A stretch of 63,973 bases of DNA, filler included, from Hyphochytrium catenoides (Eukaryota; Protista; Hyphochytriomycota), in NCBI GenBank assembly GCA_900088475.1. It is 7 parts of 7 records of this genome, joined end to end, with 100 filler letters (N's around TTAATTAATTAA, not from the genome) between each part and the next. Parts side by side here need not be neighbours in the genome. Positions count along the whole stretch, not along the records: positions 1 to 12,911 come from FLMG01003341.1; 6 more parts are not named here. The stretch is one strand, 5' to 3'. The notes beneath the pieces are model-generated. The model saw only the letters and a program-made list of their open reading frames with translations. It was not told the origin of the DNA and did not search any database. A program made the position numbers and the translations under genes. This document shows, piece after piece, positions 1 through 63,973 of the stretch; the stretch's first letter is position 1; each line of letters opens with the position of its first letter.

Positions 1-766
1 GAGAGAGAAAGAGAGAGAAGACGAGAGAGAGAGAGAGAGAGAGGAGAGGAGAGAGAGAGAAAGAGAGAGGAGAGAGGGAGAGAGAGAACGAGCATTTGCA
101 CGAGATAGAAAAGAGAACTAAGATACCCTTGTCCCCCTTTTGAGGATCTTTCAGACCTTTCCTTGTGGACCGTTACTAGTCAACAATGGTATTGCACTCT
201 GAGCTAAGATACCCCTGTCCCCCTTAGAAGGCTGGCTTGCGGAGCCAATACTAAATGGCGGGGATTGGAGGCCGAAGGTAAGGCCTAAGAGTTTGGTAGG
301 AATAGCGGTGCTGATTGGCTGATAAGAGCCTCAGCTGGGCCATAAAATGTTCTAAAATATGGGCTGTACGACTAAACTCAGGTCTGTATATATCTATTGG
401 TATCTAGGATCTAGGTGAGTAATGCAACATTCAATAACTGTAGACCCCTTTTATTTCCTAACTGGGGCCACCTAACCGCTTTGTGGAGTTGATACATACT
501 TATTACGGATCTACGAGATGATTGGGCTCCTTGGGTCGTACTACATCACGGGAAGCGCTTAAGGCAAGGGTTATTGTCCCGGCTCCGTATTACCAGTCAT
601 CTAAGCTTCTTGTCCGGAATAGCAAACCAATATATTACGAATTTAGCTTGAATGCTCATGGTGCCCCATCTCAGACATATTGATGTGCCTCCTGCCCGTA
701 GAGAGGAGGTGGCAAGAGGTAGAAGGCAGAGTTGATAGGAATTGTGGCCCCACAAAGTAGGGTCTC

Positions 767-799
<33 letters not shown>

Positions 800-1957
800 T
801 TTTCTCTCTCTTTGCTTATCTACTTGGTTTCTCTCTCTCTTTCTTCCTCTTTCTTCCTCGCCGCTTACTTACACTTGGATGCGCTACCTCGATCGCTCTC
901 CTGCGAGTAGAACTCTCTTTCTCCCCAACACCAACTCTTTCTCTTCTCTTCTTTCCCCTCTGTCTGTCTCCGTCGGCTTGTGTCTCTCTCTCCTCTATCC
1001 ACTCAGTTTGTCTCCTCTACTGCTTTCTCTCTCTCTCTCGTTTCCCCTCCTCTGTCTTTCCGGCTGCTTTTCTGTGTCTCTCTCTTTTCCCCTCTGTCTG
1101 TCTTCCCTCCTGCTACTCCTGTTTCTCTTTCTCCCTTTGTCTCTCATACTGCTTGTCTCTCTCTCTCTCTTGCGGCCCTTGCACTCCACAAAGAACAATG
1201 GCGAGAGAAGGTTGAGGGGCAGGGCTCAGGGTTCTGATCCAAAACAGGGAGAGAGGGAGAGGATGGGACAGCCTCTGAGTTGGGGACAATGCGTTGGAGA
1301 GCAAGGAGAGGAAGGAACTATGGCTTGCTTCTAGGAACCAACTACCAAGCAAGAGGGAGATAGAAAAGCGAGAGAGATGAGGGGAGAGAGAGACGAGAGG
1401 AGAGAGAGAGACGAGAGGAGAGGAGAGAGACAGACGAGAGAGAGAGACGAGAGGAGAGAGAGGGAGGGAGAGGGAGAGAGAGGGAGGGAGAGGGAGAGAG
1501 AGACGAGAGATGAGAGAGAGGGAGGGACGCGAGAGAGAGAGGGAGAGCGAGAGAGAGAGGGGAAAGGGTAAGAGGAGAGAGGGTGACGGAGAAAGAGAAG
1601 GGGAGAGGAGACGAACAGGAGGAAACGAAAGGGGGAGAGGAAGCGAGAGAGAGGAAGAGAGAGAAGAGAGAGATGAAGAAAGAGAGTGGTTGAAAGCGTA
1701 CTACAAGGGTAGGAGAGCAGTCTCGCCACCAACAAGCCTGCACTCTCCACCAAGCCAGCAACAAACTTTCTTAATCATTCCTCATTTTCCGCGTCTCTGC
1801 TCGCGCCTCTTCCGTCGTTGGAGCTCGCTGCTTTCCCTCTTCCCTTCTCTCCCTTTCTCTTTCTCTCTCTTTCTCTCTCTCTCTCTTCTATTCATTTCTC
1901 CGTTAGTACCGAGCTTATCTTCCTATCGTTTTATCTTTATAATATTGAAAAAGAACC

Positions 1958-3577
1958 ATGAGGAAATTAGTGCATCCCCTGCCTCCTCTCTTCTTGTCTT
2001 TCTCTCTCCTCTTTCTCTTTTCTCTTCTGCTTCCTCTCCCTCTCATACGCGGGGCTAACTCTATCAGAGCTGACTCGACTGGGTATGAGATGGACGGCAA
2101 GACGCCTCTCTGTTGGGAGAGCTGTGTGACTGTCCCGCTGGCCAAGCAAACAGAGATCGGCTCAGCATTCTCTGAAGTAGAGATCCCCGCCCCTGCAAAC
2201 CCAGAGAAAGACTTTGAGAACTGCCCTTCTTCTCTCAAAAGTGCAGGCTTTGACGACTCTCGCCCTCTCATCCAGGAAGGGCTGGCTCTCTCTCCGTTGA
2301 CGATGCCTGTGCTCTTCTCCTACACTGGCGATGATGTCATCTGCACGAAGGCCGGAGGAGGCTGCCATCAGCTCTCCCACATCAACATCCACGCCTGCGT
2401 GAACTCTGTCTCGCTCTGCCATCCCTTTGTGGCTAATAACAGCAAGCTCTCTACCCATTCTCCTTCTGAAAGCAGAGATCTCCCATCTCTAGGCACTGTC
2501 CGGGTGGACGACCTGAAAATAGTTCTCTCTGAAGGCGTGTACACCGCGATAGGACACTTCCGCTTCAGAAGAAAGACCAATGAGACCACGGTTTGCCAGG
2601 TGGATGCTGCCTCTGCTCTCTCCCTCATTATCAAGCCAAATAAAGACAAGCCGACAGAAGACAAGGCCGCAAAGACAGATGCGCCACCTACCTCTGACGC
2701 GCCGAAGAAGGAAGACGGAGGAACGCCAACATGGGTCTGGGCGGTGGTGGGCATAGGAGGCTTTGTCGCTGTCGCTATCGTGGCTGTTCTGTTCTACTAT
2801 CTGCACCAGAGAGGTAAGGCCTACAATGTGCCTCCAGTGCAGCAGCCTTACTATCACGTTAGCACCGATAATGACCACCACTACCCGGCAGGCGGACGCC
2901 ACAAGGGCCCAGACGTCGACGTATATGGCGCTCCTCCTTTCCCTCCTGAACTAAAGGACTCGCCGCTGGGGAGACAAGAGAGCTATCCTCCTCCTGAGCA
3001 GAGAGAGAGCCGTCCCGGTATGCAAATATCAGGGGAGAGACAGCCGATTGCTCCTCGACTGACTGGCGACTACTATTCAAACCTCGCATTGGCAGAAGAG
3101 GTGCAGGCAACGCCCATTCCCCTTCTGACTGCCACTGCCACTGCTTCTAACCCCATGGCTCAGCAGCAGCAACGCCCTTCCTCGACCTCAGGAGGTGGGG
3201 CCTCTCCGCGGAGAAGAGACAGAGAAACAGGTGGTAGAGAGGTTGTTGGAGGAGGACAACAAGCCGGTGGAGGAGGAGAGACGCTACCAGTCATTGTCAC
3301 TTCGAGAGACTACCGCCCGCCACAGGCCCATGCGGTATCGATAGACGATGAAAGAAAGGGAGAGTTCTCAATCGATAGGCCGGTGCAGCAGCAGGGTGGG
3401 CCGCTACTGGCGCAGCAGCAGCAACAGCAGCCGAGGTACAGCCAGCAACAACAAGGGGGCCAGAGATACAGTCACCAACAACAAGCAGGCGGCCCACGGA
3501 GAGAAGAGGAGGCCTATTATGATGGAGATGGGAGGTTCCACCGCCGCATGGGCTCTGACCTGGAGGTGGAGATGTAA
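1958..3577 (+). CDS. Type I single-pass membrane protein, 539 aa, apparently intronless: signal peptide, Cys/His-rich ectodomain, one TM helix, low-complexity Pro/Gln/Gly/Tyr-rich cytoplasmic tail
   Basis: Long ATG-TAA ORF of normal sequence complexity inside microsatellite flanks. Hydrophobic N-terminus ([23 protein letters not shown]). TM segment WVWAVVGIGGFVAVAIVAVLFYYL followed by basic HQRGK. Function not recognised. Confidence 0.85.
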   Translation: MRKLVHPLPPLFLSFSLLFLFSLLLPLPLIRGANSIRADSTGYEMDGKTPLCWESCVTVPLAKQTEIGSAFSEVEIPAPANPEKDFENCPSSLKSAGFDDSRPLIQEGLALSPLTMPVLFSYTGDDVICTKAGGGCHQLSHINIHACVNSVSLCHPFVANNSKLSTHSPSESRDLPSLGTVRVDDLKIVLSEGVYTAIGHFRFRRKTNETTVCQVDAASALSLIIKPNKDKPTEDKAAKTDAPPTSDAPKKEDGGTPTWVWAVVGIGGFVAVAIVAVLFYYLHQRGKAYNVPPVQQPYYHVSTDNDHHYPAGGRHKGPDVDVYGAPPFPPELKDSPLGRQESYPPPEQRESRPGMQISGERQPIAPRLTGDYYSNLALAEEVQATPIPLLTATATASNPMAQQQQRPSSTSGGGASPRRRDRETGGREVVGGGQQAGGGGETLPVIVTSRDYRPPQAHAVSIDDERKGEFSIDRPVQQQGGPLLAQQQQQQPRYSQQQQGGQRYSHQQQAGGPRREEEAYYDGDGRFHRRMGSDLEVEM

Positions 3578-4599
3578 GCCTTCCTTCCCTCTGGACGCTG
3601 CTGCTTTATTGAAACCAATAGATGGTAGGGGACCATCATAGATCCACCTCAGCATCGTCCCTAAGAGCCAGCAGCCCAGTGATCGCCCTTGATCTGTCGT
3701 AGCAACCTCTCTTCCTTAGCATCTGGATGGCAGAGTCCTCTCTCCTTGTCTCTCCTTTCTTCCTACGCAACAATACCCTTTTCTAAAGCATGAAGCTCCT
3801 CTATCCTTGGCAGAGATAAGGATCGATACTATGACGAAGAGAGAACGGGATCAAGAGCCCGTTAGTAGTCCGTCGTCCCTCAAGACTAGTGGTAGCCTCT
3901 GGCTGCCTTCTTTCACGATAATATCATAAATGTTTGACTAAGCTAGCGTCCCCGCCTTCATTCTCTTCAGTGCATGGCTAAGTTTTTGCAGAGTCGTTGG
4001 CAGAGCACTCATGCCGAGAGAGAGAGGGTCCCCAGAGCAAGGCACCAGGAGGGTGGAGTTACAGGCGTCTGCGGTGTGGACAACGAGGAGAACAAAGATG
4101 AAGAAAGAGCAGATCCAAGACCTTTCTTTCTCAACGTTGTTGCTAGTAGTAGGCTCCTTATTATTTGTCTCTTCCACATAGAGACACACTATGGATACAG
4201 CAGGTAAAGCGCTAGCCATGGATCACGTGGGTGATGATGTTTCTTTAAAGAAGCTACGGACAAGAAGGAGAAGCGGTAAAGTTCAAGACGAGAGAAGAGC
4301 GAGTGAGGAAGGATAAGAATAAGTTCTCCCGGAGACGTCCCTGGGTAGCAGGTCTTTCATTATGACGTACGTGCACCAGCAGTGTTGAGAGAGAAGACTG
4401 ACCGAGCCTCTGCCGGGCTTCTCTCTCTTCGCTCTCTCTCATTCGCTCCCTCTCTCTCTTCTCTTTCTCAATCTCTCTCTCTTCTTGTCTCCTCTCTACC
4501 GTCTTCTCTCTGTGCCCCTCTCTTTCTCTCTGCCACAGGCACGGAGATGCACAAACAGACAGACTCCTTGTCACCGACAGAACTGGTCTCTCTCTCTCT

Positions 4600-7500
4600 T
4601 CACTGGTGTCTCTTCAGCGTCTTTGCTAGTCTGGCTCCCTTTCTCCACAAGTAGCGAATGAGTCTCTTCTTCTTCTCAGCGTCACAATCCGCAAAAGCAG
4701 GCCGAGGCTTAGGAACCTTCACTCTTTCTGCCTCTATCCTCTTCCTCAGTGCGTGCCTGTACGCCCTTATTATAGGTCCATCATCCTGCTGCTGCAACCC
4801 AGAGAAGAGAACGAGCAGAAGGAAGATGAAACCCATGGAGATGTTTCCCCAGTCATTAGCAGAGAGGTTCAGAGAGGTCAGAATGTAGAATGAAGAGATG
4901 AAGAAGTGCAGGATCATCGCCAGCTCTTCCAATAGATTATCTATGGCGTGCAGGAACGGCCTGTTCCTCAGCTGGGAAATCAGGGCGATAAGCCATAGAA
5001 ACCAGCTCATCATCGAGACAACGACCTTTCTCCCTTGCGTCTCCAAGATAAACGCTAAGACTAACATTTGAACCGTCTTCACGAGCGGCCAGTGCTCGTA
5101 CCCAGGCCTGCAATAGCCTAGAAGCTCATTGTAGCGCCCGGAGTACTGCAAGCGACTGAGCTTCTTTCTGCCGAAGAAGGAGTAGAACAGTCTTCTGCCC
5201 TCAACGGAAGAAGACGACGACGATTGAGAGACAGAGGATGATGCAGTTGCACGGAAGTCTTTCCTGCATTCTCTCCAGGTGAACGTGCAGGAGACCCACT
5301 TGAGGAGGAGAAGAGCAATGACAGCGAAGAGAAACATTCCTACAGCATTTCCGGTTGCAAACTGAGGGGAGGAAGCTCTAGAGCAGCGGATGCTGGCATC
5401 TCTTAGCAAGACAGAGTGGCCAGACACTGTCTCACAGGTGGTAAGCTGCAAAGCGTAGCGGAAGAGAGGGAACAGAAGAACATGCACGAAGAGCTCGAGG
5501 AGACCCTGCCACGTCTTCTGACGCCATCGCCTTAGCTGGAAAGAGGCCCTTGCTGCCGCCTCCTGAGGAGATGAGGAGCAAACTTCTGCTGCTTCGTTGG
5601 CCTTAAGGGCTACGCCACCAGAAGAAGCGGCACCGACTGCCGCAGAGGAGAGAGAGGAAGAGCCTGCTTTCCCTCCCTTCTGCTGGTGGTGAAGCAGGCC
5701 TTTGACCAGCATCCGCTTCACATCCCTAACATCCGTGATTCCCTTCCGCGTCATGAGCCAGAGGAATAAGCCAGAGACGGTCAGGAAGGTCAGTAGCCCG
5801 CCCAGAAGCAGACCAAGCTCAAAGTAAATGTGATCTTGCAAGTGTCCATAGCCATAGAAGCCGCAGTCATACAGCGCATCAGGGCCTGTCCCATTCCCTG
5901 TCGGTCCCGACGTCAGGACAGGCGGTATTTCAAAGTTCCAGATCTCCAGAATGGCAAAGACAGAGCGCTTTGTTGTTGGGGACCTTTGAGAAAGAGCGAA
6001 CTGGGCTTGGAGAGCGTAGAGAAGGATAATCCACGGCGCGCGGGTGTCATTGACCTTAAGGTAGAGTGCGGCAGAGCAGAGAGACACGATGATCACGGTG
6101 AGGGTGATCACTAATGTTTTGATGGCATTCCCAGTGCTTCTGCAGATTTCTGGAAGTTGGCAGCGGGTGCCGATCTTCACATACCCTGAAGCGCATCCCA
6201 TACAGAGAAGAGAAGAGCTGTCGTACTCAGACGCACAGCCACCAACTGTCCCAAAGGCAGAGCTCTCATTTTCTCCCCGGGAGCCCACACAGAAACCCGG
6301 TTGACAGGCATAGATGGAGCTCTCTAGCAGGCCAGAGTACACAGCGGGGTCGGTGACATTGTCGGCTGACACTTGGAGAATCTGGCTCTGGACGTCGGCC
6401 TTGTCAATCCAGATATCTCTATAGACGAACAGCTCCTGCTTGCCCATACATCGTAACCTCCCGTTGAACTCTGCGCAAGAGAGACACATCTTTCCATCAA
6501 AGCCAAAGGATCCTAGCTGACAGTCTACACAGGCACCGGAGCTGGCCCGCTGTTGCCCAGGCTTACACTCGTGAAAGGGGCAGCTCATCTTGTTCATCTT
6601 CGTGGAGAAGAAGTCTCTGCCGCACTGAAAAGCAGGCCCGTCTTTGCAGGTGTCGGGACAGCAGTCTCCCCCGTCATAAAGACAGGCAGGAACATTGTTC
6701 TCAGGGTCACACCATCCATCTCCAGCCCACTCTGGTCGGGCACAGCCAGACTTCTCCATCGTCCCAGCAGCAGCGCCACTTTGAGAAGAAATAGAAGACG
6801 CGTTGCTAGGGCAGACGTCAGCAAAGGAGCACTTGACTGCCGCAGCGTTGCTTTTGATGACAAATCTTGGACCGGAGAGGATATCCCGGTCAAGGATCTT
6901 CTGTCCTGTTAACAGCTGCAGGCGGAGGAGTTGCACAGGGAGATAACCATAGAAGTTCTGTTGCTGGTCCACCGTGAAGTCCAGTTCTCCCCTGAGGATT
7001 GACTCTACCACGTCGTCAGTCACGTCAAAGGAGCCAAGACGCACAGAGGTCAGGCGATTCTCTTGCAGGAGAAACTGCCTGGTGCTCTCATAGACACCGG
7101 AACAGCACACGAAGATCACATCGAGCGCCGGGTCGTTATCAAAGATCTGTTTGAGCTGATTCGCGTTCTGCAGCGCGTCGTCAAAGGCGGCATAGACCTT
7201 TGTGGTCACATTATTATCGAAGCCGATCGCAAAGTTGTCGCATCGCGCCTTCCTCAAGAGGAACGAGAGAGAAGGTTAGAAGAGAGAAAGCCCACGAAAG
7301 CGTAGGATTTCTAGAGGAAGTCTAGTGGATGTTGGAAGAAGAGGAAGAAGCGAGGATGACAGGATCAAAAAAAGAAAGGTGGTTGTGGTTTGGAAAGCCA
7401 AGGAGGCGTGGACTGAGAGAAGACAACAAAGTTAAAAGAAACCGAGAGAGAAAGAGATGGAGAGAAACGAAGAGGGGGAAAGGGAGAGAGAAAGAGAGAG

Positions 7501-9403
7501 GGAGGCGTCGTGGGGAGGTCGAGGGAGGGAGAGACCAACAAGAGAAAGAGAGAGAGACAACATAGGGAGAGAGAGAGAACACACAGCGAGCGAGCGAGAA
7601 CGCAGAAAGACAGAGAGAGAAGAGAAGAAAGAAACGGCGAGAGAGCAAAAAGAAAGAGAAAGCACCAACAAATAGTTAGCGTGGCCAGGGAGCCTAATAG
7701 GTTGAGCATCATCTTACCTTGGTAAAGCTCAAGTCATTAATATAGAGACAGATCGCTTTCTGTCCGCCCGAAGCTTTGAGCCTTCGTCCCGCCTCCACAG
7801 AAGCATCCACATCAAACATTCCCATGTAAGAGAAGGGAAGGCCGGGCTCTGAGAGATCAGCGCCTGCGTTGATGAGAAAGAGAGGCAGCTGTGCCTCTTT
7901 AAGCTTTGCAATGGCTCCAGACATGGCCTCAGCGCTAGGCACGGACCCAATAAGCCCATCTATTGACGGCCCAGAGGACGTACCGTCAGAGCCAGCAGCC
8001 ATCAGTCTCTCGATGATCCCGCCCTGCGAGACAGAGTTGGTCGTGTCCATAGCGAAGTAGAAGCGGAACTGATCAGAGGCAGAGCAATTGCCGGTGGAGC
8101 TAGTGCAGTCGGAGAAAGAGAAGGACGTGTCCTTCACTCCTCGTTGCAGGCCGTCCAGCACAGACTGCCAGAAGCTCCACTGTCTCCCACCGTGCAGCAC
8201 AGTCGCCATTCTCACGTTCTCCTCTGTCAGTCTCTCTTTCTTCCCCTTCTCTCCCGCTCTCTCTCTATCTTCTACATCTGGAAGAGAAAACAGGAGTCTC
8301 GGGCCAGTCGTGAGAAGCTTCTGAGAAGGAATCTGGTGCCTAAGACCAAACTCTACAGCTAACACCATGCCCAGGTAGCCTTGAAGGTAGGGCTGCTGGT
8401 CTACCACAAGGAACTTGAAGGGAGAAGACGAAGAGAAAGAAGAGAGAAGAAGAGACGACGATGAAGAACTGCCGCCGCTCTCTCTCAGGTACTTGGAAGA
8501 GACAGTGTCCAGGTCAAAGGTCACGACTCCCACTTTCTTCTGTCTCATAAGCCCTTCAAAAGCCGTCACAACCTTGACCAACGTCCTTCGCCCAGCAGAA
8601 ACCACCCAGTCATGAGGGCTCGAGACGGAGCCGTCGCCGTCTTTGACAAGAACAGTAGCGTTGAAGGCGACCTGCTGGTTGTCAATAGAGGCGAGAGAGA
8701 GAAGGGAGAACGTGGCTGTGGGAGAGAGAGAGAGATAGAATGTCCTTACTTCCTGGCAGCGCTGCATCTGGTCGACATATTGAGCGCCATCCACCACGCA
8801 GAGGAGGTTCTTTCCTCCTTCTTGGGTCACTTGTTCTGCTATCTTCTGCCCTGCTAAGGTGTGGTTCTGTCCTAAGTGGACCTCGGTCACGCCCTGAGTG
8901 TAGGACTCAATGAGAGAGAGAGAGAGAATGCGATAGCCTCTCTCTCTCATACTCTGTATCCCGTCTTCTACGCCTGGCGGTACGACGGTGAGGATGAAGT
9001 TCTTCTCCGGAGGAAAGAGAGAGGTGTCGTTCAGAGATTGGAGAGAAGAGAGAATGAGTCTGCTGTCATTTCCATTGAACTTGTCTCTCTTCTCACTCTC
9101 CAAGACAGAGTGAACAACTCCTATGACTTTGACGCGCTTTGACGCCTCAAGAAAGCCTTGTCGGAGCGCGTAAGCGACGTCATCGGTGGTGGGATCTGCA
9201 TGAAGAAGAAGGTGGACACGAGCTTGGTGGTAAGGTTTGCATTGGCAGGTGACAGTGGCCGAAGCGGGGGAGAGAAAGAGAGAGAAAGACGAGAAGTGTG
9301 GCCCGGGAGAAGAGGTGGAAGCGAAGAGGATGAAGAGCCACGAGAGAAAGAAGCCACGAGAGAAGAAGGAAGAGAACAATGCTGTTCTCTCTCTTCCGCG
9401 CAT
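4600..9403 (-). CDS. Receptor-like membrane protein, ~1444 aa, 2 exons (9403-7718, 7248-4600): signal region, two tandem periplasmic-binding-protein type 1 (sugar ABC SBP-like) domains, LNR/Notch-like repeat, Cys-rich stalk, ~9 TM helices
   Basis: ORFs 7709-9403 and 4600-7257 join in frame through a phase-0 intron (7717-7249). The donor is AAG|GTAAG; the acceptor has a CTAAC branch site, a pyrimidine tract and AAG|. Spliced junction: ...INDLSFTK|ARCDNFAIG. SBP motifs occur twice: VDQQPYLQGYLG...TTGPRLL, and HGGRQWSFWQSVLDG...IDGLIGSVP...PLFLINAG...GSFD...VDQQQNFYGYLPV...SGPRFVIKSNA. LNR-like motif: CARPEWAGDGWCDPENNVPACLYDGGDCC. About nine hydrophobic segments in the C-terminal ~450 aa. Confidence 0.85.
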
Positions 9404-9524
9404 GATGGGTGCTGCTCAATCGCCGGCAACAGACGAGTTACGTCCAGCTTGGCACCAGAAGAGGCCCAAAATAAGGAACGTTAAGACTTTCCGACCTTGG
9501 CAGGCCGCAGATTATATGAGGGAA

Positions 9525-9564
<40 letters not shown>

Positions 9565-9729
9565 CCGGATAAGATGATAGAGGAAAGGTTGAGTGGTAGC
9601 AGCAGGAGCAGCGGCAAAGGAGAAGTACGGCCGCTACCGTGAGCCTCGCTCTCTCAGGCCTGGCGGCAAAACCAAGAAGCAGCACTTTTCCTCATCTCAA
9701 TGACCTTTCGAACGGGCAATATTATCGTT

Positions 9730-9785
<56 letters not shown>

Positions 9786-10556
9786 ATCTCTCTCTTCTCT
9801 CTCGTTACCCGCTCTTTCCCTGCTCGCCGACTCTTTTTATTTGGTCCTCTCCGCCTTCCTCTCTCTCTCCGTCCTCTTTTGCAGCAGTTGCCGCCGTCTG
9901 CTGCTTTCTTCTGCAAATGGAAGCGGCCCTCCCGCTATCTTTCTTCTCTTTCTCTCTCGTCTCTCCGACTTTTCCTTCTCTTCTCTTTTTCCTGCTTCTC
10001 CTCTTAGTGGAAGGCTGGCTCGTAGTTCACAAGCAATCTCATCTCACTAAGTCTTTACTTTGACATACTGCCCGTCAGCACACTCGCCTTAGCTTCTCCT
10101 TGTAGTCAAAAGAAAGGGGCGGCCAGGGGTGGAAGGAGAAAAATGAGAGAGAGACAGAAAGAGAGAGAGAGGGAGAGAGAGAGAGAGAAAGAAGGAAAGA
10201 TCGAAACGTGTCGGCTCTCCCTCATGGAAGCCTATAACGCACTAAGATTTCTAACAGTTATCTCCAGTCGTTAACTTCTCCTGATCTTATTCCGTCATCT
10301 TCTAGGTAAGGCTGCTCATTCATTTCCTCTCTCTTTTGTGTCCTTTCTCTCTCTCTCTCTCTTCTCTTTTCTCTCTTTCCCTAGACTCCAGCAGCTCTGG
10401 TTAGGGAGAGGAAACAGAAGAAGAAGAAGCCCAACAAGGCGCCGGAGAACGGGCTTCCTTTCGCATCCTGGCTGGCATGAGATGCAGCCAAACGGCCGTC
10501 CTTTGGTTGGTTCACTTCTTGGTCATGGAACTGTCAGACGCAGCCCCTCAAAGGAA

Positions 10557-10600
<44 letters not shown>

Positions 10601-11309
10601 TTGCCGTTGGTCTTCCCTCCCAGCTGGGCGTGTGTTGGTGTCACACCAGAGCTTCTCTTGGAAGGAAGGAAGGAAGGAAGGAAGGAAGAAAGGGAAAGAG
10701 AGAAGCACGATGGGCTCAAGAGAAGAGCAACAAGGACCACCAGCGCGTGGGGAACTGGGAGATCCGGGAACAACGTGGGAGCCAGCGAAGAGGAAAGAGA
10801 GAGAAAGAAGAAGAGAGGGAATTGAGGTGTATGTGGGAGAAAGAGAGAGAGCGGAGAGAGAGAGAGAGAGAGAGAGGTTGGGCGTTGGGGGTTTTGGGGG
10901 TGGAAGGGAAAAACCGAGAGGCAGGAGAAAGAGAGAGAGAGAAAGAGAGAGAGAGAAAGAGAGAGCGAGAGAGTGAGGGGAGGGAGAGAGAGAGGAGGTA
11001 ACGAGAGGGAGGCAGGGAGACAGAGAGAGGAGCGAAGAGAGAGAGAGAGAGCGGGAGGGAGAGGGAATGAGGGGTAGAGCAGGAGGAGAGAGCGAGAGAA
11101 GAGCATACATTCATGCAGGGAAACGAAACTGTCACTAAACTTCAAGAAGATTCTTTCCAAAGTCCAAAGACCACTAGTCAGAAATCAAACGATACATATT
11201 AGGGATCATACTAGGTAAAGCGTCCATATCATAAATTTGCTCGACAGCTTGGCACAACAAGGATGGTGGCCCAAGAGATCTTTTGTGTGTGTGTGGGGAG
11301 AGAGAGAGC

Positions 11310-11347
<38 letters not shown>

Positions 11348-12316
11348 GAGAGAGAAAGAAAGAGAGAGAGAGAGAGAGAGGACGCGAGAGAGAGGGAAAG
11401 AGAGAGAGCGAGAGGAAGAGAGGAGATGAGAGAGACAAGGGAGAGAGACACACAGAGAACGAGGGAGAGGAAACGACAAAGAAGAGAGAGGAAGTGGAAG
11501 ATATAAACCGAAGAGAGTTGAGAAGGTACCTGGAGAGAGAAGTGCAAACAACGGCGGTTTGGGCTTCGCCTTCGCTTCTCCTTCGAACACCGTCGTCCCC
11601 TTTTCAAAGCAACGGCGTACAAATAAATTTGCCTCTCGGGCTGCGAGGTTGCTTTCTCTTCTCTTTCTCTCTCTCACTCTCTCTCTCTCTCTCTGCCCTC
11701 TCTCTCTCTCTCTTCGTTTTTACAGTCGTCTACGAAGCTCTTCGTTCTGGTTCAGATTGTCAGTTGGCTTAAGAGGCGACTTCTCGCTTGTACGTCAACC
11801 AGGCTGCTCTGCAGAGAGAAAAGAAATGGAGAGGAACAGAGAGAGAGAGAGAGAGACGCAGAGAGAGAGAGGGAACGTTCAACAGAGAGCCATTGAAGCT
11901 GTACCATAGGGAGGAGAGAACAAACAGGAAAAACTGAGGAGAGAGAGAAAGAACCACCTCACTATCGAAAGAGAAGACAGAGCGGCGAGGCGGAGAAAGG
12001 AAAATATAGAAGCGGAGGAGGAAGGGAGAGAGTCAAGAAAAGACCTTATAGAACGACCTCTTAGCAGAAAATAAAGACAGGCTCTTCTCGTCCCCAACTT
12101 TCATTCTTTCTCTCTCTCTCTCTCTCACTCCCCCTCTCTCTCTCTCTCTCTGTGCTCGCTCTCTTTCTCTTTCCTTTCTTTGTCCCTTTCTTTCCACACC
12201 TTGCCACCACGACTATCCTGTCCACTTAGAACTAAGTGCTCGCTCGCTCCTGCTAACCTGGTCGCCGCTTCTCTTGCCCCTAGCCTCTCCGACAATCAAT
12301 CATCTTTGGCCCTCCC

Positions 12317-12365
<49 letters not shown>

Positions 12366-12400
12366 GCTGTCTCTCTCTGCCTCTGTCTCTCCCCTGTGTC
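9730..12400. repeat. Dense (CT)n/(GA)n simple and cryptic microsatellite field (similar tracts at 1-90, 760-1170, 1360-1690, 14090-14350, 15560-25168, 37300-37680)
   Basis: Long purine-only or pyrimidine-only dinucleotide tracts are directly visible. They produce the many poly-SL and poly-ER pseudo-ORFs in the track. Confidence 0.95.
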
Positions 12401-12911
12401 AGTTCGTCATCAGTTCTCTCTTTTTCCTCTTTTCTCTCTTCCCCTTCGTGTCTTTCTATTCTCCCTCTTCTCCCGATCGCAGAGGAATACCTCTCTGTTT
12501 CTAGAGAAGCCTCCTCCCAAACGAGCAACACTCGATGAGCCTGTCAAACAAGAGAGTGAGCGCTTCAACAGAGAGAGACAGAGAGGTAAGGAGAGGAGGA
12601 AGGGGAAGAAGGGAAGAAGAAGGAGAGACAAAGCGCTGCACAGCGCCCAACACCACCGCATAATATCTATAGGGAGACGTAGCACGAAGACTGAAGAGAA
12701 GAAGCGGTGGTGAGAGCTGCGAAGAGTTGAGATCTCATTGCTGGGAAACCAGGAAGGCTCTTCTCGATCAGCAGGGAACTTCTCGCGTTGGCTTCAGGCC
12801 TCTGGGTCATCAAGAAGGGAGAGAGAGGGAGAGGAAGAGAAAGAGGAAAGAAAGAGAAGGAAGAGGGGAAAGAAGATGTCTTCTCTCTCTTCCTCTCTCG
12901 CCCCAGCTCCT

Positions 12912-13011
12912 NNNNNNNNNNNNNNNNNNNNNNNNNNNNNNNNNNNNNNNNNNNNTTAATTAATTAANNNNNNNNNNNNNNNNNNNNNNNNNNNNNNNNN
13001 NNNNNNNNNNN
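12912..13011. other. Artificial scaffold-concatenation linker (44 N + TTAATTAATTAA + 44 N)
   Basis: Exactly 100 nt, with a core that has stops in all six frames. Identical copies recur five more times. Confidence 0.97.
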
Positions 13012-14292
13012 GTACTTCCAAAGTGTGAGCTGGAAGGGCGACGGCACTTGCTAAGAGGAGCCGTTCTTGGTACAACGCTGAAAATGAAGGAAATAAAAAA
13101 TCGCTTTTCGAGCTCCACTTCCCTTCTACCGCCGCCTGAACCGCCTATGACCTATAATAACCTATGGGTGTTGTCTCTGGGGAGTCCTTTTGGTCGAGGT
13201 TTGAGCATGGCTGGCCGCACTCCTGGCGTTCCTCTACTCCTTATGGACCACTATCTCTTTGATATCAAGAACGAGCAGTCAAGGATGATCACCATAATTA
13301 GCCTTCCTTCCACCTGTTCGTTCTCTTAGCTAGTTCGCTCCTCGGACACACCTTCGCTCCCCTGCTTACTCTTAGCTATCCGTACCCTCTGTACTCTTAT
13401 CGTCATTGGCGACAGTGGAAAACATTGAAGGAAGATGGGGGCTGGGTATGGCCTGACAGTTGAGAAAGACCCTGCTCTTATGTATGAGGGAAGGGTGATG
13501 GACGTGGTTAGAAAGCCCCATCTACTACCTACTACTCTGGGTCCCTTCCTAGTCATTTCTTCTCATTACGTTCTTGTTTGGACCCGTTCTAGCTCAACAA
13601 CCAATGTCCTTCCACGGCTTGGTGTCTCTCCCATCTCGTCGTAGTTACGGCCATGTTCTCCCCTGCTTTAAGTCTCGTCTCTGTGTCGTCTCGACTTCGT
13701 CGGTCGCTCCACACTCCTCACTTCTTCCACTCCACATTCTCAACAGTTATGCTGGGCCAACAAGGAGAAGAGATGGTGATGACACATGGCAACCAAAGAA
13801 GAAGAAGGAGGTGGCGGGAAGTGGGAGTGAACCTGCATATTCCTCTCTCTCTCTCTCTCCTCCGTCCATCACCTTCTTCAGTGCTGTGGTGGCGCTTGAA
13901 CTGTGAGCAGTGCGGGCTTGTGGACCTAACGGAGCCGAATATTCCGAATATGGTGGTCGTAGCTGGTGGTGGAAAGGATATTATACTGGACGTATATGGT
14001 ACTTATTCTCAATCCCAAGGTTTTGATGTGAAACGATGCAGTGGAAGGAGACAGGGGGGACCGACCCACGGTGTTTTTGGCCACATGAAAGAACAGAGAG
14101 AGCAAAAGAGAGAGAGAGAGAGAAAGAGAGAGAGTGGAAGAAAGAATGAGAGAGAGAGTGAAAGAGAGAGTAGCAAAAGAGAAAGAGAGAGAGAGAAGAG
14201 AGAGAGAGGAGGAGAGAGTGAAAGAAAGAATGCGAGAGAGAGTGAAAGAGAGAGTAGAAAAGAGAAAGAGAGAGAGAGAGGGAGAGAGAGAG

Positions 14293-14351
<59 letters not shown>

Positions 14352-15422
14352 AGACTAGGGACTTCCTAAGGTTATGTTGGAAGCATTAGCAAAATGAGAA
14401 TATTTTTTTATAATATCTAAAAACGATGTAGAACTAAAGAACAAAACGCATCATTGCTCTAAAGAACAAGCCCAATTCTTCTTCTTTATCAGAAGAAGAA
14501 AAGCTTGTGAAGAGAAAAATTGATTTATGGGCAGTTTATTGAGCTCCTTTTGTTAGATCTATTTACCAGTGTTCCTCCCTAGGTGGGATGATCTGCCTTC
14601 CTCTACAAAATAGTAATAAGAGAACAATGAAAGGATCTGTTCCCCCAATAGTAGTTCCAAGCTGGTATCTTCCTTGGGACCCAAGGACAAATGCAGCTGC
14701 AGGGTGCTTCTAGCGGTACATAGGCCTTCTTCTAAAGTGACGAGTGGAGGAAGGGCGGCGGGGGCTGAGTTCCTATGGCTCTGTCACCTCAGTTAGTAGT
14801 ACGGAGTAACAAGGATAGAAGGGGCGAGAAAGAGCCAGTGCCTTCTATTTCCATCCTCCCTAGGACCATGGTGGCGTCGCAGAAAGCAGTCTGGAGGGTG
14901 TGGAATGGTCCAAGAGTGATGCATGCGCTCAGTTATGGTCAAAACTTCTTTGGTTTTGGGCACCTTCGTCGCCATCACCTGCAGGCACGGAAGCAGGAAA
15001 AGCCTGTCGTTCCTACGTTCATAAGAGGCGATAATATCTGCATCACTGCGAATCCACAATGATATCCAACAACAGCAGGGTTCTCATCATCAAGTTAGAT
15101 CAAATGTCCTCTTCTCCACAGCAGTGCCGTCGTTAGCGACATCATCTTTCACCTTTCACCATCATCATTCGAGACGAGCTGGTCATTCCTAGTACAAGTA
15201 GTGCTTTAGTTGTCGCCCACAAGCAGTAATCAGTAGCATCACTGAGGCTCTTCTACTACGGATAATATTGTTGATGATTGGTCTCGTAAGTTCTACCACA
15301 TGACCCAACCTCACTACGACTGTTTCCCTTTATGGGCAGGAGGAGGGCAAGCAGTGAAAGAGGGAGCGGACTCTCGTTGTGTCATTGCAAGCTCACGGCG
15401 GGAGGCCGTGGTAACCACCATC

Positions 15423-15522
15423 NNNNNNNNNNNNNNNNNNNNNNNNNNNNNNNNNNNNNNNNNNNNTTAATTAATTAANNNNNNNNNNNNNNNNNNNNNN
15501 NNNNNNNNNNNNNNNNNNNNNN
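15423..15522. other. Artificial scaffold-concatenation linker
   Basis: Same N44-TTAATTAATTAA-N44 structure. Confidence 0.97.
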
Positions 15523-15552
15523 ATACGGAGGCAGCCTCCTCAGGACAGTCAG

Positions 15553-15597
<45 letters not shown>

Positions 15598-16500
15598 TCT
15601 TCCTCTCTTTTTCTCTCCTCTCTTCCATCTGAAAGTAGTCTCTCTCTTCTCTGTCTCTCATCATTATTCTTACACTTTTAATAGATCCTCGTCGCACGCT
15701 ATCGTTAGCAGTCCCTCTCTCTCTTCTCACCTGTCTCTCGTTCCTAAAAAGTTCTTTTCTCTCTCTCTCTTTCTCCTCTCTCTCGGGCACTGATTGCTCT
15801 CCTTCTCTCTTTCGTTAGATTGCGACCAGGGAGGAACCGGTGGACACTCATTTTATATGCTTCACGTGAGCGGGATGAGCTCTCTCTCTCTTTCTCTCTC
15901 TCTCATTGTCTCCGTTTACCCGTTCCTCTTTCCTTAACCATGAGCTTCTCTTCCTGTCACTCCCTTCTCCGTCTCTCGCTTCGCACGCCAGTTGTTCTCT
16001 CTCTTTCCTCCCTCTTTTTCCGTTCTGTCTCTCTCTCTCTCTCTCTCCCTCCGGTGTCTTTATACCCTGCAAATCTGCCTTCTCGCCCTGGCGCTCTTAG
16101 ATTCACATTCTCTCTCATACTCTCTCTCTCGTTCCTAAAGGTTTTCCTCTCTCTCTCTCTGTCTCTCCCCAGTGAACTCTCTCTTTGATTGAACTCTCTC
16201 TTCTGTTTTCCTTCTTATGGTACCTGCTCTTCTCTCTCTCTCTTACATTCTCTTCATCTCTCTCTCTTTTTTTCTAACAGTTTCTCTCTCTCTCTCTCTC
16301 TCTCCCCATTGAACTCTCTCTTCTCTTTTTCTTCTTATGATACCTGCTCTTCTCTCTCTCTCTTACATTCTCTCTCTCTCTCTCTCTCTCTTAGGCATTG
16401 TGACGGTTATCTCTATGAACTGGACGGAAGAAAGAAATCTCCTATAAATCACGGCGAATGCACTAAAGACACAGTGCTAGAGGTACCTTCCAAGCAAAAC

Positions 16501-16532
<32 letters not shown>

Positions 16533-16559
16533 TGGGGGAGAGACAGAGAGAGAGACAGG

Positions 16560-16590
<31 letters not shown>

Positions 16591-16884
16591 GAGAAAGAGT
16601 TCTGAAGGTGGATATTGTCCGCACTTTCTTCCTTCAACTTTTTTTTCTTTCTCACTCTTCGTTTTAGAAGTTCTTACCTCTGCTGTCACTCTCTTTCTAA
16701 CTCTCTCTCTCTCTGTTCTCTCTCCCTCTCTTGTTGTCTCTCTCCCTCTCTTGTTGTCTCTCTCTCTCTCTCTCTCTCTTAGAAATCGTGCGCAGTGATC
16801 GAGCAGTTTATGGCGAGAGACGAGGGAGAGATGCGCTTTACTATTGTCGCCCTAGCCAGAGCCACGGAAGGGGAAGAGAGTTAG
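15523..16884 (+). CDS. UCHL3: Ubiquitin C-terminal hydrolase (peptidase C12, UCH-L3/Yuh1-like), 3' portion; 5' end cut off by scaffold edge
   Basis: Four phase-compatible GT-AG exons (15523-15557, 15819-15865, 16395-16482, 16783-16884) give [89 protein letters not shown]. This contains the UCH catalytic His (HFI) and the LYELDG Asp motif. Confidence 0.9.
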
Positions 16885-17187
16885 AAGTGTCTCTTTATCT
16901 CTCTCTCTCTTTCATTTTGTCTCCTTTGAGCCTTCTCTTCTCGGAGAGAGAGAGAGAGAAAGACTCTACTTGTGCATCTGTTTGGGTAGCCTCTTTCTCT
17001 CTCTCTCTTACGCCTCTCCTTCCACTTTTTCTACCTTCGTCTCCTCTCAGAGCTAAGATACAAAAGAGAACCACTGACTTTTGAGGAGTTTCCCGTCTCT
17101 CTCTCCTTTTTCTCTCTCTCTCTCTCCTCCAACTATCGCTGGGGTGACCTATATCTTCTCTTAGCATTTCACAGGGAGAGAGGTAGA

Positions 17188-17225
<38 letters not shown>

Positions 17226-17506
17226 AAGAAACGGAAGAGGGAGAGAAGAGAGATATTGCAAAAGTGAAGAAGCTGAAAAGATCAGACCAAAGAGACAGAG
17301 AGAGAGAAGAAGTCAGAGAGAGAGAGAGAGAGAGACAAGCGTGCCGCGCGACAGTAAACTGAGGAGAAGCAGTGTGCTCCTCTCCAAGGAGAAAGAGAGA
17401 GAGAAAGAAGAAAGGAAAGGTACGGCAGTTGAGAGAATGAGAGAAAGACCGACACGCACACAATGGAGAGAGAGAGAGAGAGAGAGAGAGAAAATTGTCT
17501 GTTTAT

Positions 17507-18632
17507 TTATGCGATGTTGGCGCCAGTGAGAGAAGGAACAGTGCAGACTCCGGCGCTGGTGGTAAATGGCGCGCCTTTGTATGTGCACACCCTCTTCTCG
17601 TCTGTCTTCAGATCCTGAGAAAGAAAGAGAGAGAGAGAGTGGTTTAGGGAGTTACGTCTTGCGGGAGGGGAGGGAGAGCGAGAGAGAGAGAGGGGAGAAG
17701 AGAAAAGAGATAAATGTATAATGCAGAGAGAGAGAAAAAGACAGGAGAGAATGGGAGAGAGAGAGGAAAGAGAAGGAAAGGCTACAGGGAGGATAAGAGA
17801 CAGAATGGGAGAGGTGATGCAAAGGAATAAAAATATGTGGGAGAGAGAGAAAGAGAGAGGGAACGACGGAAGGACGAAAGACGACAAGGAAAGAGTCCGC
17901 GACAGAAGCTAAGGAGAGAGAGGGACACCGAGAAAGAGACACAACAGGGAGCGAGAGAGAGAGAGATTTGGCAGAGGGAGAGAAGAAGAAAATAAGGGAG
18001 ATGGGCAAAAGGCGAGAAGGACAGGGAAAAAGCGAGGAAGGAAAGAAAAGGAGAGAGGTGACAGACAGAGACTTGGCCTGAAACAAGCAAGAGAACAAAC
18101 GGCAAAAGGAGGAGAGACAGAAGAAGAGGCGGAGACATTGAAGAAGAGAAAGAGAGGGCGTGCGGAGGAAAAGACGTGATAAGAGGGAAAAAATGAGAAT
18201 CATAAAGAGAGAGAGAAGAGAGGAGAAGAAAGAAAGAAAGAGAGAGAGAGGAAGAAAGAAAGAGAGAGAGCGGTGGAAAGAGAGAAAGAGACGGAAAGAA
18301 AGAGAGATAGAAAAAGAAATAAAGAAAGAGAGAGAAAGAAAGAAAGAAAGAGAGAGAGAAAGAAAGAAAGAGAGAGAGAGAGAGAAAGAGAGAGACTTCT
18401 ACCGGGAAGATCGCCGCGGTCATCTTCTTCTTCTCGAGCTGCGCTGGAGTGGCAGCTTCTCCCTCAAATCCTGGGAAGAGAACTCTCTCTCCTACTTTCG
18501 CTCCTGGGGGAGGTTCAACGAACTCGACGGCCGTGTGAGAGGCGTCAGAGGCGCAGAGAACCATTCCGTTCGAAGGGAAACCGCCCAGCTTCTTAGGCTT
18601 TAGATTGCAGAGAACCAGGACCAGACGGTTCT

Positions 18633-18674
<42 letters not shown>

Positions 18675-21124
18675 AGAAGGAAGAGAGAGAGAGAGGGAGA
18701 GAGGGAGGGAAAGAGAGAGAAGAGAAAGTGAGAGAAGAGAGAGAGAGCGAGAGAAGAGAGAGAGAGAGAGAAGGGAAGGGAAGGAGGAACATTGTTAAGA
18801 ATGAGCGGAAGTGAAAGAGAGAGTTAGAGAAAAGGAGAGAGAGAGAGGACGGAAGACAAGGGAAGAGAGACAGAGAGAGATGGAAGGAGAAAGAATGAGG
18901 GTGGGAGAGAGAAAATATATGCGAGAGAATTGCGGAAACTGAGGGAGAGAGAGGGGAAAAAAAGGATATATAATAGGGGGAGCTAGGGGGTAGAGGAGAG
19001 AAAGGATAAAACTAGTCTAGAGAAGAGAGAGAGAGAGAGAAAGAGAGGGCTGGCGGAAGGGGGACGGAAGAGAAAAGAGAGAGACCTACCTCAAGATCGC
19101 TGGGGCTGGCGTAGAATTGTCTCAATCCTGAAGCAATCTGCCGAGGCTGTTCCTCTCCGACATCAATCTCCTCACAATAGAGCCTAACATAAGAGAAAAG
19201 AGAAAGAGAGAGAGAAAGATGGCGGAGGAGGGGGAGAAATAGAGGGTGGGAAAGAGAGAGAAACAGAGAGAAAGAGAGAGAGAGAAGCAGAGAGGAATGG
19301 TTAGTGGTCAGGAAACATGAGATAGAATACCCGGAATATCTCGGAAAGAGGAAGAAAGAGGCGAAAGAGAGAGAGAGTTGCAGAGGCTAATAAGGAACAG
19401 AGGAAGAAAAACATGTCTTCTGAGAGGAGATGCATTGACAAGGTGAGAGAAAGAGAGAGAGAAAGAGAAGCAGACGAGAGACTTGGAACAAAACGGAACA
19501 TCGGAGAACACGGAGGCTTGGACGAGGATACCACGAGGCAGAGGCAAGGTAGGAAGAGTGAAGGAGGTCCAGGAGAGCAAAATTGGAAAAGAGAGAGAGA
19601 GAGAAAAAGAGAAACGGAGAGAGGAAGGAGAGACGTACTTGTCTGAATCAGGGTGATTCCAAGCCTTGACAATCTTCCCCACGCGAATGTCCAGTTTCGA
19701 GACATCGACAACAGAAGTTTCCTCTTTCTTCTCTTCTTTCTTCTCTTTCTTTTCCTTCTTCTCTTTCTTTTCTTTCTTCTCTTCTTTCTTATCCTTCTTC
19801 TCCTCTTTTTTCTCTTTTGACTTCTCCTCTACCTTTTTCTCTTCTTTCTTTCCTACGGCTGCGCCTTTCGCCGAAGCCGCGGTTGAGGCTGGAGGAGAGA
19901 GAGAAAAATAAAGAGAGAATAGGAAACCGTGAGACAGACAGAGAGCAAAGCAAAGAAAACGAGAGAAATAAGAAAGAAGAGAGAAGGAGGGAGAGAGAGA
20001 CGAGAAGGCATCCCCATGTCAAAAAAAGTGGGAAAGAGAGACAGAGGCGTCGGGAGAGTGAAGAGAAGAATGGAAGGAAAAAAAGGAGGAGACAAAGAGG
20101 AACTGCGAGAGAGAGACAGAGAAAGAAAGAGAGAAGACAAGTAAGTCACTTTTTACCGCTAAGAGCTGCTCCTGCAGCGAGAGGATCGACGAGAGAGAGA
20201 GAAGGCGCCTTGGGAAGAGTGGAGACAAGAGGAGGAGCGTTTGCCTTCCCTAAGATTCCAACAGAATGCTGGACCTGATCGAACCTGCAGAGAGAAGCAA
20301 CAGAGAGAGAGAAAAAAAAGAGGAGAAAGAGAGAAAAGATGATGAGGAGAGAGAAGGGTAGAAGAAAAACAAAAGAATAGAGGCAGAGAAGAGGCGCGGG
20401 AAGCGAGAGCGAGAGAGAGATTCGTCTGATAATGGAAGAAGGATAACGAGCACAGAAGGGATAGGAAGATAAAAATGAAGCGCAAGAAAGGGAGAGAATT
20501 GAAGAGAGAGAGAGAGCGAGAGAGAACGTGGCATCTAGAGAAAAATAAAGTACAATGTACACTTTTAGCTCTTCCATGCTTAGACCTCTCTCTCTCCCTC
20601 TCTCTCTCTCTCTCTCATTCTCTCTCTCTCTCGCTCTCTCTCTCCCGCTCTCTCTCTTACGCTTCTTCCCATTGTTGTGCCTGCCTAACTATGTCTTTCT
20701 CTTTCTCTCTCTCTTTGTATCCTTTCTTTCTCCTTACCATCGACAGAAGTTAGGGAATGACCGCAAGCCCTTGGTTCCTAAGGCGGTCTAAAGAGAAAAA
20801 GAGAGTCAGTCTTGACGGGTTTTGCAAGAGAGAAAGGGAGAGAGAGAGAGAGAACGAGACGCAGAAACTAGAGGAGCACCAAGGGAGAGAGACAAAGCAA
20901 AAAATGAGTTAACGACCAGAGTGGAGAGACAGAGAGACAGGGAAGAAAACAGCGATAAGAGGAGCAAGAGAGAGAAAGAAATAGAGACAGAGAGAGAGAG
21001 AGGGCAGAGAGAGAAGAGAGACNNNNNNNNNNNNNNNNNNNNNNNNNNNNNNNNNNNNNNNNNNNNNNNNNNNNNNNNNNNNNNNNNNNNNNNNNNNNNN
21101 NNNNNNNNNNNNNNNNNNNNNNNN

Positions 21125-21161
<37 letters not shown>

Positions 21162-21607
21162 CAGAGAGAGAGAGAAAAAGAGAAAGCGGGCGAGGGAGAG
21201 GGAGAAAGAGGAAGAAGGAGAGAGAGAGAAAGTGAGAGAGAGAGAAGCAGAGAGAAGTAAGGGAGAGAGAGAGATTAAGAGAGAGAGAGAGAGTCAATGG
21301 TGATAGGAGGGAGAGAGGGTTGAGAGAGAGAGAATGAATGAAAGAGAGAAAAGCATAAAGGAGAGAGAGAGAGAGAGAAGAGAGAGAAAAAAAGAGAGAG
21401 AAAAGAGAGGAAGAAGACATATGTATATATAGAGAGATAGGGTCAGAGGTGAAGGGGACGAGAGAAGAGGAACAATGGGAGATCTAAAAAGCAAAAGAGT
21501 TGAAACAGTGGGATGTCCAAAGAGAGAGAGAGAGCAAGAGACAGACAGACAGATTACGACAAGAGCGTTTTTCGGGCGTTTTTGACCAGCTGGGAGGAGG
21601 AAGAGCC

Positions 21608-21674
<67 letters not shown>

Positions 21675-22116
21675 AGAGAGAGAGAGGCATACCTCTGCCT
21701 TTTCAAGCGGTGTCGCTCCAAGAAACTGAGATTCCTTGCCGCTCAGCTATGAGAATCAAAGGAAGGGACGACGTTATTACCGCAGACGGGAAAGGAAAAG
21801 AGAGAAAGAGAAAGTAAGAGTGAGAGAAGAGAGAGAGAGAGCACTCTGTGACGAGAAAAGAGAGAACGAGAACAAAAGAGTATGATCTAAAAGGAGCCGT
21901 GTAAGTCCATGCTAAGGCGCTCTAGGGCTATCCCTTTACCTGCACAACGTAGCGTACAATGGTATTGACCTCTGTGCAGACAACTTTGCTATTGTTGAGC
22001 TTCAGTCGCAGCGGCCCATTGCCTCCAATGGACAGCTGAGCACCGACTAATCCCGCAATAAAGCGGATGCAGTTGGACTCCTGAGAGTCATCTAAGACTA
22101 ATGAAGCCTTGGACAT
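17507..22116 (-). CDS. Arc1p/AIMP1(p43)-like aminoacyl-tRNA synthetase cofactor: N-terminal GST-like domain, Lys/Glu linker, C-terminal EMAP II-like tRNA-binding OB domain
   Basis: Exons 22116-21940, 21746-21693, 20787-20738, 20284-20157, 19888-19639, 19183-19090, 18630-18403, 17614-17507; one or more further exons probably lie in or near the gap at 21023-21124. Motifs: [101 protein letters not shown]. Confidence 0.9.
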
Positions 22117-22541
22117 CCTCAGCAGATAGACAGCAAAAGCCGCTCTTCTATCAGCTCTAAGAGCTCTCTATCTACCAGGCAGCTAGATATAGCCTTCTAG
22201 TGAGGAAGAGAAGGCGATGAAAAGGCCCAGAAATGAGAGAAAATCTTCGTCTGCAGATCTTTTTCTCTGTTGACGAGCCTTTGACTGGCGCTCTGGGCCG
22301 CGATGACCACAAGAAAGAGTGAGAGGGACAACAGAGGGAGAGATACATCACAAAAGAATCAATAGCTGAGTGATATAACTGATAACTGATACTCCTATGT
22401 TGTGATATAGTGTGGAGAGTGGAATCAAAGGGCTTAGGATTATCAACGAAAGAGAATATTTATGATCCTGCTGATTGATTATTTGGGTAGGGTTCTTAGT
22501 TCTTATTGTTCCCTTTCAAGATTTCTCATCTTCCCCTCTCG

Positions 22542-22599
<58 letters not shown>

Positions 22600-22607
<8 letters not shown>

Positions 22608-22740
22608 CTCTCTCGCTCTCTCGGTCTCTCTCTCTCGCTCTCTCGCTCTCTCGCTCTCCCGCTCTCTCGCTCTCTCGCTCTCTCGCTCTCTCGCTCTCTC
22701 GCTCTCTCGCTCTCTCGCTCTCTCGCTCTCTCTCGCCCTC
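22600..22740. repeat. Octameric (CTCTCTCG)n tandem repeat embedded in a (CT)n tract
   Basis: Regular 8-nt periodicity (...tctctcgc tctctcgc...) is visible. Confidence 0.8.
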
Positions 22741-22987
22741 TCCTCGCTCTCTCTCTCTCTCTCTCTCTCCCTCTCTTCCGCTATCTCACCCTCTCCTCCC
22801 CTTCGCTCTCTCCTTTCCCTGTCTCGGTCGCGCGCTCCGTTGCTCCTTTTTGCTGATAACTCGGCTCAGCATCGAATGGGAGACGAGAGAGACCAAGAGA
22901 AAGAAAGAAGCAGCAAACAGTATTTCCTAGTGGCGCGGAGCCGTAAGAGGAAAGTGGAGGTCGGAAGAGAAAAAGGGAGATAGAGAA

Positions 22988-23024
<37 letters not shown>

Positions 23025-23048
23025 NNNNNNNNNNNNNNNNNNNNNNNN

Positions 23049-23420
23049 ATGTTTATCTGGAGAGAGCGCTGACAGTGCCAGAGGGAAGACGATTTCTCCC
23101 TAACTCCATCGGTGAGAGAGAGAGAGAGACAGGAAAAGGAAAAGATAGGCTTCTCGTCTCTCTCCTTCTCTTTCTTTCCTTCCCTCTCTCTTTCTCTTCC
23201 TTTGCCGATTGTTCCTAGTAGTTTTCGATCTCACACTACTCCTCCTCCCCTGCTAAGCTGTGTTCTCCTCCTTTCTTTCTCTATCTCTCTGTGTCTCTCT
23301 CCCTCTGTCTCTCTCTGCCTCTCTCTGCCTCTCTCTCTCTTTCTCTCTGTCTCTGTCTCTCTTTTACTGAGCGCCCCACTTAACGCTTTCCTCGCTCGCT
23401 CTCTTTGTCATTCACTTCGC

Positions 23421-23490
<70 letters not shown>

Positions 23491-23614
23491 CGTCCTCCGC
23501 TCTCGTTCTGTCTGGCTCTGTCATTGGCCGTCTCTCCCTGAAGACGACATAATCATGGATTCTTTGAAGACAGGAGACATTGTTCTCTTCAATCGGAACT
23601 GCCTCATGATGCAG
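23049..23614 (+). CDS. Two exons of an incompletely assembled gene, possibly a permuted papain-like (NlpC/P60, YiiX/YebB-type) protein
   Basis: Exons 23049-23111 (G|GTGAG) and 23544-23614 (CAG|GTTAA) splice in phase to VYLERALTVPEGRRFLPNSIDDIIMDSLKTGDIVLFNRNCLMMQ. LKTGDIVLF resembles the N-terminal strand motif of that family. A possible first exon lies at 22876-22942. Flanked by N gaps. Confidence 0.45.
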
Positions 23615-24195
23615 GTTAAAGACTCTCGCTCTCAGTCTCTCTCCATCTTACTTTCTCTCTCTCTCCAGAACATTTCACCGTTGATGAAGTTCTTCTTCGA
23701 CCGCTTCTTTCTCTTCTCGTTTTCTCTCCTTTTCTCTCTCTGCCCCTTTCTTTTTTTTAGTCTGTTTTCGTCGCTCATTATCTTTTTATCTATGGTCTCT
23801 CTCTCTCTCTCTGGGTCTCTCTCTTTCTCTCTCTTCCCCGCGCTTCTCTTTATCTAAAAGCTCTGCATTCTTTCTCTCTCTCTCTCTCTCTCTCCCTCTT
23901 GACTCTATTGTTTTCCTAAGGTTTCACCTATCCTGGCGCTGTACTCTCTAGTTCTGTCTCATCTCCTGTCCTCCTATATCTCTTTCCCTCTTTGCTAAAT
24001 ATTGCTCTCTCTCAAATTTTCTCTCTCGCTATCTTTCTTATATCATTCTCTCTTTGTCTGTCTCTGTCTCCCTCTCGGTCCCTAATGTCACTCTCTGTTC
24101 TGCTCGCTCGCTCTCTAATATTATCTTTCTCCTTCCTTCCTCTCTCTCTTTCTCTCTCCGCCCCTCTCTCTCTCTCTCCCCTCTCTTTCTCTCCC

Positions 24196-24243
<48 letters not shown>

Positions 24244-24936
24244 ATTTCTCTCTCNNNNNNNNNNNNNTCTTTCATTTCTCTCTCTCTCTCTCTCTCATTT
24301 CTCTCTCTCTCTCTCTCTCTTTCATTTCTCTCTCTCTCTGTCTCTCCTTTAGATCCGCAGCGTTTTCCTCTTCCCTCAAATACAGTCCTGTTCCCTGGCT
24401 TGTCCATTTCTTTGGTCTCCTTCTCTCTCTTTACAGTCTTGCGGCGACCTCTAAGATGCCTTGTCTCCTCTTCACATCTTTCTCTTTTCTAGTCCTTTCT
24501 CTTCCGTCCTCATCCTCTGCCTCTATATCTCCCTTGACGTGAAAGTTTCTGCCTCTGTCTACCTGTTTGAACGTCTCTCTTTCTCTCTCTTTATACGTAT
24601 TTGTCTCTCTCTATGTCCCGTTGTTTGCAGGTCTTCGCTCTCTGCGTCTCTCTCTCTCTCTCTCTCTACGTCTCTCGCCTTTTTTCCATGTCTCCTCATT
24701 GTGTCTTCAAGTCTATTCTCTTGCTTGGTTGCCCTTATACTTCCTTCTGCCTCCCTCTAAACTGCTCTCATGATAACTCTCTCCTTATCCCCAATCTCTT
24801 TTACTCTCTCTCTGCTAATTTCTTCTCTCTCTCTCTCCCTCGCTCTCTCTCTCTCACACACACACTCACTCTCTCCCTCTGTCTCTGTGTGTCTCTCTCT
24901 CCTTTCCTTCACTCCGTGTGGTCTACCTTTTCTCAG

Positions 24937-24976
24937 AGAACTTTTCAGTTATGATGCCGACATTTACTGCCTTCAG
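24937..24976 (+). CDS. Isolated exon of an EEP-superfamily (CCR4/Angel/nocturnin/PDE12-like) nuclease
   Basis: A 40-nt exon bounded by CAG| and |GTAAA translates as ELFSYDADIYCLQ, matching the family motif YxADIxCLQE. The rest of the gene is not in this scaffold. Confidence 0.6.
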
Positions 24977-25028
24977 GTAAAGACGGGAGAGCCCGTGAAA
25001 GACTTATTTCTCTTTCTCTTTTCTCTTT

Positions 25029-25094
<66 letters not shown>

Positions 25095-25168
25095 CCCTCC
25101 CTGTCCCAAGGTTCTACTCTCTTTCTGTCGTCCCTCCCACTCTCTACCCACTCTCCTCTCCTCTCTGT

Positions 25169-25268
25169 NNNNNNNNNNNNNNNNNNNNNNNNNNNNNNNN
25201 NNNNNNNNNNNNTTAATTAATTAANNNNNNNNNNNNNNNNNNNNNNNNNNNNNNNNNNNNNNNNNNNN
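25169..25268. other. Artificial scaffold-concatenation linker
   Basis: Same N44-TTAATTAATTAA-N44 structure. Confidence 0.97.
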
Positions 25269-28200
25269 AATACGGAAGCCTCTTCCTCCTCTCCCTCTCC
25301 TGGTGCTCGGCCTGGGCTGATTGTTATCACCTCCCCCTGCTCCTCCTCCTTCTCTGGCATCATCTGCCTTTTTATGCAGTCTGTCAGTCAGAAATCGAGA
25401 TATAGCAGAGAGAAAAGAGGAGGCGAGAGCCGGAGGAAGAGCCTTCAAACCCTCCTGCCATTCTAGAAGAGGGCAGAGAGCCTGAAGTGAGAGAAACTGC
25501 AGTTTAACGATGAACTTTGGCCCATCAAATCTACCACTTCCCTCAGCGAGCGAGGGGTCAGAGAGAAGCAAGGAAGCGGTGACCGGAGAAGAGAGGATCG
25601 CATCCGTCCCAGCTATTTTCTTCATAAAGGAGCATACAAGGGTCAAGCCTCCCATCAAGGAATGCTTAACGGACTTCAAAGCATCTTCATAGCCTTCCTT
25701 TGGACCACTGTTCAGGCAACAAGAGGGGAATCGAGGAAGCAGACGGCAAGAGAGTGAATGAAGTCAGAAATGACAGACTTTAGTTGCTACGGGTGGATGC
25801 CATCTGGCGCAGAAAAAGAGGAGTATTCAGCAAACTTTGCCGAGTCGCGGTGCCACAAGGAGAGTGACTGTGACGCTGCGTAAAGAAGAGAGAGCAACAA
25901 TGGAAGAGAGTGCCATGCCATTGTATATCATTCGCGATACCACCATGAGAACCAATAAGAGGAGAGCGATGCTACTGAGAGAAGATAGAAGGATGAGAGG
26001 CAATCAAAGACTTACCCCTTGGCTACGTCGGAGGAAAATGTGACGTCCTTAGTACCCAGTACCTCGGACTCGGAATAGAGGACATTAGGACTTTCTAGGA
26101 ACTCAACTCCGGCTCTAAATACCTCTGTCACCGCTTGAAGCAGTCTCTCTACTATGCCTTCCTGGAGGAAGTGCTTAAGAAAGAGAGTGTTCGGTACCTG
26201 TCTCCTCTCATCAAATAGGATAGCGGCCGATAGCTCAAGAATGGACACATAGTACAGGGCACATACTATCTTCCCTCTTTTCCTTTCTATCTCTGTCAAC
26301 GAGGCTGGAAGGTGGGTTTCGGCGGCCGAAAGGGCCTGTGCGATGACCGAAAGAGAGAAACGAGCAAGAGCGTTATATTGAGAGAGAATGGCAGTGTTGG
26401 TTGCATAGCGGGGGGCCAGTAGAGAGTTTGAGAGGATGATCTTGCTCATCAGCATCAAGAGCTGTCTGGCTGTGCCTTGGTACCGAGAGAGAAGTCTTCC
26501 CCCAATCTCCATAAGCGACAGTGCCTTTTCTACCTCTTGAATCTTCGCCTTCTCCCTTGCTTTCATCCCTTCCTCATTCGCAGGGGAAGTGAGACTACTC
26601 TCGGCCATTGTAACATCCTCCTCCGTCCCCACTTTGATTCCTATCTTCTCTCCTTCTTCTTTACGGTAGAGCGGCAAGTTAGCAGCTACTCTTGCTGTCT
26701 CCATCATTGCTCCCGCATTGACGCTGTAGACGATTGAAAGCACCTCTTGTGTGCTCTCCGTTGTAAGTTCTGCCACAAACTCTTTGTACGGCGAGGAGTG
26801 GGCGTTGGCGCTCTTTAGCAAAGAGAGCAGGAGAGAGGCGAGCCACTCCATCAAGGCCAAGGTCCGGAAGAAGTCTGCTAGAGGATCGAGCTTCGAGAGA
26901 GAAGACGGCTGCAAGAGAATAGTCTAAAGACAGAAAGGACAGAGTGGACGAGGAAGACACATGTCAATATAGAGAGAGAGCAAGGAGAAAACGAGGAAGA
27001 GGGTCGTCAGCTTCAATCCCTTCTAAAAAGGAACGGACACCTATATTGTTACCTTGTAGTCCTGTCTGGGAATCCCATCCAGCACGAACAGGCAAACAGA
27101 CTCTAAACCTTCACCAAGACTCGACGCGTTATCAAGCGCAAGCCTGGTTTTGGCCTCTTTCAGAGCCACTGACTGCGCCCTTATCTGCTCCACTATAGCA
27201 GAAAGAAGGGGCAGAGGATGAAGTTGACCAAAGGAGCGAAGAGCAATAGCCAGATTGTGTGCAGCATGATATTGAGAAAGAGAAAGGCTGTTCTCACCCT
27301 TCTTCTCTACCGTAGAGAGCAGAAGAAGACGACGCATGGGAATAGAGTAGTTGCAAAGCGCTAGTAAAGCCGAAAGCCCGCCTGCGGCCCTAAATGCTTC
27401 GGCGTGCTCTGTCTTGGTTAGTAGCGGCTCCAGAAGCTGGGAGATATTGTTGACCATCTCGAGGAGGCCTTCTTGCTTCTTCTGGCATTCCTTCACATCT
27501 GATTCTGTCGCTCTAAATGACGGGCAGAGGCCGAGGAGGAGGTAGGATAAGAGTGAGTATCGGTCAAGAGGAAAGACACCAATGTGGGCGCGGAATTGTT
27601 GAGGTCATAAGAAAAAAGTACCTACCCACCCAGACAACAAAGCGAAGAGAGAGAGGGATAGATACATACTATATGAAGAGAGGGCTCGCGCTGTGGGAGT
27701 GGAGGAAGAATGAGAAGCTGTAAGAGAGAAGATAAAGCTCAGAAAGGCTGGGAAAGGTGGCTTTGGCCTAGAAGCTATAGGGAAGAACAAAACCGAGCAT
27801 CAGTGAGAGAGGCCCAGAGACACAGACACCGCACCCGTCGCTATCCAGAATGCGCTCTATATCCTCCTGCACTCTTGCTGCATAGCTTCGAACTTCCTTC
27901 AGAGTATTTACAGCTGCTACCATCGTAGGACGGCGAAATGTAGGAACCTGTCGCAGCAGCTCATCCACTCCCGCGCCTACGATAGAAGATAGATCACCTT
28001 CTAGACATTTACCGCCTGACTGAGAGATATAGCGGGGAGACGAGAAGAGTGAAAAGAGAGAACGGAGTGGGTCCGCTCTTCCTACCACCTCGGCGCCGGC
28101 GGTAGTGAGAGAGAGAGCATTAAGCACTGTGGGGATGGCTACAACGAGCTCAGGAACAGGAGGAAGAGAGCCCTGTCCTCGCTGCCCTAGTGCTTCCAAA

Positions 28201-28805
28201 AAAGACAGAGACAGGCCCGATGAGTGCACGAAAGAGAGGCAGGAAGGATCATTGTTGATTATGTCTCCCAGAAGCGTGGCGGTGACTGCGAAGATGAGCC
28301 CTCCCCAGACTTCTATATGAGAGAATATAAGAGACATGGTCGGGGAGAGAAGGCCCTCCTTCAACCTTCCTCCGCTGTTTGCAGCAGATATAGCCTGCAA
28401 ACCTGTTGAGAGACAGTTTAAGAGAGAGACAAGAAGGATGTGTTGAGAAGGGTTGAGAAGATGCGGATGTCTTTTCCCGTCTTCTTCTCTCCATCCTCTA
28501 TTGCGATGGAGCTCTTCGTCCAGAAGTTTGATTGCCTCGTCGTGAGAGAGATGCCTCCGACTGCTCTGATGCAGACGGCGGAGTTCTTCTTCTTCCTCTT
28601 CTTCTTCTGAGACACTATCTCTCTTCATCTCTTCCTGGCCCGTTTGTCCCTCCTTTCGCTCTTCCTCCACCTTCATCGGGGAAGCGCGAGCGCCAGTGGT
28701 TCTTTTGGTCTCCTCAAGAATCTCCTTTACACTTCTATGGAGCTTTCCAATGAGAATGTTGACACCGTTCAGTTGGTGGAACGTCGTGGCCGCACTATTG
28801 TTAGC
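25269..28805 (-). CDS. HUWE1: Internal fragment of a HUWE1/Tom1/UPL1-type HECT E3 ubiquitin ligase (N-terminal helical DUF913 region); multi-exon, truncated at both ends
   Basis: The frame is open from the scaffold edge (ANNSAATTFHQLNGVNILIGKL...). It includes WGGLIFAVTATLLGDIINNDPSCLSFVHSSGL, AIPTVLNALSLTTAG, LFSLFSSPRY and VGAGVDELLRQVPTFR, typical of this region. Further helical exons lie at about 27500-27053, 26920-26016 and 25710-25269. The HECT domain itself is not in the window. Confidence 0.8.
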
Positions 28806-28905
28806 NNNNNNNNNNNNNNNNNNNNNNNNNNNNNNNNNNNNNNNNNNNNTTAATTAATTAANNNNNNNNNNNNNNNNNNNNNNNNNNNNNNNNNNNNNNN
28901 NNNNN
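28806..28905. other. Artificial scaffold-concatenation linker
   Basis: Same N44-TTAATTAATTAA-N44 structure. Confidence 0.97.
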
Positions 28906-29373
28906 ACTCTGGAGCTGCTTGAGACTAAAGCTACGAAGCTGGACCGGAGGGTATGTTGGCCGCATCGGATTGACTGTATGCGAATTAGCTTCTTCTTCCA
29001 AGCTTGGCCTAAATGACTTCCAACAGATCCAGGTCACCGAAGTGGCACTAAAAGAGCTTGATAGTGTTCGACCCAAGAAGGTATACGGCTCTTCGATTCG
29101 CTTGACATAACCTGTTACCGAGATGGATCAAATCTGTTGGTCTGTTTCAGGCTACCTATATACAGAGAGGAAATCTTTTATTTATGGAGCGTCGTGATGG
29201 TTGTGTCAAGCGGTGCCAAGGTGAGGATCACCCTTCAAAGGTCTCTCACCTCTCTGAACCAGATGCTAATAGGAGCATCTGCAGACGAGCTTTCGGCGCT
29301 TCAAAAGCAGCGTTTCGCAGTTGGAGAGAACATAGTGAAGGCTAGAAGAAAGGAGTCCGAAGCTCGGAACTAG
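28906..29373 (+). CDS. Small beta-prefoldin-like protein (ASDURF-like), 5'-truncated, 4 exons
   Basis: Exons 28906-28950, 29027-29080, 29151-29220 and 29285-29373 have GT-AG, phase-compatible introns of 64-76 nt. They give TLELLETKATKLDRRIQVTEVALKELDSVRPKKATYIQRGNLLFMERRDGCVKRCQDELSALQKQRFAVGENIVKARRKESEARN*, a coiled coil / beta-hairpin / coiled coil pattern typical of prefoldin beta subunits. Confidence 0.7.
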
Positions 29374-31426
29374 TGTTTCATCACCCTTATGCCTGGCGAC
29401 AACGACCCAGAATGATGACGTGGGCTCATCTTCGGCCGCTCCCATATCTGTGAGAAAAGTGAATCTGCAGGCTTTGCTATGTTCCGCACCAAGACGCCAG
29501 TTTCGACTTGCAGGGATGGGTAACGGCTTGCCGAGACAGTGGTGATCGCCGAAGGAAGAATGCGAAAGAAGAGAAAAGTGGGACTATATGCCCATGACTG
29601 TTTCTACCGAGGGTATCACCTGACACTGAAAGGAGGTCTCTATTCTCCTCCTCGTACGTCTGACCGATGAATGTCGCTGCATTATGGTTCTGCGCGCGCG
29701 AATCTTCCCTCAAGGGTTATGAGCGCCTGCACTTTCGATCCAAGATAGATTCAGCTAGACTAAGAGATCTGTTAGTTCTTCCTCTCAGAATGGACATGCA
29801 TACCAGGATCCTAAAGCTCGTGCATCTCCTCCTCCCTGTTTCCACCCCCAAATGCCCACGCATGTCACCTATACCCAGGACTCCCGCTGCCTGATGGCTG
29901 TTGCTGTTATCACTAGGTCTCACCCCTTCTCGTCTTCTTCGGCATGCTGCTGTGTGTTGCTCTTCTTCCCCTGCTTCCTGACCAGAAAGCCACAATATAT
30001 TCTCTATCTAGATGGGGAGACCAAGCCTAAAAGGAACAGGAGGCTCAGAAAGACGAGAGAGAGGAGGACGAAGAGGTTCAGGAGGAAGAGCTTAAAGTAG
30101 TTCCTTTCTGATGCTCAAGGATCACTACCACTATAGTTCTTTGGCATGTCCTCTCACCTGCGGCATCTGCCGCTTCTACAATTAGATCAACGCCTATCTT
30201 GTTGGGACTGGAGATACAGCTCATTGTCTTCCCTATACTGTAATGGGTTAATGACAAGGGAATCCGGTAGCTAATTCAGAGGACTCTAGCAATACTTTTA
30301 CGGAGTGGCTTCAGACTTTGACATTTACCAAAGCCATTCTCAGCTCTGGGACGGTTTCGCTGCCAAATTTCTCTTCAGCCCTCTCCTTGGCTGCCGTAGT
30401 TCTCTAACTGTCCTTCGGGATTGTAGCAGTGGAGTTTATGATAGACAGGGTACATAATCGTCCTTAAGTCACCAAGCTTAGGTCCGACCGCTGTCCCTGC
30501 CGGCACCCATGGTACTACTGGTCTCTGATAGCTGTTCAGCTTCGGTGTGCCTCGTACTCTGCCCAGGGCCTCCCATCAGAACGTACAACCCAAAGATGGC
30601 CTCGTGGTAAATGGGCCATCTGACATGTGACAACACAGTAGCATGCCAGGAAAGGCTGCATGTCGGAGGTACAAAAACCCCAGATAATCTCTACTTAGTG
30701 CGTTTTGATGGGAGCCTGGTCTGGAGACTCTGCGACTCTTCCAGCAAGCAAGCTCATCAACATCAACAACATAGAAGGCTTTGGACTGATGGCACGAGAG
30801 GTCTCCAAAAGGCATTGAAAAGTGCTCTTTGAAGCTCTAGCCAAGGATCCGTTAGATCGACTTATCATTATCTGGGTCGAACATCGGGTGACCCAAGTAA
30901 CTGCATCGCCCACCCTCAGATAACAATACTGTCAAGCTTGGTCACACCATGTTCCGTAACACCCTTTATACCCACCCAAGTCTCTGGCTTACTGGTTTTG
31001 GAATAAGGTGAGACAAATGCATACTGATCAGTAATACAATGCATGAGAAGGGAGTAACGTACATATCTGGGTATCGCATAAGGATAATAATAGTCCACTC
31101 GAACTCCGCATATGGCTAGGATAATACATAGCGCTCAGGTCCTGGTAAGAAAATGGCGAAACGGCTTGGAGATGTTTCCTTTCATCGACATTGACTCCTC
31201 CCGTCACCGGCGCTCGATCGCGGCTCCTCCTCTGGCTGAGCCCTGAGCCCAGCCTCCTGAAGGTCTGTTGCTGCTCTCAGCGCTGCGCGGCTTCTTACCC
31301 GCCCGTCCAGCTGTCAGTTTTTCACTTCCTGGCCTCATCTCTAATCCGTCAGAGTACGTTTCGGCTGTACAAGCTCCCAGAGCAAGAAACGTTATTACCT
31401 GTGCTCACAGCGCTGCCTTCTTGACG

Positions 31427-32105
31427 ATGGGACTTCTTACTCTTCTTAGAAAGCTCAAGAAGACAGATAATGAGGCCCGTATCCTTGTGCTTGGGCTCGA
31501 TAATGCTGGCAAGACCACCATCCTAAAGAAGCTATCTGACGAGGATATCTCGCATATTATGCCGACCCAGGGATTCAATATCAAGTCCTTGATGTCAAAT
31601 GGCTTCAAGCTAAATGTGTGGGACATTGGAGGACAGAAGACGATCCGCCCGTACTGGAGAAACTATTTCGACCAGACTGACGCCGTTGTAAGTATTGGGT
31701 TGAGACATGCGTACATTGACGCTTTTTCTAACCAAGTCTCGCTCTCGCAGATCTACGTCATCGACAGTGCGGACAGGAGAAGACTGGAGGAAACTGGTGT
31801 GGAGTTTGGACAGCTTTTGGAGGAGGACAAGCTCAGTGGTGTGCCTGTGCTAATCTTTGCTAACAAGCAGGACCTCCTTAACGCACTTCCCGCCTCTGAG
31901 GTAAGGAGATCTTACTTCTTAGTTGCCTTTGACAACACCTGACTTATGATTTGTTGATCAGATTTCTCAAGGTCTCAACCTTCACAGTCTCAGAGATAGG
32001 CCTTGGCAGATTCAAGCTTGTTCAGCGAAGACTGCGGAGGGTCTTCAGGAGGGAATGGAGTGGATTGTTAGCCAGATCAACAAGGGACCGCGCGACGATG
32101 AGTAA
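31427..32105 (+). CDS. ARL3: ADP-ribosylation factor-like GTPase 3, 184 aa, 3 exons
   Basis: Exons 31427-31687, 31751-31900, 31962-32105. N-terminus [12 protein letters not shown]; motifs [61 protein letters not shown]. The true start is the internal ATG, not 31268. Confidence 0.95.
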
Positions 32106-32853
32106 GATAACATTGCCCTTTAGCCGGTTAACAAGACTTGCTAGAAACAGTCTGCTCACTGCTATTACCTAAGCGGTGGTTCTATCCCAGTGTAAAGATT
32201 AATGAAATGCAAACGCTCATATATTCTAACTTGTACACTTTCCGCGACAGGGCGCGCAGCCCTTTTTAACATCGCGAAGTGTATCTCTACTCAAGAGAAT
32301 TAACTTTATCTTGTGTATTAATTTGCTTCTTTGTCTCTCCTTGTGCTTGCGGGGGCCAAATCCAGAACTGTTGATCACTGTGGCCCTGTGGGATGAGAGT
32401 GCTTATCGATCCAGTTATGAGAGGCAGGATGGGAGGATGAGGCAAGAGTATCTGCACTCTTCCTTGTCTGATGTGCGGCACGAGGACGAGAGGACCGTGC
32501 TGCGTTGCGTGCTCAAAGCCTCTAACTGTCATGACGGTTGATAGTGAGGTCAGATTCTGTACAGTATGGAACTATTTCGTACCTGTTAGGAATAAGATCG
32601 GTCCAGACCAAAATACCGTTACCCCATCCAACCAATCAACTGAAGTGTCAGAAGGACCATAAAAAAGCTCAGGCTTCGCATCAGAAACTTCTCACCAGAC
32701 TGGGAAGGAACTGAAGAAGCTCATCTTTTGAAGCTTCTGGGGCAGCTGAAGCTGTACCTTCTTGCATGTTCAGTCGTGCAGTCACAGCAGGTCTTTCTGT
32801 GGAGCTTTGACCCGTATCGTGGCTGTAGAGTGCTGTGAGGGCTGTAGGGTAAG

Positions 32854-35800
32854 ATGGCGGAGCGCGGAAGAACTAGAGCAGCTAAAGGTTTGGCCAGAAA
32901 GCAGATGAGCGAACCTGGGAAGAGAGAAAAGTCGGTGGTGGAGCTCAGTGAGAAAGAGAAAAAGAAGCTGAAGGATAAAGAGACAGCAGAGATAAAACAG
33001 CTAGAACAGAAGATTGAGGAATCTACTCCTGCACGAGGGGAGCAGCCTACGGCATCGACCACTTTCGCAGACTTGCCCTTGTCCACATACACTCAAGAAG
33101 GTATGGGGGACTTGTACTAAGCGTCTTAGGCTTTCAACCTAACGCTTTTCTCCTTAGCTCTGGCAGAAGCTGGCTATGTGGAGCCAACCCAGATTCAGAT
33201 CGCTTCAATTCCTCATGCATTAGCGGGGTAAGCTGTAGTTGGAGCCAACCTAGATTGCCAAGCTGACCGTCGACGATCTCACTACTCACTGTTGGTCCTT
33301 CCTTGCACGCCTGCACCCCTTCTCTCTCTCTCTTTCTCTGTTCTCTGTATGTATATCCTTGTCCACCCATCGTGTGTCCAGGCGAGATATCCTAGGTGCA
33401 GCGAAGACGGGATCCGGAAAAACCCTAGGTGAGAAGAATCCATGTGTGTTGAATAGTAACCCCAGCTAAAGCTCTATATCCCAGCATTCCTGATCCCTCT
33501 TCTTGAGCGACTCTATCGAAAGCGGTGGTCCTCCATTGATGGTGTTGGCGCCATCGTTATCTCGCCAACACGTGAACTTGCTATGCAAATCTTCGAGGTG
33601 CTAAGGAAAGTAGGGAAAAAGCACAGCTTTAGTGCTGGGTTGGTTGTGGGTGGCAAGGACTTTAAGTTGGAGCAAACGCATGTACCGCGTATGTCGATCA
33701 TTATATGCACCCCTGGTCGTCTTTTGCAGCACTTGGAGCAAACTCCTGGCATGGAAGTGAGCAATCTAGAGGTGAGAAAGTCTAAATCGTGTCACTTTCT
33801 CCATTCGTCAATATCTTAAGCTCACCTTATGGTTCTCTCTTCTGGGTTCGTTGACGGACACTGGGTAGTCAGTCAGCCAGTCTGTCCTTGCTCTTGTCTC
33901 GTGCTTGTCTAACCTTGCATTCGGTAGGTGCTCGTTCTTGATGAAGCAGACCGCATTCTGGACCTGGGCTTTTCTGCGCAGCTGAATTCAATCATCAAGT
34001 ATCTGCCAGGGGCTGGGCAGAGACAAACCATGCTCTTCTCTGCTACCCAGACCAAATCAGTGAAAGATTTGGCCAGGTTAAGCCTTGACAAACCGGAGTA
34101 TCTTGGCGTCCATGAGAAGTCTGAGGCAGCGACCCCAGCGACACTGATACAGAGTTATGTGGTCTGTGAACTCGGGGCTAAGATGGACACTCTCTGGTCA
34201 TTCCTCAAGTCTCATGTAAAGTCGAAGATCATTGCTTTTTTCAGCACCAGCAGACAGGTGAGTTACCTTATTATGAGCCTAGCCAGACAAGGGTTCTGTT
34301 AAAGGAGTTAAGAGAGATGGAAACACAGATTATGAAGCAAAGAAATAGGGGAGCAGAGGGATATCCACTTCACTCCTTTGTTACCGCTCTTCATGCCTTT
34401 GAGGGTGAACTTTGAGCGTGAAGAGTTGGCTAGTCTCACGAGGTTGCTCATGCCAGGTGAGGTTCGCCCACGAGGCCTTCTGCAAGCTGCAGCCAGGACT
34501 ACCGGTCATGTGCTTGCATGGAAAAATCAAGCAGGAGCGCCGTACTGCAATATTCTATGACTTTGTAAATAGGCCGGCGGCGGTTCTCTTCGCCACCGAC
34601 ATTGCGGCCAGAGGTCTTGATTTTCCAGCCATTGACTGGGTTGTCCAAGTGGACTGCCCTGAAGATACCGCGACCTATATCCACCGCGTAGGTCGAACTG
34701 CGCGGTATAATAAAGGCGGCAAGTCGTTACTGATGCTTCTGCCGCCGGAAGAAGGTCAGCGCAAAAAGGGGCTCCGCTGACGGCCTCCCGCTGACGTCGC
34801 TCCTCCTACTCTCTTGCATCTCTGCTTCTTCCAGGCATTGTAGAGCACTTGAAGTCAGCCAAGATTCCAATCTCTAAGATTCAAGCAAACCCGAACAAGC
34901 TGCTTTCCATACAGGGCAAGATCGCAGGGTTGACTGCAGAGTTTGGAGAACTGAGGGTTCTTGCACAAAAGGCTTTTATGTCTTACGTACGCTCGGTCCA
35001 TCTGATGCCAGACAAAGAGATATTCAAGGTTGAAAACCTCAAGCTGGAAGAGTATGCACACTCCCTCGGCCTCGTGGGTGCACCAAGGATCAAACTGTTT
35101 GATGAGACTCTCAGTCGTGAGAGTCTAAGGCAGCAGAAGAATCGTAGCACCAAGCTGCAGGCTCTGAAAGAAAAGATTAAAGCAGAGAAGGAGAGACGTA
35201 GACAGGCGCGAGAACAGCTTAAAGCAGAGAAGCTAGCGAAAGAGCGTTCAAAGCAAAACGCACCCTCAGATAGCAGTTCAGAGTCGAGCGATGAGGAAGA
35301 CGTGATGCCCAAACGGGCTGGCGGAGAGAACATCGAGAAGGCGAAGACGGCTTCTCAAGGAATGCGCAAGGCGGACGAGGGCGATGACTTCCTTGTTGTC
35401 AAGCGCAAGATTGACTGGAAGGAGCCTGATGAGGACTCAGGGGACCGGCCTGAAACAAGCACGAAGAAGCCTAAGAAGCTAAAGATTAGGCCCGATCGGC
35501 CGATCTCTGACGGCAAAAAGATAATCTTCGACGACGAGGGTGATACGGTAGAGAGCTCATTTGAGCGCATTGTGAGCAAGGAAGGCACAAAGGAAGAAGC
35601 TCTTCACAAGGACCCTAAGGAGCTTGCACTGGAGAATGAGAAGTATATTGCCGAGGTTGCTGCAAGGCTGAAGCTTCGGGAGGAGGAAGACAAACAGAGA
35701 GAGCGTGAGCGCATTCAAGAGAAACATCGCAAGCGCCGTCTAAAGGAAAAGGCTCCCAAGCCCAGCCAAGAAGTTGGGGTCACGTTAGGGCACATGGAAG

Positions 35801-36018
35801 AGGAATACGAGGATGATGCCAGTGATGCTAGAGAGAGCTCTGCAAAAGACTCATCAGGAGAGAGCTTGAGCGAAGGAGAGAGTGAGAGCGCGGACAACAG
35901 TGACCAGGAGATGGAAGAGAGAGACGAGCAAGAAGAAAAGCGGGAGTCCACCAAGCTGAAGTCGCGGGAGGATCTGGTGCTGAAGCTTCTCTCCTCTCGT
36001 CGGAAGGATAGAAGTTGA
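32854..36018 (+). CDS. DDX10: DEAD-box RNA helicase DDX10/Dbp4 (ribosome biogenesis), 7 exons
   Basis: Approximate exons 32854-33100, 33158-33227, 33382-33428, 33486-33771, 33928-34257, 34457-34753, 34835-36018. Contains the Q motif, [98 protein letters not shown] and a charged C-terminal tail. Confidence 0.95.
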
Positions 36019-37295
36019 GTCCTTGGACCTTGCTAGACACCAAAGATATATTTATTGTCTCTCTGCTTTGATCTAATAAGAGCATGATCATAATGGACAG
36101 AAAGATGGTGGCTCGAGTCTCTTTCTCCCGCTAATGGTGCGACTCCATAGCAGATTCCACTTCTTCTGACATCTACGATAAGTCGAGCTTTGATCGAGTG
36201 CAAGACACTCAAACAGACAATGGCCGATTTGCCCTTGTTATGGCCGCTTTGTCTAGCCTAATTCTTCCAAACAGCGGCCATAGACCATCCTTAGGTTGAC
36301 CACTTCCTAGTGGTCGCACCTATCTTGCGGACAGCGCACCCGTGGCCCGATTAGGCGTCGTTAACTGCCGCTGCCCCTGGGGACGGTCGCCCTTGGAAGA
36401 TCGAGAGAAGGAGGAGTAGCTTGGGTCCCTGGGAGCATCCTTTCACCGCTACGTCCTCCACACCAAGCACCACATCTTCTCTATCGGAACACAGATCTTG
36501 CGCATGAATGGCTATCTTGAAGACGTAAGGCAAGATTATTGTCGTCTGTTCGGTTCGACCATGAGGTCAAAGGTAAGGCAATAAAGCTCTTAGAGTATGG
36601 CATCTTCATCGTGAAGTCTCCTCCTGCTAGCCCAGCCAGCCAGCCTCCGCAACTGACTAGCGCAGCACAAGACGGTAGTGGCACCATGACATTTAGCTGT
36701 GCCTTTCATCAACAAACGATGGCCGCTCAGCATGGCTGGGTTGCAGACATATGTGGCTGCAGGTCACAAGTGACGTGCCGGCTCTTTTCAGTGCTAAGAG
36801 CTCAAGCTGCAGCGGAACGGACTTGTAACAGTAACAGTCTACCAGGAGCCACTCCTTCCTGTTCAGGGGGATAGGAGGAGACAGGAAGCAAAGGCTGCTT
36901 GTTTGTTGGAAGTTTCCGGCAGCGCTCCCCCATCACCCGTCGGCTCTACTAGTCTGGCTAGCTTGCCTGCGCCACAGTGACGATTGAAACAGGCCAAGAC
37001 GCTTGACGTGACGCACGGAAAGAGGGTCAAACAGGAGTTGGGAACTCTTGGGAGACCCTGATCATACTGATTGATGACAGGGTTCTTGGCAGATAACGGC
37101 AACGGAAGAAAGGTAACTAACTGCTGGCGAAGGGCCATGGACTGCTCTCAGTCAACCTGGGGCGCTTTGTCTCGAGGTTCTAATAACATTTGTACCTTCA
37201 CCTATGCAAAATGGGCTTGCGCATGTGTATCGTGCGAGGAGAGATGGTCTGGTCAGGAGGCATCTCTAAGATTTGTCGTGTCCACGAAGTGGCTA

Positions 37296-37332
<37 letters not shown>

Positions 37333-38311
37333 CACTTTTTTCTGCTTATCATGTCTTTCAGTCCGTGCTCCCTCTCTCTTATTACAGTTCTTATTCCTCT
37401 CGCTCTCTCCCTCATCATCACGGGTATTATTCTACTCTTTCTCTCTCTCTCTCTCTCTCTCTCCCTCTTCCCCGCTCTCTCTCTCTCTCTTTCTGTCTGT
37501 CTGTCTCCCCCTCTATCTGTCCGCTCTCTCGCCTTCTCTTTCCTATTCTCCCCTTATCTCTCTCTCTCTCTTCCCTCTTTCTCGCTCTTTTTCCCTCTTT
37601 CTCTCTCTCTCTTTCTGTCTGTCTCTCTCTCCCTCTATCTGTCCGCTCTCTTTCTCTCTTTCCTATTCTCCCCTTATCAGTGCACGCAAGTAGTGTGGGC
37701 CGTACCTCCAGACCCCGCCCTGGTTCCAGTAGTCCATACACAGCCAAGGCCTCTACTGTTTTATCCTCCTGTCTCAAAACAGTAGAGCAGCATTCCCCCA
37801 GGTTATGCTTAGTACTAAGGAGTACGCGCCCCATGGTAGCAAGCAATAAGAGTCTGACCTGTACAGTCAAAGCAAGGCCCATGCTTTGACTTCCTAATGA
37901 TGATGAGCCCCTGCACTCTGTCTCCTCACACTTTAGGCAGCACCGGCCTAAGATAGGCTTACTTCTTAGGAACTACTGCGCATTTCCAGTCCTGGTGCCA
38001 CTGGTAAGCAGCACGATCGGAGAGAGGGTCTTTGTCTTCTGCTGCACTCTTTTATTGCAGAGTCGGACAGTCTAGAACTACAGGCTGAGTACAGGGCTCA
38101 GCCAGCCGTCGAGTCATGGGTGGCGAAGCTCAATTTTTAATCAGACGCAAGGGACATACTAAAGAAAGAAGATAAAGCAAGATACGGACCGTCAGAAACA
38201 TACAGAACATGGACTGCCCACCTTGACAAAACGAGGACATGACATGACCTGCCGTTCTCTCGCTCCCACGCAGACTATTTCTCTAATTTTAGCTCTCTCT
38301 CCTTCATCTCT

Positions 38312-38352
<41 letters not shown>

Positions 38353-38836
38353 GCCTCTGCCTCTTCATTTAGGTTCACGTGAGTCTGCTTCTTCGCTCCT
38401 TGTTATGGTTAGGCTTGCTTCTCCTTTGTTTTTCTTGAACAATCACCGTGCTCATTGCCATTCGCTGTCATGTCTTCTGCCATCTTCTACCTTTGCACTC
38501 TTGCTCGCACGTCCTGTCCTCTTGCACGTCCTTCCGGCACTGGAACCCGGCTCTGGTCCTTCTTATGCTCTTACGAGCGTGCTTATCCGTCACTGCCTCT
38601 AAGTCCGAATGGATGCCGTCTCCACACGAACCTCTCTTCTACTCCCTTTACCATGGACCGCCAAGTCCTGGCCACAATGTACTTCTAGCGAAGGCTTACG
38701 TTACTCTTGCCAGAAGCTTCAAAGTCCAAAGAGCGTCGCTGGCCGCAAGCGGGAATTCTGCGCCGCCCTCCAATTCTGTGCAGTACCCATCGTGCTAGGC
38801 GCTCCAAGGGACTTCTGCCTGTAAGCTGGCGGCACC

Positions 38837-39832
38837 ATGGCGAGCATACCTCGATTTCAGCTAACCTCTAGCAATAGAACAGCTAACGCAACGAGCGCCA
38901 GCACCATTAGCAGTGGCAGTACTAGTAGTAGTAACGGCCCCAGGCTCGGCATCTGCTCGCGGGACTGCCAAGAGCCAGCATGTAAGGCTCCAAACTGCCC
39001 ACCATGCCGGCAAATTCAGAACGGCGTATTAAAGTGCTGGGACTCGTATAGAGATCCACTCAAGGGCACAGATGTGTGCATGTTTGACTGGCACGACTGT
39101 CGCACGGGCACAGGTAATCCCATCAGCAACATGCCTGCTGCAGCAAGTCCAATGGCTACGTCTGAGGGCGGCTCCTCTAGAGAAGATGGCAGTACGACGG
39201 GTACTGCAGCTGATCAAAACCTGCAACTTGGAACGGAATCCGCTCCATCGGCCAGCCCTACCAGTCCTCCAGCGGGAGATGCCTTGGGAGCTTCTCAGGG
39301 GTCAGCCAGTGAGGATAAAGGAAGCTTCTTCAGCTCGCCAGCAGGCGTGATTCTACTTGGCTCCCTGGTGGGACTAGTGGTGGCCGCGCTATTGATCCTT
39401 GCCGTGTTCAAGCTCCGCAAGAACAGAAAGCGTTCCTTGAGCGCCCTTGCGACACCGATTGGTACCCCTCAACAGAAGGAATGGACATCATCGCATAATA
39501 GCATCTCAAACCCCCCATACGGACAGCTGCAGCGGCAAGGGACTTCGGCTGTTAACGCGGTAACCAACGGGTCAGCCTATGACGCTTCTCTGTATTTGGG
39601 GAATGGACAGCAAGTATCTCGTGCTCCGTCAGCTCAGAGCGTTTTACTCTATCATCGCACCCACTCAGGTGCTCCTTCGGGGTCCATTGTACGCTACCCG
39701 GCGGGGGAAACTGTGGCTGCCGACTGGCAGAGAAAGAAAAGCTCATCGGAGGCAGTAAGCGGTGATGACGAGGTGGACATAGATGGAGAGAACAGCGCCT
39801 ATCCAAGAGAGACTGAGTCCTTCGAAATCTGA
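38837..39832 (+). CDS. Single-pass membrane protein, 331 aa: 8-Cys motif, Ser/Thr-rich stalk, TM helix, cytoplasmic tail; function unknown
   Basis: Intact ORF whose ATG is in strong context (GGCACCATGG). Cys motif CSRDCQEPACKAPNCPPC...KCWD...VCMFDWHDC. TM segment GVILLGSLVGLVVAALLILAVF followed by KLRKNRKR. No obvious signal peptide, so an upstream exon cannot be excluded. Confidence 0.75.
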   Translation: MASIPRFQLTSSNRTANATSASTISSGSTSSSNGPRLGICSRDCQEPACKAPNCPPCRQIQNGVLKCWDSYRDPLKGTDVCMFDWHDCRTGTGNPISNMPAAASPMATSEGGSSREDGSTTGTAADQNLQLGTESAPSASPTSPPAGDALGASQGSASEDKGSFFSSPAGVILLGSLVGLVVAALLILAVFKLRKNRKRSLSALATPIGTPQQKEWTSSHNSISNPPYGQLQRQGTSAVNAVTNGSAYDASLYLGNGQQVSRAPSAQSVLLYHRTHSGAPSGSIVRYPAGETVAADWQRKKSSSEAVSGDDEVDIDGENSAYPRETESFEI

Positions 39833-41195
39833 GTCCTCTGTACCCAGCCGAGGCCATCAAGAGCCTCCACCACTCTGTGTGTGCCTCTCACAGGAATGAA
39901 AGAAAGTGTGAGAGAGCTCTATCCCCGCGTAATTGCCTGTTTCTTATTTATTGATATCGCTTTCTTTGCTGCATAGATGTAGCCTTGTACCATAATCCTA
40001 TAGTAAGATCCCCTGTCACTTCCTCTTCCAGTCTTTCCCATTCATTGTGCACCGAGGCACGGAGCTCGGAGCCATCAAAGCAACAGCTACACTGTTCAGT
40101 CTAACTGTGCTCGCTAGTAGAGCTAGGAACGAGGATAACCGAGGCACATTATAAAGGAGTCTTAAGCAGATGCGAGTGACTGCATGATGTGTACCCAGCT
40201 TTCTTCTGCGCCAAGCACCTGATGAACTCTCAGATCAAACGGCTAGCGACACGAGGTCTAGTATACATTAGCAAGCGGGCAGCCCTGTCTTCACACCACA
40301 TTGCTCAATGAGCAGAGAAGAGTGATGTGAGAGAGCCCCTTGCTTCAACGCCTCATAAGGACAGACTCCCCTCCTATGCCAGTGGCAGGCTACCCAGCCA
40401 CTGCGGGCTTCCTATCCCGAGGAGAGCAGAGCACGGAAGAGTTCTGGAGGAGAAGTTCAAGTCTGAAGCGAGATGCCAAAGATCGCAAGCGCTGCGGTTT
40501 GTCTGTCTGTCTGTCGTCCTCAAGGGATGAGGCCGCGGTACAGGTACCTGTACCGGCATCATGCGTGGGTCTCTTGGACTGTACAATCCTTGATCCAATG
40601 CAATTTGAGACATACTATCCATGATAAGATGAAATAGATTACGGATTTGGGTGAATTTGTACCCTCGTTCTTCTTCGTACCAAACGAAGCTTGTTGCCGC
40701 TTCTGAAAATTTTCTTCAGGAATCTGCGAAGCTGCAAGAAGGGAAGTGACAGGGAAGGCAAGATGTTGGCGCTGTGAGGACGATGCAGATGGGAGGAGGG
40801 CAGCAAGAGACGTAGATCCCGAGTGCAGCAGCTTAATCTAGCCAGGTGAGGCTGATTCTGAGGATCGTTAGGCTGTGTCATCTCTCTCGCTTCGTCCTGC
40901 AGCCGAGCGGCGGGCTCTCTGAGGGCACAGCCTTGGACAAGCGCGTAGGTTGACTCCCATCAACCTGGATGAGTTGGGCCTCTGGACATGAGCCTTGGCG
41001 CCCTGCCGCAGGTCTGCTTTATAGGGAAAGGTGATGAGATTCCATTGGTTAGTCCCAAGTCCTGCCTCCTAGCACGTCGATCTAGGCGGCTCATTTCCCG
41101 AGGTCGGACATGGACTGAGCTGAGGTCGTGAATACCTGCTCCAGGCAGACAACAAGGAAGCGGCACATGGAGTAAGTGTAGGAGTCCAGCCAACA

Positions 41196-44100
41196 ATGCC
41201 GCAGGACAACAGTGGCTACGGAGGAAACTTCCTCTGGCAGCCGATCAAATATTGCTTGGACTTCATTCCTTGGGCCCTGGGTGGAGTCTCCTCAGAGACA
41301 AACAGCGACGGCGACGCGGAATCGCCGAGGCCCTTCTTGCGGAATAAGCTGGTAAAGCTCTCCTTCACTGCCGCAGATCCGCAAGCCCTTGGGGTCAGAT
41401 TTTGCCAAAATACTCACCAAGGCATAGACTCTCGCCTGTGCACCACCGTGTCCGTCATCCGCCCAGGCAGTGATGCAGACCGTGCGGGCCTACGGGTGGG
41501 CGCCCGGCTAGGGATGGTTAATGGGGAGGATCTCTCTTTCAAAGCGTACGAAGAGGTTATGGACATCTTAGCGCGAAGTTCCTACCCTACAAAGCTGGTC
41601 TTTGAGCAGTCAGAGCTTGGCTTTCCCATGGACAACAGTCCAGACACCCTAACCCAGTTCCCTCCGCCCATGGGCACTGCCAATCCAGGCTTTCTCCTCT
41701 TCGATGAGAGCAACTCCGACCATTCCCAAGGTGATAGAACCTTCGACTCCTCTGTACAATTGCATCCAGACATGGAGACTCCATTGCTGGACCCGGAAGA
41801 CTATGACTCGAAGAGGTTTTGGATGTCTGACTATTCTACAAAGGCCTGCTCAGACTGCGGGCGGCCCTTCACGCTGTGCCGCCGCAGACACCACTGTCGT
41901 TCATGTGGGCAAGTCTTCTGTGCGCAGTGTATAACCAGGATTCCAAAGAGTGTAGTCCACGAAGAAGAGAACAAGCACTTTGCCTGGCTAAGGAAGCAGA
42001 TAGTTTGCTACATTTGCTGTGAGCAGCTGCAGGACGGACTACAGATTGCCCTGAGTGCGCCCACAGTCCCCAAAGCTTCCATTTTCCATTCGACAGAGGT
42101 GCTGCAGGTAGAGCCAACGAAAAAGGTCCCGCTAGCAATGCCCCGGCCACCCTCAAGCTTGTCCATAGAAATTGCTCGTTTGCCCTCTCCGCCGCTGCTA
42201 GATGGCACTGTAGGGTCTTATACAAGCGATAAGACAGACGATGACTTCTCCTTCGACGAAGATGGGACAGCAGACGATCGGCAACGAGGGCCACTCTGGA
42301 ATGCTTTTGAGATGGTACAGATTGCGTCTGAGAGCAAGCGACAAAACCAATACCGGCAACCTCTGAACCGCATTGCAACCGCAGAAAGCACCATGGTGAA
42401 GGGAATAGAGGCCACTAATGATCTCGCCCCGTTGAGAAGGACAAACAGCACACCTGAGGTGGACATGAGGAAGTCGTTGTTGGAGGAGAGCGATTCTATG
42501 TCAGTGAAGAGCTTTAACGCTATGAAAGCACTGCGTCGCACTGACAGTACCTCTGCTGTGGCTGAGGGACAGACAAACCAGCTATCTCCTCCCATGTTCC
42601 TTCTCCAAGAAGATGAAGAATGTGAAGGGGAAGGAAAGGAGAGACGCTGTCTTCACACGGGAAAGAGCGCATATCTTCACGGCGACATGATAAAGATGGA
42701 CACCTTCGGCTCAGATCCACCTTATCTCGATCCTCTTGCTCACTGCGTTTCAGAAAGACCTGAGTATCTGGAGAAGAAGGCAGCAATTAAGAAAGTGATG
42801 CTAAGCGATGCGAGGGCACACGTTCGCTCGGTTATTGACTGCCAAATAAGGAAGAACGATGTCATTCCCGAAAGTACAAAGGACATCTGGTCAAAAACTA
42901 TTGGGAATCTGTGCTACGAAGCAGGGATGTTTGTCTCTCCACAGCCTCAGTTGGGGGAGTCGAGAGATGTGCTCCAATATACTAAGATCAAGCTAATTCC
43001 TGGAGGAGAGATTACCGACAGCGCCTACATTGATGGAGTGGTGTTCCACAAGTCCCTCGCAAGGAAAGAGATGCGCTCTCAGATATTAAACCCGCGGATC
43101 CTTCTGATCGCATCGTCCATAGAGTTTCAGAGGCAGAGAAACCAGATTGCCTCGCTAGAGGCCGTAGGCATGCAAGATTATGAGTACATGCACCTCATTG
43201 TGGCGAAGATTATGACTCTAAGACCGGACGTTGTACTACTAGGAGGGCATGTAGATATGGTGGCCGAGTCTCTTCTCTCAAAGAAGGGCGTGTCTCTTGT
43301 CAAAAATGTCAAGGAGGATATCTTAAAGAGGGTAGCGCGCTCGACCGGGGCAGCGGTAGTCCTATCCCCTGATCACGTCGACAAGGTGGAGCCAGGGTCC
43401 GTCATTGGCCACTGTGGCAAGTTTGAGATGATCTCCTATGCGGCTTCCAAAGTTGAAGGCGCGAATACGAAGAAGAGATCCAGAAAGATGATAGTTCTAA
43501 GTGGATGCAACAGCAGTAGAGGATGCACAGTGCTTCTACGAGGGGGAAGCCTCTCCCTCCTCCAGGAACTAAGGAGCATTGTATCTTTGGGCGTCAAGAC
43601 CATGTACAACTCACGCTTGCAGGTGTCCTACCTCTCGGACCTCCTTCTGCAGCCACCAAAGATTCATTCTCCTTCTTCTGGGGAAGATAGAGCGCCGTCC
43701 ACTGCCCTCTATCTTACCACTGGGAAGCGGATCAAACCTTGGCGCTGTCGCTGTAATGTCTGCAACGGCAAGCGCCTTGCCCTCTTTCTCTCCTCGAACA
43801 ACAACAACCTGCGCACGGAAGCACTGCAGCGGAGAATTGAGAATGGAGACCAAGCTGAAAAGAGCTCCACGGCTCCGTCTGACAAGCTTGCCCTCTGGCT
43901 AGCGGAGGTCCGAGAGCCCTACGTTGGTGGTGCCAAAGGCATCGCCTCTTCCCTTCATTCAAAGCTTCCTTTCGCAGAGTCTACTGGTGGCTCCTTTCTG
44001 AGCATGTCGATAGCCGCAAGGTCAAGCACAGGCACTTTGGATGCGTTAGATCTTCCCCCCACGCACCCTGGAGCGCCGTCACTTCAGGTCAGATGCATTG

Positions 44101-47100
44101 CTGGAGAGGTCTGGTACCCTTTCTTTATATAGATCCCTTCCGCGCTCTTCCTAATGCCTCCGTCTTCATTCTTCCTGACTCTTCTCCGCGTTCCTACCAT
44201 CTCCTCTGGTGGTGGGGACTGCTTACAAGTAAAAGATTCCTCACCACTACTGTTTGTTCGCCAGGGGAGTTTCTATAAGCGATTCCGCACAAGAAACAAC
44301 CGCCCCAGCGCACAAAGCTCTGGCTCTAAGGATAGATTGAGGTTGCGGCGTCCTCCAGCACCAGGCGCTGATGAGCAGTCACTTGGCCGCATCATTATCT
44401 CCTGTTGCTGGAAGGGCGTGAAGGGCCGCCAGTGTTCTCCTGCGGAGCTAAAGTGCATCAACTTCTATGAAAGCAATGACTACACTCTGGGTGAATTTCT
44501 CATGAAGCAGTGTTTTGATCCCAATAACAAGTGTAGGACTTGCAAGAGAGCCTTTGCCGAGCATGAGTTTAGCTTTTCCCATGAGAACAGTCGACTTTCA
44601 ATCACGGTGATAGATACGAATTCGAAGAAGCAACCGCTGGAGGATAACCATATCCTCGCAGGGCTACAGCTCGACCCAGCCTGCCAGTTCATTAGACAGG
44701 AAGTGCTGACCATGTGGAGTGTGAGCTTGGCAGGTACGGAGGACCCCCGGCCCGTCTACTCTCTTGACCTGTAGATTTACCTCTCCATGTCCTTTCTCAT
44801 TTGTGGCCCTTCTTGCCTATGGTCCCCCCAAAGGCAATCCTGTATATCTGTGTCTATATCTCCTGGTTCTCTAGTGCGATTAGTCCTTGCTAGTTCTCTT
44901 TCGATGGTATTCGCTCTATGTCCTTACGTTTCCTCCGCTCTTTCACAATCTGCAGCCAGCAACCGTAAGGCCTACATCTACACAGTTATGTCGGATGACA
45001 CATGGAACTATTCTTTTGGAAGGTTTTTGGAAGAAATCTTCTACAGCCGTGGAATGACTTTCGACACCGACATGTGCTCGTACCATGAGGGGATCAAACA
45101 CAGTGCTGATCCCAGGTTATGCCACCACCTTTATTTCTCTGTAGAAGCTTCTCTCAGGGGAAGCGTCTGCCTTCCGTGACCTCATCAGGCTCTGCGATTT
45201 ACTATTCAACCTCTTTCTGTTTGTTCTCTAATTTAATAACCCTCCCTGAGACATAGCCGTAGCGTATATATCAGTAAGCTGGTAGGCTCTCCCATCCTCA
45301 TGTTTAGCAAGCATTATCCGCTGTCGTGGACTCTATGGTGGCCGGTGGCATGGGGTTGACAATGACTTACCAGTTGCTCTCTTCGTCAATTTCCCCAGAT
45401 TTGTTCGCTTCTTTGGTTATGCTGGACTAGTGGCTAGGTTCCAGTACGATATCTTCATGCCGATCAAGGAGGTCGCTCTACGGCCTTCCTTTTGGGAAGT
45501 TGGGACAGGAAGTTCCAGCTACACGTTTAGTTATGACAGGCCTCGAGTGGAGGAGATCATAAAGAAGGTCGGAGAGTTGACGCTGTCGAAGATTGAGCAA
45601 TCAATTCAGGACCCTCTCCTCGCGACCTCGGCGCTGGCGCTCAAGGAACAAAAGAGAGAGGTGAAGCTTCTGTATTATGCTCTCCCATCCTGTATAATCT
45701 GAAAGCTAAGCTCTCCTATTGCCATGGCTTCCAAGCTGTAGTTGGCGTCTAGTGCCTGTAACTCTGCTTCTCAGGCTTCAGCTGATCACTGTGTGCCTCT
45801 ACTTCTGTCGCCACCCAGTATCCGCAGCTGTCCTCGTCCTTGAATAGATAAAGGAGCTCAACTGTGATCTTCACGTTAGGTCATTTGGTGGCAGACTGCC
45901 ATGAAGAAGAAGCTTGATGAAGGAGAATTTAAGAGCATTGTGGAAACAAATCTCTTGGTAAGTCGCGTCCTTAGAGAAAGGGAATAGATTATCGGGTTTG
46001 TCGTACCGCTGCGCCGTGGGGAAGGATATCTAGGGCTCTGGAAAGTACCAAGATGCGCGGTGATGTACATTATCTATGGGGAAGCTTGGTGTTTGGTTCT
46101 CTCGCACATGGTGGTGTCGTTCTTAATTGAGCCTTTCCTCTCCTCTGCACTGGCAGGTTCGGCAGGTGTGGCAGCAGCTGATGAAGTGGAACGAAAGTCT
46201 CGGCAGCTTGCTCCAACGGCCACTGAAGGTTTCTATGCATTCGGATGTTAAGGCTGGCCTTCCTGCCGGCTGGATGGACAGGCTAGACATGGCCACTGAG
46301 AGAGGCACGAACACCTCTAGAGGTACATGGCCTCTTGGTACCCTTTTGTGCGGATATTCCCGCTCCTTTGATCCACATTTGCTCTCATTCTTGGGTTTAT
46401 GTTAACTCGTACAGCCCCTCTGCTCCAGCTGATTTTCTTCTTTGCCTCTTGTGAACATAAAAGGAAGTGGAGGTAGACGCTCTGATCCCCGTATTGGAGA
46501 AGTGCAGGGAAGCTCTGCTCTCTCTGTACCTCCGGCCCCTTCTGCATTTGTTGAGGATACTGGGGGAAAGGGGAAGAACAAGTACGATGCCGTGCTGAGT
46601 CAGATGATGAATCCAGAGGCAGTGAAGAACCTTGGAGCAGCAGGACGATGGCCGGCTCCCCTCCCATCTCTTCCCGCGCCCGTCATTCCTCCTCTCCCTG
46701 CTCCTCCGCCACCTCCTGCACCGAACCCGAGGACAACATTAAAGGAGGAGCCGCTTCCCCACTCCGATTCCTTCATCAGCGCCTCCCCATTACGCGGAGT
46801 TGACCTGTCCAGCTGGCGAACGGCGCTGCTCATTCCACGCTATAACAGGGAAAGGGACCGCGATAAGATTGAGGCTCCTAACTCCAACACTGGCGCGGAC
46901 AACCAGGATCAAGGACATGGCGGCGCTGCTGCGGGACAAAGAAGGTAGAGTTCTACACCGCTTGTTAGTCCCTTTGCCAATGTTCTGTTTTTTTGCCACG
47001 TCTGAATCCTTCAGTTCTTTGCATCCATCCTCCGCAGTTTAGCTACATTTCGGCCACTCATAGTAATACCTCGGTTGTTCAATATTGCTTCTCCTTAACT

Positions 47101-49509
47101 GCTGAAGGATGCCTCCATCTTTACGCCGGCTCTTGACGCTACCCATTGCTCTCTTCCCTTTGGGTTCTTTCTGTGTAGCCGTCCAACCAAGGGATTCTCG
47201 CCGCCGCTTCTCCTCCCGCAACAGAACGTTACTACCATCCCTCAAGAGCTACTGGAATGGAATCCGCAGCTCCCTCCCGGTCTCCAAGACACAGTGGTCT
47301 TGGTCAATGAAGGAGAGCTTACCTCAATCGCAGCCTACCTCCTCGCCTCGTCGGATCACGCAGAATGTGTACAAACCTACCTCACTAGGGCAAAGGTTAT
47401 GGCGCCTCCAGGCTTCCCTTTCCACCGGATGGATCCTCCAGAAGTCCGAAAGCAGTACATAAAGATACTGAGAAGGGCTGGGACTAACGTGGAGCACAGG
47501 ACAGACGTTAAAGAGGAGTTTGGCGGGGAATATGGGGGGAAGAGGTTCAAATGTAGAGCATACTTTGCACTGCAATTCTGTCTTTTAAGGCGGCTCTGCT
47601 TTGGAAGCGACCAGCTCTTCGTGGAGTCCTTGAGTAGATGCCAAACTTGGGCATCCTCAGGCGGGAAGTCGGGCGCTCGCTTCATGAAGACACTGGTAAG
47701 AGAAGCGTAGCGTGAAGAAGACAAAAGGGGAGTATAGTTGTTACTAGCAGGTCCAAGCTCTAATAGGCGGAGTGAAGAGGGAGAACGGACTAGAGTGACG
47801 GGAAATCTTATATAAGGGGATACGAATTCATGGAGGATATAAGGGACAATCGAGAGGCAAAGGCTATGATGGGGAGGAAGCGGTGTGGTAGGGATGCCTC
47901 TCTGTGTCGCACAGCATTAGTTGTCTAAAGCGTGCATAATCCCCATCAGGATGATCGCTTTATTGCTAAGGAGATCCCTCGGATGGAGGTGGATATGTTC
48001 GTGGACATGGCGAAGAGCTATTTCGAGCATCTTGCAGATGNNNNNNNNNNNNNNNNNNNNNNATTGGTCTCTTTTGGCCGGCCAGCTTGAAGGACTAATA
48101 GGTGCTTTCTTGCTTTTGCTGCCACCAGTCACCTACCGGAAATGAGACAACCTACCTTATGGTCACCGAGAATCTAACCTATGGGCGTGAGCTGGACCAA
48201 ATCTTTGACCTTAAAGGGAAGCTAGAGGGGCGATACACCTCCAAGGCAGAAGGTAAGTGACAGCGAGTTAGCTTATGAGAGGTCCATGAAAGGGAGAAAT
48301 TGTAGCTGTCTGACAGCAGATTATTAGCAAAGACTAGGGCAGCCAATCTTTCAAACCTGAGATGAAAGCCAGAGGACTTCTTCAGTAGCTTTTGCTCAGT
48401 GAAGAGAACAGCTTTGCGATGCCTCACACAACGCACTAACTGCCACTCATTGTGCAGCTAGGACGCCCGGTATCACGCTGCTGGATGGCGATCTGATGCA
48501 GCAGAGCAAGGGCCTACCGACACCTTTAAACGAACAAGCATATGCGCAGCTGCTAGCTGCAGCGGAGAGTGATACCAAGTTCCTAGAGAGCGTAAACGTC
48601 ACGGACTACTCAATGGTAGGATGCCTATGACGTCTTACACGACGAGTGGTTGAGGAGGAGACAATTTGGAAGGTGGAGGGATGTGACAGCACAGAAAGAT
48701 GATTTATCGGGAGAAGAACATCGAGAGCACACTTAATCTTGCCTATGGTCGTGGCGCAAAGGCAGGGAGAGCCAGAAAGCGACCCCAAAGGAGGAGAGAT
48801 TGAGGGCGGTGGAGTCGTGTGCGAGAGGGAGACGCCCCGGCGATGGCGCTCATTGTTTAGCAATCCTCAATCTGCTCTCCTCTGCTGTTCACTCTGGTAT
48901 CCTCTGCTGTTTTCTATCTTTCCTGGTAGTTACCTGTTTAGTGGATGTGTGACTGCTCTCTCTCTCCCTCTCAATGTTTGTCTTTGACGGTCTTTCTTGG
49001 CATCATTGTTGTCTTCTATAACGAGTGCTGTCTCTCACACTGCGTCTCTCTTTATCCAGCTGGTGGGCTTCGACATTGTAAAGCAAGAGATGGTGGCAGG
49101 AATTATTGATTACGTCCATCAATACGTGCTAAGAAAGCGGCTGGAGTACATGGGAAAGAAGCTGTATCAAGTTGAGCAGGAGATCACTGTCCAAGCTCCA
49201 GCGGACTATGCTCGCAGGTTTAAGAGAGCAGTGAGGCGGTACTTCACCCCTATCCCCAGTAGGCTCACCAGGCCTGTGCCAGTCTCATCAGACGACAAAG
49301 AGCAAGACAGAGAGAGGGAGAGCTCCGTGGAAAGAGATGACCCTTCCTTCCCACGCAGTAGGACTTCGTCCTCTTCCTCTCTCTCTCGTCTTGGCACCAA
49401 CGAAACAGCCAATGCCTCTTTGAACGACTTCCACTCTTTGACAATAGGCTTGAACATGCAGTTTCCGGACGTCGTCGAAACTGGGAAGGGGACGAAAAGA
49501 GAGATATAG
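41196..49509 (+). CDS. FAB1: Fab1/PIKfyve-type 1-phosphatidylinositol-3-phosphate 5-kinase with an N-terminal PDZ-like domain; multi-exon
   Basis: Exon 1 (41196 to ~44087) encodes a PDZ-like segment (LGVRF...VSVIRPGSDADRAGLRVGARLGMVNGEDL), a FYVE domain (WMSD...CSDC...RRRHHCRSCGQVFCAQC) and a Cpn60/TCP1-like domain (KIKLIPGG...DGVVFHKS...NPRILL...TVLLRGG). Later exons encode a Cys/His-rich region (FYESNDYTLGEFL, SFGRFLE) and kinase motifs GGKSG, DDRFIAKEI, IFDLKGK, DTKFLESVNVTDYSM, GIIDY, YARRFKRAVRRYF. A 22-N gap (48041-48062) falls in the kinase region. Confidence 0.92.
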
Positions 49510-51573
49510 GCCGCTCTCTTGGCCACTTAGCAAGCGTCCCTTTCGTTGAGGGCATATTCTTGGTCTGCTTGGAGCGGTGTCAGCTGCTACTTTCTCCAGA
49601 ATGTAATGCTCATGTCCTTCAGCGACTGAACGGCCTGTGTGATGCAGTGCGCAGACACAGACGAGCGACTGCTGCAGCTTTATATCTATGTTCTATATGT
49701 AATCAACCCCCCTATAAGCCGGAGTTATCGTCGGTAAAGTCTCTCACTGCGTGGACATGCTCGGCAAATCTGCCCGTTTGGGTCCCTATTGCCCTCCACC
49801 AAAGCTCTCCTCTCTCTCACTGTGGATCTCCGTCCAAGAATGTACGTTCTCCAATTTACATAGTAAATGTATAGATTATATAGCTGGTGAGAATGGAAGG
49901 ATTCTTCTTCTCCGAGTACTCCTTGAGTGGGGGAGGGATCTTTCATAGTCATGGTTCTTATGTAGCGGCAAACATTCATCATCAACGTGATGCGAATCTT
50001 TGGTCGGCTTTCCAGTTAAAGGTGGCTGACAAGACGAAGAGCATTGGGCTCTAGAGCTTCTATGACCTCTCTTATTATTGTAGCTCATGGAAGACTTGCC
50101 AGGTTAGCGTAGGAGGACTCATCAATGGACCTGGTTTAGCGATGTATCTCTGGCATTGACCCACCATTAATAGACCTGATCGCTGTCGTGGGGCGTGTAT
50201 ACACAGAGCACATGGGAACGCCTGTCCCTATTTTTGAGCGATGCGCTCTAAATAGCAAGGTCTTTGAGGGTCGCCGTTGGGCCCTGATGATAACTTACGA
50301 CGTAAGGTAGGGACGAGTCAGCAGAAGCTCCTCTATTGTCCTAAAACTACACCGCCTTTAACATCATATGCAATGCCAATGATGACTCGTCCCCTAGACT
50401 CCGGTAGACAACCTCGCCAACCACCACCAGAGAAGAACCCAGGCACACGTCCGAGGGTAAAAACCCTCGCATTCAAGGACGGAGACAAGCCTGACACACC
50501 CTCCTACCTACTGTGCAAGGCCGTCAGCTCAGCTTAGCCAGCTAATCAGCTCTGCATATCAGCAGCTCAACAACGTAAAGCTCCTCCCGCAACTTATCAC
50601 CAGCGTCAAACGCCGCGCATCAGCAACGGAGGAGAGAGGCAGCAGCGGCGGCTCATCAGCGACAAACTCTTCAGCTCCTCCTCCTCCTTCCCTCTCTTCC
50701 CTCCTAGGAACTACTGACACCTCTACTTCCCTGTAGTAGTTGTACGCCAGCTATCCATAGTTGTACTATAAGGTAAACCTGAACTCACGAACAAGATAGC
50801 CGCTAACGGGATACCTCGGGCCTTGTAACGGTGGAGGAAGAAAGGAGGACAGGAGGAGGGCTGATCATCAGGAGAAGGAGGAGGAGGAGGGACGGAGAAG
50901 AGAGGCTGGAAGATCTAAGGAGGTCATGATAGTAGATGATGCGGAGGATGAAGCTGGAAGAGGAGGAGAAGCTTCTTACCTTCGAAGGAAGGAGGCGGTA
51001 CCTACCTCCTATAAGAAAGAGAACAACGAGCAGGCAGGAGGAGGATGCCCTATCTATGGCGATAAGTCCCCTTCGGAAGAGTCTTTCGCTAGAGAAAAGG
51101 ATAGAATAGCTTGTTGCCCTCTAGGAGCAGCAGGAGGCGGCCACCGACCTTGGTGTACGTCGGAGCAGCAGCCATCCATTGGGAGGCAGCTTGCGGTCAC
51201 GCTGCTGCTGTGAAGTGGAACGTGAAAGAAAATGTCTATTCTGCCGTAGTGAGATCGTCGTACAACCAACAGTAATAGGGCTATTTGGGGTCACTGAAGG
51301 AGAGCGCCTTCAAGCTGCTGTCAAAAGAGCGACTGTAATGTGCCAGCGCAGAAGCTCATCAGGAGAAGATAATAAAATGAGGAGAAGATGCCCTCCTTAT
51401 TCGAGGACTAACAACAGCTGAGTAGGGGCAAGGAGTAGGATTTGCTGGTGTTTTCACACAGAGCGTGCGTAGTGCCGCTGGGCTGGGCCTCCTGTCGCTT
51501 CGCAGCGGCTGCCTTCCAGAGTTTATTCTCCTTGCTCTTCTCGTTGTGCTCGCTATACGAAGCCGCTCCTTCC

Positions 51574-54418
51574 ATGGGAAACAGTGCCTTACAGCCAGAG
51601 GTTGGAGGAACCCGAGGTCAGCCTCCTCAGCTCTTCGCTCCACGTCAAGGCCTTTCTATTACGCTTTTCTCCCTGCCTGGCTGATTCCTCCCACCACTAG
51701 AACTAGAACCGCCCCCCTCCCTATGTATCTACTATCTCTCATTCTCTCTCTCCCTCTCTCTGCCGTCGGGTTAGGAGAGCTCTTCAAAGATGGTTCACTC
51801 AAGGTTAATCTTTGCGGCCGAGGTATCAGCCTTGTCACTCCAACCACCATCGCCCAGCTACGAGGCGTCCAGTACGTTGACGTTGCCGAAAATGACATCT
51901 CAGCGCTGCCAGCGAGCTTTGGAACACTGAACACTCTCACGTAAGCGTCTGAGAATAGCTGATAAGCGTTCCAGCCTACCATCTTACCTTTTCTATCCGA
52001 CTAAGATCTCCTCCTTGTTGTCAATGTTGTCACCAATATTGCATGTTCCTCTGTCCACTGCATCAATATGTCAAGTCCATATCTTTGTCTTTTTCCCGTT
52101 TTACCGCCATGCACCTACAAGGCGGTGATGTCAAGACGGTGACGATGTCTCCCTCTGTCCTCTCTCTGTCTCTCAGATACCTCAACCTTAGCCACAACCA
52201 GCTCACAACCCTCCCGCTTTCATTTGGCTTGCTCGTTGGGCTCAAGCTTCTGGACCTCAGCAGTAACAAAATTCAGAAGCTGGAGGTATTCCTTCTTCGC
52301 TCTTGCATCCAAGTCTATACTACGCTTCCCGAGCCTGGGCTGGTCTTTTGTTCCGTTATTTGCTGCGTCTATCTATATGTTCTCTCTGACGACTGCTCTA
52401 TGACCTTATCAATGTAGGGCAACTTCTGTGACCTCTCTAGCTTGGAGAACCTCTGGCTAGACAGCAACGCGCTCACAGCCATTCCAGAAGACTTTGGAAA
52501 CCTGCGTGCGTTAAAGGTACTAAGGCTGCAGAAGAATAAGCTAACGGCGTTGCCCCGCTCCTTTATAGCTCTCGAAAGGTAAGTGTGGATGATTGACGGG
52601 GGAAATTGCTATGAGGAGATAGGTCAGTGAGCCATATAAGGCAATGGATCATGGTCGTTGAGAAGGGTGTGAGTTGTGAACTTCAAGAGCACGGGTTGAC
52701 CACCGCGCGGGCGGGTTGTTGGACATAGTAGAGGTTAACAGGATATGGAGAGGAGAATAAACAACCATATCGCCATGGACCAAGTGGACTACGGCTCCTC
52801 TTTCCAGGGTCGCCTTTAGTCTGTCTGTCGCCCTCCATCATATCATCAGGGTTTTTGCAACAACCCTTCTTTTGCGTCCTTCTCGTACTCTCTCCTGAGT
52901 CTTCTGGTCAGATCTTCTTTTGATGATAATTCTTATGGCCTCTTTTTCTTCAGCTTAGAGGATGCGGACATCTCAGACAATGTCCTGACAAAGCTCCCAA
53001 ATGTCCCGGGTAACCTTCGGGCGGTGAAGAGGCTGCACCTTGCCCGCAACCGGATTGAGAAACTGCCCGAGTCCTTTAGGGAATGGGAGGGGCTGCGGAT
53101 CTTCTCGTTCTCTTATAACAAGCTCAGCGACCTTCACGGCAAACTGAGAGGGCTGAAGGAGTTGGAATCGCTCTGTAAGATACCAGTTCCTACATCGAAG
53201 TACTGCTTGTATGTACATTTTTTTCTTCCTTATTTCTTCTCTTCTTGGTCTCTCTACTATCTCTTCTGTTTTGAAGTATTACGGCCAAGTGAACAAGCAC
53301 TGATGGTGCCCTCCGCTCCTCCGTCATCTCTCTACCCAGGTCTTGGAGGCAACAAACTTACAGGTTTGCCTGAGGAGATTGGGGCACTTCGAGATCTTCT
53401 CTCCCTATCTCTCTACAAGAACAGGATTTCATCGCTTCCTTCACAGCTTTTCCTGCTCGAGAGTCTTCTGGAGCTTGATCTGTCTGATAATAAGCTAAAG
53501 GAGCTTCCTGAAAGTGGATGGAAAGACCTGGTAAGAGCGAAGCGAAGGACCCGATATGTGTGGAGGGTTGATGCTTCTCACGGCATCGAGAGAGAAGAAA
53601 GGTAGAAGAAGAGAAAGGTTAGAGAGAAAGCGAGAAATCGATAGCGGGCGGTGAGAGGGAGCGAGGAAGGAAGGTAGCAGCGCAGCTCTCAGGCTCCTCT
53701 TTGTTTTATTGGGCTGATGAGCATCAGCCCCAGACAGCCAACGGCGCCCGGGGTTTGCTTCCATAGCGGCGTAACTTACTGTTACTACCTCCTCTTGCCT
53801 CTCATCAGGTGTCTCTTCGCTCTCTTCTTCTGACACGGAATCTGTTGAAGAGTCTTCCCGATGAATTTTGCGAGCTACCAGTGCTGACATCTCTCATTCT
53901 TGCCAACAATGGAATCCAAGAGCTTCCCGACACCTTCGGAAAGCTAAAGAGCTTAACCTATCTTAACCTCAGAAAGGTGGGTGGTGATTGATAAAGATAA
54001 AGAAGGCAAGCAGCCTGACGAAGAGCTGATATGAAGATGGAAGGAAGAATAAGAATACCACGCTGGGATCGTGGGTAGCAGCTGTAGTGTCATCTCCTTT
54101 CTCTTTACTGCCTCCTTCCCACGACCTGTTGTTGTCTTCACGCTTTCTCCTCACCCTTCCCTTCTTAGCATTAACCGCCATCTACATTCTCGGCAGAACC
54201 CAATCCTTGAGCTACCGGACTCTTTCTGCGAGCTAAGTGAGCTGGAGCAGCTCTCAGTGGAGGAGACGGAGATAAGAGAGTTTCCAGTCAACCTTCCCCA
54301 GCTTCAACGCTTGCAGCGATGCTGGATGCACCCGGGGGTGCTGGTGATTGCCTCCACGGAACACACAAAGTTCTTCAAAGGAAAGGGCATCGTGGACGGC
54401 TCAGGTCCACGACCTTAA
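51574..54418 (+). CDS. Leucine-rich-repeat protein (LRR-only, ~8 exons) with a predicted N-myristoylation start MGNSAL
   Basis: Approximate exons 51574-51616, 51775-51940, 52177-52284, 52418-52578, 52953-53174, 53340-53530, 53809-53976, 54196-54418. Repeated ~23-aa LxxLxLxxNxLxxLPxxF units, e.g. LNLSHNQLTTLPLSFG, LWLDSNALTAIPEDFG, LSLYKNRISSLPSQLF. Confidence 0.88.
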
Positions 54419-56333
54419 CATTGGAGACTGAGGATATGTAATGTAATTGAGGAGCGGCGTGGCACTGGAATAGAAGACATGACAGCGGCGCTTCCTTCTC
54501 CTCCCGTACGGCTACTGCTGCCGCGTGTGATTAGTTGCTTTCCCTTCATGAGTTCTTTGCTGAGATGGCGCAACAGCTCTTGGTTTTCCGGGTCTGACTG
54601 ACATCTGCCACCGTAGAAGTTAGAGTTATATTGAGGAAAGTAGCAGTAGCAGCGACCGTCTCTATTGAACTATTACTTTGATTTTGATTTCACATCATCA
54701 CCAGTGCATAGCTCCTACGTGATGGGCTCCTCATTTTCCTCCTTTATTTTTGCTACTATCGTCGTGCTTCTTCTGCCCTCCCCTGGTCCTACCTTAAATC
54801 AGCACTTGTTTGTTCTTCTTCCGAAGACCCTCCTCATTCTTCCCTAAGATGCATCATTATTATTGGTCGCCTCTGATCTGAGCTGACAGTAAGAGGTCTG
54901 ATAGCTTTTCCCTCCTTCTTCAATTATATTCAGACGAGTAGTCCTCCGAGACGTAGACTACATGATGCCGCCCTCGTCGCTCTGATTAGTAAGGGAACCT
55001 CTATGACCAAGCCCGTGGCGTCAGTCCGCCCTGTTGCGTTCATTTCTTTCTCTTCGCCTCCTCCAACAGCAGTTCTTCTTCTCGCCCCACCAACCTCATC
55101 ATCGTTCCATAGCCATCATCATTCATTATCATTCTGTAGCTATCGCCGTTGTTGAGCTGACAATAAATAGTAGTGAGCTTTGACAACGGTAATACCCCAT
55201 CTTCTTTATCTTCCTCCCCGTTACTTCTTGGCGTAGATCCCCCGCTCGCCAACGTAATGATAACACTAGCTGAAGCCTAGTAGTAGTGACTGTGCTTGTC
55301 GGTCCGCGGACCTTGCGCAGCAGCAGGACCACCATATTGATCTCTTTCTTCTTCTCTTGTTGTTCTTCCTTTCTCCTCCTCCTCCGCGCCGCCTCCACTA
55401 ACTCTTCTTCTTCCTCCCGCCGGTTGTTCTTCATCTCTTCTCCTTCTTCGTCTTCCTGCCAATGTCCATCCAGCGCTCAGCCTTGTAAAACGGTAGTGAG
55501 ATAGGAACCGAGGGGAAGCTCTTATTCTGATGGTCACCTAAGTCTTATGATGTCGGCATTCTGAATTAGTACGATAGGGTGATCCTGTAGTATTCCTGTA
55601 TCATTCCTGTCCCGTCGCCTGAAGTACTCTGACAAACCAGTCTGGATGGGTCCGTTCACATTTTGAATGGATGGACGGCAGACAAGGGCCAAACCGTGGC
55701 CCCACTGTAAACAGAGGGGACTCGAGAACTCCTACTAAGAGCTCAAACACCAGGCCTCACCATCGCTAAATGTGTCAGACGCGCCATTATGCCCCAAAAT
55801 GTATGGCTTTATAAGGGTTACCCACGTTTGACGTTTCTCCCGACGGGTTTGGAAGGGTTGGGCTGATTAGAGTGCTTAGTAGGTACAGAAATACCCCAGG
55901 ACAAGATACAGAGGAACCCCTGGAGCTGCCGCAAACTCTTTTACATTTTTACGCAGCTTCTGATCTCTAAAATTGTCATCACCTCATCATCCATCAGCTG
56001 CTGAATCTCCGTCATCGTGATTGACCCGCTGCTGGGCATCTCTATCTGGCTCTCGTTGTGACCAACAGGCAATACAATCTACTCCTTCAAACCACTCTTC
56101 TCTTCTCACGTGCCACGTGCCACTATCCTGAGACGTTCCACATTCTGATTCTTTGCAATTACTTTCTTTCTGATTAAATGGTCTGCCACATACATCGGTT
56201 CTTATCAAAGCGCCATTCGCTTTTGGTTGCCACGGGAGCAGACGAAGGGGTCGTACGTGGAACAAGTTGAGAGGACTGTCTGCGTTCAAGAAAACCTTCT
56301 TGTGAACATAGCTGTCGATCGAACCCTCTGGAC

Positions 56334-59300
56334 ATGATGATGGAGTTGGAGGACTTCATTCGCCAAGTAAAGGTTGAGCTCAGTACCAAGCGGCCACAGG
56401 AGATCGAAGCCGCACGCCGATTGAGAGAGAGAGACAGGGAAGAAGAAGAGAAAATTGCCGCTGTAGCGTTAGAGAAGCTTCAGTACGACTTTCCCGAGCT
56501 ATACCTAGAAGAACTCCGAGCTCTGCGAGAGAAGCTGGCCACCACTCTGCTTCCTTTCAGCGCTCGAAACTGCACCAAGGTACGGATTCTTCCACCCAAG
56601 GGAGAGCGGTAGCATCCCTCTTTCGCAAGCTATCCTTAATGCCCCTTGGCCACTCCACCTCCCATCTATCTTCAGGAACTTGCCTCTGGCCTCTGTCCTC
56701 TGGCTCTATTCTTCTCTCTTCCTCCTCCTCCTTCTTTGTGCCATCTCTACAGTTCTTCCCCACGCCGAGGCTCCTTGATCCTTGCACTTCTCTAAACTCA
56801 TGATCGCAAACCAAACACTTTGTCATGGTTGTACTTGAGAAGGCTCCTTCTATCCCTGCCTCCATCAATTTTATCCTGAAGGTTTGCCTCCTACCCTCTC
56901 CTTCGAGGGCCCGCCTTCTCCTATTCTCACTCTCTTTCAGTCTTTCACGTACTCTACTGTTTTCCTCCTTATCTCTCTCGAATATGTAGAGCAGACCGCT
57001 GGATGGCTGGACGGAAGATGGCACCCTCATTAGCTGGCCGTCGTTTCACCTCTCTGACAAGCTGCTGGACGGGCTATTCTACCTCAATGACAGCACTGGG
57101 AACACAGAGAGAGGTGTCTTCCCTTTCCATCTTTCTCTCTCGTCATCTTGGGAATTATGTCACTGTTCTGAAACATCTTCATCACCTTCATCTGCCCTGT
57201 TCGTGCGTCTCCAAAGGACCCCTACCTTCTATCTTAGAGTTTGTTTAGCATGAGATAGAGTCTAACGATATTTTATGCGCTCGCTCTAGACCAGGAAGCT
57301 AGCTCAGTCCTAGCCTTAATCCTTCTGCCATATCTCCTGCTGCTGCTTAGGTAATGCCACCTTCTCGTCATTTCTGTATGTATATCAATCTCCTGCCTCA
57401 TGTTTTTGGAACAATGCGGCACATTCTTGATCCCTTCAGTCGTCTCTGAAACATGTGGGAGTCGTGAATTTTCCCCCCCTAGGCCACCTTCTACTTCTCT
57501 CCCGGCTCTTTCTCTCTCAATTCTCTCTTTCATTCGTTCCCCAACCTGATCGATAGGAGTCTCTCTCTCACTATCTAACATTCAGTCGCTCTCATACGGG
57601 CACTGCTCCTACCATGTGGTGGCTTCCAAGATTCTCCTTGAAAATTTTGACGTGCGTCTAAAATGCCTGTGTATAGACTTCCCCCTGTGCAGTTGGCACG
57701 GGCGCTTTGTCGCGTCTCTATGACAACATGCGAAGAGGAAGAGGCTTATCCTGACCCTGACGAGGAGCCTGAGGTCAAGCAAAGCATGGCCTGCCTTCGT
57801 CTTCCACTCTAGCCGTCTCTCCTCTCTTGTTCCTGTTCTTGGTCAAACAGACCAAAGCTTAGCTTCGTGACCGGTCTTCCCCTATTCTTCTTTTGTTGTC
57901 CACGATCCTCCCTGATAGGCTCATATAAAGTCCGTTCTTTTATCGTTCTGACTGTGAGGGAGAACTAGATACAGGGACCGGCCCTAGGCTTTGTTTGAGT
58001 AATGCTCATATCCTCTGTTCCTCCATCATCAGCTTTGCGTTTCCCCTTACTACTCCCCCTTACGAACAAATCCGACCCACCGTTCTCTTTCGTCCCCTCC
58101 TCAGCTACTCCACGTTTATGCTCTTGGTCTAACTTACCATTGTCTACACAGAGCGATTCAGAATCGCGGCTGGACCTAAAAGAGCGCTTCGCAGTCGAAG
58201 AGGATCCAGACGATTTTGTATATGAGGCGGAGGAGAGGAGACAAAATACGATGGCCTGGAGGAGGCACAGTCGCGAAATAGAGGAAGAGCTGCAAGAAGA
58301 GGGTGGCGATGATAAGAGAACGAGGAATGCCGAGCGGAAGCTTCTAAGCATAATGTAGGATGAGCTACTGCCCCTTAACATGCCACATCTATCTGTCTGA
58401 CCTCTCCCATTCTGCTACTGGTTGCCTTTTCTTCGCCCTTTGCCTCTTCTTTCTTTGCCTTCCGTACAATCGAACTCTCTGTATCTCCTTGCAAAGCGGG
58501 CTCCGTTATACTCTTGTCTACAGCTATGTCTAGTTCTTAGAGCCAGTTCCTACGAGTTAGTGGCTTCTCTCTAGGCTCAATATTTAGTAACCCTCTGCGT
58601 CATCCTCATTCCGCTGCTTACTCGGGCTCCCACCTTCCCAAGCTCCCGGGTAACATACCCGCGCCTTTCGAAGGTACCCAGTGGCCTATGGAGACGATTC
58701 AGACTGAGTGCTACCATAGGGAGAATTATTGAAGAGCTACAAAGCCGGAACGTGGTGAGACCGGAGTCAGACAAACCAGAAGAGACGTCCACGTCCTTCT
58801 TAGGTCAATCAAGCGCCTTTCTCTCTCTTCTTCAAAGTAGAGCATCTCATGTTCCAGAAGACCTTCCAGAGGTCATTGAATTAGTGGCTGAAAGCCTCTC
58901 TTGGACTCTGTCAGAGAAGTAAGGGCACCGCAAATTATCAATCTGTTGACAAAATTGTGGTATGCTTTTCTATTTGGTCGCTCTGATCTTCTTTACCTCT
59001 TTGTTTACTATTGTCTGCGTGATTGGGTGCCTACTTCCTATCTCGTTTCTAAACCTAATGCCTTAACAGAAGCGAGCTGCAACAGGAGAGCAAAGAAGGA
59101 TACCTGGCCGTATTAGTCAGCCTTGTAGAGATGGAGCAGGTATGAGAGTTGGTGGACGTCTCTCTCTCTCTTGTATATCACATGTGCTGACTGAATTTAC
59201 CATTCAGCTCCGACAAAGCAGCGTCCTCTACAATGCTGTCTTTCGGTTACAGGGCCAGGTAAGAGACTAGTCAAGGAAGTAAAAGGGCCGAAGCACAGGG

Positions 59301-60565
59301 AGAGACGTGAGAAGAAGTAAAGTTTATCTTATGGGCAAGAATGTCGCAATAATTGGATGCTAGACGCTACAGGTTTTAGAGGAGCGGATGGTAGACTGAG
59401 GAAGTTAAGCGTTCATAAGTGAAGGACAACCAGAAGGAGAAGAAGATTCATATCCTTTCCCCAGGTGGTTGATCGATGTAACGCTCTGGCTGCGCTCATG
59501 TGGGAGGCTGAGAACAGCAAGCAGGGAATGCCTTTGAGTGTCCCTAGGGACCATGAATTTTTCTCGTTGGTCCGAGTGACAAACTTCATCATTGAACGTG
59601 TAAGGCTTAGACCCCTAGAAGTCACTTCGACGGACTATGTTCTTTCTTTCGGCGCTCTTCATGAGCTCAAGCTCCTTTTCTTCACGATCTTTCTTGCCTG
59701 TATTGCCTTACAAGGTTGTTTGTGTCAGCCCCTATGAGTACTCATGGGCAGACGGCCCAGCTCCTCCAGATCTGCTTACATTTCTACATTAGGCGTTATT
59801 GTATGGTAGGGGTGCGAGCGTTATCAGTGACCTTCATGCCAGAGGACAAGTTCGAAGCTTGCTTCAGGTAAGGTAGGAAGAGCCAGAGGGAGTTTACGCA
59901 GCGTTTGCTCCTTCAATGAGCGTGGTGTTTTGCGATCTCTTTGGGCTGGCGCGTCTGGATAATAAGTCTAAGACTTTCCCGTTTCTTCCAGGGTCTGAGC
60001 TATTATGAAGGGCACCAAGAGGCTCAAGGATGGGTTCAAAAGGGCCTCGCTTTGTGTTCGCTCCATTCGTCGGAAGTTGCTTCTTACGTTTACTACGCAG
60101 CCAGCAGTTCGCTTGCCTTGCAAACCCAGGTGACTCCTACAGAGACTCAGGACGGAGAGACAAGCGGGGATCACTCAGAGCGATGGAATGTCTGTCTTCG
60201 CATTGCTCTATATGCTCACGTCTCAGCTTCCCAAAGTACCGCGTGGGTGGATGCGTTAAAAGGTCTTCTCGTAACAAGAAGCATGGCGGCAAGGGTAAGT
60301 GACTCATAGCTATTGAACTTTGAATCACTTATGGAAAGATACAGAGAGGGCGATTGGTGGAGTGAAAGGAGTTGGAGCAGGAAAGGAATTTTCGTTATTG
60401 GCAAAGGAAGAGCCGAGGCAGGAACAATCATACAGAGAATTCATCTGCCCATTCAGCCAAAGGCAGAGGATCAGGAGGGGTCATGGGAGGCTGTACCGGG
60501 AATCAAGTGCCGCTAGTGGAAAGAGAGAGCTCATTCCATTTGTCTGACGTCTCCCTTGCAGGTTG
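56334..60565 (+). CDS. Multi-exon hypothetical protein (largely helical), probably running off the scaffold end
   Basis: A series of open, GT-AG-bounded, non-repetitive segments, e.g. 56334-56578 (MMMELEDFIRQVKVEL...NCTK|GT), ~56989-57112, ~58152-58353, ~58575-58918 and ~59992-60294. No family recognised; start and exon set uncertain. Confidence 0.55.
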
Positions 60566-60665
60566 NNNNNNNNNNNNNNNNNNNNNNNNNNNNNNNNNNN
60601 NNNNNNNNNTTAATTAATTAANNNNNNNNNNNNNNNNNNNNNNNNNNNNNNNNNNNNNNNNNNNN
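60566..60665. other. Artificial scaffold-concatenation linker
   Basis: Same N44-TTAATTAATTAA-N44 structure. Confidence 0.97.
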
Positions 60666-62239
60666 CTCCTCGCTGCCAGACTGTCTTTGCCCTTTCTTGC
60701 TCTGGCTCTCATACTCCTCCGTAGTCAGTCCTCCACCGCTTCATACCATATCTGTCTCTGATGCTGGTTCTGACCTTCCCATCTCCGGTACCCTGTGATT
60801 CATTTCTTCGCCTGTCATAGAAGCAGCAGCAGCAAGCGCCCATCATCCTCACGTCTTGATCAATCTCTTGGGTCCAGATCTCAAGTCGGTGGGTGGGAGA
60901 TAAGAGTTGTTACATCAACCAACTTCCTTAACCGTTTCTACAGAAGACTGGTAGCTGTGCGGGGTGGGTGGGATGTCTAGTTGATGATCCGTTACAAACC
61001 TGCTCGCATCAGAAATAAGATGTGCTCCTCCTCCACTTCCCACCAGCAGTGCAGTGCAGTAGTAATTCTATTGATTGTTCTCTCTTTCGCTCTCTTCGCT
61101 GCCTCTCGTTCAGGTCTCAACACTCCTTCTTCTTCCTCTCATGTCTCTCTTTCTCTCAAATGTTTACTTGATGGTCTTGAATAACCTCGTCCTGGCCGTC
61201 CACTCCTGAAACTCCATCTCTTCTTCGGGGGTTGTTGGGATTGTTGTTGTGTTCTTTGTGCTGAGTTTTTGTTGATTCTGATCTTCATTCTCGGTCTGGC
61301 TTCATCTGTCCTCGCCGCATAAGATCAGTCAGCTTAAAGCTGCCTTTGTCTAATAAGTCAGGTTTTCAGCAGACTAATGGTCGGTCCTGGTTGTTCCTAG
61401 TAGCTACGACGCCGCCGTCATTATTAGAGGCTTGAGAAGCTTCACCACTAGTGTTATACTTTTAGAACGACCTGGAATGATGACGATTTAGGAGTCTGCT
61501 TGTCCATCATTATATCTTCCCGATCTAGAACTGAAAGTATGTACGTCGTTCACGAGTACCGCCCACTCTATACAATATTCCGTGTGAGAACAAGAAGCCG
61601 CCATTGAAGGGAGGGACGAGCACGTAGTATTATGAGGCTGCGCTTGGACGTTATAATAGCGGCAGATGATGTGAAAGTGCACCTGCAGATCCGACCGACA
61701 AACAGAAAATGGGACAACCCTATTACCACTCTTGACTCTTTTAGAGTTGCATCCCACTAATAGCAATAATAATAATAACGTAGTAAGTACTCCTAGTTGT
61801 TTTTCTGGAGAATTTTATTTTGCGAAAGCCACCGCGGGCTGCCGAGGTATACAAGAGCACCAGCACTAGCAACAAGAGCTGCAACAAGACAGACATCACT
61901 ATAGCTGCTCCTACAACTTTCTTGCGCGCCCGACGATGATGAGAAGGAGTCTAGGAGGAGCGAGGGCGGCGGCAGCAGGCAGTTATAATTACTACTAGTA
62001 GTAGTGCTCATTGTATTTTAGTCCTCCGCCATCCAAATTTATTATGGCCCCCGCCGGACTACTGGCGCTGCTGCTGCTGCTGAAAGAACGGGTCTTTCTG
62101 CAACAAACCCCTGCATTAACCGAGGGCCCATCCTCAAATGTGATGAAGAAGTTGATCAAAAAAGAAACCTCAAGACAAATGCTTGATTACATAGACAAGG
62201 GGTTAGCGGTTCTTGTTTCAGGCAGGTTTGAAAAAGATT

Positions 62240-62312
62240 CGTCCACGGTGAGACTCGAACTCACAACCTTCTGATTAGAAGTCAGACGCGCTATCCATTG
62301 CGCCACGCGGAC
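62240..62312 (-). tRNA. trnR-UCU: tRNA-Arg, anticodon TCT, intronless
   Basis: Reverse complement: GTCCGCGTGGCGCAATGGATAGCGCGTCTGACTTCTAATCAGAAGGTTGTGAGTTCGAGTCTCACCGTGGACG. It has a 7-bp acceptor stem (GTCCGCG/CGTGGAC), anticodon arm TCTGA-CT-TCT-AA-TCAGA and T-loop GTTCGA. No encoded CCA; a TTTTT Pol III terminator follows within a few nt. Confidence 0.97.
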
Positions 62313-62771
62313 CGGTTGATATCTTCGCAAGGTGGAACACTCAATCATGAGGTTAAACTCTGAACATCCTGCATGCGGTTGAAACTCAAAAGGACGCGGA
62401 ACTGTGAGATGAGACGGTTCGAGAAAGATCAGCAGATTGACAGATCTTGAGCTTGGGAGCTCTCAAACAAGTGCAGGTGCCGCGCGATGCAAAGGATCCC
62501 GATGCTTTATGCAAATGCCCATGCCAATACGTAACTGTGCTATCGCCTTTGTAGACTCCGTGAGGCTTTGAGGTTCTAGTTGGGTGCAGAGGACTATAGT
62601 GGACTACTAGATGTGTGTCTGTGTATTCTTCTTAGCCACTAGAGGTCACCACTGGCAACGTACGACTCCCAGGTGGTGATTCCAATGCTCGTCGGCGTAG
62701 CTTGAGATTTTCCCTTGTCGCATGAAGGACGCTATCCTGTCCCTAAATGGCAAGGAATTTCTTAACTTTAC

Positions 62772-62871
62772 NNNNNNNNNNNNNNNNNNNNNNNNNNNNN
62801 NNNNNNNNNNNNNNNTTAATTAATTAANNNNNNNNNNNNNNNNNNNNNNNNNNNNNNNNNNNNNNNNNNNN
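62772..62871. other. Artificial scaffold-concatenation linker
   Basis: Same N44-TTAATTAATTAA-N44 structure. Confidence 0.97.
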
Positions 62872-63973
62872 GCCTCCTTCGATTCTTCTTTGGCTCGCTT
62901 GAAACGCTCCGTCTCCTTCGATCCTTCTTTGGCTCCCTTGAACCTTGGCGACAGCCTTTCCGACTCTGTCGTGCGGACCCAGCTCAGTGTTACTGCCACT
63001 GCCACTGCTCCTTCCTCTCAGGTGGTCGGTGCGCCGGGTCTTATTCTCCTTCCCGTCAGTCTGAATGGTGTACGCCTCCAAGCCCTTGTGGATAGCGGCT
63101 GTCAGCGCAATATTATTGGAGAACACATCGCTTCTCTCATTGGCTTAAACCCTGAACCAAAACAACAGGCGGAAACTTTTGCATATGCGGACGGCGCCAC
63201 AGGACAATCTTCTCAGTGGATTCCACGGGCGAACCTTCACTTCACCGCGAAGGCCCAGGATTGCTGTGAACTGCACGTGTTTAATGTGGCTTTTGACCTG
63301 ATTTTGGGCAAAGATTGGCTCTCCAGAATCAACCCACACGTTGATTGGTCCTCTAACACGGTGTACTTTGGCCCCGATCGGATTCCCCTACGTGGGCTTC
63401 CCGCTACTTGTCCCACAAATCAGGTTAGCGACGACAAGGCGCAGAATCCACCCTCTTCTGTGTCGGTCATTTCGGCCCTGGGCCGCACGAGCGCTCAGGG
63501 ATGGGGCAGTCATGTTTGTCAGCCTCCTCTCCATTCCACCCGCTGGTACGAATGGCCTGTCCCAAGTGGCCGACAAGCAGAACCACAGCTACGCGGAACA
63601 TTTCCATGCCTCCGTTCTTCCTAGCTTTCTAGACGTGTTTCCTGACGAACTACCATCCTGCCTCCCGCCCACCCGCGCAGGAGGTGACTTTCAGATAAAG
63701 CTGCAGCCTGGCTCGTCCCCACCCTCCCGAGCCCCTTTTCCTACCTCTGTGGCCGAACGCGAGGAATTACAGCGCCCACTCAATGACCTTCTCGCCAAAG
63801 GGTTTATCAGGCCTTCGCAGTCCCCCTATGGCGCTCCCGTCCTTTTTATTCGCAAGCCCGATGGAAGCTTGCGGCTTTGTGTGGACTATCGCGGCTTGAA
63901 CAAGATCACCATCCGCGATCGCTTTCCCATTCCCAACATTAGCGAATTGCTAGACACCCTGCTGGGGGCGCGG
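62872..63973 (+). mobile_element. Ty3/Gypsy LTR retrotransposon pol fragment (aspartic protease + start of reverse transcriptase), frameshifted between the two
   Basis: Protease motifs LQALVDSGC and [19 protein letters not shown]. The +1 frame reads [17 protein letters not shown]...[62 protein letters not shown] order is Gypsy-type. No LTR is visible. Confidence 0.95.

What the first reader, a model, noticed from the sequence alone, without database searches (positions are those of the whole stretch)
4600..9403. Candidate novel eukaryotic solute sensor: two bacterial-type sugar-binding domains + LNR module + Cys stalk + ~9-TM membrane domain in one protein
Seen: the ORF track shows two separate proteins, but a 469-nt phase-0 intron joins them into one ~1444-aa chain. 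The chain has a leader, two full copies of a periplasmic-binding-protein motif set (each ending DQQxxxxGYL...GPR), a GDGWCD..NN...C.YDGGDCC module, further Cys repeats and about nine hydrophobic helices. Established: these motifs characterise type 1 substrate-binding proteins of bacterial sugar/polyol ABC importers, which eukaryotes generally lack. SBP domains fused to class C-type 7TM receptors have been reported in early-diverging fungi. Inference: this is a different solution, a tandem Venus-flytrap ectodomain coupled to a non-class-C membrane module and acting as a surface receptor for sugars or related solutes. I do not know of a description of this architecture.
Basis: partly seen in the sequence, partly recalled or inferred. 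Interest (0 to 1): 0.88.

Follow-up and report, generated by a model that had tools for sequence, protein, structure and literature searches.

The report
Sugar-binding-domain receptor with nine-helix membrane module
One two-exon gene of an unidentified protist encodes a 1444-residue membrane protein that joins two bacterial-type sugar-binding domains to a nine-helix membrane domain, so it is a plausible but untested sensor for small solutes.

Summary
On the minus strand, exon 1 (9403-7718) and exon 2 (7248-4600) are joined by a 469-nt GT-AG phase-0 intron into a 1444-aa protein.

The join is precise. The second sugar-binding domain aligns as one unbroken domain (aa 386-701, 120.7 bits) straight across the junction. 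Only one other in-frame GT-AG pair exists, and it deletes conserved residues.

Variants in two DNA runs give 28 synonymous against 7 non-synonymous changes (pN/pS about 0.08). Indels inside the coding sequence are in frame. No RNA run could be listed.

The parts, in order:
- a signal-like leader
- a degenerate sugar-binding domain (SBP1)
- a well-conserved one (SBP2), of the bacterial CUT2 / 4ru1 / rhizopine-like subfamily
- one LNR module
- a cysteine-rich stalk
- nine membrane helices, N-terminus outside and C-terminus inside
- a basic tail

The membrane domain has no sequence relative in 1.84 billion proteins. Only language-model features link it to PF06011 (Flc/Pkd2 "TRP-like") and ephrin-receptor-like multi-pass proteins, which share the layout of apicomplexan CRMPs.

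My best reading is a solute sensor built on that chassis. It is a new variant of a known kind, and its function is inferred.

The parts
7718..9403 (-). Coding exon 1 (aa 1-562). The ATG at 9403 is the first start codon after an in-frame stop.
   Evidence: ORF and translation. All 11 listed variants in this exon are synonymous, and a 3-nt deletion at 8445 is in frame. The 1-nt indels lie only upstream, at 9471 and 9488.
7249..7717 (-). Intron: 469 nt, GT..AG, phase 0, 78% C+T. An in-frame stop follows two codons after the donor.
   Evidence: This is the only in-frame GT-AG pair that keeps the SBP2 homology. In run X2, the variant at 7253 removes the competing out-of-frame AG but leaves the AG at 7250-7249 intact.
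4600..7248 (-). Coding exon 2 (aa 563-1444, plus the stop at 4600-4602).
   Evidence: Listed variants: 17 synonymous and 7 non-synonymous. A 15-nt in-frame deletion lies in the cytosolic low-complexity loop.
9314..9403 (-). Signal-peptide-like leader (about aa 1-30: a basic start followed by FFLSWLFILFA).
   Evidence: Read directly from the sequence, plus the hydropathy peak at aa 9-27. No signal-peptide predictor was run.
8264..9241 (-). SBP1 (aa 55-380): a complete but degenerate PBP type I sugar-SBP domain with a serine-rich insertion at about aa 303-330.
   Evidence: hhalign gives 98.2% probability over 270 columns. The AlphaFold2 model has pLDDT 73.6, and the best Foldseek match in the PDB is 4ru1 at E 1e-14. 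It keeps 13 of 21 invariant columns. Pfam Peripla_BP_4 is below threshold.
7718..8248 (-). SBP2, N-terminal part (aa 386-562), encoded in exon 1.
6832..7248 (-). SBP2, C-terminal part (aa 563-701), encoded in exon 2.
   Evidence: Across the whole of SBP2, 18 of 21 invariant columns are kept, and identity to bacterial SBPs is 23-31% over about 310 residues.
6643..6750 (-). LNR (Notch/Lin-12) module, aa 729-764, with six cysteines.
   Evidence: Pfam PF00066 scores 23.1 bits against a cut-off of 21.2. It also matches the LNR repeats of P0001 and P0003-P0007.
6130..6642 (-). Cysteine-rich stalk (aa 765-935) with two C-x2-C-x2-G-[FY] motifs (CVDCQLGSF and CMGCASGY).
   Evidence: Sequence and cysteine positions. 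The only Pfam hit is a non-significant TNFR-like one (E 0.029). Resemblance to ephrin-receptor-like repeats rests on the motif and on Atlas features.
4795..6114 (-). Nine-helix membrane domain (aa 941-1380), with two long basic cytosolic loops (aa 1059-1143 and 1217-1282).
   Evidence: Hydropathy, model helices and the positive-inside count. No sequence relatives were found. Atlas features place it nearest to PF06011 and ephrin-receptor-like clusters.
4603..4794 (-). Basic cytosolic tail (aa 1381-1444; 20 K+R in 64 residues).

Best explanation
Shown. This is one intact two-exon nuclear gene under purifying selection. It encodes a 1444-aa membrane protein.

The parts run in this order:
- a signal-like leader
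- SBP1, a degenerate bacterial-type sugar/polyol-binding domain
- SBP2, a well-conserved domain of the same kind (CUT2 family, near 4ru1 and the rhizopine SBP)
- one LNR module
- a cysteine-rich stalk
- nine membrane helices, with the N-terminus outside and the C-terminus inside
- a basic cytosolic tail

Inferred.
- The SBP domains came from bacteria and were grafted onto a protist receptor chassis: variable ectodomain, cysteine-rich stalk, nine helices.
- That chassis is used by apicomplexan CRMPs and by PF06011 (Flc/Pkd2-type) and ephrin-receptor-like proteins.
- A small sugar-like or inositol-like solute closes SBP2.
- SBP1 acts as a partner or scaffold lobe.
- The movement passes through the rigid, disulfide-rich LNR and stalk to the nine-helix domain.
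- That domain then either changes ion (Ca2+) flux or signals through partner proteins and its basic cytosolic loops and tail.
For: One gene:
- SBP2 is continuous across the junction.
- The junction is the only homology-preserving in-frame GT-AG pair.
- An unspliced message would stop two codons into the intron, leaving half a domain.
- Exon 2 alone has no start codon or leader before the middle of the SBP2 C-lobe.

Gene in use:
- 28 synonymous against 7 non-synonymous variants, pN/pS about 0.08.
- Coding indels of 15 nt and 3 nt; 1-nt indels only upstream of the ATG.

Not a bacterial contaminant or assembly chimera:
- A separately assembled contig of run X2, carrying its own variants, spans the membrane domain, stalk, LNR, SBP2 C-lobe and part of the intron (4832-7452).

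SBP identity:
-.
- All 100 nearest Atlas clusters for exon 1 are bacterial Peripla_BP_4.
- SBP2 keeps 18 of 21 invariant columns and SBP1 keeps 13.

Topology:
- 49 K+R inside against 8 outside. Cysteines and N-x-S/T sites sit in the loops predicted to be outside.

Chassis:
- Atlas features score 0.92-0.95 with 206-215 of 256 shared features to PF06011 and ephrin-receptor-like multi-pass clusters.
- 9 of the 10 best named hits agree for the membrane-only query.
- CRMPs are defined by cysteine-rich modules plus nine helices under variable ectodomains, N-terminus out and C-terminus in (PMC9815656; PMC9670195).
- S. pombe Pkd2 has an extracellular domain, nine helices and a cytosolic tail (10.1101/2022.08.11.503631).

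Precedents for SBPs as sensors:
- XylFII-LytS appears among the fold matches.
- SBP-fold domains sit on family-3 GPCR, guanylate cyclase, histidine kinase and chemoreceptor proteins in AlphaFold DB.
Against: - There is no transcript evidence; no RNA run could be listed.
- No ortholog was found anywhere, so conservation beyond this species is unknown.
- The membrane domain has no Pfam hit even at E 10. It has no phmmer hit in 1.84 billion proteins, a library that probably holds CRMP and PF06011 members.
- The chassis link therefore rests on layout and language-model features. Recognition for the membrane-only query was 2260, just under the tool's 2300 mark.
- The single-sequence model of the stalk and membrane domain was unusable, at pLDDT 45.
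- Ligand, location and signalling are all untested.
Confidence: 0.55

Rival explanations
1. Host-contact or glycan-binding protein of the CRMP type. The SBP domains act as lectin-like or protein-contact modules on a parasite surface complex that licenses secretion or invasion, and they do not sense free solutes.
For: CRMP ectodomains carry swapped-in binding modules (MAR, Kringle, C-type lectin) on a stalk and nine-helix core of the same layout. SBP1 has lost much of the conserved pocket signature. The DNA has a coccidian-like style, with GA/CT microsatellites and low-complexity inserts.
Against: SBP2 keeps 18 of 21 invariant residues of the small-molecule-binding bacterial relatives. The organism is unidentified, so a parasitic lifestyle is not shown. 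No sequence similarity to any CRMP was detected.
Confidence: 0.2
2. Tethered-SBP uptake system. The SBPs capture substrate and hand it to the nine-helix domain, which acts as a permease. This would resemble bacterial ABC importers whose substrate-binding domains are fused in tandem to the membrane subunit (GlnPQ, from my own knowledge).
For: These SBPs come from a family whose ancestral job is delivery to importers. Tandem SBPs in one chain also occur in bacteria (P0002).
Against: The membrane domain matches no transporter family. No ABC ATPase or permease lies in the window. A long, rigid LNR and cysteine stalk between the SBP and the membrane suits signal relay better than docking onto a pore.
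Confidence: 0.12
3. Two independent genes: a secreted SBP protein from the upstream ORF and a separate membrane protein from the downstream ORF.
For: A mechanical ORF list shows two ORFs, and there is no RNA evidence for splicing.
Against: The upstream ORF would end in the middle of SBP2. The downstream ORF would begin in the middle of the same domain, with no methionine or leader. The two halves align to adjacent profile positions (132 and 144) and score 120.7 bits as one domain. Donor, acceptor and polypyrimidine tract are canonical.
Confidence: 0.03
4. A decaying fusion (pseudogene), or an assembly chimera between bacterial contaminant DNA and eukaryotic DNA.
For: No ortholog was found in any database.
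Against: Both reading frames are intact and pN/pS is about 0.08, with in-frame indels. An intron lies inside the SBP domain. Contigs of two DNA runs with different haplotypes bridge the SBP and membrane parts.
Confidence: 0.02

Closest known systems
Bacterial CUT2-family monosaccharide/inositol-type substrate-binding proteins (PDB 4ru1; NCBIfam NF052284 rhizopine SBP; Pfam PF13407 Peripla_BP_4)
   Same: Both domains have the two-lobe PBP type I fold and the family signature: HG..FW, lCv...RC, FD, DQQ..(Q)GY and GP. SBP2 aligns end to end with these proteins.
   Different: - Identity is only 23-31%.
- There are two copies in one chain, with low-complexity insertions.
- The coding sequence is interrupted by an intron.
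- The domains are fused to a eukaryotic membrane protein rather than secreted beside an ABC importer.
- They score far below the rhizopine equivalog cut-off (52-60 bits against 420), so ligand identity cannot be read off.
Cysteine repeat modular proteins (CRMPs) of Apicomplexa and ciliates
   Same: The layout matches: signal peptide, swappable ligand-binding ectodomain, cysteine-rich modules directly before nine membrane helices, N-terminus outside and C-terminus cytosolic. CRMPs are also proposed to act as sensors (PMC9670195; PMC9815656).
   Different: No sequence similarity was detected, and no CRMP sequence could be compared directly. No CRMP is described with SBP or LNR domains. At 1444 aa this protein is also smaller (from my own memory of CRMP sizes).
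PF06011 'TRP-like' nine-helix proteins (yeast Flc1-3, S. pombe Pkd2, Aspergillus TrpR) and the protist proteins that combine ephrin-receptor-like repeats with this membrane domain
   Same: These are the nearest neighbours by language-model features, for the stalk plus membrane domain and for the membrane domain alone. They share the plan of extracellular domain, nine helices and cytosolic tail. They are linked to Ca2+ flux (PMC9727806; PMC8618638 and PMC9600462).
   Different: hmmscan finds no PF06011 match even at E 10. The fungal members carry an ML-like lipid-binding ectodomain, not SBPs.
Eukaryotic Venus-flytrap receptors (class C GPCRs, ionotropic glutamate receptors, receptor guanylate cyclases), including SBP-fold domains on family-3 GPCR and guanylate-cyclase proteins in AlphaFold DB
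   Same: A PBP type I clamshell ectodomain is coupled to a membrane signalling module. Class C receptors also have a cysteine-rich spacer between the two. AlphaFold DB entries A0A3P3Y5F1 and A0A1X2GAX9 are among the best fold matches to SBP1.
   Different: The membrane module has nine helices and no 7tm_3, channel-pore or cyclase domain. The SBPs are of the sugar (Peripla_BP_4) type rather than the ANF_receptor type. There are two in tandem, followed by an LNR.

Membership tests
PBP type I sugar SBP (Pfam PF13407 Peripla_BP_4 / CUT2) | Full-length profile match covering both lobes | tested here: met
   SBP2 scores 120.7 bits over profile positions 24-315 of 323. SBP1 gives hhalign 98.2% over 270 columns. 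The Pfam scores on the separate ORFs fall below the 35.1-bit cut-off (27.3 and 33.9), partly because the intron splits SBP2 between them.
PBP type I sugar SBP (Pfam PF13407 Peripla_BP_4 / CUT2) | Two alpha/beta lobes joined by a hinge (fold) | tested here: met
   The SBP1 model has pLDDT 73.6. All 50 listed Foldseek PDB matches are sugar SBPs or LacI-type domains (one a de novo designed allose binder), with TM-scores of 0.59-0.77. The model used an alignment of bacterial SBPs, so it leans towards this fold. SBP2 could not be folded because no single reference spans the spliced sequence.
PBP type I sugar SBP (Pfam PF13407 Peripla_BP_4 / CUT2) | Conserved residues of the subfamily retained (taken here as a stand-in for the pocket) | tested here: inconclusive
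   SBP2 keeps 18 of 21 invariant columns. SBP1 keeps 13, having lost the F-W and A..P..N positions of the N-lobe. That these columns line the pocket is my inference from ribose-binding protein. No binding test was done.
ABC-importer substrate-binding protein (functional role) | A free or lipid-anchored SBP working with a cognate ABC permease and ATPase | tested here: not met
   The domains are covalently fused to a nine-helix protein. No ABC component lies in the 12.9-kb piece.
LNR / Notch domain (PF00066) | Profile score above the curated cut-off, six cysteines, and an acidic/Asn Ca2+-site motif | tested here: met
   23.1 bits against a cut-off of 21.2. The cysteines are C731, C742, C751, C758, C759 and C763. 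The motif is DGWCDPENN...YDGGDCC.
Class C (family 3) GPCR | 7tm_3 seven-helix domain with an ANF_receptor flytrap and an NCD3G spacer | tested here: not met
   None of these Pfam families is hit at E up to 1-10. The topology has nine helices.
CRMP (cysteine repeat modular protein) | Cysteine-rich EGF-like or ephrin-receptor-like modules directly before nine membrane helices, N-terminus out and C-terminus in | tested here: met
   There are two C-x2-C-x2-G-[FY] modules in aa 765-935, then nine helices with 49 K+R inside against 8 outside. This compares layout only.
CRMP (cysteine repeat modular protein) | Sequence or profile homology of the conserved core to known CRMPs | tested here: inconclusive
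   phmmer of the membrane domain against 1.84 billion proteins gave no real hit. CRMP authors report very low local conservation. No CRMP sequence was available for a profile comparison.
PF06011 TRP-like (Flc/Pkd2) membrane domain | Match to the Pfam profile | tested here: not met
   There are no Pfam families for aa 930-1444 at E up to 10. Only language-model features point here: scores of 0.92-0.95 with 206-215 shared features.
PF06011 TRP-like (Flc/Pkd2) membrane domain | Nine-helix fold superposable on Pkd2/Flc models | tested here: inconclusive
   The single-sequence AlphaFold2 model has pLDDT 45 and pTM 0.30. Its Atlas fold search gave TM-scores of about 0.2 to unrelated proteins.

The most novel reading that the evidence does not exclude
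The nine-helix domain is a PF06011-type cation (Ca2+) channel gated directly by a sugar or inositol binding to the tethered bacterial SBP. That would be a ligand-gated channel assembled independently of ionotropic glutamate receptors, from a horizontally acquired bacterial clamshell and a protist channel chassis.
Probability: 0.12. Interest if true: 0.85.

Novelty: new variant of a known kind. Interest (0 to 1): 0.6.

Why it matters
Few ligand-to-receptor pairs are known for protist surface proteins. For the CRMP / nine-helix class in particular, no activating ligand is known.

Here the ectodomain belongs to a family whose ligands are small, cheap and easy to screen: monosaccharides, inositols and polyols. 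The conserved copy, SBP2, can be expressed on its own.

If the membrane domain does belong to the CRMP or PF06011 class, this protein would offer a way to ask how that chassis turns an extracellular binding event into a signal.

It is also a clean case of bacterial domains being domesticated. They have acquired an intron and low-complexity inserts and are held under purifying selection inside a eukaryotic receptor.

Tried and rejected
1. RNA evidence. The search for RNA runs listed none. The 'any' search listed only DNA runs (after a busy error). The junction therefore rests on homology and population data.
3. Orthologs and the same architecture. Word-index searches with exon 2, exon 1 and the last six helices returned only bacterial SBPs and unrelated LNR-repeat proteins, or nothing (one search was a parameter slip). 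Full phmmer of the membrane domain gave one hit, to a low-complexity repeat. A metagenome scan gave nothing. An exact-product look-up was not on record.
4. Family of the membrane domain. Pfam at E 10 gave nothing, and the stalk gave only a non-significant TNFR-like hit. The single-sequence AlphaFold2 model was too poor to use, and its Atlas fold search was meaningless, as expected.
5. Ligand of 4ru1. The literature search for that code found nothing relevant. From memory the entry holds an inositol, but I did not verify this and do not use it as evidence.
6. Inheritance of the tandem as a unit from a bacterial tandem SBP such as P0002. This is not supported. SBP2 is closest to P0002 domain 1 and SBP1 is weakly closest to domain 2, which is the opposite order. 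SBP1 and SBP2 are not each other's closest relatives.
7. Rfam found no RNA gene in the piece.
8. The organism could not be identified. 'Coccidian-like' is only an impression, from the GA/CT microsatellites, the CT-rich intron and the low-complexity inserts.

Full report
**What is in the sequence**

The piece has about 52% G+C. It is littered with GA/CT microsatellites. That style, together with the low-complexity inserts in its proteins, reminds me of tissue-cyst-forming coccidia. This is only an impression, and the organism stayed unidentified.

Two long ORFs lie on the minus strand, at 7709..9403 (564 aa) and 4600..7257 (885 aa). Between them sits a CT-rich stretch bounded by AAG|GTAAGA and a polypyrimidine tract ending ...GAGGAAG|GCG. 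Splicing 7718 to 7248 removes 469 nt in phase 0 and gives a 1444-aa protein.

**Is the join real?**

Four independent lines say yes.

1. A profile for the rhizopine SBP matches exon 1 aa 449-553 at profile positions 36-132. It matches exon 2 aa 2-139 at positions 144-281. The two ORFs therefore carry adjacent halves of one domain.
2. An HMM built locally from seven bacterial SBPs aligns spliced aa 386-701 as a single domain of 120.7 bits, running straight through K562|A563. The conserved "RC" falls right after the junction.
3. I enumerated every GT..AG pair that keeps the frame open. Only two exist, and the other deletes 27 conserved residues.
4. Without splicing, the upstream frame stops two codons into the intron and leaves half a domain. 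The downstream ORF has no methionine or leader before the middle of the SBP2 C-lobe.

RNA support could not be obtained, because no RNA run was listed.

**Is it a gene in use?**

Contigs of two DNA runs of the same labelled organism differ from the window. Of the 35 listed coding differences, 28 are synonymous and 7 are not. This gives pN/pS of about 0.08. Both exons are covered, including the membrane domain.

Coding indels are 3 nt and 15 nt. Both fall in low-complexity loops. The only 1-nt indels lie upstream of the ATG.

A contig of run X2 carrying its own variants spans 4832-7452. It therefore covers the membrane domain, stalk, LNR, SBP2 C-lobe and part of the intron on one molecule. That excludes a chimera with bacterial DNA. 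Nine further variants were not shown by the tool and are not counted.

**Anatomy**

- **Leader:** about aa 1-30, signal-like.
- **SBP1:** aa 55-380.
  - hhalign against the bacterial profile gives 98.2% probability over 270 columns.
  - An AlphaFold2 model built with a ten-sequence alignment has pLDDT 73.6.
  - All 50 listed PDB fold matches are sugar SBPs or LacI-type domains (one a de novo designed allose binder). The best is 4ru1 at E 1e-14.
  - SBP1 keeps only 13 of the 21 columns that are invariant in the bacterial relatives. It has lost the F-W and A..P..N positions of the N-lobe.
- **SBP2:** aa 386-701.
  - It keeps 18 of the 21 invariant columns.
  - It is 23-31% identical to bacterial SBPs over about 310 residues.
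- **Bacterial relatives:** they group with PDB 4ru1 (300 bits) and with NCBIfam's rhizopine SBP model, but below that model's equivalog cut-off. This is a CUT2 monosaccharide/inositol-type subfamily with no assignable ligand.
- **The two copies:** they are not each other's closest relatives.
- **LNR:** aa 729-764. It has six cysteines and scores above Pfam's cut-off.
- **Stalk:** aa 765-935. It holds about 20 cysteines and two C-x2-C-x2-G-[FY] motifs, but has no significant Pfam hit.
- **Membrane domain:** aa 941-1380.
  - The nine hydrophobic helices give a self-consistent topology, N-terminus out and C-terminus in.
  - There are 49 K+R in the predicted cytosolic segments against 8 outside.
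  - The outside loops carry the cysteines and N-x-S/T sites.
  - Dropping the weak second helix would put the most basic loop outside, so nine helices is the favoured count.
- **Tail:** aa 1381-1444, strongly basic.

**The membrane domain**

By sequence it is an orphan:
- no Pfam family at E 10
- no real hit by phmmer in 1.84 billion representative proteins
- nothing from the word-index search
- nothing in metagenome contigs

A single-sequence AlphaFold2 model was too poor to use (pLDDT 45). Its fold search was meaningless.

The only positive lead is the ESM Atlas feature search. For the stalk plus membrane domain, and again for the membrane domain alone, the nearest clusters are eukaryotic multi-pass proteins. 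They carry PF06011 ("TRP", the fungal Flc/Pkd2 family), PF07699 (ephrin-receptor-like) or both. Scores were 0.92-0.95 with 206-215 of 256 shared features. For the membrane-only query, 9 of the 10 best named hits agree, though its recognition value is just under the tool's mark.

In those clusters the same membrane domain sits under many different ectodomains: LRR, TIG, Chlam_PMP, ephrin-receptor-like repeats. This is the layout that defines apicomplexan and ciliate CRMPs, namely cysteine-rich modules directly before nine helices, with variable binding domains and the N-terminus outside. CRMPs are proposed host sensors that license rhoptry secretion (PMC9670195; PMC9815656). It is also the layout of S. 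pombe Pkd2, which has an extracellular domain, nine helices and a cytosolic tail (10.1101/2022.08.11.503631). Pkd2 becomes Ca2+-permeable on membrane stretch (PMC9727806).

I treat "CRMP / PF06011-like chassis" as a working resemblance, not as membership.

**How it most likely works**

Shown: the gene structure, the domain order, purifying selection and the topology.

Inferred:
- Bacterial SBP domains were acquired and fused to a protist nine-helix chassis.
- A small sugar-like or inositol-like ligand closes SBP2.
- SBP1, with its eroded N-lobe signature, serves as a partner lobe or scaffold.
- The rigid LNR and cysteine stalk carries the movement to the membrane domain.
- The membrane domain changes ion flux, or signals through partners and its long basic cytosolic loops and tail.

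There are precedents for SBPs of this family acting as sensors rather than transport components. The fold matches include XylFII-LytS. They also include AlphaFold DB proteins in which the same fold is fused to family-3 GPCR, guanylate cyclase, histidine kinase and chemoreceptor modules.

**Rivals**

- **CRMP-like host-contact role.** The SBPs would bind glycans or proteins. This is plausible only if the organism is a parasite.
- **Tethered-SBP uptake system.** No transporter signature supports it.
- **Two separate genes.** This is contradicted by the split domain.
- **Pseudogene or chimera.** This is contradicted by selection, the intron and the bridging contigs.

**Novelty**

No paper or database protein with this architecture was found. 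All 100 nearest Atlas clusters to exon 1 are bacterial.

Both ideas behind the protein are known, however. Clamshell ectodomains on eukaryotic receptors are known, and so are swappable ectodomains on a cysteine-stalk nine-helix chassis. I therefore rate it a new variant of a known kind. Its interest is real but moderate. That interest is limited by the missing expression data, the missing orthologs and the unresolved identity of the membrane domain.

Noticed in passing
window 1958-3577 (+): A convergent neighbour ORF of 539 aa. It looks like a type I membrane protein: a hydrophobic leader, a cysteine-containing ectodomain of about 240 aa, one membrane helix (WVWAVVGIGGFVAVAIVAVLFYYL) and a Q/G/P-rich cytosolic tail. 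It has no significant Pfam family (DUF6821 at E 0.13).
   Followed up: partly
window 8300-8438: Run X1 holds two contigs of 139 nt at nearly equal depth (236 and 238). One is identical to the window. The other carries five synonymous differences that run X2 also has. So the sample holds two haplotypes: a mixed population, or a heterozygous diploid stage.
   Followed up: no
window 1-87, 935-1686, 9731-9803, 10925-11713, 12320-12391: There are long imperfect GA/CT microsatellite arrays in all non-coding parts. They produce many spurious 'SLSLSL' and 'ERERER' ORFs on both strands, and very high summed contig depth at 4400-4573 and 7532-7705.
   Followed up: partly
protein P0002 (1081 aa, labelled Anaerolineales bacterium HSG25): This bacterial protein has two tandem Peripla_BP_4 domains (aa 107-333 and 358-656) plus SBP_bac_1-type domains in one chain. 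Its first domain is the best single match to SBP2 (30.5% identity, 103 bits).
   Followed up: partly
protein P0001 (1159 aa, EukProt transcript): This is a subtilisin (Peptidase_S8 with an I9 inhibitor domain) followed by at least seven LNR-like repeats of the same protist flavour (W.GDG.CD..NN...C.YDGGDCC). It shows that this LNR variant is a mobile extracellular module in protists.
   Followed up: no
window 7253: Run X2 has C>A on the plus strand here. This destroys the out-of-frame AG at 7254-7253 but leaves the proposed acceptor AG at 7250-7249 untouched.
   Followed up: partly
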